Made by a program: the position numbers and the translations under genes. The notes below the pieces were generated by a model that was given only the letters and a program-made list of their open reading frames with translations, was not told the DNA's origin and did no database searches. A stretch of DNA of 64,000 nt from Octopus vulgaris (Eukaryota): assembly GCA_951406725.2 (NCBI GenBank), contig OX597823.1:27156001-27220000 (forward strand), read 5' to 3'. Position 1 is the first letter of the stretch. Every line of letters begins with the position of its first letter. Below are positions 1 to 64,000 of this stretch, in pieces.

Positions 1-544
1 CACCACCATCACCACTAGCAACAATAATTAAGGTGCTGACAATGATGATGATGACAATTGAAATATAAAAATATAAAAATCTCTGACAAAGGATATTTAC
101 AACATTTCTAAAAATAACCCAACAATTGCTGCTTCGGCCAGGGTCAAGATACAGGACTCTTGACCTGTCCAACAAAGCGTGATGCCTAAACCAATCAGCT
201 CAACCAACCAATCAGCTTAAGTAATTGAGTGATACTACACACTGATTGGTCAGAATACAGTTTGCAAAACCTAGCACTCTGGAGCCTACCCAGCTGTATT
301 TATAGCACAGAATCACTCATCTTGCTACAGTCAAAAATTGTGAAGCATGACTGTCAACACTACTACATGAACCCGAAGATTGCAGAATTCAATGCATGAA
401 AGTACTAGTTCAATCAGAATGAATATTTAACATTCTACTATTTCATTTTATTTTATTCAATTATAATATATTATCTTATAATATATCATTATAAGATTGT
501 AAATAAAACGTGAAAATCAGACAAGGTTGGAATTCTTTTTATTA

Positions 545-790
<246 letters not shown>

Positions 791-899
791 CACACACACG
801 CCCATCAAAACACAGATCATAATCTAGTCCAGCCTATGTGCACGCCTCTACCTTCAATCTCCTAATATAATAACGAGACGTAGTGCTTTTATATATTTG

Positions 900-1037
<138 letters not shown>

Positions 1038-1519
1038 GTTATCAAGAGGTGATTAGTTACGTAGTTATGTAAGTACACAAATACGCATGCGCGCACACGC
1101 ACGCACATACACACATACACACACACACATTCACGGATCAATGGATAGTGACATGACGAATTGATAAATCAATGGCTAAATATACCGTAAGTACCTTACA
1201 AACACCCCTATAAAACATTTGTATACATAGCCAAATGTGTGTGAATGTGTGCGTGCGCGCGGGCGTATACTGTAAGAGATACAGTGAGATAGAAAAAAAT
1301 GAAGATTCATTGATCTATTGATTCTTTTATTGGTTGGCCTATTGTCTTTTTACGTAATATATTTCATGGTTTGTAACACTCAAGTAGTATTTGTATTAAC
1401 TTCCTTGTGGGAGTTATGTTCAGCTTGGAGTTAGTATTCGTATAATCTAGTCCAGCCTATGTGCGCCTCTACCTTCAATCTCCTAATATAATAACGAGCG
1501 TAGTGCTTTTATATATTTG

Positions 1520-1662
<143 letters not shown>

Positions 1663-1685
1663 ATATCTATCTATTTGTCTGTCTG

Positions 1686-1756
<71 letters not shown>

Positions 1757-1764
1757 GTCTATCG

Positions 1765-2791
1765 AAGAATGGCGAATGCCACCTCGAGTGTCGCGTTGCT
1801 CTCCAGCAACTCTACCGTCCTGGGTCAACCTTCAGCAACTGCATCACCATGGAAGCATTCTATAGGGGATTAGTGGAGGAGAAGTACGACGACGACCTCG
1901 GGACGAACCTGGGCGTCGACGAGGAATACCTGACCCGTTTGTTCAAGACGACTTTCGGGCCGGGACCTATGGACAACTTCCAGAGATCCTTGGCCTGGCA
2001 ATGCTTCCGAGAAGTGCTACCCGAGAAGTGCTCTACAGACATGGCTCGAGAAACACGGTGCAGACCTGCCCGAGATGCGGTCAGAGCGACGAAACCGTTC
2101 TGCACGCACTCGTGCAGTTTCCAACCATTTCCGACATGTGGGCTTATGTCGTACGACTGCTGTCACGTGAGGGACGAGTCGGTTTATCAGCCGAGTCTAT
2201 CGTCAATATTGTCACGCCTCCTTCCTTCAAACGGGAAGGAAGAGCTATTTTTATCGTACTTGTGGCTATGGCAAAAGAATGTATCAATGGACGCGTCTGA
2301 AAGGATTAGAGACAAATACTTTCCTCTCTGGTGAATCTCTCATCAACTTTTTCAAGTATCACTTGAAAAGGAAGGTGAGAGTAGAGAGGGAATTATTGTA
2401 TAGCGAATGTTTCAGGAAAAGATGGGTAAACGTTGCAAGGCTGGTACGTATGAATGACGAAGTCACCTTTGGCATGATCCTATGAACCGAAAAATTTTCA
2501 AACAGAGAGTTACTTATTTGTAAATAAATATGTTAATATGTGACATTATTGCTCGAGGTTGCTGTGGTCTTTTCGTAGGTTTTTCTTTCCACAGATACAC
2601 CTCCCCATTTCTTGGGAACTTTTTGTACCATTTTGACTTTTTATTTTGCATATATCACCAACGATTTCGATCCCATTTGATCGTTGTTCCTCTTTTTTTA
2701 AAAGTTTGCTTTCGCCCCCCACTCTCGAAAAGAAAAACTCTACATTGTAATTGTCCCCTCTGTGTCTAATCCTGTGTGGCCAATAAAGAAA
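1765..2791 (+). mobile_element. 5'-truncated, frameshifted 3' end of an L1/Tx1-like non-LTR retrotransposon
   Basis: zf-RVT-like [25 protein letters not shown] (2001-2300 ORF), then C-terminal ORF2-like WTRLKGL...FFKYHLKRKVRVER...FRKRW, a pyrimidine-rich 3'UTR and AATAAA at ~2782. Flanked by (TATC)n and (TATG)n. Confidence 0.7.
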
Positions 2792-2849
2792 GTTATGTAT
2801 GTATGTATGTATGTATGTATGTATGTATGTATGTATGTATGTATGTATG

Positions 2850-2886
<37 letters not shown>

Positions 2887-2899
2887 GTCCACCTGTCAT

Positions 2900-2970
<71 letters not shown>

Positions 2971-2982
2971 CTCTCTCTATAT

Positions 2983-3742
<760 letters not shown>

Positions 3743-3883
3743 AGTGTACATTTAAACACAAAAGATGCGACTTTAACAGGCAGCCTTACATGCTAGAAGG
3801 AGCAGTCAAAATTTCCAGAACCACATTTAAGCGCAATTTCGAAGGGAATGAAAAATAAAAACTGTTACCTTGATTTTATTTAC

Positions 3884-3954
3884 AGCCATACCTAAATTTC
3901 TAACTTTCATTAGCAAATAAAATAATTTGGTAGGCCAAGTTCTCATCAGTGGCT
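3884..3954 (-). ncRNA. Degenerate hammerhead motif, relative of 3088-3163
   Basis: Minus strand: AGCCA-CUGAUGA-GAACUU...AAGUUA-GAAA-UUUAGGUA-UGGCU. Confidence 0.6.
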
Positions 3955-4082
3955 AATTTTATATAGAAAATATGTTGTGTATTGACTTTTTATACATGCT
4001 AGGCCACTGCTAGTGAAATTTCTAAAATTTTTGTTATCCTATATTATTTTATGTATGTATCTATTATGTATCTATCTATCTT

Positions 4083-4344
<262 letters not shown>

Positions 4345-5150
4345 CAAGAGTTCACAAAAAAAAACAAAAGACGAAGACAGGTGGTGTACAAAACAGAAAG
4401 ATGTATTAGTATAACGCTCAGGGATTAAAAAAGTATTTTACGTTTCGAGCCTACGCTCTTCTATAGAAAGGGACAGAGAAAAAAAACAAGGATAAAAACA
4501 AGGAGAGAAAAAATGTGTGTAGTGGCTACCGATCTATCATGGCGACTGCCGGACAGAAGGGTCACACAGGAGTGCAAAGACGTAGGGGAGATAACAAAGT
4601 AAAGATGACAAAGGTGCGTGTGTGTATAAGAGAGTATGTATGTGCGTGTGAAAGAGGGCTAGTGGTCTGGATGGGTGCGTATACATATGTGTAGGTGTGA
4701 AAATGTGGGGATGGGAACTGATCAGTGCTGGTGTGTGGGTGGTGTGTTGTGATGTGATGTGTAATGTTGTATGGTGTAGTGTGGTGTGGTGTGATGTTGT
4801 TGGGAAGTGGCGGAGGCGAGAGTATCCAAAATCACATTCAGGAGTAGGATGAAGTAGTAGAAAGAGTAGTATAAACGAAGGGAGAGGAGAAAAATAGTAA
4901 TTCAGTGAAGGAGAAGTAGGGAGAGTAATACTTCTGACTGAGAGGGAGTGAGAGGAAGTAATAGCAATGAGAGAAAGGAAGTGGCAAAGAGCGCGTCGTG
5001 TATCGTCCATTTTTCTCCATCACAACATATGAATGAGAAAAGAAGGGGTGATATATGAATATCGTAGGAAGGGGTGAAAAAATCAGCATGAGTATATGTG
5101 TGTGCGTGTACACGGGAAGTATGTCATTGTTTGTATTTGTGATTATTATG
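4345..5150 (-). mobile_element. Dispersed repeat family with hammerhead-like core (probable PLE pLTR); longest copy
   Basis: Shares ~190 bp (aaagacgaagacaggt...gtttcgagcctacgctctt) with 16850-17032, 50560-50805 and 63538-63705; 4530-4730 also matches 50430-50640. Confidence 0.6.
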
Positions 5151-5283
5151 TACCTTATTTTGTACCTTATTTATATATAAAATACTACAATTAGCCGTCA
5201 TTTTTGACGGCACAGGGTTAGCTAATATATAATAAGTGATATGTAATTATATATGTGTAATTGTGTGTGTATATATATATATC

Positions 5284-5703
<420 letters not shown>

Positions 5704-6029
5704 TAATCAAACACATTTCAGACAGTATTTTTATATGTACATGTGTATTTTTGCGCGTGTGTGTAAGTGTATATGTGTGTGCATCTGTATGCGTGCATGT
5801 ATGTATTTGAAATGCTCTTATCAACACTGATTATACGATTGTAAAGAAAAGAACACATAACACTAAAACTAAAGTTAATATTTATTTATCTGGTGAGTAC
5901 TGCTGTGTAGTTCGATGTCGTGATCGTGTAACCAGAGTATTAAAATATGCCAAAATCTCGATTATATATCGTATGTATTTTTGAGGGAGCGCCAGGAAAA
6001 CAAAGAAGCTTGAACAAACTGATGAAATA

Positions 6030-6247
6030 TTGGTTTCAAATTTTGGCACAAGGCCAGCAGTTTCGAGGGCGGGGGTGAGTCGATTACATTCACCGAAGTG
6101 TTCAACTGGTACTTATTTTATCGATCTCCGAAAGGATGAAATGCGAAGTCATTCTCGGCGGAATTTGAACTCAGAACGTAAAAAGAGACGAAATGCCGCT
6201 TAAGCAGTTTTACCGGAATGGTAACAATCCTGCAAGATCACTGCCTT
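6030..6247 (-). mobile_element. tRNA-derived SINE (family B)
   Basis: B-box gagttcaaattcc, central tttcatcctttcgg..gatcgataaaataagtaccag, tail ttgtgccaaaatttgaaacc. Other copies at 21714, 30287, 40441 and 8070. Confidence 0.8.
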
Positions 6248-7499
6248 CAAAATCTGATGAAATATTAAGAGTTGTTTATCAAGAATGTCCTGATAACTGT
6301 ATGTGAAACACGAAGCATCGATCCCTTGGCAAATAATCTAATCCGTCACTATGGACTGGACGAAGTACGATTATGTAGTTTTTATATTTTTTATATTTTA
6401 TATTTTTATATTCTTATATTTTTATATTTTTTATATAGGTTGTTTTATCACCAGTTGAAAACCTGTTCAGACTTGTCTCTATTTTGTATCAATTCACCGA
6501 AAGTCTCATTTAATTCATTTATATTTAATTTCTACTTAAATCCATTTCTGTGTGTAACCGACACATTACGAATGGAAATATTAAAGATAATTATCATGAT
6601 AATCCAGACACTTTCAAACGAATGTTTTCTAATTCACCCATTATTATGGTTTAATTCTTTTGAATATAGGATCAATAGTTATAATTATAATTTCTTTTCC
6701 TCGAAAGACACAAGCTTTATTCCATATTTATTACGTAAATTAATATGAACAGCACAGATGTTCATAAACTTTGAAATATATGCAGAACGAAAGCTTTTAT
6801 TTGCTTCTTATTCACAGGCAAATTTTAATAGAGAACGATAATAATATATAATTTATTCTTATGTTCTAAATAATTACATGTTTTCAATAATTCATAAATC
6901 GTGTTCTCGCCTACCAAACATTTGTTGTCGTATGTTTTCGCCTATAAATGCTATCTTTTTTTTAATTTCATGCACATACAACAGTATACAATGAGGGTGA
7001 CAGACAAACCTATTACTAATCCAACAATGTTACTACGTAAGGATCATGAGTGTGGCGTTTAAGTAATCACATAAAAGATGCACATGCATATTAGACGCGT
7101 CCACATTTTAGCAGTTCACATTCAGGGAAAACATATTTGTTAGCATTAAAGTTTATAATATACATAACGACGTATTAAGGAACTGGGGTGATTTTGCGAG
7201 GCATTTTTCTTTTAAAAATGCGTCCCATATACCATTATATGCTGTAATTTTTATACAAAAGTGTTTTCTAGAATGCACTATAATTCAGAGAGACAGAGAG
7301 AAAGGAAGATTAATTGAGCTATTGGTTTGCTTATTGGTAGCTCTTTTGTCTTTTTACAAAATATACATCAATGTCTGTAACACTCAAGCAGTGTTTGTAT
7401 TTACTGCCTTGTGGAAGTCGTATTCAGCTTGGAATTAGTATTCGCATAATCTAGTCCACTCTATGTGCGCCTCTATCTTCAATAAATAATAAATGATAT

Positions 7500-7992
<493 letters not shown>

Positions 7993-8649
7993 ATTAAACT
8001 TACTGAGTGCATGGATCATTGCGGATTACTGCCTGTTCGACGCTCTCATTTCAATAAAGGATAGTTTCTGATATGGACACAAGACCAATAATTTTGAGGA
8101 GAGCGTGTTAGTCGTTCCTATTGACCCCTAGTACTCGATCAGATTCCTATTTTAGTGACCCAGAGAAGATGGAATGCAACATCCGTCATCCACTCTTACC
8201 ATTAACTCCATACACCTCCACAGCTATCCAACACCCATCACCCACACTTTTTCAACTTTCACCTCTTATTGATTTCTTTTCTGCATTTCATTCTTTTATT
8301 CAATTTACGTTGAGATGATAAATACATCACAGCGTATTGAGAACTATCTAGCTGAACGTAATACAAGACAACTTCTTGCGTACTGGTACGATGACAGAAT
8401 ACACTCAGAACGCATTGCAAAGTGAATGGCGATGTGCAGAGACAATGTAGGAGAGATAGATTGAGAGAGAGAGAGAGAGAGAGCTGGGAGTGAGAGAAAA
8501 GGTGCGGACTGCTTTATCTGGTTGAGGACAGATTGACCTCAATGTCGCCTGTGTTGGGATAAAATGTACCTAGTACTCTCTGTAATGTGGTTAGTGATAG
8601 GGAGAATACCAACCTGTAGAAACTATGAAAAAAATTAAACATAGGAGTG

Positions 8650-10660
8650 AAAAACCGTCGTCAGGAAGATTGTAATTCCGAATATAAACTAATGACCCGT
8701 CTAATCCGTGCATAGAAAGGAGATGTGTTTACTTTTACATATATATATGCGTTGCAAGGTAGGACCACTCTTCCAAAAAGATGGTTCCCTCACGGTAAAC
8801 CCAATGAGGATAAGTGAAACACTGAATGAACAATTCAAAAGTGTCTTCACTCCATTTTTGCGGCACATGCAATCAGCAAAATCTGTAGAATTCTTTAACA
8901 CTGCTGATATAAAAAGAGAGGCAGTAACAACTGATTACATTAGCATCAGAGAAAAAGATGTAACACTGGCAATACATAAGGTAGACACAAACCCAGCTGC
9001 TGTCCCCAGTAGATCCCCAGCAATCCTTCACAACTCATGCAAACGAGCCCTTGCAAAATTACTGAAGCTTCTTTTCCAGAGCTTCCTTGCAAATGGTAAG
9101 CTCCCGGGAAAACTGAAGGAGGGAATAATATGCCCTGTTCATAAAGGAGGAAGCAGAACGGATTCTAAAAACTATAGGCTGATCTCTCTGACCTCACACA
9201 TCAGCAAGAATCCGAAGGAAACTAATTGCGTTCCTTGAAGAGAATGATTTTCTGATTGATGCTCAAGATACTCTTCGACACAGCTCATTCAGTACTAGGA
9301 CTGGGAGCTAAAGCAGCTGCCCAACGACTCAAATGTGGACGTGATATATCTCGACTTCGCAAAAGCCTTAGATAAAGTCGACCATGGTATAATATGTCAC
9401 AAGCTCTATAATCTCGGCATAGTCAGAAAACGTGGAGAATGGCAATACGACTTTCTAAAAGATAGAAGACAGGTAGCAATGGCCAAGGAAACACAAATAA
9501 TGACTAGATTTCCACAGGACTCTATTTTGGGGCCGCTGCTAGTCATAATGGCTCTCTCAGACATGCCGTCAGCTGCTTAAATAGCCACCCTTGCTAGCTT
9601 TGTAGATGACACAAAAGTCTTTCAGAGGATACAGAACCCTGGAGACGTTGCGCATCATTGACGGGAGGTGGACGCAATATACAGGTAGGCTGAGGTAAAT
9701 AATATGCAATTTAATACTGGACAATTTCCAGCCCTGAGCTAGCAACTGGCCCAGGAAGGATTGCAATCCTTGAGTCAAAATCAGTGCATTGACATGAGCA
9801 ATGATGCATCTTTCCAGGTGCATATTACTAAGCTGGCAATAGAATGCAGACGGTTGGCCGGATGGATCTTTCGAACTATCAGAATGAGAAAACAGGAAAC
9901 CATGACGGTCCTCTGGAGACATTCGTCCTCAGCCTTTGAAATACTGCTCTCAACTGTGGTAACTACAGTGAGTAAAATTAACGACGGCATTCGAGGTGAT
10001 CCAGCCAAATTACACAAAGAAAATCTCCTCAATTTGACATGTCAGCCACTGGGAGAGACTGAAAAAGGTAAGACTCTACTCCCTACAACAAAGGCGAGAA
10101 AGATACGCTATACGTCTGGAAAATCCTAGAAGGACTTGTACCAAAGTTTGGCATTGTAAGTTACACAAACAACAAAGGGTGGGGCGTCACTGCATAGTAC
10201 CAAAAATCCCAGCATTGCCATCTTGATACGAGACCAGGTACTGCAACAGCTTGGGCTCCAAGGGCTCACGCATCTTTAATATCCTCACAAAATCTGAGAT
10301 GAATTATCATGATAATCCAGACACTTTCAAACGACTGTTTTCTAATTCACCCATTATTATGGTTTAATTCTTTTGAATATAGGATCAATAGTTATAATTA
10401 TAATTTCTTTTCCTCTAAAGACACAAGCTACATGGGATGAATGGATGTAGGCATCTTCAAAACAAAACTGCGTTTCCGCTGTCAAGTGTTCCGAATGAAC
10501 CTACCTCGTGGCAAGAAACGCAGAACGTTAATGGCAGCAACGTTAAACTCCCACATTAAACAAATGTCACACATCAAAGGCGGTTTAGTGAACGTGTATC
10601 AAAGCAAATGGTGGTGCCCCAGCATGGCCGCAGCTCTCGAGTTGAAACTAGAACATAAAA
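8650..10660 (+). mobile_element. Decayed CR1-type LINE: RT domain and 3' end
   Basis: LNEQFKSVFT; ICPVHKGGSRTDSKNYRLISLTSHISK; DVIYLDFAKALDKVDHG; FPQDSILGPLL; FVDDTKVF (YADD equivalent, ~9599); GWIFRT. Multiple stops and frameshifts. Confidence 0.9.
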
Positions 10661-10722
10661 TGTATACACACACATACATATATATACATATATATATACA
10701 TACATATATATATATATATACA

Positions 10723-10834
<112 letters not shown>

Positions 10835-11249
10835 TATGTGCGTATTATACAAAAACTCGAAATGTGTCTATTTTCCTGCCATTTGATTAAGATGATAGAG
10901 ATTACAAATAAAATAGTCATTTCCCACCGTTAAGAAAAAAAATCAGATTGAAAATGCTGAGACTTCAAACAGTCGTCGCCCATCCATCCTTTCTCCTTTC
11001 TTCTTTCTCCCTTTAATCATTTATGCAACTTTCGGAGTGCTGTGGACTTGAAAGATAGAAATTTTCCCTATTTTTTATGAGCTATTTTTGAACCACGGAT
11101 ACTTGATTATTTTTTCTTCAATGGAAAAATTGCTATTTTATTTAAAATAAAAAATTAAACTTTATCAGCTTAATCAAAAGGCAGAAAAACAGACAGAGCG
11201 ACTATCTCTTTGTAGACGACAATCAGTTGCACTGAGGGGAACTGAATCT

Positions 11250-11640
11250 CATACGAAAGGAAAAACAAACATCAAATGGGTTGTACCTTGAAATCATTGC
11301 CTCGTTGAGGTCAGTTGAGTACATCGTCAAGTACAGGCTGAAGGAAATGACCAGGCTACTGTTCAAATGAACAATGATAACGAAATTAATCAATATCTAA
11401 TGGGTAGATGCATTGAACCATCCGAAGCAGTTGCATCCATTTCAGGATTTTCAATTCACGAAAGATCACCTGCAATAGTTAGACTACAAGCTCATCTACC
11501 AGATGAACAGAGAATATTGCTAAAAAATAATGAAGATATATATGGCAGTCAGTGAACGTCATATGAGAACATTGACTGAATGATGAGAGATTGATGATTT
11601 TGCAATAAGCACTACTTTATGCTGAAGTACCTATGTATTT
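11250..11640 (+). mobile_element. Helitron Rep/helicase fragment
   Basis: KWVVP, SVEYIVKY, then NEINQYLMGRCIEPSEAVASISGFSIHERSPAIVRLQAHLPDEQ (the DEI..Y..GRY....EA..RI..F.IH...P.V.RL..HL motif) and LLYAEVP. Confidence 0.8.
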
Positions 11641-11838
11641 CATTTGAAATCGTAGTAACAAAGAATGGTAAAGAAGAAAGCGAGGAAAAAATTGAAGGCC
11701 AGGAGAACTGTGTTATTAATGAATTTTATTGCATGAAGTTCGAAGTAGTATTTTTTCCTTTCCTGCTGCGCATCGACATTTTCAATTTGGGATGGTTGAG
11801 ACAAACGGATCAAAGTGAGTACATCTAGTGTATATAGA

Positions 11839-13083
11839 CATAGACATGACAAAAGTAAATAAACACCACATAAAACATTGTTTTGTGTTTATTCTAACTT
11901 GTAAAGGTTTATATTTTTTATTAATTCACATTTTTATTTTCAGTTTCTATATGTGACTGTTTAATCATGCCATGTACAAAAGAAGCCTTGAAACTGTCTG
12001 AATTTCAAAGAGACCGTATTGTGGATCATTCAGAAGGTGGGCATAGTCAGTGTAAAATCACAGAAGACCATGCTCTCCCGCTTTCTACAGTAAATAAAAT
12101 GATTGTGCAATTCACCAGAGGGGGAGGGAAGGAGTTCACATCACCTCACCGGATCAACCATGATCCTCTGACAGGACCTTTCTCTTTGTTAATAGAAGTG
12201 TGGAGGATATTCCTCGTTGCAAGGCTTCTGACATAGCAGAACAAGTTGATGTCAGTTCCAGAACAGGTGTCAAGTATCTCTACAAACTTGGTTCCTGTGG
12301 CAGGGCAGCAAAAAAGAATCCACTTCTTCGACCAGCCAACATCAAGCGGAGAAAAAATTGGGCCAGTGAAATGGTGGAGAGACCACTAGCATTTTGGGAC
12401 ACTGTCATATTCTCCGATGAGTTCAGAGTTGCTGTATTTCCTGAAGTGGTCGAGTGTGGGTCTGGAAACTCTGTGATCAAGAATTTGATGTGAATAGATT
12501 GCAGCCAACAATGAATCACGGCTGCAGTGTGATGGTTTGGGGAGCAATTTGGAGCAATGGTTGATCAGAGTGGAGTGAGATGGAAACGTAAACTCAGATA
12601 GATATGTGTCCATTTTGTAGAAATGACTCCTTCCAATCTTCTCCAGTGGTGAAAGGATTAAAAAAGAATATTTATGGAAGATGGGGCTCCTTGTCACATA
12701 ACTAAAATGACCCAAGATTTGACGGATGGGAATGGCATTAAAAAGCTTCTACGGCCAAGCCAGTCACTAGATATAAATCCCATTGAATACCTCTGGGACA
12801 TAATGGACAGGATACTTCACAAAAAGAACAAGAAGCCATCTTCAAAGCTAGAGCTTTTGAGACTACTGCATGAAACTTGGCAAGAAATTGCACAAGAGAA
12901 TATTCGTCATCTAATCAGTAACATGCCTAATAGGGTCCTTGCATTGAAAAATGCAAAAGTCATGTCTACTAAATATTAAATATTCACTTTATAACAATTA
13001 ATAAATGATTTGAATGTATCATTTCAGATTTAAATAAATTTTAATGAATATAAGCATGTCTATTTACTTTTGTCGTGTCTGTG
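11839..13083 (+). mobile_element. Tc1-family DNA transposon (DD34E), full length but with disrupted transposase
   Basis: TIRs catagacatgacaaaagtaaataaac / gtctatttacttttgtcgtgtctgtg followed by TA. HTH LSEFQRDRIV, VIFSDEFR, and EDGAPCH...DINPIE with 34 residues between D and E. Confidence 0.92.
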
Positions 13084-13109
13084 TATATACCCCTTCTACT
13101 TACATCTTA

Positions 13110-14020
13110 CATCTATCATAGCGTACGATGTGCCTTTTTAAACCAATGTTTTGAAAAGACACGCAAACAAATTGTATATCTACATGGACCGCCAAGAGCT
13201 GCAGTTAAGTTCTGATCTTTGTAGATCTTACAATGTCTTTTGAGGTTTCCGTCAGATTTGTAGACCTTATGGCATACACGACATTGACAGGTAAGCACAA
13301 ATTGATAGCCAGAGTAGTTAGTGGAGGTTCGTTTTTCATGGGTCCACAAATGAGATTTAATCACTGCAAAAGAAAAGCATGGTTTGTCACAAATTGTGCA
13401 CACAAAAGGCTGTTGAGATTCATTTTCTCTTTGATCGTAGCCTTTTTCTTTAAATTTTTTTTTGAGTTTCGCATAGGTGATCCCAGCTCCTCCAAATGCT
13501 TTCACTCCACGCCACACTTTTGCTCACCATTCAACTCGATCCGAAGCAAGGGTTTCTTTGGTTTTAAACCCATTCCAAGTGACTTCATGTTAGTCCTTAT
13601 ACATCCCTTAAACCTCTTTATGGGTTTACACTGATTGCATTTCCCTTCTGCAAGTTCTCCAAAACACAACTGTTTGGGTGTGCGTTTATCCGTCACTTGA
13701 ATAATGTGGCTAGAACATCTCATTTGATTTTTCATGATCATTGATATAAGTGAAGGACATCTGTGTCTAGAGTAAACAAGCCCCATTTAATGTTTAAAAT
13801 GCTGGCAAGACATTGTTGGTGGAATCGTTCTAACAATTTGTGATGTCTTTCGTTACTGGTCCAGGGTTGGTAAAACAAACGATTTGTAAAGAGCCAATTT
13901 TGCATTGTTATTTAAATGTCGTTGCCGCCAAACACTTTTCTCAAAAGCTTGGGGTGCCCCTTGAATTCGCAGATGTATTTCTGTGACTAGATTTCCATCA
14001 TGTTGTACAGTCTACGATGT
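13110..14020 (-). mobile_element. RTE-clade LINE 3' fragment with C-terminal C2H2 zinc fingers
   Basis: QMRCSSHIIQVTDKRTPKQLCFGELAEGKCNQCKPIKRFKGCIR (RTE-type QLRWAGHV.RM...R.PK...YGEL..GKR), then CTICDKPCFSFAVIKSHLWTH and CRVCHKVYKSDGNLKRHCKI. Confidence 0.8.
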
Positions 14021-14204
14021 AGATGAAAGAGTCAACAACCTCAAGTAACTTACCGTTAACGAACATTTTAGGGTGGTTACAAACAGCATGCATGTATGTA
14101 TGTATGTATGTATGTATGTATGTATGTATGTATGTATGTATGTATGTATGTATGTGTGTATGTATGTATGTATGTATGTATGTATGCGTGTGTATATGTA
14201 TATA

Positions 14205-14597
14205 CTCTTTTAGTCTCTTTTACTTGTTTCAGTCATTTTTAACTGCGGCCATGCGGGAGCACCGCCTTTACTCGAGCAAATCGACTCCAGGACTTATTCT
14301 TTGTAAGCCTAGTACTTATTCTAGTGGTCTATTTTGCCGAACCGCTACGTTACGGGGACGTAAATACACCAGCATCGGTTTTCAAGCGATGTTGGGACGA
14401 CAAACTCAGACACACAAACACACACATATATATACATCTACATATATACGACGGGTTTCTTTCAGTTTCTGTCTACCAAATCCACTCACAAGGCTTTGGT
14501 CGGCACGAGGCTATAGTAGAAGACACTTGCCCAAGGTGCCACGCAGTGGGACTGAACCTGGAACCATGTGGTTGGTAAGCAAGCCACATACCACACA
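14205..14597 (-). mobile_element. SINE family A
   Basis: Reverse-complement match to 7500-7992, including internal microsatellite. Confidence 0.88.
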
Positions 14598-14980
14598 CAC
14601 GTAGGAGAAAGACGTTGAGAAAGAGAGAAAGAGAAAGAGGGTGAAAGAGGAAAAAAAGAGACTTGAATGGATTCGTTGTTTTCAATATGATATTTGTGAT
14701 ACTGAAATGTAAGGAAGAATGACGAAGCACTGAAAAACGTTGTTATGAATTAGCGATGAGCTACATGTAAGACACACTTGGCGAGCTAGACATTATTAAT
14801 ACAAGGTTGTCATATGGTCGTATGCATGTATGTCAGTGTGTATGTTTGCATGCATGAATGCATATGTATGTGTATGCATGATATACTTGTTTCGGTGTAT
14901 AAGTATATATATATATACATACACGTAAGTACTTCAGTACGTATATATACATACATATACACACACACACACACAAAAAG

Positions 14981-15016
<36 letters not shown>

Positions 15017-15129
15017 TACATATATATATTTACATAGACATATATGTGCATCTCTTCCTGCCATTCTTTCCTCTCGATATATATATATATATATATATAC
15101 ATACATGCATGCATACATAGACACGCACG

Positions 15130-15207
<78 letters not shown>

Positions 15208-15217
15208 CGCACAGACA

Positions 15218-15290
<73 letters not shown>

Positions 15291-15937
15291 GCATTCACAC
15301 ATTCATCTGATGGTCGCCACCTTCGATTTTGACATATGAGTGCTGGAAGGAGACTTACAAAAAAGTGACACAAAAGAAAAACAACTTTAAAGATGAATGA
15401 AAAACACTGCATCAGTTTGCGATGGATGATTGAACGTAATATGTATACATAAATATATACACACGCACACACACACACACACATACAGTGATCGCCATGA
15501 GCTTTAAGCTTATATAAAATACCATTTTAGGGATATATATATATATATATATATACAAACTTAATTTTATGTAATATAATTTTTAATCTTCGGATTTTTA
15601 AATATGCTAAGCCACTGGTTTAAATTGATTATTATGAATTACTGCCCTCATTATTTAATTATACATATGTATGTATTTAAAATGAGGGTGAGAAATTAGA
15701 TATTAATTTCATTAGCATCGATTTCACACTAGTGGTCTAGTATATAAAAAAAACTGAAGGTTCAGTAAAATTGTATTATATACATATTAGAAGGAAGCCA
15801 CTATGTGGACACCCTTATGCTAGAAATAGATCCTCTATGGTCTTACCACTAAGAAATGTTCTCAAGAAAAATTTACCTAAACAACCAACACGTAATCGAG
15901 CAAGACAAAAGAAAAAGCAATAAAAATATTGAATTAT

Positions 15938-16009
15938 TCGCACACATATTTCACTATTATCGTATTACGTAATTTTACTTACATAAATGTCCGTAGATCA
16001 TCGGTGCGA
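15938..16009 (-). ncRNA. Hammerhead motif, inverted and degenerate copy of 16484-16553
   Basis: Minus strand: UCGCA-CCGAUGA-...-GAAA-UAUGUG-UGCGA. Confidence 0.5.
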
Positions 16010-16483
16010 CCGTCCAGATGAATATAATTTGCAGGACTGCATTCTAGGACGTCCGCACAAAGTCTGACTTGTAAAACAGTCCTACCCATTACACTCGTGG
16101 TTACTATTTCAAATGTTCTCGTTTTGGTGCGCTAAATTACCGGAAAAACTGATGTTGCAGATAATACTTTACTGCAGTGGCCTTTGCCGGTTAGAGAACG
16201 TATTAATTTAAATTTAAATTTAAAATGAGGGTGAGAAATTAGATATCAATTTAATTAACATCGATTTCACACCAGTAGTCTAGTATATAAAAAAACTGAA
16301 GGTTCAGTAAAATTGTATTATATACATATTAGAGGGAAACCACTATGTGGATATCCTTATGCTAGAAATAGATCTGCTATGGTACTACCACTAAGAAATG
16401 TTCTCAAGAAAAATTTAGCGAAACAACCAAAACGTAATCGACGTCCTAGTATGCAGTCCTGCAAATTATATTCATCTGGGCGG

Positions 16484-16553
16484 TCGCACCGATGATCTAC
16501 GGACATTTATGTAAGTATAATTACGTAATATTTTAATAGTGAAACGTATGCGA
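16484..16553 (+). ncRNA. Type I hammerhead motif (U4C core variant)
   Basis: TCGCA-CCGATGA-tcta...tagt-GAAA-CGTA-TGCGA, with palindromic ACGU stem III. Confidence 0.65.
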
Positions 16554-16651
16554 ATAATCCATATTTTTATTGCTTTTTCTTTTGTCCTGCTCGACTACGT
16601 TTTGGTTGTTTAGCTAAATTCTACTATTTCCTTCTATCTAACTCTCACATA

Positions 16652-16703
16652 TAGTCTCTGATGATGGGATATCTTTCGTATCTCCGAAACAGCTGTAAGA
16701 CTA
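16652..16703 (+). ncRNA. Canonical minimal type I hammerhead ribozyme
   Basis: TAGTCT-CTGATGA-tGGGATA tctttcg TATCTCc-GAAA-CAGCTGTA-AGACTA. 6-bp stem I, palindromic ACAGCUGU stem III, GUA site. Confidence 0.8.
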
Positions 16704-16849
16704 CTCTGTCCTAGAAATTTCACACTGCCGTGGATTTGTTGTCGCATTTTATTTAACTTGTATATATACATGTATATATATATATATATTTTTTTTTATT
16801 TATATATATATATATATACACATATACATATACATATATCGCCATTATT

Positions 16850-17032
16850 GATCGCTAGCCACTAAAGCTTTTTTTCTATTCTCTCTCTGTTTATTTTCTC
16901 GTATTCCTTTCTGTTGAAAAGCGTAGGCTTGAAACGTAAAATACTTTGTCCCCTTCCCGAGCGTTAAACTAATACATCTGTTTGTTGTTTATACACCTGT
17001 CTTCGTCTTTTGTTTTTATCGTAAATTCAAAC
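16850..17032 (+). mobile_element. Copy of hammerhead-like repeat family
   Basis: Homologous to 4345-4535 (reverse), 50625-50805 and 63538-63705. Confidence 0.65.
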
Positions 17033-17040
17033 TATATATA

Positions 17041-17404
17041 CAGGCTGATTCAAAAGTCGCCATACATAGGAACAATTTATCTTTTTATAAGAAACAGTTT
17101 ATAAGAACTATTTTTATTATTTAACGGGCTCTATATGGTTACCCTTGTTTTGAACACACATTGCAAAACATTTACCCCACTCATTGTGAACTCGTAATAG
17201 CACATCTAGTGATACTTATGCAAATGATTTGGTAATGCGTTCCTTCAAATGATTTATGTTTTTCATCTTTCCGGGATACGCCATGCATTTCAAATACCCC
17301 AAAAGATAGAAATCATGAGGGCTCAGATCAGGGAATCTAGGAGATCTTATAAACTGTTGCTTATAAAAAGTTTTTCTATGTATGGAGACTTTTGAATCAC
17401 CCTG
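17041..17404 (-). mobile_element. Internally deleted Tc1/mariner-superfamily element (MITE-like)
   Basis: TIRs caggctgattcaaaagtcgccatacatag / ctatgtatggagacttttgaatcaccctg, each flanked by TA. Minus-strand remnant PRFPDLSPHDFYLLGYLKCMAY (SPDL.P.DF.LWG.LK type). Confidence 0.85.
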
Positions 17405-17467
17405 TATATATCTATATCTATATCTCTCTCTATATATATATAATATGTGTGTATATATATACATATA

Positions 17468-17517
<50 letters not shown>

Positions 17518-17536
17518 ATGTATATATATATATATA

Positions 17537-17598
<62 letters not shown>

Positions 17599-17602
17599 TA
17601 TG

Positions 17603-17659
<57 letters not shown>

Positions 17660-19362
17660 ATATCATGTCTGCAGCCAAATGATTGAAGTAAGTAGAAGAT
17701 GAAAGATGAAAGATACATATGTATGTGCGTGTGTGTCCTTTGGTTACTAGAGATAAGACTGAGAAAGTGCTGTGCTTCTGACTATTATTAAACCAGAAAC
17801 ACTTACCCACAATTGTCCTCTTATCTACTGAAGCTAAGTATGTTCTTTTCCTCAATGGAATGACGCTTTCGGAGAAATTCTTGATTCTTTATTTCCTATT
17901 CTCATGTGGAGTTGTTCTCAATTGCCATTTCGTAATTATGGGGCATCATCTATCAATAAATCAAGAATTCATGCTTTATGGCATTTGAAATTCATGTATT
18001 TGTCTGTTATTCAGATACATGCCATTAGCCACTCTGAGCTAATTCTCTTTGCTTACTTTTGTTTGTAAATGTATATTCTACTTAAAGGAAGATAGTGAGA
18101 AAAAGAGTGAAAGAGAATTGGCAGCATCTTATATAATGATTTTTGTTAATATGAATATTCGGTAACCGATGAAAAAATTTTCTTTTGCAGGAAAAATAAC
18201 TACAAAAACAAATACTTTGATTTTGAAGAAAACAAAGTAGAAAATAGAAGTTGAAATTGCCTTCAGTGTTTTAAGTATTATATTTCTATAAATATTTCAG
18301 ACGAGACTGATCAATAACTGAAGAGTAAATGTGAAGTGTATTGTTAGGCAGTTATTATAGTTAGATGGATACATAAAAACATATATATATATATATATAT
18401 ATATTAGATCTAGATTTATAGATATATGGGGATAGAGAAAAGGGGGCGCTTTTAATGGCTTAGTCAGGACAGCGTCCATCATCTTCGCGGGTTCTCCGAA
18501 TTTATGAGTTTAGAAGTGAGAGAAAGAGAGAGAGAAGAGGGGAGTAGAGAGAAAGCTTGGCCTATGTATTGTTGTAATAAAAAGTGGCGCATCAAGATAT
18601 CGTGTAATGTACCTTCTGGATGAAAACCTGGTCTAAATAATTGCAACAGAATTCACTCGCCGAAAGTTACACTATATATAATCAAAAAGATATAGCTCAC
18701 CCGGGGAGCTCCTGTATTGATTACCTCAACCCAATTTTATTCATATTGCTTGGTACGACACCACATGTTGAGGGAGAAGACATTTGCCCATGATATCCTG
18801 CAGCGGAATCGAAGCAAAACGCGCTTGATAGGAAACACATGAATGTAATTTCACCGCCAGGTTCAGAAGTAAAGTTAGTAAAATACGAGGCAAGGCATAA
18901 ATAAATAAATAAAAACGTAAGAAAGAAATTTATGGTCAAATTCCACCTGTTTCTACCTGTGTTGCTCAACAACTCAGTGAACGAATTTCTCGCCTGTAGG
19001 GAATCGCACATTCACACATACATGCATATATATATAGAATGCATACATACATAGATACATAATAAATACGCACATAAATATTTACATACATTCGTACATA
19101 CCGTAATATATGTTATGTGTGTTTCAGACAGTCAGTCAGCAGCTGGTCTAAAAGCAGAAACATTACGTATCATAAAACATATTCAGACAAATACATAAAA
19201 AAAGTCATCAACGGATGGACTGTGCTTTGTGATGGAGTATGGTGTGTGTGTTGGTAGGAAGGCTATTATCTGTCAGTTATTATACTATGAGCCTTCCATA
19301 GTAGCTTTCTCTCCGCAACTCGCAAAACCTTTCAGGTTTGTTGATAAAAATATTATTTATGT

Positions 19363-19410
<48 letters not shown>

Positions 19411-19556
19411 AGGAGTGGCTGTGTGGTAAGTAGCTTGCTAACCAACCACATGGTTCCGGGTTCAGTCCCTCTGCGTGGCACCTTGGGCAAGTGTCTTCTG
19501 CTATAGCCCCGGGCCGACCAATGCCTTGTGAGTAGATTTGGTAGACGGAAACTGAA
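19411..19556 (+). mobile_element. SINE family A, 5' half
   Basis: Clean tRNA-like head ggagtggctgtgtggtaagtagcttgc...gggttcagtccc; breaks off at (AAT)n. Confidence 0.85.
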
Positions 19557-19582
19557 TAATAATAATAATAATAATAATAATG

Positions 19583-19611
<29 letters not shown>

Positions 19612-19614
<3 letters not shown>

Positions 19615-20400
19615 GCCGGAAACGGAGGCTCTAATCTGTGCTGTCCAAGAGGAAGCACTAAGGACTAATTTCATCAAATACAGAATAGACAACACATCAG
19701 CAAGTGATAAGTGCAGAATTTGTGGACAAACTTAGTGACACCCTATTGCATATTACCAGTCAATGTACGCCACTAGCCCAGAAAGAATATAAGAGACATC
19801 ATGACAATATAGCAAGGATCGTCCATTCGACACTTTGTGACAAGTATGAACTTAACAGAGCAAAAAAGTGGTACGAGCATAAACCTAAAGGCATCATCGA
19901 AAAGGATAATGCAAAGATCCTATGGGATTTTATGATTACGTGCGACTATGAAATAGAGAACATAAAACCAGACATAGTGTTAATTGAAAAAGAAAGCAAA
20001 CGATGCTAGATCATAGATATAGCATGTCCAGCTGACAACAAGGACAAAGAAGTTGTATGAGAAAACTTCAGAAGGAGTCACTGAAAATAAGAATTGCAAA
20101 ATCCTGTGGGATGCAACGATCCAGTGAGATCACTTGATCCGACATCGGAAACCTGATATTCTTGTGGTGAATAAGAAAGAAAGAACATGTATGATAATCG
20201 ACATATGCCCTAGAGACGAAAGGACCAATGTGAAAGAAGAAAAAAATAAACAACTATGACGATTGGAAGTGGGAAATACGAATGTTGTGGTCAATGAAGA
20301 GAGTAGACGTAATACTAATAGTAATTGGTGTACTTGGAAGTATCAGCATACAACTACCGACATGGCTAAAAATGATTGGTGCATTCCAAATGAGAAATTG
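19612..20400 (+). mobile_element. R4/Dong-like RLE non-LTR retrotransposon fragments (two joined pieces)
   Basis: ETEALICAVQEEALRTNFIKYRID...KCRICG...HITSQCTPLAQKEYKRHHDNIARIVH...ILWDF...KPDIVL...IIDIACPAD (CCHC knuckle plus PD-(D/E)xK). A second ILWD...KPDILVV...IIDIC copy starts at ~20085. Confidence 0.88.
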
Positions 20401-21210
20401 AAATATGTGAGCGGAGGATCCAATCGCTCGGAGCATATGCATCCCAAGAAACGTGAGTAATAGAATATCTAGACTATGAACGGATGAACAGACATTCGAT
20501 CTGCATGCTGAGTATTACAACTAAGCATTGGCTAGAGCGGGTATAGGGATAAAATAGAATATATAGGGATTAAGACTGGGAAGACCCAATATCCAGAGCC
20601 ATTATCAATAGTGGTAATAACCATAAAATAGCCACAGAATACAAGAATCTAGAAAAATAGCTTTTAATCTCTTGATTTATTTATTTTAAGTTTTTCTAAT
20701 TTTTAATTTTTATTTTTCAATGTTTAATCTTTCAATGTTTTTAACTCTTTAATTTTTCAATTTTTTTAAATACTGTATTTCTATCGCTTTTGGAATTATT
20801 AAATTTTTTGATTTTTAAAAGTTAAAATACTTTTATTACCTAATAATATTTAAATTTTTATTCTTACTCTTATTTTCCAATTTTTTTATACCTCGCTTAC
20901 CATTTGTTTCTCATTTTTAATTCCAATTCTATTTAATATTCACTTCGTAAATTTACTAACTTTTTACTTCGTAATATTGAAATTCTCCAACATCCTATTT
21001 CATTTAAATTTAAATTTTTAAAGTTCACATTATTTTCTTATTTCTAAACCTTTGAGGTACGAAGGAAAATTTATAACATCTCTGATATTGTTATAATCTT
21101 GTGTTTGTTTCAGTCATTAGACAGCGGCCATGTGGGAGCACCACTTTGAGGAATTGAGGTTATTTTTGTATTATCTGAAATGGAATACACGATTATCGAT
21201 TAATTTCCCA

Positions 21211-21257
<47 letters not shown>

Positions 21258-21258
21258 T

Positions 21259-21307
<49 letters not shown>

Positions 21308-21308
21308 T

Positions 21309-21340
<32 letters not shown>

Positions 21341-21518
21341 TGTAAATATACATTACAGATATAGGGTGAAATATAATTAATTTAATAAAATCAACAAATT
21401 TCACCTAGTAGTATTTCGGTATGTAAATATATATACATTCATGCATATATATATATATATGCATATATGTGTGTACACACACGCATTCATACACATATAC
21501 ATATATATATATATATAC

Positions 21519-21672
21519 ACGACAGGATTCTTTCAGTTTCCATTTATCAAATTCATTCACAAGGTTTTGGTCGGCCTGAGGTTATAGCAGAGGATACTTG
21601 CCCAAAGTGACACGAAGTGAGACCGAAAGCGGGACTGTGTGTTCGAGAGGCAAATTTCTTAGCACACAGCCG
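21519..21672 (-). mobile_element. SINE family A, diverged 5' half
   Basis: ctttcagtttccatttatcaaattcattcacaaggtttt...acttgcccaaagtg matches family A. Confidence 0.75.
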
Positions 21673-21713
21673 TTATTTTCTTGATATTTCTTAATATTTA
21701 ACATTTGGAAGGT

Positions 21714-21920
21714 GGTCACCGACCAGATTCGTTAGCACGCCGGACGAAATGCTTACGAGTATTCTGTCCGTATTTAAATTGAAATTGCGCCGATGTTGAC
21801 TTTGCCTTTTCATCCTTTCGGAATCGATAAAATAAGTACCAGTTGTGTACTGGGGTCGATGTAATCGACTTACACCATCACCAGAAATTGCTGGTTTTGT
21901 GCCAAAATTTGAAACCAATA
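21714..21920 (+). mobile_element. SINE family B
   Basis: cgttagcacgccggacgaaatgctta...gactttgccttttcatcctttcgg...ggggtcgatgtaatcgact...gccaaaatttgaaacc. Confidence 0.82.
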
Positions 21921-22249
21921 TTTAACTCCGATTTTTCATATTTTATTCTTAGGAAGCTTTGCGACCTATCTTTCAACATTTGTTTATCTACTTTTTAAAA
22001 TTTATGTATTAATTTATTATTTTATACCCATTTCAACCAAAGCATAATTAAGTTTAAGTCAAGTAATGGGTTATTTTTCTTCTTTCCTCTGAACGATACA
22101 GAGAGGATTCTTTCTTCCCGCCAGCGGGACAAGTATTTGATTCGCGATGGATGAAGTTGTTTAGCGACCATCTTATCGTTGACACAAAAACGTATGAGTT
22201 CTATAACTGTACCTTTCAATAAATATAGACCCCTATTACTAACGATATC

Positions 22250-23432
22250 GAGGTCTACACACGATTTGTCACAGGCAATTTGTCGATGTCTACACACGAT
22301 TTGTCACAGGCAATTTGTCGATGTCGACACAATTTGTCACAAGCAATTTGTCGATGTCCATACACGATTTGTCACAGGCAATTTGTCGATGTCTACACAC
22401 GATTTGCCACAGGCAATTTGTCGATGTCGACACACGATTTGTCACAAGCAATTTGTCGATGTCCATACACGATTTGTCACAGGCAATTTGTCGATGTGGA
22501 CACACGATTTGTCACAGGCAATTTGTCGATGTCTACACACGATTTGTCAGAGGTAATTTGTCGATGTGGACACACGATTTGTCACAGGCAATTTGTCGAT
22601 GTCTACACACGATTTGTCACAGGTAATTTGTCGATGTCTACACACGATTTGTCACAGGCAATTTGTCGATATCTACACACGATTTGTCACAGGCAATTTG
22701 TCGATGTCGACACACGATTTGTCACAGGCAATTTGTTGATGTCTACACACGATTTGTCACAGGCAATTTGTCGATGTCTACACACGATTTGTCACAGGCA
22801 ATTTGTCGATGTCTACACACGATTTGTCACAGGAAATTTGTCGATATGGACACACGATTTGTTACAGGCAATTTGTCGATGTCTACACACGATTTGTCAC
22901 AGGCAATTTGTCGATATCTACACACGATTTGTCACAGGCAATTTGTCGATGTCGACACACGATTTGTCACAGGCAATTTGTCGGTGTCTACACACGATTT
23001 GCCACAAGCAATTTGTCGATGTCGACGCCCGATTTGTCACAAGCAATTTGTCAATGTCCATACACGATTTGTCACAGGCAATTTGTTGATGTCTACACAC
23101 GATTTGTCACAGGCAATTTGTCGATGTGGACACACGATTTATCACAAGCAATTTGTCGATGTCCACACACGATTTGTCACAGGCAATTTGTCGATTTCAC
23201 AGGCAATTTGTCGATGTCTACACATGATTTGTCACAGGCAATTTGTCGATGTCTACACGCGATTTGTCACAGGCAATTTGTCGATGTCTACACACGATTT
23301 GTCACAGGCAATTTGTCGATGTGGACACACGATTTGTGACAGGCAATTTGTCGATGTCCATACACGATTTGTCACAGGCAATTTGTCGATGTGGACACAC
23401 GATTTGTCACACACAATTTGCCGATGTCTACA
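22250..23432. repeat. 35-bp minisatellite, about 33-34 copies
   Basis: Unit acacacgatttgtcacaggcaatttgtcgatgtct repeated head to tail with few variants and no spacers. Confidence 0.97.
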
Positions 23433-23931
23433 CACACACACATGCACGCACATAGACACACACACAATCACACACACATACAAGCACACACAATCATGCA
23501 CATACACACACACACACGCACACGTATACGTATCATATAATATTAGTAATTCTTTTATTCTTTTTCCTAGGCTGTATTGGAATTTCTCTCCGTATGAGAT
23601 TTCTTCTCAGTTATCCGCTCACAGTCTGTTACAATAAACCACTTACGTTCCGATTCCGTTTCACATTGCAGCCTCTATCTCCACATTGTAATTTCAGTTT
23701 CTCCAACTCGTCTTCTTTCTCTTCTTCCTATTTGTACTGTTGATTTGTTTCCTCCTGTATCTAGAAATATCACGCCAACGAGGTGTAAAGCTTTTCCTTA
23801 TATCATCGCGAACGTTGAACGTATACATTTACTAACGTAGGTAAAATCAAGTAACGAGGCATAAATGCAATATTCAAAAGTATTATGTGAAACGTGTTTA
23901 GTTCATAAAACTGATTAATGCTGAAAACGAT

Positions 23932-23995
<64 letters not shown>

Positions 23996-24279
23996 TGTGT
24001 GTCTGTGTGCGCATGCATACCCTCTCTCTTCCTTTCTCTCTCTCTCTCTATATATATATTAATAATAAAAGGGTAAAATTAATTAATTAATTAATTGATT
24101 AATTAATCAATTAATCAATTAATAGTTTTCCCAAGTAGATCGGTACGTTAAAATAACATTTTTAGGTAAAATTACACAAATATTCTATAATGTGGTTTGG
24201 AAGCAAGCTTCTCACTACTCACCCACTTCTGCACCTACATATATAATATATATGTCTTTCTGCCTGGGTTTGTCCGCGA

Positions 24280-24475
24280 CGTCCGCTTGACAGCCAGCCG
24301 GTGTTGGTGTGTTTACGCCCCCTCTAACTTTGCAGTTTGGCAAAAGGGACCATTAGAATAGGTATCAGGCTTAAAAAGGAGAAAGAAAAAAAGCACTGGG
24401 GTGGATGCATTCGACAAAAAATTCAAGGCATTGTTGTAGCATGGCCACAGTCAGATGACGGAAACAAGTAAAAGA
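24280..24475 (+). mobile_element. SINE family A, diverged 3' half
   Basis: gcttgacagccagccggtgttggtgtgtttacg...agcatggccacagtcagatgacggaaacaagtaaaaga. Confidence 0.7.
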
Positions 24476-25291
24476 TATACATGCATACAGAGACACATGC
24501 GCAATGCATCCGTTTAAGCACGCGGAGAGAAGATATACACACACGCATACTTAGAAGAGGATGAAATAGCTTCAGATTTAGGAAAGACGAAAGGGGTTGT
24601 ATGAGTGCAAGGCAGACAGATTTAGGAAAAGATGAATTACTAATAATAAATGGAAAATATGAAAATATGCTTTGTTAATTAGAATTCAATTTCGTAGCTA
24701 CTCTAATAGAAATCGAAAACTCTTTATACAAGTATGCGATGCACGTTAATTGGTAGTGTATAGAGGGCCGCCTGTCACTTTGCCAATAGATCGTTTTGTG
24801 ACAATTAATACATCTTTCATATCGCGGAGAGTTTTGCTGTAGTTGTTGTTGTTGTGGTTGTTTTGATATAATTATCATGTAAGTCACAGCAAATATCGTT
24901 GGTTGAATATTTAGTAATAATCTTTAATTATAAATTATTGCCTAACGATTTATACAATCATTGGATGTCGCTGTGGTGATGGTGATGGTGATGGTGATGA
25001 TGCCAGTCGGTGGTGGCAGTGGTGATGTTGCTGATGGTGGCGGCGGCGGTGGTGATGGTGGATATGTTGTGGTGGATTTGTCTGCAGCATTGTTGGATGT
25101 GGAGGGGGATGGGGTGATAGTGGCGTTTATAGATACGGTGTTGCAATGTGTGATATAAGAAGCTGGCGGTGAAAGTTGGTTGCGATGATGGATACATCGG
25201 CATTTGTAGTGATGGCGTAGATGAGATGTTATTGGTGATAATAGCGGCAGATATGTAAGAGGATTCGTTGGTGTTGTTGGTGGTTGTGATA

Positions 25292-25359
<68 letters not shown>

Positions 25360-25441
25360 TATCTATATATTCATTTGTATATGCATATGTAAATATACAT
25401 GCGTATATATACATATACCTTTCTATATTTTCCGACTTCTC

Positions 25442-25524
25442 TCTCTCCGATGACGGTATACTTAGCATCCCTACTCAATATCTAGATTCACATGCTTGGC
25501 TATTCTAGAAACAGCTGTAAGGGA
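25442..25524 (+). ncRNA. Degenerate hammerhead motif
   Basis: TCTCT-CCGATGA-(long stem II region)-GAAA-CAGCTGTA-AGGGA; same stem III as 16652. Confidence 0.5.
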
Positions 25525-25610
25525 CTCTGTATGTTTATATCCTATATTTAAATTAAATATTTTTCGAGTGATGCTAAATGTTTTGCTCTTTCGTTTTCTA
25601 TTTTAATGTA

Positions 25611-25684
<74 letters not shown>

Positions 25685-26251
25685 GAAATGTATGTATGTA
25701 TGTATGTATATGGATGTACATGTATATACAAGCACACACATATATGCATACATACATACGTAAATATAGTTCACGGATGAAATCCGATTATTCTCAGTAT
25801 AGAAGACACTAAGACACTGAATAGTACTCAAAATATTCAAACATAGACTCTGATGTCTTTACAGAGAATTATTCTACGCGGTTGAGAAAAACTATAAGCG
25901 GGATCAGGTTGAACGTGTATAGAGCCAATTATGCGGAGAAACAAATTAGACACATCAAATATATTAAAAATATTAAATACATCAAATACAGAATGTGTAA
26001 GTGAAATCGTTGTCGTGGCCAATGACAGTACCGCCTAATTGGTACCCGTACTGGTGGCACGTATAAAGCACCATTTGAGCGTGGTCGATGCCAGCGCCGC
26101 CTGACTGGCTCTCGTGCCGTCTTTTTTTGCCTGTCCTTCTAATTATTGTTTTTCTTGTCCGCCTTTGTATAGTCTATCTGTCCGAACGTTTTAATGTCCT
26201 CTATTGCGTTTTTGTTCCATTTATACATACATACATACATACATACATACA

Positions 26252-26283
<32 letters not shown>

Positions 26284-26699
26284 CACATATATATATATAT
26301 ATATATATGGTTTGTAGGCTTTAGAATTGTCCAAAACCCTTATTCTTACTTATTTTGAACGAATAAGGCAGACAGCCTTATCATCAGTAAATATTAATTA
26401 TTTGTTCTTGACAATTCTCTGAGAAATATGGTACTTTTAATTGGTGCAGGACTTGATGGTTGATATTTTTAGAAGAATATTCTGATCAATTGTTCGTGTG
26501 CTGAAATTTGTGAATGGACTCAATGTATGTTTTAGATACCCAACATGTCAAGTATGAAGATAATATCTTGATGACTATATTTTTCCTGCTGTTAATCACG
26601 TTTGTAATACCTTCTACAGACAACTCAAATCGATATTTTCAATCATATCTTCTGTCTCTTTTGTTCCATCACATTCAGAATCTCTTTCGTTCAACACGT

Positions 26700-28090
26700 A
26701 TTTTGTTATCACTTGCATAACTTTCTAATGCTATGCCTTTGTTTGGTCACTCAAACATTTCTCGAGACGCTTTTTGTAATATGTTTTAATAAGCTCCAGC
26801 TACTATTGTACCTGTAATTATGAAGAACAGGCAAGATAAAGAGGTCATTGGTGACAATACTTTTTGTTTAGAAAGCGCTTTTTTCACGTTTATCTATTCA
26901 GTATGAGCACAATCCTTTAACCATTATTCCATCTCTGTATCAATTGTTATTAAATCTTGTTGATTCACAGTATTGTAGGCATTTCGCGTCGGCAATCTAT
27001 AAATCATCAATAAAAATATAATGGAATAAATTGTGGTTCCTTGTAGAGCTTAGCGTCGAACTACTTGATATTTTTGACGGAAATTGCAGTGGATTTAGGG
27101 AAAATATTAATCAGAAGTACAAATATGCCGTTTCTTTTAAATATTCATTTTGAAAGCCTTATTGCTTGAAAGGCAATCATGGTGCTTTCAGTTACAGAAT
27201 TGTCAGGTCGAGAGCAGTAGAGGCGTTTTCTATTTTATTCTAGCTTTATTAATTAAGGTAGTTAGTGCTTACATTTTTAATGCTGTGCACATCTAATTAC
27301 AAATAATTATTTTTTAGGTAAAAGATAACATCAATTTGATTACAAGTATTATTTTAATGAATTAAGTAATTGTAGGAGTCGATTTCGGAATGTTTCGGTA
27401 CAATTCAACTTCATCAGTAAAATTTAAAGTTCTCTATGTATGTAAAATACTGCTGAGAGAACCACTAAGTAAAATACATTAATAAACATAATATAAATTA
27501 TCATTGACATTAATTACAACCAGACACCATCCGTTTGAAAAACAATGGTTTATGTTTATGCTGGTCATTGAACAAAAGCTGTCTTCTCTCACCCCATTCT
27601 TATCAGATTTCCGATATCCTCTACATTAAATATATTTACGCTAACACAATTACTGTTTTTAAAATTACTCGGCGCGCACTTAACATATCCATGTTTCCAA
27701 CAGTCCGCACTTGGTCAGACCTGAAAAGGTTTTGGAGGAATTGCGTGGAGAAAATTTGAGTAAAGCTTGCAGATAATTTGTGATAAAGCAATAAGCCTAA
27801 AGTTTTTCTGTCAACTGGCTATTTTTTTGTTTTATTTCTGGTTCAAGATTTATCATGCATTGACGAACCACTTTGCTATGCCAAGTTACGTAATTCTTTA
27901 AGTAATTTTCCATACAATATCATTCACCACTATCCTCTTACTTCAGGATTTAGGAGGCAGTCGCTTTCGGTCGTTAAATTCCCTTTTAGTGAGGACACAA
28001 AACGGAATGTTATTGTTTTCAGTTGTAATTCCCTTACATTCCATATGTTGGCTATCATTCTTCCAAATCTTTTAGAGTATAAAGCTTTGG
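26700..28090 (-). pseudogene. Possible highly decayed P-element/THAP9-like transposase
   Basis: Scattered minus-strand peptides in the expected order: C-K-G/GNY THAP-like start (~28040), DVHSIKNVSTN (~27280; cf. VH.LKNIRNN), TESTMIAF, KETAYL, RLEKCL. Heavily broken. Confidence 0.3.
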
Positions 28091-28834
28091 AATTTTCATA
28101 AGGATTTTCATTACACTCTGATGGAATTTGTTTTCATACTCCGATATATAGTGCGTGGTTTAGAAGTAAAGCGGCGGGTATTACAGCTTCATTGACGTCT
28201 CGCTTTTTGGTTAGATTTTACAATTATATTTCCTTATTTATTTATTACATCTTTCTTCGGTAAGTGCATTTCTCACATATTGTTCTCTATTCATGTTTCA
28301 GAACTACTAATTGGCGCTCAATAATTTCGCATTTAAAAAAACAATGTTTAAATGTAATTCACTTTTCTTTCATGCAATATACTTTGAGAACGTTGAACTT
28401 TATGTCAAACAAACTTAAATCTTGTACATCTAGCATGAGCAGTAGTAAATTCTTGAAAGTGAAACCTTCATCACCGAGCAGCAAAGACGAAGCATTAAAA
28501 GACAATTGCTATTTCTACAAAAGCCGATAAAATATGGGGATGCATTAGAAAAAATTTCGAAAGCGACAGAAAATAGCATTACACACACACACACACACAC
28601 ACACTTTCACACACTCACTCTAACTCTCTCTCTCTCTCTCTATGTCACGTGCACACATATATATTTGCATATATATATATATACATATGCACAAACTCTG
28701 TGACGCACACACACACATACAACACACATGCACCCCCTCTAACTCTCACTCCCTACCTCTCTCTCTCTCTCTCTCTCTCTGTCATACACATACACACATA
28801 TATATTTGCATGTATATACATATTCTCTTTTAAT

Positions 28835-29039
28835 CTTTTACTTGTTTCAGTCATTTGACTGTGGGTATGCTGGAGCATTGCTTTTAGTGGAGCAAATCGA
28901 CCCCAGGACTTATTCTTTGTAAGCTTAGTACTTATTCTATCGGTCTCTTTTGCCGAACTGCTAAATTACGGGGACATAAACACACCAGCATCGGTTGTCA
29001 AGCGATGTTGGGGGGACAAACAGAGACACACAAATACAC

Positions 29040-29097
<58 letters not shown>

Positions 29098-29200
29098 GCA
29101 TCCGTATATACGACAGGCTTCTTTCAGTTTCCGTCTACCAAATCCACTCACAAGGCTTTGACCGGCCTGAAGCTATAGTAGAAGACACTTGCCCAAGATG
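28835..29200 (-). mobile_element. SINE family A, head truncated
   Basis: Reverse match to family A body and tail, with internal (CA)n(TA)n. Confidence 0.85.
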
Positions 29201-29294
29201 CATACATGCATATATATGTATGTATACGTTCGTATTTGTATGTATTCGTATGTTGTATTTATATTTATATGTATTTATGTTTCTTACTGTGTAT

Positions 29295-29352
29295 ATTCCA
29301 CTGATGAGGCAAAGCATTCCTAAATGCAAAACAGAAATCCGGGATCTGGAAT
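29295..29352 (+). ncRNA. Type I hammerhead motif
   Basis: ATTCCA-CTGATGA-gg..GCATT ccta AATGC..-GAAA-TCCGGGATC-TGGAAT. 6-bp stem I, stem III AUCC/GGAU, AUC site. Confidence 0.7.
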
Positions 29353-29502
29353 TATCCAGTAATTTTTTACTAGTTTCATCTTGTCTCTTTGTCTTCTCTT
29401 CGTGTTGCTATATGGACACTTAGGGTGGTTTTAGGGTCAGATCATGGCTGGTATTTTCAGCATCGTGGTATCTCGTAGATACCCTAATTTATAATTTTAA
29501 TA

Positions 29503-29598
<96 letters not shown>

Positions 29599-30286
29599 TG
29601 TGTGTGTGTGTGTGTGAATGAGTGTATGTTTCTGTGTGAGGCTATATGTGCATGTGTGCGTTCTTGTTAAAATATATATTCAACTAAGTACGCTGAAGAC
29701 TATCTACATATCTATAATAATCATGCAAATTAAAATGCTTCAAATATTATTAAGCTTCAGCCCGCATCCTCCCTCACATCTCTCTAGAACGGTCTGCAGA
29801 AAAAAAGTGAAATACTGTAAGAGATTAATATAAAAAATCATAACTGTGTTATTGTGCAAGTTACCTCGCATGATCCTATTGAGCTGGCCTTTAATTTGAT
29901 GACTGTTCACCGGTTTAGTGCGGTGGAGTGTGTGGAGGTCCCATCCACCTTAATGGATTAGCAACTACATACAAAAATGTAGATTAAGAAGAAGCAAATA
30001 CAATAATGATCTTGCTGCGTGGAATAATGAGATACTTATAACTTTGTAGAAAGTTGGCAGCAATCAGCCACACGAAATCGGTATTGTTAATTGAGAGAAA
30101 AAGAGAAAAAAAAAAAGGGAATAAAGGTTAAGTTCTTTCTGAGCAAATGAACGATATATTTGAATTTATCGCTATTTGTTTTAGCGTAAAATACAGCAAA
30201 CAAGGAAAAACTTTTTTAACCAGTTGTAGGCCTTCTGTGTGTTGCGAGTTTATTAATGTTTATATGTATGCGAATGTGAAAGCAGC

Positions 30287-30487
30287 AGGGCTGGAAGAGT
30301 CGTTAGCAAAAATTTTAGCGGCGTTTCGTCTGTCTTAACGTTCTGAGTTCGCATTCCGTTGAGGTTGACTTCGCCTTTTATCCTTTCCGCGTCGATAAAA
30401 TAAGTACCAGTTGAAACCTGGGGTCGATGTAATCAACTTACCACTTCCCCGAAATTACTGATTTTTTGTCAAAATTTGAAGTCAATA
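30287..30487 (+). mobile_element. SINE family B
   Basis: cgttctgagttcgcattccgttgaggttgacttcgccttttatcctttccgcgtcgataaaataagtaccag...aaaatttgaa. Confidence 0.8.
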
Positions 30488-30538
30488 TGCATGTAGATGT
30501 GGGTGTAAGTATGGTGTCATACATACACATGCACACTC

Positions 30539-30601
<63 letters not shown>

Positions 30602-30809
30602 ATGAAATGGATAAATGAATTATCTTGTTACGGATTATTCAAAATTTAACCGATACCTGTGTAGCAAAAATCACACCAGAAAAGATACGGTTGAGGTTAC
30701 GACCATGGGGTTTCGCCCCCGTGCTTTAGCGCGGATAATTGAAGTTTTATATATTTAGTGAAGGGAAGAAATGGAGCCGAACGAAGATTCTACAAAATTC
30801 CCTTTTATT

Positions 30810-30895
30810 ATTTTCTACACATGTTTCAAAGGCTGCAAATTCCCAAATTCGGATTGAATAAGGAGACCAATCTGTAGCTTTCTCTTCAGGAAAAT
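30810..30895 (-). ncRNA. Type I hammerhead motif (left arm)
   Basis: Reverse complement of 31933-32018. Confidence 0.7.
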
Positions 30896-31932
30896 CCAGG
30901 AATTTAAAATCTCAAAACAAATGCGCAGCAAGCTTTTCGAACAAAACGCTCCCTAGGAGCCCATGGTAAAAATGGCACAAAACTGTCTCTCAATATGCGC
31001 TGATGTCAGAGTGGGTGAAGGCCGACGAAAAAATCCGTTGGAATAAACCTAGGTCAAACCACGGTCAAATCAGGTAGGGGAAGAATCACAGAAAACCCAA
31101 AGATTGTGAATATATTCTGTATAACTAGTGTTAATGTTCGATTTTATCGGTGGCTGTACCGTTTGATAGGGGCAAAAGAATCTGTAATCTCTGCAACTCT
31201 GAGCTTTTTCACATTTTGTTCGCCCGAGGGCAGCTAGTGAACGGGATTTTGCAACACTCTTTCAGATGTCCCCACTGGAGGCGACTGACATTTCTTGCAT
31301 ACAATTGAAGCCTAAGATAATTAACACCTTGATGTCATAAGAAAAGAAAAGAATTGTTTGGAAGAAATTTGGAAAAAATTTTGAATTAAATTTGAAAGGG
31401 GAAATTACTCCCCTTTTAGCGTATGTTCTGCTACTTTTTTTAGAAACAATATCAGGGATTATACTCCCCTGTTTTTTGACAAGTCATCTGTATATAAACT
31501 GGTCATAGACGAACACACAGACACAGAATTTTATCAGCCGCTTGACCAGCAATGCCTACAATACAATATATTTTCTCTCTAGCTGCTTCCTAACATACTT
31601 CCACACATACATAGACGCATACACACACACATACATGTAGGTAGTTCCTCACACCCAAATAAGATAGCTGTCATTCTTAAAACAATTTGAACATTAACAC
31701 TAGTTATACAGAATATATTCACACTCTTTGGGTTTTCTGTGATTCTTCCCCTACCTGATTTGACCGTGGTTTGACCTAGGTTTATTCCAACGGATTTTTT
31801 CGTCGGCCTTCACCCACTCTGACATCAGCGCATATTGAGAGACAGTTTTGTGCCATTCTTACCATGGGCTCCTAGGGAGCGTTTTGTTCGAAAAGCTTGC
31901 TGCGCATTTGTTTTGAGATTTTAAATTCCTGG

Positions 31933-32018
31933 ATTTTCCTGAAGAGAAAGCTACAGATTGGTCTCCTTATTCAATCCGAATTTGGGAATTTGCAGCCTTT
32001 GAAACATGTGTAGAAAAT
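31933..32018 (+). ncRNA. Type I hammerhead motif (right arm)
   Basis: ATTTTC-CTGAAGA-GAAAGCTACA...TGCAGCCTTT-GAAA-CATGTGTA-GAAAAT. Confidence 0.72.
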
Positions 32019-32070
32019 AATAAAAAGGAATTTTGTAGAATCTTCGTTCGGCTCCATTTCTTCCCTTCAC

Positions 32071-32170
<100 letters not shown>

Positions 32171-34029
32171 TGTGTATGTGTGTGTGTGTGTGTATATGTA
32201 TACGAACGTATGTCTGTGTCTATGAATCTTTGTGTGTTTGTGTATATTATATATGTCTGCAAATTGCTGCAGGCTTAATTTGTTAAAATCTACTCTGAAA
32301 TTTTGTTGGTAAGACATTAGAAAATAGAATATACTATTTCTAGCAGCTGTTCTGTCTAGATTTTGCAGAATGCATTTGCGGGAGATTCAAAACAATTCTG
32401 TTGTATTATAACATTGGGGCATGAAATTATTTCATAAAATATTCCATACCCTTATTTACTTGACATTATTTGTACTTACAACAGTCCACTCACGGTACCC
32501 TCTGTTGACCAATGAATTCGGTTTTAGTTACTTGTCTATCATCAGCATATTTATATGTTACCACGTCTTCGAAGAAGTATTTTAATGCGGTCAGAACCAG
32601 TGGATACACACCGTAGTCGTGTCAGAAATTTGTATTGTTTGATTGGATATCTGCGTAGTTGCTTCATCCAGAGACAGGTTTGAAATGTCAAGGCGATTTC
32701 GCGGAATATCTTTTGAGTCGGGGCAGTCTTTTTAGAACCATATCTAATTTTATTATCCGAATTGTTGTTCTACACGTTAATATTATGGATTTAACTTTTG
32801 ATATATCCGACATCCGAAACAACACATCTAATGTAGTTTGATTTTTATTCCACATACGGTTGATTTAATGTCCGAAAAACATGCAACAACATTGTAACAT
32901 CAAAGTAGGCGAGAAATATGTTGGTTTCTAATAAGTTACACTGTGTCGTTTTGCAACAAAAATCATGCGAAAATTTATTTTTCACTGCGTAAAAGAATAG
33001 AAAACACTGGGGCAAATCTTTGGTACAAAAGAAAGTGGCGTCGTCTTTAAACAGTCTTTACTATGTCATAAGCCATTCTCTATAACGTGCAATGAATTTT
33101 TTTGACAGAATTTATTGAATGATAAAGCTCCATCCTCGCGTGATCATGTCGAAGAACGGCACCTAGTGACGTCTTTGATATTTTAGGAGTTTGGTTGGAT
33201 AATACAAAGTTGGTTTCATGTTTTTTTCCTTTGTGTATATTTTAAAGGTTTCATTTTGTCGAATAAATAGAGGCATAGGCTTCAAAACCACAAAGAGCCG
33301 GAAAGCTGCCGCAAAGTACTTTGTCTAACGCTCAAACAATTCTGTCACTTATTATCATAGACTGGTATTTTATTTCTACGACTCCAGAAGGATGACCGCG
33401 ACAATTGACTTCGGCAGGAATTGAATTTGCTGGAACAAATTCTACGAGACACATACTCTCAGCTAATTCGATGCTTAAAAGTATGTTACAAGGCTACAGT
33501 TTCAATTAATAGAATCATGATAGTAGTTTCAGAGACATCTGCTTGAAGATAAACAGCATAAATTCATTGACTTTAGACTTGGCAAACTCCGTGATAACTG
33601 TCTTTAAATCATTGGTTGAAATCATTGTCACGTCTGCGAGTAGAAACGAAATATTAATTTAGAGTTGTATTCTTTTAGAAAAAAGCATAAAACCCACCAG
33701 GAGCAACTCGTGATACGAGATAAGGATTGTTTATTAATAGAGATCGCATTTCGTTAAATAACATTAAATATGAGTGATCAGGGGATTGTTCGTTATGGTT
33801 CGTTTGCTAAGCTAGAATACTGATAAATTTAGCATAAAATTAACTTTTATCATAATTCTGTTTCAAATTAAGTATGAGAAAAAATTGTCGGTTTCGAAGA
33901 GTTTACACTGTGAAGTATCGCGACAAAACTCATGCGAAAATGTGTTTTCAGCTGCGTGAAAGAATAGAAAATGTGTAGCAGCTTCCCACATTGACCAGAT
34001 CCTAAAATTCATTGTATCTCACTTTTAAA

Positions 34030-34400
34030 TTTCAAGCATGTTACAATAATGAAGTTGTGTTTATCAGTATGTCCAAAGGAATATATTAACTGGACATACC
34101 AACTCTTAAGCGTACTGTCAGTAAGGCCCTTATAACTTTTCACCGCCGTCTGTGAATGTCACCTTCACACGGTATGCGAATGCCATTGTGAGGTGTATAT
34201 AGAGTGTCATATTAAGGCAGGTGCACCTAAGTGGCAGATTTTGAAAACTTCTACATGTAGAATTAATATTGTAGCTTCTGGTTATTGCAAGATTCAGATT
34301 TGGGATACAACTGAAGCCAATTTTAATATTATTTTTATTGAGCAGCATTTGATAGAAATGTTTGCGCGAAAAGTACTCACGATGGCACATAGAATTTGAG
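34030..34400 (-). mobile_element. Decayed Penelope-like linker/GIY-YIG fragment (second PLE lineage)
   Basis: LLNKNNIKIGFSCIPNL (cf. IFNRNT.K.SYSC.PN), CTC, AYRVKV and, after a frameshift, YKGLTDSTLKSWY (YIG.T...FK.RY). Confidence 0.55.
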
Positions 34401-35207
34401 GGGAGAGTTACATGTAGAGATATATGTTCATCTAGAAATTAATGGTTTCTACAGTATAGCTCTCACCATACTGACTAACATACACATAATTATGATTTAT
34501 CTTCTTTTGAATAACTTTCAAACCCAGTAGGTGTTCCTCTCTGTTTCTAAGATATATTAGTGTCATCATTTGTTTGTGTAAATTGTTGTTGTTGTAGACA
34601 TCAGTGTTAGCTGGTTTTAAAGCTTGTAGTTTCTGGTGTCACTTTTGAATTTCACTTGTTAAATAATATGCAATAAGAATTTAGTTTGTTCACATTTGTA
34701 TGTGCTACGTGGCTGGTATGATCGGTTGTAGGGGATAGTAGATGTTGTACTGGTCGTGTTGTATTCTTGGGTTGCGACGGAATAGAATATAAGCTATGGG
34801 GGCTTTCGTGTTGTGGTATTAGATATCAATTATGAATAGCATACGTTATTTTATTGGATTTTTACCTGCTAAAAATGTTTTGTTCGGTTGCATAAAATAT
34901 TGTTCGATATTAATCCCGTACAATAAGCATTGCGCGTAGAAATTATACTTTGAATTGCATTCCAGTTGTCATTTTTATGCCGCTTTCAAAATCCTTGTAA
35001 TTCGACTGTTTCTCCGCCTTTGGGCAATGTTTTGATCAAAAGTGACCGAAATGCATATCAGAGTATGGCTATACTTGTTGCGATCCATAATATTTATATC
35101 TAGACGATCTAGCCTTTTCTCTTTGCCTCTATGGACACATTGTGACTATGCCGTTGTCATGTATCATAAACGTTATGTTTCTACCACAGCTTGTATTTAT
35201 ATAAAAA

Positions 35208-35606
35208 CTAGCAGTATCGCCCGGCGTTGCTCGGGTTTGTTAGGGAAATAACTATATAAGCATTTTTAGAGATGTAAAGTATAATAGCCATCTCAATATG
35301 GTTAACCACAAAGGGGGGGGGGTGTTACTGTTGCTTTTTACGTTCTGAGATTTAATAATAAACTTTTAGAGAGTTACTTCCCTTATATATGCCAAGAATG
35401 CATTAAAAATGGGAAAAATTGATGGTAATTCTATTTTTAATTCGTAGACTCATCGTAGACGCGCGCTAATACCCAGAAAGGCTCGATATGAATCACGACT
35501 ATAGGATACCCGGGTTTGGTTAAACTGTACCGCAAAATGTGGGAGTAGTTAGGAATCTAAATCGTAGGAGACAGACAGCACACAACCTCACTTTTATATA
35601 TAAAGA
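35208..35606 (-). mobile_element. Non-autonomous Helitron (~400 bp)
   Basis: Minus strand reads A|TCTTTATATATAAAAG...CCCGAGCAACGCCGGG (hairpin)-cgatactg-CTAG|T: 5' TC, subterminal hairpin, 3' CTAG, inserted between A and T without TSD. Confidence 0.82.
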
Positions 35607-36011
35607 TATGAACTTAGCAGCCGACTCAATCTCGTCTGTGAATATAATCGAGCACAGAAATGACTGGATAGCAAGAAATGATGTCGTCAGTTGTTTCATT
35701 GTAGCGGTTGAACAATCTGCACTTGATCATAGCTACTGTTTTCATTATTCTATTTTTGTAATTATTTGTGGTTAAGCATTGGTCAAATACACCTTTTGTT
35801 TATGCTTTTATCCTGAAGCATTTTAGCCATTACTTGCTTTTTCTCTGTCTTTGGTTTCGTCGAGTCTTGCCGAGCTTTGGTTTTAGAGTGGTTTTTAACT
35901 ATTTTTTGTGCTGTACTCATTTTCTGCTTTTTTTCTTTGAATATATTTTTCTTTTAAGTCATTGGCTTCTATTTTGTAATTGACAATTTCCTTATGGTGG
36001 TATGTATGTGC

Positions 36012-36047
<36 letters not shown>

Positions 36048-36230
36048 ATACATACATATATATATGTACACATATACATATATATATATGCACACATATA
36101 TACACATACATATATGCATGTGTGTGTCGGTGTATCTGTGTGTGTATACCTATATAAGTACATATATACACACACATATATATACACATATACATGCATG
36201 CATATATATATATATATCAATATATGAATG

Positions 36231-36283
<53 letters not shown>

Positions 36284-36494
36284 GTACATGTATATGTAAG
36301 TGTATATATGTGTGTGTGTATATACTAAAGCGACTGAGGGGGCTTTTCAGCACCAATATTAATAGAAATAAGAGTCAAAACAGATCATTGTTACAATAAC
36401 ACACCATCTTATTTACTGACACGAGAAACAAGCTCTCTAAGTACCAGGCATTTTTTATTGAAAAATTGCTAATAAGCCACTCTTATATTATCTA

Positions 36495-36591
<97 letters not shown>

Positions 36592-36842
36592 ATCTTTTTG
36601 TGTTTCTCTATTGTGGTCCCCTATTAGCGTTGTTCTTCCTGAATATTCTATTTATATCAACTTCAAATTGATGCCTCGGAAAGTTGTCCGTCGTTTGCTG
36701 TTTTTGTTCTTTTCTCATGTTCTATTTCGTTAATATTTAGTTTATTGAACGGACATAGAAGCAATTATGAGGATAAACAGATTAGATATATTATATATCT
36801 GTAAATATATAAGGCAGGATGTGTGTGTGTGTGTGTGTGTGT

Positions 36843-36882
<40 letters not shown>

Positions 36883-37215
36883 ACGTGAATGTAGTTTATA
36901 CACATCCACAAATTAGCACGCATGTTGCACAAATTTTAGGAGGACATTCGTCACGATCCTAGTTGTATTTTCGTCAAATTATTTTCCCCCGAGGCTCCCG
37001 CGAATAGGGGTAAATAATTTTGAGCCATAACTTCTAACAATTTTCACGGCGGAGAAATTCACCATTGTTTACAAACCAAACATGAGTTAAGTCCCCTTCT
37101 AGCGACGGTATAAAGTGAGGGAGGGAGAGGGAGAGAGAGAGAGAAAGAGAGAGTGATAACCGATTTTTAAAATTTATTTTCGGGAGTGATTGACAGACAG
37201 GGGTTGTTATGTATG

Positions 37216-37246
<31 letters not shown>

Positions 37247-38632
37247 GTATGTATGTGTGAATGGCTTCAGTCACACACACACGCATACACACGAGCATGT
37301 ATGCGTACAAAATACATGCATGCAATGTGTGTGCGTATGTTGCCCGTATATATATATATATATATACACACATACACACAATATAAACGATATTCTCCGT
37401 TTCTCCACAACTAATTTCCAAATTAGCTGAATCTGTTGCTCTACTCATAGTGATATATAGCTGGTCGTGCGTGAATATGGGTGAGACCAGAGTTTACCAG
37501 AGCAAAGGTCCTACGCGTTGACTGTAGACACGCTCCTTCGCAAACGATCAGCTATTACTTTGTAAACAATGTTTCTTCCTGTTACAAAACTTACGTCCAG
37601 GTGCCAAATTTGCTTTAATTGATGGTATTACTCGGGTAGGAGGTGGTGGTGGGACAGTGGCAGGGGCAAAGGCGTGCAAAAGCATGTATGCAATAGGTGT
37701 ATGTACGTATATGTTTGTGTGTGTGTGTGTGTGCGCGTGTGTGTGCGTGTGTGTGTGTGTGTGCGTATGTGTGTGTGTTGCCCATATATATATACTTAGT
37801 TGTGTGTGTGTGTTGCCCATATATATACTTAGTTGTGATCTGAACATAACCGCTTCTCACAGAGAGGATCGGGCGCCCTTTTGGGCGTTCTATTTTCCTT
37901 GCTGGAAGGGTTCTCAACCCATGGGCAAAGTGGGGTTACATGATGGTAGTGGTGTTTTCAAAAGGGTTGACATATGCAACCTGATCACCTCTGCCGATCT
38001 AACTCCCAACCCATGCGCTCCCGTCGCAACACTGATTCTGCAGTAATGAGTTGGTATGAAAACCAACTTTAAAGTATAAATATAGATGTTTTTTGAATCA
38101 GCAATATTCGGTTAAGTCCTATTTGGGATGAAAAATCAATAAACTATTTCCTTATGGGGTTTTCCATTTAATCAGGATTTAAAAAATCGACAAACCGATT
38201 CCTTATAGGACTTCCCACTAAGATTGGTTACACCCCATGTTTTCAGTGTTTCACCCTAGTCATATTTAGTGACATTTGCAATTCTCCTTTTTAGTGAAAC
38301 ATTGTAAACTGCTGCTTATATTAATTTTCTTTATACACATTAGTGAATCGCTAAATCATCCAATTATTTGGATGACGACAACATAGATGCTAATGGCGAA
38401 GCGAATCCGGAAAGAGCCGATGATGAACTTTCTTAATTGATGAGGCAACGGACACTGCCTAAGCTGACGCGTCAGTATTAAGAATCCTCCATCGGCAGTT
38501 TTCGGACGATTATGGTCCCTGTTAGTCTATATGTTTCCATTCACGTGTGTTAACTGCAGTGTTACAGCGATTTAGCTTTTCTTTCAAGCAATGTAGGTGT
38601 TTCCTAACACCCAAGTCACATTTAGTGACATT

Positions 38633-38702
<70 letters not shown>

Positions 38703-38725
38703 GTGTGTGTGTGTGTGTATGTATG

Positions 38726-38756
<31 letters not shown>

Positions 38757-40440
38757 GAATGTATATTTATAATATATGTATGTATAATATGCTTAGGGAA
38801 AATATACGAAGAGAACAGGAAACAGCAAAAATATTTATGAAGTAATATGTGTATATATATGTGCGTATCCATACATGTATGCGTGTTTATGTGCATGAGT
38901 GTATGTATTTGAGTGTATAGGAAATAGAAAAAATAGGAATAATAATTTTTATATTTTTTGACATAAAATTCGGAAGACTACAAGAATATGGAAAGAAAAT
39001 ATTCATAAAAAAGTAATTCTTAATCGAATGTAAATTCAGAGAAAAATGTAAAAGAGCAGGGAAGGAGAAAAATTAGAAAAGAAGATGACGAAGAAGAGAA
39101 AGAGAGAGAAAGAGAGAGAGAGAGAGAAAGGGAGAGAGATGAGGAATAAGAAATGTATGAGTGAAGGTTAACACGTATCTGTTGTGTAGCGCTGCTTGCT
39201 TTCTTTGAGAGTTACAAGTGGGGTGGAAATAATAATAAGTTTAGAGAAATAGAGATACAACTTGAATGATTTTCGGACGATGAACTGTTTTTTGATAAGG
39301 TTTATCAAATCTGCCACCCATCCTGTAATATTTATGTATCAACTAGTAGTATATTGGCAAGCAATATGTATTGTATAACTATATCGATTTCCCTCAATAT
39401 GTTGGAAGAAGTATGGTCGATTGATTCGTATATGATTTCTTTTTAAACCGATAACAGACTGTTAATGGAAAACAGCAATAAATAAATATATAAAGACAAG
39501 TTAGATCGAAATAGTTAGATAATGAAATGAGTGGTGAAGAAAAAGGAGCGAAAGGAATGACTATACAAAAGGTCTTATGGAGAGAAAAAAGACAACAGAT
39601 AAGATATAGAATAGAAAGAGTTGAAGCATGGTTATCGATGTATGAGTGATTATACCACGGGTATTAAACAATATAGTATAGGAAATATCTAAATATTTGG
39701 AGAAAAGTTACAAAGATAAGCCTGGTAAGGCGCAGTAAAACAAAACTGCAACAAATAAAGTGAGATGTAAAACTTTAGCTCGGAAATGCATCCATAGCCA
39801 TATATGGGAATAGTTACATTTTGCACCATTATCTTTTAAACCATCTCCATCTATGATGCTAAGTTAACGAAGATAGCGAAAATATGCGAGGTAGTTCATG
39901 TGATATATACACGTCATTTTCAACAAATAGGAGGAAAATAGCAACTGTCAGTGATAATAACATCGTTATTTACACAGTTTGTGGTGTAAACATTCTTAAC
40001 AGGTATTCCAGAAAGAGAGCACGTCCAGTTTTGAGCTCAATATTTCAAGCTACAGTAAGGTAGAATCGTTACCACGGCGGAGGAAATGTTTAGCGGCTTA
40101 TTGTCCGCTTTCACGTTCTGAGTCTGCTTCTGCAAAATCTTTTCGAACATGTGATTTACCAAGACATTGTTATTGAGTTTAAAAATGATCTGGCGACGTG
40201 AAAATTTGGCATTATACTAAAAGGAGGGTTGAACCATATGATTTGCTTTTTTTCTTGTTCTTGCTGCGGCTATTTGCAATATTTTTGTGTGTGACGTTAA
40301 AAAGTTTGCTTCACCACACGTGATTTTGGGTCCCGTCTCACTGCACAACTACAGCGCCGGAATGACCAATACCTATTTCTTTACTACCCACAAGGGGCCA
40401 AACACAGATGGGACAAACAATGACAGACAAAATGGAACAA

Positions 40441-40600
40441 CTCGATTACATCGACCCCAGTGCGTAGCTAGTACTTATTTAATCGACCCCGAAAGGATGA
40501 AAGGCAAAGTCGACCTCAGCGGAATTTGAACTCAGAACGTAGCGGCAGACGAAATACTGTTAAGTATTTCGCCCGGCGTGCTAACGATTCCGCCAGCTCA
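40441..40600 (-). mobile_element. SINE family B
   Basis: Minus strand gagctggcggaatcgttagcacgccgggcgaaatactta...gagttcaaattccgctgaggtcgactttgcctttcatcctttcggggtcgat. Confidence 0.85.
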
Positions 40601-41907
40601 TACCTGAGAGTGAACTTGTCGGCGGAGACTGGAAAAATTGTACACACACACACACACACATATTTGTATGTATATGTATATATGTGTGCGGGTGAGTGCG
40701 TACGCATGTGTTTGCGTTTGCGTTCGTGTCTTGTGCTTGTCCTTCACCGTTTGTTTACGTCGTCGTAACTTAGCGAATCATCAAAAGACTAGATAAAATA
40801 AGTATAGTGGTGTCCCAAAATGGTCTGAATTAAGCAAAAGAAACGTAAATGTTCTTTAAAGCAACTGTTTTTTTTTTATTTTTGTGTATTTCTAACGACG
40901 TAGTTGTAAGTGTCTTTTGCTTGTCAGCTATTCATTTACTAATGTTAGAAATGACCTTTAAATACGGAAGTCAAGCAAATAATAGTCACGTTGCGTTTTC
41001 TCTATAAGAATTTAGGATTACATATACAAATAAACATTAATATCGTTGTAACAGTTAAACCTCAGATCGAACGCTAGTGCCAGAGATAAAGGCTATTCCA
41101 GCCGTGACAATGCCGTATTTTTCGTAAGTACATGAAACCCAGGATCACATCATTCAAAGTGTTTTCTATTTATTAAGGCATGGTATGACCTGAGTGCTTA
41201 AAAGTCCTTTCATTGGTTCGTAAAATATTAATATTCAAGCACCTACTTTCGTTTTGAAGTTAAAATCATTAAAAGTGAAAATTGTTCATTCCTAAGGCTA
41301 TCTTGCTGGTGATAATCTCAAGAGGAAACATAAGCAGTCTAAAGCGTCTTTAAAACACCGTTCACAAGAATCATTATTTTCTTCTGGTCGAGTTTACAAT
41401 GAATAAACCTACACTCAAAAATGTACTGTTATCAAAACCGTTCATCGTATAATCGTGTGCTATAAAATGAATCCTGTCAATAAAATGAATACCAGTCAAG
41501 TTCTGGTTTCGATGGTATTGTGTAACTCCATCCCTTCCAAATTGCTGGCCTAATGAGAAAATCTAGAAGAATTATTATAGTTACTTAATTAGTTAGTTAT
41601 TATTGCTACTATGCTCGTGTCGGAAAAAAAGATGTCCGTTTTGCTAATAATAGAGAATGTCGCTTCAACACAATGGGAAAAACCATTAATAAATGTCAGT
41701 AACCCAGTAAATATATGTCCGTACACAGAGTTGCAACACATGAAGAATCAGATACGATTGAAACATGTCGGCTGAAAATATCATCCACATAATGTATGTA
41801 CGTATGTGCAAATACACACACACACACATATTACACACATATATATGTATATATATGTATGCATATATGTATGTTTATACGTATGTATATGTACATATAT
41901 ATGTATG

Positions 41908-41949
<42 letters not shown>

Positions 41950-42076
41950 TATAAATGCATTTAAGCATACATAAATACATATATGCATACATATAGGTAT
42001 ACATATATGTATATATGTATATATGCATACATATAGGTATACATATATGTATATATGTATATATGCATACATATAG

Positions 42077-42154
<78 letters not shown>

Positions 42155-42751
42155 TATATATTTATATACGCCACCACGAAGTATAGCCTCTGGCCGTATG
42201 TGAATTTGGTAGACGGAAACCGGAAGAATCTCGTCATATATATATATATATATATATATGCATATATAAACATAGGACGTTACGAACAGTGCATACAATA
42301 TGAAATACGTAAAAGCAGGACAAGTAAACACAGATATCAGGACCCTTCATCAGTTGTTAGCTGTCTATCTACTCCTCTACTCCTCATTTCGAGCACTAAA
42401 CGACAATATGAGTCTTCAAATACAGTTGCTCCCATACATTCTAAAATACAATTTAGGATGTATGCAGCGTCTGCTTACACGAGACCATCGTGAATCTTTC
42501 TTTTCCTCACGTAAACATCATTCCTTTCCTGCGCAGACGTTTAGAAGACTGGACGTTGTTTTATTTCTGTCTCTTCTATCTTTTCTCTTTTCAAAGAAAA
42601 TATTTCTCCCAGCATTCACTAGTTTCCTCTTGTTCTGGTCTGATGATTCTCCATATCTGTTTTCGTTGGGTTTCCTTGTATATCTCCACTGTCCTGTTTT
42701 TGTTCTCAACTTTAACTCTCCATAACTCCTGAATTTTACGTTAGAGTTTAT

Positions 42752-44845
42752 GTTAGAATTGAAGACTCATATTCCTACAATCCAACAAGTTCATATAATT
42801 AATCTCCAAGTTTGCGCATATGATTGCGGCCTTTTTGTCCTGGAGTATGCATCTGAACTGGTCATTGAAACGCTCCAGATACGTTTTTATGTGATCAATC
42901 AAAAATGCGAGCACGCTTAAGATTTTACCACGAAAACAATAAATTTGTTCCTTTCCCGAATGTAAAGGTTTTTCAAATGTCTACAAAAACCACAGAAGTC
43001 GCTCACTTTCTATCACCCACCCAAAAATAGATTACCCCTAGAAAGACGATTAAGAACTATAATTTCTTACATGAACATTCAGAATATATATTATCACCCA
43101 AGTGTTTCCATGTTTTAAGTGAATATTTCGAGCAAAGCTCAAAAAGTAGTCAGGAATCCAATGACAGTAAGACTCAGTAAACCACTTGCCCGCAAAAATC
43201 TTCACACCAGAGAATAAGTGGGTCATAAATTTATCTAACCTAAAACTTTCGCCTGACGATGTCTCAGTTTTGGACTGAGTTTCTTCCCGAGCAATAAGAA
43301 TTTTGACAAGAATAAAGTAGCTTAAGGGCTATTTCAATTTGTACACCGTCAAAAGCTGAATGAATATATATATATTTGAAAAACTGAAAATATAAATGAC
43401 GATGATCGAATCTGGCATAATTGGATTGAAAATAATCTCAATTGGTATCCAGATAAAGTTCGGAATGGACGTTCACAAGCACTACTGGAATTTCTTGAAT
43501 CTTGTCAGGCAGGCATTATAGAAAGCTTTAAAACAAATGGAAAGAAATACTGGAATAACCTCACGAATTCCCAACGTTACGCGATCCGACGTCTAGCTAA
43601 TAATAATTCTATTGTTATTAAAATGGCGGTTAAGGGAGGCGCTATCGTAGCTATGGACAAAAGTGAGTATATTTTGACTTGTGAAGAACTTTTAAATGAC
43701 AAAACTTCATATGAAGAATTACCTGTCAATCCAAACAGGTATATCAGCCGAAACGTTGTGTTAACAGCAAACAAGATGAGGACAAATATCCGTCAAATGT
43801 AAATAATGTAAATAATGTGTGGTTACTGTGAATCACGATTAAAGTAAATAGCAAATGAAATAGCTAAGATTTGAAAAGATAGTCAAACCTTCACGCATAA
43901 TTTTAACAAACACAATACAATAAATGCCAGAATTCCTTTAGTGATTAACTGGCACCGAAATTTCGCTGGCATTTCAAAAGTGTTGCAGAAAAGTTACCAG
44001 CATGTGGCGAACAAATATCCTCGTTTCAAACAGATATTTCCCCAGCCGCCTATTGTAGCTTTTAGGCGGAATAAGAATATGAGAGAATTATTGACCTTTA
44101 TTTCTGAATATAAGAAAACGAACATTGGAGCATCTGCACGCTGTACCTTGAAAACAGCCACAGGAGAAGTAAGCCCTGTTCATTGTGCAACAACATGAGT
44201 GAAGTGAATTCCCTCAAGAATCATAACAGAAATGTTATGATTTATACAGAGGGTGGGACATGTACAGATTCTTATTTGGTGTACGTGGTAGAACGCACGA
44301 AGCACAACTTGATTTATGTTGGTTGTACAACAGAACAATTAAACAAAAGATTTAATGGGCACAGATTCGACGTCAGGCACAATAACAGTAGTTCGACAGG
44401 AGTTGCCGAACATTTCGTTTCAAACGGCTGCAATTTTGAAAAAAGACTTGAAAGTGTATATTCTCAGAAAATATTCTGAATCTGCTTCACTTTCTCTTCT
44501 TAGAAAGCATGAGGAGAAATATGTTTGCAGGTTATCAACATCACGCCCTGGAAGAATGAATAAAATGACAGGAGAATTTATACAAAACTGTTTGATCAAA
44601 TATTCTTTTTTTCCCTTTTCTGTTTTCTTTCCTCTTTTTTTTCTGTCTCTCATTTCTGTCTTTTTCTTTTCGCCTGTTATAAAATTGCAACTTAAGGACT
44701 GATAATGCCATTACATCAACGTGTGGACGCTAGTTGCTCTCGGTCATACTTTAAATTTCTATAATTTCGAAATTTTATCAGCACTTATTTTGAATTTGAC
44801 AAAGACAGACTTACTGTCGAAATATCGTTCAACCAATAAAATATC
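42752..44845 (+). mobile_element. Decayed Penelope-like retroelement: Ulp1-like protease remnant, N-terminal domain, RT core deleted, linker, Zn-knuckle/GIY-YIG, hammerhead-like 3' end
   Basis: VINLSNLKLSPDDVSVL/GLSFFP (43222); NLTNSQRYAIRRLANNNSIVIKMAVKGGAIVAMDKSEY (ADKG region); IPLVINWH...FPQPPIVAFRRNKNMRELL; CTDSYLVYVVERTKHNLIYVGCTTEQLNKRFNGHRFD...VAEHF; EEKYVCRLSTSRPGRMN; AATAAA at 44835. Confidence 0.88.
44790..44832 (+). ncRNA. Degenerate hammerhead at the PLE 3' end
   Basis: TTGAAT-ttgacaa-a-GACAG actta CTGTC-GAAA-TATC-GTTCAA. Stems are intact; the CUGANGA core is mutated. Confidence 0.5.
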
Positions 44846-44917
44846 TTAGAATCGAATCGCGCTCTTCATCTTGACTATTTATCTTTGTGAAGAGTTACGT
44901 AAATCCTTTTCAAAATA

Positions 44918-45051
<134 letters not shown>

Positions 45052-45641
45052 ACTGAGTTGATATCAAAATGCATTCTCGAAGTCTTCATTGGTCGAAGCT
45101 TTTGATCGTTTTCTATTTTTATTTGACAGATTTTCAATGGCTGACAAGAGAAAAGTGTGTCGTCGTAGCATTTCTTAACAACGACATTCGAACGGCTGGC
45201 CTTGAAGAATTTATGAAATCAGAAAGAAAAATATCACGCACATTCCAGAAATGGTCTGGTCAAGTATAAGCCTCAACATTTATTATTTTTAATGTGACTG
45301 GAGCCTTGTTTTGTTTTAGTTTTAATTCTTTTACTGTTATTATATACAGCCACTAGATTTACAATATAACACAAAGGATAAGAATATCTCTGTAAGAACA
45401 ATAACAAAAAAAAAAACATTCCATAAACTGCAGTAAACAATAATAATAGTAGAGTTACACATAAAACAACAACAACAACAATAATAAAAGCACTATAAAA
45501 GCGATTAAGAATTAATCAGCAGCTGTCTGAAGCAATCGTAATGGTACTGATGACGAGAAGGATAAAAAATATAATGAGTATTTCCTTCCGATAACTCTGG
45601 GAGTAACAGTGCTAGCGATAACAGCAGAAACAGCAACAATC

Positions 45642-45738
<97 letters not shown>

Positions 45739-45862
45739 CAGCAGCAGCTGCAGCCACAATAATTACTGTGATGGTGGTGTTGATGATAGCCAGGATGGAG
45801 CTTTCGATTCACTAATTACCAACAACGACAACTACAATAACAACATCAACAACAAGAACAGC

Positions 45863-45893
<31 letters not shown>

Positions 45894-45928
45894 GCAACAA
45901 CAAAACAACAACAATAATAATAATAATA

Positions 45929-45959
<31 letters not shown>

Positions 45960-46384
45960 TTAATAATAGTAATAATTAATGATAATATGTTTGTTTGAAC
46001 TGAGAACAAGTTTCTTATAATTGATTGTTGAGAACGATATATCAATGGTAAAATTCTCTTCACTTCGAGTCTAATTCATATTGTAGAAATTCTTCTGCTC
46101 TTTTCTATCAACTCTATACAAACTACTTTGAGGTTATAGTCAGAGTAACGTGTAAAAGCCGTCTAATATAGGTTCTGTCCTTCTTTATCAACCCTTCTAT
46201 ATAGATTTGACATTTTAACTCTAAATAATTTTTAAAAATCACTCTAAAACATTCTCTAAATCTCTCACTTTCTCTGTCTCTGTCTCTCTCTTTCTTTCAG
46301 TCGATCTCTTAACTAATTCAAATCACTCGCACATCCCTCTATAAATCATACAATTTATTCTTCTCACTTTCCTCTCTAATTCTG

Positions 46385-46509
<125 letters not shown>

Positions 46510-46576
46510 TTATCTATATATCTATCTATTTATCTATTTGTCTATCCATCTATCTTTCTATTTATTATTTACAAAC

Positions 46577-46627
<51 letters not shown>

Positions 46628-46697
46628 ATATTAGGGAGTAAATCCAAACTTACAGGGAAAAATTGATTTGCCTAATAGCGGTTTTATCTCTAATTTA

Positions 46698-46763
<66 letters not shown>

Positions 46764-47304
46764 CATGCATACAAACATCTAAATATACAGACAGGCAGAC
46801 ACACATACACACATGCTGACGTACTCATTATAGCAATCGCGCATCTTACTCTTAATCAAACCAGTTTCGTCTCGAAATTGGATTTATCGCAACTGCTGTC
46901 ACCACTTCCCAATTTGTAGAAAAATAATCCGTGTAACGATATTTAAAATTTAAAAAAACTCGGTAAAACAGCTTCATAGCACCAAACCACTACTACCTGC
47001 CCCCGCCCCACCACCACCACCACCACCACCACCACCACCACCACCAGTAAAAACAACAACAACTGGAAGAAGGACATCGATAATAATAATAACAACAACA
47101 ACAACAATACGGCAATAGTAATAAGAACAACAACAACTACAACAGCAACAAGAGAAATAATCGCAACAATAACAAATACATTGAAACAAGCAAATCAATA
47201 TAGCACACCATTGGTTAAGATTTTTGAAGCTAAAGATTGGTTGATGCTCTGACAATTTGAGTTCCATACGTTTTTCTTCGTCTAACAACAACAACAACAA
47301 CAAT

Positions 47305-47650
<346 letters not shown>

Positions 47651-47689
47651 AATAATAATAATAATAACAATAACAACAACAACAATAAC

Positions 47690-47762
<73 letters not shown>

Positions 47763-47885
47763 GGCATATTTATATTTGTTTCTTTGTATTGAATACAGCT
47801 ACGTCATAACTCATTTTTCTTCTTTTTCTTTCACTCTTTCATTCCATTTAAAATTTTTTAATATTTATATTTTTAGAAATAATTA

Positions 47886-47946
<61 letters not shown>

Positions 47947-48309
47947 GTTGCTGCTACTGCTGATGCTTTCACAATCCCTTTTATAAGCAGTATAAATTTA
48001 AATTTAAGCTCATTTCTACAATACACACACACACATACATACATATATATATACATACACACGCACACACATATATATATATACATGTACATGCGCGCAC
48101 ACACATATATATATATTAGTATATGAATATATATGTAGGCGTACACATATATATGTACGCAATATAATATATATTTCAAGTTATTGAATGGTGTTTCAAT
48201 ATAACCAGAACCACAATCTAAACAAACGCTAAAACCAAAGTAATTAACACCAGACACACAAACTGCGATATACATATATAATACATACATACATACATAC
48301 ATACATACA

Positions 48310-48340
<31 letters not shown>

Positions 48341-48406
48341 CAAAAGAACTAGAGAAAATAAAGTAATATAAATAGAATAAACGTATAAAGAGAAACTTTG
48401 GACAAA

Positions 48407-48855
48407 ATGGTGCATTCTTTTCTTTACAACGATTCTAGCGAAGACGTTGGTTTAAAATTCAAGGATTATATTTATGTGGATGGTACTGAAGATATGGACA
48501 GAATATATTACCCAGGAAAAATCGAAAATCTACGCAAACCTTGGATACAAGAACCACATTTTATTCTTACGGTCATTGTGTACAGCATCTGTTTTATAGT
48601 TGGTCTCATTGGAAACGGTTTGGTAGTTTTTGCTATGTGCGCTGATAAGAAGAATCGAAGTGTGACTACTTCGTTTCTGGTTAGTCTTGCTTTGGCAGAT
48701 TTACTCTTCTTGATGGTCTGTGTGCCGTACGAAGTGACCAAAAGTTCAATAGCGCATTGGTCCACTGGAATTTTTTTGTGTAAATTCACTGGATTCATTG
48801 AAATGTTAACAGCCGTTGGATCGATTTTCAACCTTACAGCGGTCAGCATCGAAAG
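48407..48855 (+). CDS. First coding exon of a class A (rhodopsin-like) neuropeptide-type GPCR, TM1-TM3 (galanin/allatostatin-A/QRFP/trissin-receptor-like; subtype not resolvable)
   Basis: ATG at 48407; N-glycosylation site NDS; TM1 GLIGNGLV; TM2 SLALADLL...VP; ECL1 W..G..LCK; TM3 LTAVSIER. Splice donor AG|GTAAAG at 48855/48856, phase 2 in the Arg of ERY. No stops within the exon. Confidence 0.93.
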
Positions 48856-50194
48856 GTAAAGAACGGTTTTAATTATTTTTGTATGAGTGCATTTACATAT
48901 ATGTGTACACATGAATAGATGCGTCTGTTCGTTTGAGTATGTACGTACGTACGTACGTATGTATGTATGTATGTATGTATGTATGTATGTATGTATGTAT
49001 GTATGTATGTATGTATGTATGTATGTATGTATGTATGTATGTATGTATGTATGTATGTATGTACTTACGTACGTATGTATGTAGGTATTTTTTCTGGGAG
49101 TATCAACGATAATGTTTTGAATTCATTAGATGAAGTGTGGTGATTTATATTGTCCGAACTTACAGATAATTTTTCTTTGATACAGTTGAAACATTCCCTC
49201 CAGAGACTTCTAATTTCATTCGAACCTTATTTACAAAAGATCTCGCAACATTCAGAAAGTAAATAATTTGTTTTGCACATATGGCATCAATGACTTACTT
49301 GTCTTTTCATTTCTTGCGTTAGCATTTTATCTACGATGGAAAACACGTATATGTGTGTATATGTGATGTAACGTCATTTAGAGCTTTATATTTCGAAGTC
49401 GGAGGATGGGTGGTAGCAAATAAGAATGGATATAAAAGAGCAGGAAATTAGATTAAATAAACAAAACTAGAAAACACAGACACAATAAAAAGCTGATCGA
49501 AATATAGATTAACTTAATACAATATATATAATAATAACATGGGTACATAAAATGCATATCAAAGGATATTCATAGTAAAATTAACAGGAGCAAATATGTA
49601 TATAAAACTGTATATAGCCAAGAATTATATAGAGACAAATGTATACATCAATATATTAATTGCACCGGAGCACCAAATAGTCAACAGCAAAATCACCACG
49701 GGGTCAAGGACGGGAGGTTTTGATTGAAATATTTATTGACCAGCTTAATCTGAACGGTCACTTAATATATAGTGTTGCTTTATATTTAAAAACTGATTGA
49801 GTGAGTTATTATAATTAACCCACTTACAGTGTGTCCACAAATTAGGCTTTTTGCCGATCAGCTAGTTTGGGAACATACATTTCAACTAAAGGGAGCTTCT
49901 ATAATTTTATGGTATCTTATTTGCAATATACTCTATATTTCAATTTTTATCGAATTTGCCAATCAAGGACAAAAAGCTGATTTTACTTTATGCATTCAGA
50001 AGTGTAGTTCTCTGTAGAGTATCGTTATGTTCGCATCTATACTTATATGTATATAAAGTGCACACATTCTGCGTGTACCATCGAGTAAGGCTCAATGATG
50101 TAACTTAAAGCGAATTATGAAACGGTTGTAAGCATACGGAATTAAATGTTATTTGCCTTTCACTTCTGGATTTGCATTCATTAACATGTGAATG

Positions 50195-50297
<103 letters not shown>

Positions 50298-50429
50298 GCC
50301 TGTCTGTCTACCTGTCTATCTGCCTATCTGTCTGCCTGTCTCTCTGTCTGTCTGTCTCTCTCTCTCTCTCATATATGTATGAATGTATATACACATGCAT
50401 ATATATGTATGTATATATGTATATCTTCT

Positions 50430-50805
50430 CAGCACCCACACCATCATCCACACACCTACACATGCATACACGCATACATCAAGGTCACCAGCCATCTTCC
50501 ACACGCACATAATTTTCTCTTATACAAACGCACGCGCACCTTCGTTTTGGGATCATCACTACTTTATTATCTCCCTTTATTCCTAGCTCTACTGTGTGAC
50601 CCCTCTGTCCGGCTTTCGCCAAGATAGATCGCTAGCCACTACACATGCTTATTTTCTCTTCCTGTTTCTTTCTGTGTTCCTTTCTGTGGAAGAGCATAGG
50701 CTCGAAACGTTAAAGACTTTTTTTTACTTCCCGAGCGTTAAACTAATACATCTGTTTGATTTCTACACCACCTGTTTTCGTCTGTTTTTTTTTGTGAATT
50801 CTCCC
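50430..50805 (+). mobile_element. Copy of hammerhead-like repeat family
   Basis: Reverse-complement homology to 4345-4730; core ctttctgtggaagagcataggctcgaaacgttaaag at 50680-50715. Confidence 0.65.
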
Positions 50806-50879
50806 TATATATGTATATGCATATATATGTGTATATAGACATATATACATAATACACTCATGCATATATATATGTATGC

Positions 50880-50925
<46 letters not shown>

Positions 50926-51451
50926 GCATACATATATATATGTATATACCCAACAAAGTTAATACATAATACATATTTCGTATGTATATGCGGATATCTA
51001 ACACTTTGCATGGTATTGTAATACTATTGTGACTATATTGCTAATAACGGAATTTATGTATTGTTTCTCTAGTATTAGCATTATTAATAATAATATGAAT
51101 GATGACATTGGTAGCATTAGTGGTAACGACAATGGTAATGATGCTAACATTAATGACATTTTGGAAATTAATAAGAACTAATAGAATGTAATCTTGACTC
51201 TCTATATCTGCATTTAGGTATTAATATGTGTATGTTGTTTTACATTGTAATTATCACAACATTAAGTTGAAAAACTGTAACATTGAATGTGGAGCATATG
51301 TATGTTTATTAATTTATATTATTTATATCATTATGTATATGTATATTTATATGTATAGGAGTATGAGTATATGCACTCATATGTATATGTATATGTTTTA
51401 TTATGGGTATGTACCCACACCTATATAAGTATGTATGTAATCTAATTTGTA

Positions 51452-51583
51452 ATCTCCGAAGAGGCCTTAGGATGTTTTTGTAAATGTCTAATTTATAACT
51501 ACATGTTGACCTACCATAAATGGCTAATATAAGTTAAATGAGATGAGACATGCTTATCTACATGACCGAAACAGCTGTAATAT
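51452..51583 (+). ncRNA. Degenerate hammerhead motif with long stem II insert
   Basis: CCGAAGA-GG...CC-GAAA-CAGCTGTA; stem I is poor. Confidence 0.4.
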
Positions 51584-53989
51584 ATATTCTATATTTATAT
51601 TTATGGTATTTATATTTATTTTCTATTATACGTATTCTACTTATTGTATAACATTACTATTTTATGTACACTCCTTCATGTACACGGTTTTACCCTACAT
51701 TATTATGTTTAACCTTATAGTTTCTTATGTGGTGGTTTAATAAAGTATGTGATTGAGTATTATCTGGTAATTGATATTTGATTTCGATGTATTTCTCCAT
51801 TTTCTTATTTTGTATATACATATATATATACTCATGTGTGTTTGTGTGTATGTGTGTACGTGTGTGTATATGTATATGTATATACAGGTAAGCCTCACTT
51901 GCCGCGATTCATTCATTCTTCTAATGAGTTTCGGTAATCGGATTAAAATAATTTTTACTGCATATGATGTAATGCGAATCATTCAACTCTCCTTTTTTCA
52001 AACTCACCCTTTAAAATATATTTCTCCTTGACTACCTACTGAAAGCAAAAGTAATGAATTTTAAATTCCATCAAAAGATAAATTTATTTTTTTAACATTT
52101 AATACTTTTTCTAGAAAAGGAGTCAAGATGTTCGCTCTTCTGCTCTCTCTTCTCTTTCAATCCTCTTCTGTAGCAGCTTATTGAGATGTCAATTTTTTGG
52201 TAAACTATCATGCTTCCTTCATGTTTTGCATCTATATGCATAAGTTACTTCTTTAATTCGTCAGTACTGCTTAAGTCTTCAATCCATATGAATTATATGC
52301 AATCCATATCAACAATCCCACTCCTATTTCGAGTTGATTGCATTACTATTGATATAAAGTTATCTGTAGTGCTTTCAGTAAATCTTCTGCTTGTTATAAA
52401 ATTATCCGTACGATTGCCATTAAATAAACGATCTCTGAAACCATCCAGAGACGTTATCATGACTTTTAATTACTTCCCATAAAGCTTCCTCTTTATTCTA
52501 ATGCAGTCATCTCACTTTTGACTTTTCTTTTACTTGTTTCTTATGAGAATAATATTCTCAAGAAGAGAAAGTAAGCGATAAGACGACGAGAAAACTGAAA
52601 CAACATGTCTTTATCGACTGTGTCTTAGAGTTCCACGTAAACAAGCATAAGACTATCGTGATTATTTAGCGGGGAACAATGCTTTATAAGTATTTATGGA
52701 CGGTATAATAATTATACTTTAGTAAATCATCAAATACAAGTTTAAAGCTTATTCGACAGATCATTGTTACTATTCAAAATAACGGGAATCTGTAGGATGG
52801 AAAATGATTGCCCACAACAGAAACATTAAAAGTATGTCAGTCTATGAGTCCTTAAGCAGGTACAATCGCATCATTTCCCTTATTTTTGCGATGAACTTGC
52901 TTTCATCACCTTTTAGAAAATGCTTTAGGAAATACGAGATACTGAGTAAGCGACCAATGATACTATCTCTTTGCAAAGAAGTATGCACATTTTAAAAAGT
53001 CACCAGAAGTTTTAAATATGGTGTGACAAAATCCGACGAAAAGAAGGTTTATTTCACAATTTATAAAACGTGATTGTGTGAAAGCTGCGTTAAGAACAAG
53101 AAACAACAGAAGTGAGGAAGATGACTATCAAAGTATTATTTTAATTTTAGCTGGTTGATTGGCTAATAAGAAATGCAGTAATTGTTGGCAATTCGAGTGG
53201 GCAGTTTAAGCAATAGAGCTGTAAAGCGAAGACTCTTTGATTAAGGGCGTAAAGTAAAAACTACTAAGAATAGAAAAAGCGTATCTGAATATTCTTCAGA
53301 GAAGAAAACGTCTTTTATTGGCAAGAAAACACAAGGAATGGACAGCAAAAGCTTAGGAAAATGAGTATGGTGTGGTTGGACTGATATTTTACTTTGCAGA
53401 AACAATGGATTAAAATATGTGAGATAAAGGCCAAATGAAGATATGTTGAGTATATTACAGCTATAATGAAGCATCTTATGAGTGCAATGCAGTACGTTGT
53501 ATGCAGGGATGTTGGCCGCATTGAAACTATAAATAAAAAAATTGAATTGCTAATAAATTACTGAGAACGAAAGGAAATTATTTTCTTAAATCAATGACAT
53601 ATTTTCGCATGAATGAAATGAAGCAAGACGGTTCGCCATTACATTAAACAAAATCTAACATCAAATAGTCGAAAGACCACAAAATAAACATTCTTCAATT
53701 TTTCTAGAAACAACCTTGAATTTAATCCAAAAGAAAGTTTACAGTCAGGGCTCAAGAGACTGCTATCAATTGTCAATCAATCAACAAAACACATTTAACT
53801 GAAGCAATTATCAGTGCCTGGTTTAGAACAATAAAAGACTTTTATCATTTCTCTGCTAAGAATATTTGATACAGTAATAAAAACAAGATTATCTTACTTA
53901 AATATTAATATAAAATTTCATATTGCAAAATAAATAAAGCTAAAATGTCTTATTTAGTGTTTCATGCACCTCTGGTATAGAAGATATGC

Positions 53990-54088
<99 letters not shown>

Positions 54089-54119
54089 GACAGACAGACA
54101 GACAGAGACAGAGACAGAG

Positions 54120-55382
54120 AGAGATCAAAAAGTTCCCGGACCAGCTCTGTAGCGCGCCAACAGATGGCAGCACACGGCTGCATGTGCAGTGAGAGCTAGC
54201 AGTAACCTTCATGAAGCAGTGTGCAGAGTGACATTCCTATGTTTACTTCTCAAGTTGCGAAAATTGTGTTTATGTGAACACGTGTATGCTGCAGTCTGCA
54301 ATTTTGTCATGGACAGGAACAAAGAGCCAAAGTGAAATTTTGCGCTAAACTTTGGAAGTCTTCTAGAGAGACCTTGAGTATGACTCAGCAAGCTTACGGC
54401 TATGAGACGATGGCCCGTACGCAATTTTTCGAGTGCCACGGGATCCCCAAAAACAGAAGAACCTCACTGCAGACCAAGAGTGATGAGGAAGACTTGCTAC
54501 AAGCTTCATTGCAGGAAGTGTGTTGAAATTTTATCAGCTTGTGCACGAGGTTCATCGGCGGACATTGCTGATATTGTTGGTCTGTCTTTTGGATCTGTGC
54601 AGGCAACCCTAATGTCTTAATTAGACATGCGGCATGTCTCTGCCAAGTGTGTCCCCCACCTGCTGACCAAGTAGCTGAAAGAACATCTCATCTCTCAAGA
54701 TCCCTGTCTGAGTGCCGCTGATGACTCGTCCTTCATGTCGAGGATTATCATCGGTGGCGAGAGCTGGATCTACGAGTATGACCCTGAGAGGAAGGAGCAG
54801 TCATCACAGTGGAAAAGCTCTTCATCTCCACAACCGAAGGCATGACAGTGCTGCAACTCAATAAAGAGCATGCTCATAGTTGTTTTCGACATACGCGGTA
54901 TTGTGCATCGAGAGTTCGCCCCCTCATGTCCAGACCAACAATCGAGACTCCTACTGCGACGTTTTGAAACGCTTGAGGGAGGACATTCAGCGAAAGCAAA
55001 CGGATCTGTGGAGTGCGAAGAATCGGTTTCTTCACTGCGACAATGCACTCTGTCACCGAGCTCTCCTCATTCATGAGTTTAACGCCAAAAAGAATATAGT
55101 ATCGCTTCCAGACCCGATCTATTCATCCGATTTAGCACCTGCGGACATCCGTCTTTTTCCCAATACAGCTCAACGCCCGACGTTTTAACACCGTTGTCGA
55201 GTCCAGGCCGTATCGTAGGAGGTCCTCAACTCGCTTGCAGAAAACGCTTTCCAGGCTGGATTCCAAAAGTAGCAGGAACGCTAGAACGTGTGTTTTACTG
55301 CGCAAGGTGACTATTTCGAAGGAGATGACGTTAAAACTTATTATTATTATTATTTATTAAACAAAGCTATTTGACCACCTCT
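54120..55382 (+). mobile_element. Decayed mariner (DD34D) transposon
   Basis: KFCAKLWKSSRETLSMTQQAYGYETMARTQFFE; AKCVPHLLT (WVPHEL); IIIGGESWIYEYDPERKEQSSQW; LHCDNALCH; YSSDLAPADIRLFP (YSPDLAP.D). Eroded TIRs gatcaaaaag / ctatttgacc. Confidence 0.9.
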
Positions 55383-55440
55383 TAATATTTACACATACAT
55401 ACATACATACATACATACATACATACATACATACATACAT

Positions 55441-55471
<31 letters not shown>

Positions 55472-55568
55472 TATATATATGTGTGTGTGTGTGTGTGCGT
55501 GCGTGTGCGCGTGTGTGTGTGTGTACGTGTGCGTGTGTGTGTGTGTGCGTGCGTGTGTGTGTGTGTGT

Positions 55569-55628
<60 letters not shown>

Positions 55629-55691
55629 AATAAAATGAGACAACAAAGCGAAGGCTGTGTGGAATTTTCAGGACATTTATGAAGAGAAAGT

Positions 55692-55780
55692 TAGTGTTAC
55701 AGCTGTTTTGGGTATATTAGGGATATCTCTTCATCAGAGACGATGTGAAAGAGCTAAATAGAGGGAAATAGTAGAATTCA
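55692..55780 (-). ncRNA. Degenerate hammerhead of the 16652 family
   Basis: Minus strand gaattctactatttcc...gtct-CUGAUGA-...-aAAA-CAGCUGUA; flanks are homologous to 16617-16703. Confidence 0.5.
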
Positions 55781-55856
55781 ATATAAGGAAAAGAAGGAAA
55801 TAAGGAGTATATAGGGAAATAGGAGAGTGAATGTATAAATAAAAGTTAAAATATAT

Positions 55857-56245
55857 ACTCTTTTACTTGTTTCAGTCATTTGACTGCGGCCATGCTGGAG
55901 CATCACCTTCATAGTCAAGGAAATCGAATCCAGAGCTTATTCTTTGTAAGTCTAGTACTTATTCTATCGGCCGCTTTTGCCGAACCGCTAAGTTACGGGG
56001 ACGTAAAGACACGAGCATCGGTTGTCAAGCGATGTCGGGGGGACAAACACAAACACACACACATATGCATATATATATATATATATATATGACGGGTCTC
56101 TTCCAGCTTCCGTCCACCAAATCCACTCAAAAGTCTTTGGTGGGCCCAAGGCTACAGTAGAAGACACTTGCCCAAGGTGCAACGCAGTGGGACTGAACCA
56201 AGAAGCATGTGGTTCGTAAGCAAGCTACTTACCACGCAGCCACTC
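55857..56245 (-). mobile_element. SINE family A, full length
   Basis: Reverse match from head gagtggctgcgtggtaagtagcttgc to tail gtcaaatgactgaaacaagtaaaagag. Confidence 0.88.
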
Positions 56246-56763
56246 ATGTGCCTAAAGATATATATATATATATATAAATTAATGCAAATTACGATGACAG
56301 TAAACAAAGTTTCCTTCGACAATATAGCATGAACAGGGTAGATTACGCTATTTTGCAGAAAAAAAGTGTTGGCAGCCATCCATGAGACCCGAACTCACAC
56401 CCCTTTAATTACGCATCGCAATGTTCTGCCTTTAACCTAAGCTGCCCCCACAGCAAAATCTTCTGCAAATTTAAAATATATAAATCTCGCTTTATGAGAC
56501 GCTATCATACGTTAAATTCCAATTACGATGCAAGTAAACAAAGTATGCTTTAGAAGCGTTGAGATGTCTTGAAAGTTAAAGAAGTAACTTTTTTTTTTTC
56601 AAACGCAGGATAATTCTAATAATATAGCATGAATAAAATAAACTACGTTTGAGAATTAAAAATACTTCTTTATATACATACATACATACATACATACTTA
56701 CTTACTTGCTTGCACACAAACACACACACACACACAAATATATATATAAATATAAGTATATAC

Positions 56764-56810
<47 letters not shown>

Positions 56811-56868
56811 CACTTACACATACTACACACACATGCATACACAAATACGTATATATATATATATATAA

Positions 56869-56935
<67 letters not shown>

Positions 56936-56964
56936 CAACAACAGCAACAATAATAATGATAATA

Positions 56965-57500
56965 TGTTATGGACCAGTTATAGAAAATGCATAATTGACA
57001 ACTCTTCCGATAGCAACAAATGTAGAATGTGTGATGAGAGAGGGGAAATTGGCACAACGCCAATCCAAACGACACCATAACAATGTAGCAAGAATCGGCC
57101 ATTGGGAGCTTTGTGGAATTCGCGGCCTACAAAGACCAAAGACATGGTACGTAAAAATCCCAGAAGGATCTCACCGAAAATGAGAACTGCAAAATCCTGT
57201 GGGATGTAATGATCCAGTGCAATTACCTGACCAGACATTGTTGTGGTGAATAAAAAAGAAAGAACATGTATGATTATCGACATGCCCCAGTGACAACAGG
57301 ATCAGTGTGAAAGAAGAAAAAATAAACGACTATTATGATTTAAAGTGGGAAATACAAAGTTTGTTGTCAATGAAGAGAGTAGACGTGATGCCAACAGTAA
57401 TTTGTCCACTTGGAAGTATCAGCACTCAACTACTAACATGGCTGAAAAAGATCGGTGCAGGCGTGAAGGTAGGACTCCAACAAAAATCAACAATTTTTGG
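56965..57500 (+). mobile_element. R4/Dong-like RLE LINE fragment following (AAT)n
   Basis: TSYRKCIIDNSSDSNKCRMCDERGE; LAQRQSKRHHNNVARIGHWELC; CKILWDVMIQ; PDIVVVNKKERTCMIID; EEKINDYYDLKWEIQSL. Homologous to 20085-20390. Confidence 0.85.
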
Positions 57501-58432
57501 AATGTATGTGTAGATGTGTATGTGTGTGTTTAATAACGTACCATTACACGTGTATATGTATGTGTAGATGTGTGTATGTTTAGTAACGTACATAACGCGG
57601 AAAGACACAACACACTGAGACATATACACACTCATATACACTCACTGACAGATACACAGTCATATGAAGAATGTGCTGTCGTTGTCGTTGAGATATAAAA
57701 TGTCCTGTTGACAATAGAAAGATTATCTCTATGAAATGTCATATATTAATCGAAATAAAATTTCGTATTGACACTGACCAGCCCTCACATACATATAGTA
57801 AGTTTAATAACGTACCTAACGCAGGAAGACACACGCTGTGAGACATATACACGTCCATACACTCACAGATACACAGTCATAAACAAAATGTGACGTGGTC
57901 GTAGTCGTCAGTCATCACAAATGTATATGTATGTGCAGATGTGTGTGTGTGTTTTCCTTTTTTTAATAACGTACCGTTACATATGTATATATATGTGTAG
58001 ATGTGTGTGTTTAGTAACGTGACTACTGCGGAAGAACACACACACTATGAGATATACACACTCATACTCTTACACATATACACTCACAGAGAGATACACA
58101 ATCATATACAAAATGTAATGTCATTGTTGCCGTGGTATAAAATGTCCTGTTGACAATAGAAAGATTGCAGCGTGGAAGGTGTTTGCAAGCCATTCAAGAA
58201 CACACAAAACCTGTTAGTTTAAATTTCATTTGCGTCAAAATATTTTCGTCGCTTTGGATTCGCGACTTGTTCACTGACAAAACTTTGTACTGCATCTGAG
58301 AAAGTAACAGTTAGTTCATGATATATATGTGTTTATGTTCATATGTATGTATATATGTATGTATGTGTGTGTATGTATGCATGCATGTATGTATATGTGT
58401 AAATGAGCATGCATGCATATACGCATCTACGT

Positions 58433-58476
<44 letters not shown>

Positions 58477-59135
58477 TCATATATGTATATATGTATGTAT
58501 GCATGTATGTATGTATGTATGTGGGCATCTATGTATGTATCTATGTATGTGAGCATTTACGTATCTAAGTGTGTAGACGTGTCTGCATGTGTGTATATGT
58601 GTATGTGCATGTAAATGTACGTTTATATAGTGATATATGTGTCTGTTGAAGTTGTTTATATAACTGTTACTCTGTCGAAGATTATATGTATATATATGCT
58701 CCGAGCACACGATCTCAGATCAAGTCACTTGCTAAGCAAGTACATCTCCGTAAACAGAAAGATTATCGCTATGAAATGTTATATTGTTTTAATCGAAAGG
58801 AAAATAAAATTTCATATAGACACTGATCAGCCCTCACGTATATATAGAATGTTTAATAACGTACCTAAAGCGGAAAGACACACACACACACACACACTGT
58901 GCGACATATACACACTCATACACTCACACACGTCGCCGTAGTGGTTAGAATTAAAAGTAAAAGCATAAAAGTGAAACATATGGTATGTTTAATAACGTAC
59001 CTAACGCGGAAAGATAGACATTGTGAGAAATTTGCACTTACATACATACATTCACAGACAGATACACTGTCATATACAAAATGTGACGTCATCGTCGTCG
59101 TCGTGGTTAGAATTAAAATTAAAAGTGTAAAAATA
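57490..59135. repeat. Degenerate local tandem duplications of a ~150-280 bp unit
   Basis: Recurring tttaataacgtacc(taacgcggaaagacac)...gacatatacac...cagtcata..aaatgtg at ~57530, 57580, 57803, 57962, 58012, 58852 and 58988; aaagattatc.ctatgaaatg...gacactga.cagccctcac at 57718 and 58758. Confidence 0.75.
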
Positions 59136-59254
59136 TAAAGTTGAGCACTGGTGTCGATGTAATTGAGACTTACTCCACTCTCCAGAAATTGCTGACCTTG
59201 TGTCAAAATTTTAAGCTAATATTTCATGTGATTCAGAAATGTAGAGAAGAAATG

Positions 59255-61663
<2,409 letters not shown>

Positions 61664-61704
61664 CCTACCTATCTATCTATCTATCTATCTATCAATCTAT
61701 CTAA

Positions 61705-61803
<99 letters not shown>

Positions 61804-61862
61804 ATATCTATCTATCTATCTATCTATATATCTATATATCTATCTATCTATATCTATCTATA

Positions 61863-61937
<75 letters not shown>

Positions 61938-62575
61938 ATGTTTGTCTATCTATCTACCTACACATATATTAATATATATGTATATGTGTGTATATATTTA
62001 TATATATATATATGTATATATGTGTGTATATATTTATATATATATGTATATGTGTATACATATATATTATATATAATATGTAATACAGAGGAAGTACTGA
62101 GAAATTTCGTAATAGAGGACAAGAAAAATTTCTTTCCAATTGGAATTCATTATTATATTAGTTGAGCTTAATATTTATGAAGATACAATGTATCGTAGGT
62201 ATGCAACAATCAATTACCTCCCATTAACATGGCAAAAGGAGTCGATAGTTAGGGCTTAACGCAAATTTCGTCCAGTTTATAGAAAATCTGTGGTTCGATT
62301 TAATGACCTTCCCACGAATAGGTTTGCGTGTGAGTGTCTTTATATGACGATATGTATGAGTATATATAATCGTCCCTCTCTCACTCGCACACGCAGACAC
62401 ACACACATACATGTGTACATGTTTTCATATATGTTTATATCTAGAAATGAATATACATACATATACATATGTATGTATGTATGTATATTCATTTCTAGAT
62501 ATAAACATATATGAAAATATGTACACATGTATGTGTGTGTGTGTATGTGTGTGTGTCTGCATACATATACATATG

Positions 62576-62630
<55 letters not shown>

Positions 62631-62637
62631 TACACAA

Positions 62638-62686
<49 letters not shown>

Positions 62687-63471
62687 CCTTTATGTATGTG
62701 TATGTGCGTGCATACACATATATACCTATATATATATATATATACATACGTATATATATATACCTATATGTATGTGTATGTGCGTGCGTGTACGTATGTG
62801 TGAGTATATATAGGTTTGCATACATGTGCAATATATATATGCAGATACACACACACACACATTCATTTGTATGTTATCTTACATTTAATGTCATCCCAAC
62901 TGTTGTATCAATTTATTATTATTCAGTTACGTTAACAATCCTGCTCGGATTGATATCACTTCGTTACCTCGAGAAATTGATGTTCTTTTCCTTCCTTTTT
63001 ATAACATCGACAGGCAGCTTTAGATTGCTCCAATGATTCATTGATGGTACTTCCTGCTACTATTCTCAGTAAATCTATTTCCAAATTATAACAATATATA
63101 ATACTTGAAATTTCTCACGAATATTATCGCAAAAGCATTTTACAGGATTTTTCTTGTTAGGCAAGGCAATTAATTTTCATTTTTTTTGTTGTTCATGCAA
63201 GTTTCATTCTGTCATTTTTTTTTCTCGACAAAATATCGATTTATATCTCAGAAAATAGTATCACTTAATAAGAGATGTTTGTGTTAGGCCTGACCAACAA
63301 AATGCATGAATCACACACACATATACATCTGTATATGTACATATATCTATGTGTGTGTGTGTTTCTGTATATATATATATGTGTGTGTGTCTGTGTATAT
63401 ATATATATACATATATACATATATATATATGTACATATATATGTATATATATATATATATTTATTTATATG

Positions 63472-63509
<38 letters not shown>

Positions 63510-63537
63510 TTTATATGTATGTATGTATATATATAAA

Positions 63538-63705
63538 GGGAGAGTTTACGAAAAAAACAAAAGACGAAGACAGGTGGTGTACAAAACAAACAGATGTATT
63601 AGTATAACGCTCAGGAATAGAAAGAGTCTTTTACGTTTCGAGCCTAGGCTCTTTTACATAAAGGGACACAGAAAAAACAAGGAGAGAAACAAGGAGAGAA
63701 AAAAA
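63538..63705 (-). mobile_element. Copy of hammerhead-like repeat family
   Basis: Near-identical to 4345-4512. Confidence 0.65.
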
Positions 63706-63950
63706 AATATATATGTATATATATATATGTATCTATATATAGGCCTATATATACATACATATATACACACATATATATATATATGTATGCTTATATATAT
63801 ACATATATGTATGCATATATATGTATATATAAATGTATGTATATGTTTGTATATGTATATATATAAATGCATATATGTACATGTATATATATATACATGC
63901 ATATATGTATATGTATATATATATGTGTGTCTATACATATAGGTATGTAC

Positions 63951-64000
<50 letters not shown>

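Follow-up and report, generated by a model that had tools for sequence, protein, structure and literature searches.

Architecture of the locus

The window, a stretch of 64,000 nucleotides of the Octopus vulgaris genome (contig OX597823.1, positions 27,156,001 to 27,220,000), contains at positions 42771-44918 a 5′-truncated remnant of a Penelope element (PLE) of Neptune-like type, from which the core of the reverse transcriptase (RT) has been deleted. Telomerase RTs have PLEs as their sister group; PLEs with a C-terminal endonuclease (EN+) have been described as encoding a protein with RT and GIY-YIG domains. The relic and its 3′ border comprise the following features:

42771-42958, plus strand: C-terminal half of a Ulp1/C48-like protease with oxyanion Gln, catalytic Cys and a DQ..MR..L..FP tail (family residues 333-395)
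42959-43221, plus strand: S/T/P/K/E-rich linker leading from the protease to the VINLS domain, with two stops (88 aa in the family)
43222-43736, plus strand: PLE N-terminal conserved region with VINLS, GLSF and a degenerate DKG motif, interrupted by frameshifts and stops
43737-43820, no strand: 84-bp filler without match to the family, replacing the deleted RT core of about 1.0 kb (family nt 2170-3179)
43821-44585, plus strand: remnant of the RT thumb, linker Cys motif and degenerate GIY-YIG endonuclease (Pfam GIY-YIG 23.1 bits, cutoff 22.6)
44586-44918, plus strand: 3′ UTR/pseudo-LTR, the same sequence lying ahead of the open reading frame (ORF) in other copies
44790-44832, plus strand: minimal hammerhead-ribozyme-like motif recognized by sequence pattern, with a previously described U3-A8 core variant (PMC4209133)
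44919-45050, no strand: (TTA)n microsatellite adjoining the 3′ end of the element; other terminal ends adjoin (TAA)n-type repeats

The protease remnant starts with the peptide IPTIQQ at 42771 and reads Q-V-C-A-Y-D-C-G across the oxyanion Gln codon (42807-42809) and the catalytic-Cys codon (42825-42827); the Gly after Q-x, invariant in the family, is mutated in this copy. Past a single frameshift at about 42869-42887, the peptide continues as APDTFLCDQSKMR...FVPFP and ends at 42958. Beyond FVPFP this frame stays open but for two stops, whereas VINLS, from 43222 on, is read in a different frame. The original prediction had described just such a peptide, with one frameshift, two stops and a further frameshift before VINLS, and erred in the start of the peptide, set at 42752, for 42752-42770 is part of an unrelated upstream repeat. 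It had also found the His/Asp part of the catalytic triad unrecognizable; that half is indeed missing, because the copy is truncated at 42771, while Gln and Cys are kept. Further downstream, a Gly-Gly typical of the clade described below is encoded at 44252-44257.

The neighboring repeat occupies 42275-42770 on the minus strand and is very abundant, with 3523 first-look candidates in the genome. An inverted end piece of it often lies beside other copies, and it contains a CTGATGA core; it may be where a different PLE family has its 3′ end.

The octopus family and its reading frame

A DNA search of the source genome (2.8 Gb), in which 40 of 134 candidates were scored, returned 43 matches to the window segment that are 78-86% identical, so that the protease segment of the window is not a chance feature. 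A single alignment leads from the Cys codon into VINLS in all 29 other loci fetched, and in 26 of these the His/Asp segment directly precedes the Cys half. In twenty 9.9-kb loci, taken from the best genome-search matches, the order is pseudo-LTR, NPGP, HxxFL/IPxGL, protease motifs, VINLS, DKG, RT and GIY-YIG. The majority reading of 23 aligned segments, which are 77-94% identical to it (91% for the window copy), is one frame of 1265 codons encoding 1263 aa from the first Met. The frame specifies a 2A-like leader, a helical N-terminal domain, the protease, a linker, the VINLS domain, RT and GIY-YIG. The leader (MID...RIRIGTF, a hydrophobic run and PSVEPNPGP), which is absent from the window copy, and the helical region with HxxFL..C...IPxGL both lie upstream of the protease. 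Stop-free natural frames cover the whole triad region in L017 and L028 and the stretch from protease to VINLS in L014 and L002. The catalytic residues are largely retained in octopus copies (His 16/19, Asp 16/19, Gln 17/21, Cys 19/21). No intact copy was found among 150 scored of 210 genome candidates, and the family therefore looks extinct in this genome.

As in EN+ PLEs, RT and, at the C-terminus, GIY-YIG reside in a single ORF, both in the family reading and by Pfam RVT_1 and GIY-YIG matches on relatives. A pseudo-LTR, in EN+ PLEs a repeat of the 3′ end ahead of the ORF that often has inverted copies, is present as well: the 3′-end sequence lies directly ahead of the ORF start in 9 of the 20 loci (L062, L064, L069, L071, L072, L073, L075, L076 and L079). 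Of 20 pattern matches to a hammerhead, 17 have both stems, and three are chance matches. Judged by this pattern, the family appears to carry the minimal hammerhead of EN+ PLEs, with a U3-A8 core and U4 changed to C in many copies. Rfam, run on four loci, returned microsatellite artefacts only and no hammerhead.

Taken together, these copies bear out most of the original prediction: the upstream segment is retained in other genomic copies, the Cys half runs into VINLS rather than belonging to an adjacent DNA transposon, and the consensus yields one PLE ORF spanning His-Asp-Cys, RT and GIY-YIG. Its view of a protease fused upstream of the PLE ORF has to be abandoned, since PLE sequence lies on both sides. 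The proposed order protease-NTD-RT-GIY-YIG holds insofar as these domains share an ORF; the actual order is leader (2A-like)-NTD1-protease-linker-NTD2 (VINLS)-RT-EN. The protease is thus an internal insertion in the N-terminal region of the ORF: HxxFL and VxNLS are 387 aa apart in the octopus family, as compared with 102 and 179 aa in the protease-less P0267 and P0268.

Eight copies on contigs C16 and C25 (L004, L007, L008, L010, L011, L012, L022 and L030) share an upstream flank and a truncation just before the His, and were therefore duplicated within a larger repeated unit. A divergent full-length copy, L077 (G000:C9:30675500-30685400), is 77% identical to the family majority and probably represents a second, older subfamily.

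Intact relatives and the RT clade

A search of 1.84 billion proteins with an octopus protease profile (HMMER) gave 519 matches at E≤0.001, of which the 150 listed were examined. A search with the RT region gave 410 proteins; the best 120, together with P0023 and P0030, constitute a set of 122 RT-bearing proteins. Among the matches listed, 49 of these 122 contain the protease domain, and His, Asp, Gln and Cys are intact in all 37 relatives that reach the His. At least 28 natural single ORFs from public assemblies, again among the matches listed, combine triad, RT and GIY-YIG, and one of them, P0216, exceeds the Pfam cutoffs for C48, RVT_1 and GIY-YIG together. The intact ORFs are compact (about 1200-1500 aa), which makes the role of the protease addressable by one point mutation. 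The closest library protein among the matches listed is P0002, an Octopus UniRef entry named "Ubiquitin-like protease family profile domain". Word-index searches for longer homologues retrieved none among 725 candidates with L002, and the P0015 protease region retrieved only itself among 376.

In a tree built from the RTs of 121 rows, without P0023 and P0030 (quick search, midpoint-rooted, with sampling seeded from a clade member), a single branch (SH-aLRT 89) has all 48 protease-bearing rows on one side of it and none among the 41 rows on the other. The remaining 32 rows inside the clade lack the protease and have short N-termini; in five clusters with a domain-less representative, 11 of 12 long members carry the triad. 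Two long clade members, P0185 and P0193, were considered as cases of protease loss and rejected: both are devoid of the N-terminal motif, and the triad is found in long proteins from the clusters of their sister rows. Among 32 ORFs whose RT identity within the clade ranges from 39 to 83%, the median protease identity is 43% and covaries with RT identity (48%; Mantel rho 0.78, 0 of 999 permutations). This covariation fits one acquisition followed by vertical inheritance, and we infer that the protease was acquired once, at the base of the clade. A diverse PLE clade has thus kept an intact protease of the ubiquitin-like-protein (Ubl) type almost as strictly as its RT.

A second lineage, on the other side of the RT tree, has taken up a different protease. 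P0248, P0252 and P0264 bear an N-terminal OTU domain ahead of the same PLE N-terminal region, with Pfam scores of 35.5, 26.1 and 20.5 bits (cutoff 23.3, exceeded by two of the three). These are Neptune-like PLEs as well, with OTU, RT and GIY-YIG in one ORF and P0369, P0372 and P0373 as cluster members, and they represent an independent second protease capture.

Fold and active site of the protease

The AF2 model of a natural octopus protease frame (pLDDT 90, pTM 0.86) retrieves SENP/Ulp1 structures as top rows in Foldseek (SENP5/2/1 and Ulp1; best SENP5, E 6e-6). In a VIA structure comparison, Z is 15.9 for SENP3, 15.6 for NEDP1 and 15.1 for both SENP1 and SENP5; overall, SENP/Ulp1/NEDP1 are matched with Z 14-16 and an rmsd of about 3 Å over 157-169 residues at 13-18% identity. 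At the sequence level, a 90-row profile gave 21 matches at E≤1 to PDB sequences, 19 of them C48/clan CE enzymes (best E 2e-5); the 16-row octopus profile gave none in the same kind of search. In the Atlas, 27 of 30 matches fall in Peptidase_C48 clusters, of whose members only 17-39% carry the family in the top three. The C48 profile match that the original prediction had named as a check fails for the two window peptides alone (no Pfam match at E≤1) and is obtained at the family level: Pfam C48 matches 2 of 16 octopus frames weakly (best E 0.0014), and the relatives P0053 and P0216 lie above the Peptidase_C48 cutoff. On the basis of the model and these profiles, the domain is assigned a predicted clan CE/C48-type (Ulp1/SENP) fold. 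The His-Asp-Cys order with an oxyanion Gln that distinguishes C48 enzymes is present in each of the 37 relatives reaching the His.

In the model of an intact relative, P0182 (pLDDT 88), the protease forms a separate domain between disordered stretches (residues 80-88 and 290-359), and its linker to VINLS is disordered (pLDDT<50). Regarding specificity, the Trp after the catalytic His has been linked to di-Gly preference (PMC6759571). By positions taken from a SENP1 alignment, this residue is Trp in 11, Phe in 23 and Tyr in 3 of the 37 relatives, and the upstream tunnel Trp is present in 3 of 34. The octopus family has Met and Phe at the two di-Gly tunnel positions in place of the two Trp of SUMO proteases.

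The 2A-like leader

Across the clade, the leader follows the pattern M-x-D-x-x-x-Y/H-R-x-R-I-G-x-F, a hydrophobic run and DP(S/G)(I/V)ExNPGP (e.g., at oriented position about 2880 of L064). The 2A-like octamer is found in 24 of the 49 protease-bearing proteins, many of the others being N-terminally short. None of the 24 octamers begins with Asp: the first residue is S in 11, G in 6, A in 3, C in 2, R in 1 and N in 1. The expanded 2A core motif, (D/G/C/N)(V/I)ExNPGP (PMC12846837), accommodates this residue in 9 of the 24; the Ser of the octopus family (11 of 13 copies) lies outside it. 2A-like peptides have been reported for APE-type LINEs (PMC3708506, PMC12846837, PMC12338488, bioRxiv 10.64898/2026.06.17.732966). 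Like the 2A/StopGo peptides of those non-LTR elements (Odon et al. 2013, PMC3708506; PMC12846837), the leader of the clade is N-terminal and presents (V/I)ExNPGP after a hydrophobic run and before the enzyme domains. It differs in the octamer, never Asp-initial and Ser-initial in the octopus family, and in its host, PLEs being without mention in the accessible text of Odon et al. A PLE 2A-like peptide was likewise not found in the running text of the four sources cited, whose peptide tables could hold PLE entries. As judged by its motif, the hydrophobic leader with xVExNPGP may be shed during translation or tune the protein level, and 2A-like leaders are hereby extended from APE-type LINEs to PLEs.

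Comparison with known elements

The family shares with EN+ PLEs of the Neptune clade (Craig et al. 2021, PMC8557442) the single ORF with RT followed by a C-terminal GIY-YIG, the pseudo-LTR, the hammerhead motif and the microsatellite-adjoining ends. Its RT and thumb motifs resemble by eye the Neptune1_Ap/Ac rows; reference Neptune elements are not part of the RT tree, so that "Neptune-like" rests on these motifs. Unlike Neptune elements, it features an extra protease of ~160 aa and linker in the N-terminal region, the 2A-like leader and Gly-Gly before the GIY motif, and the linker Zn finger is lengthened or lost in the clade: the CX2-5CxxC finger of Neptune is C-x11-CxxC in the octopus family and C-x4-CxxC in the basal P0128, and many clade members are without it. 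The two Cys that Neptune elements have between GIY and YIG (CCHH finger) appear as CxxC in some members and as CxxH in the octopus family and many others.

A protease-like domain in a PLE has one precedent in the literature consulted, Chlamys-1_cBra (Craig et al. 2021), with homology to Josephin that is reported as weak; this domain belongs to a different protease clan, is C-terminal and occurs in a clade with N-terminal EN. The same survey (PMC8557442) lists PHD, SAP and the weak Josephin-like motif in Chlamys elements, and Ulp1 goes unmentioned in the sections consulted. An Ulp1-like protease ahead of the RT in a single retroelement ORF is known from NeSL and Utopia-1_TSP (PMC4640811), which, in contrast to the family, are RLE-type non-LTR elements of nematodes with an N-terminal protease. 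Ulp1 or OTU domains are also carried by Ginger1, Mutator (PMC2836005) and Crypton (PMC3212892), DNA transposons in which the protease is C-terminal or on a separate protein; Ginger1 transposases display the same alternation of Ulp1 and OTU (PMC2836005) that is now seen in PLEs. Relative to cellular SENP/Ulp1/NEDP1 (MEROPS C48, clan CE), fold and His-Asp-Gln-Cys order are the same; the clade protease differs in its 13-18% identity, in having both tunnel Trp mostly replaced and in being embedded in a retroelement protein.

The feature is real: a clade of Neptune-like PLEs has a Ulp1-type protease inside its ORF, along with a leader of 2A-like type. Ulp1 domains in transposons are known; a PLE bearing one was not found in the literature searched, which includes the accessible part of PMC6431247, and prior curation is possible in Repbase or in most subscription journals, which lay outside its scope. 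"Penelope" and "Ulp1" are mentioned together and never linked in the text consulted of PMC4640811, PMC3212892, PMC10175614 and PMC3482391. With this clade, PLEs are added to the classes of transposons known to bear a Ulp1 or OTU domain; since Ulp1 capture by transposons recurs, the surprise is moderate. The window copy is dead, and the interest lies in the family.

Possible roles of the protease

The broken state of the window copy, which adjoins an unrelated repeat at 42770, and the related protease domains in the non-PLE proteins P0155 and P0076 would be in keeping with a protease that stems from a separate transposon or neighbors the PLE by chance. The probability of this is negligible: 29 of 29 copies are collinear, PLE sequence flanks the protease on both sides, and at least 28 natural ORFs contain all three domains; the variant with an adjacent DNA transposon is ruled out by the collinear copies, the family ORF and these natural ORFs. 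One ORF, a Ulp1/SENP fold, a complete His-Asp-Gln-Cys in every intact relative and co-inheritance with the RT have to be accounted for. SUMO participates in transposon silencing. The explanation we favor, and hold to be somewhat probable, is that the protease works as a tethered isopeptidase, taking SUMO or some other Ubl tag off the element's complex or off host silencing and repair proteins. The domain would be catalytically active; held by flexible linkers, it would act in cis and could strip tags at the insertion site. Two observations favor a Ubl substrate: enzymes acting on SUMO and NEDD8 have the nearest folds, and PLEs resemble Ginger1 in carrying Ulp1 or OTU, a parallel that points to the Ubl system as target. 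We lean toward a Ubl in general; SUMO itself is possible yet doubtful. SENP3, NEDP1 and SENP1 tie in Z, so that the fold does not establish SUMO as the substrate, and strict SUMO specificity seems disfavored by the replacement of both tunnel Trp in most members. The SENP identity of only 13-18% also weighs against the favored explanation, as do the weak Pfam C48 matches in just 2 of 16 octopus frames, the SH-aLRT of 89 for the branch in a quick tree seeded from the clade, and the lack of an intact octopus copy among the 150 candidates scored. A role of Ulp1/OTU domains in transposition has so far only been proposed (PMC2836005).

Alternatively, the long protein of the element might itself be what the protease processes, in the manner of viral clan CE proteases; a cut after Gly-Gly before GIY-YIG, for instance, would release the endonuclease. 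Of 65 protease-clade proteins, 47 have Gly-Gly no more than about 14 residues ahead of the GIY motif (most often as IxGG, 22/47), against 0 of 36 others, and the altered Trp positions could mean relaxed specificity. The adenovirus CE protease has a consensus of the form (M/I/L)xGG. In target-primed reverse transcription, in turn, RT and EN are expected to remain joined in cis, which speaks against release. The adenoviral consensus is common to ubiquitin and viral substrates (PMC1847702). However, Gly-Gly is missing in 18 of the 65 clade proteins, including P0018 and P0174 with intact triads. Moreover, both Gly columns are among 21 clade-diagnostic columns that arose on the same branch and are therefore not independent evidence for self-processing. 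In the P0182 model, Gly-Gly lies in a well-ordered endonuclease loop (pLDDT 95-96) rather than in a disordered linker, and the Cys after it matches the linker Zn-finger position in the Fig. S2 header of PMC8557442. Self-cleavage is thus considered unlikely, and Ubl removal the likelier activity; of the two functions put forward in the original prediction, polyprotein processing is therefore weaker than the countering of SUMO-dependent silencing. A domain that acts on a specific non-Ubl host protein, or serves mainly as a SUMO/ubiquitin binder steering the complex to chromatin, would agree with the replaced tunnel residues in most members and the low identity to any solved C48 enzyme, but pure binding is hard to square with a catalytic set (H, D, Q, C) that is invariant in 37 of 37 relatives, and hydrolysis of a Ubl is what the parallel lineage with OTU points to, which leaves this proposal rather improbable. 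A broader scheme draws several strands together and strikes us as more speculative still: an old, hitherto unrecognized PLE clade with a self-processing protein, in which a non-canonical StopGo sheds the leader and the internal CE protease has two tasks, taking off SUMO-type marks and cleaving the clade-specific IxGG so as to release or switch on GIY-YIG, with the sister OTU lineage as a similar anti-Ubl solution.

Related protease domains outside PLEs

Two further kinds of protein carry related domains. In P0076 (598 aa), a related Ulp1-like domain precedes a segment that resembles, by eye, the beginning of an APE-type endonuclease, which suggests that a LINE has the same subfamily of protease; the protein gave no Pfam match. 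In P0145 and P0155, from a Clytia UniRef cluster, the related protease is C-terminal in a protein of 1369 aa that has no RT motif and perhaps belongs to a DNA transposon, and here both tunnel Trp are kept.
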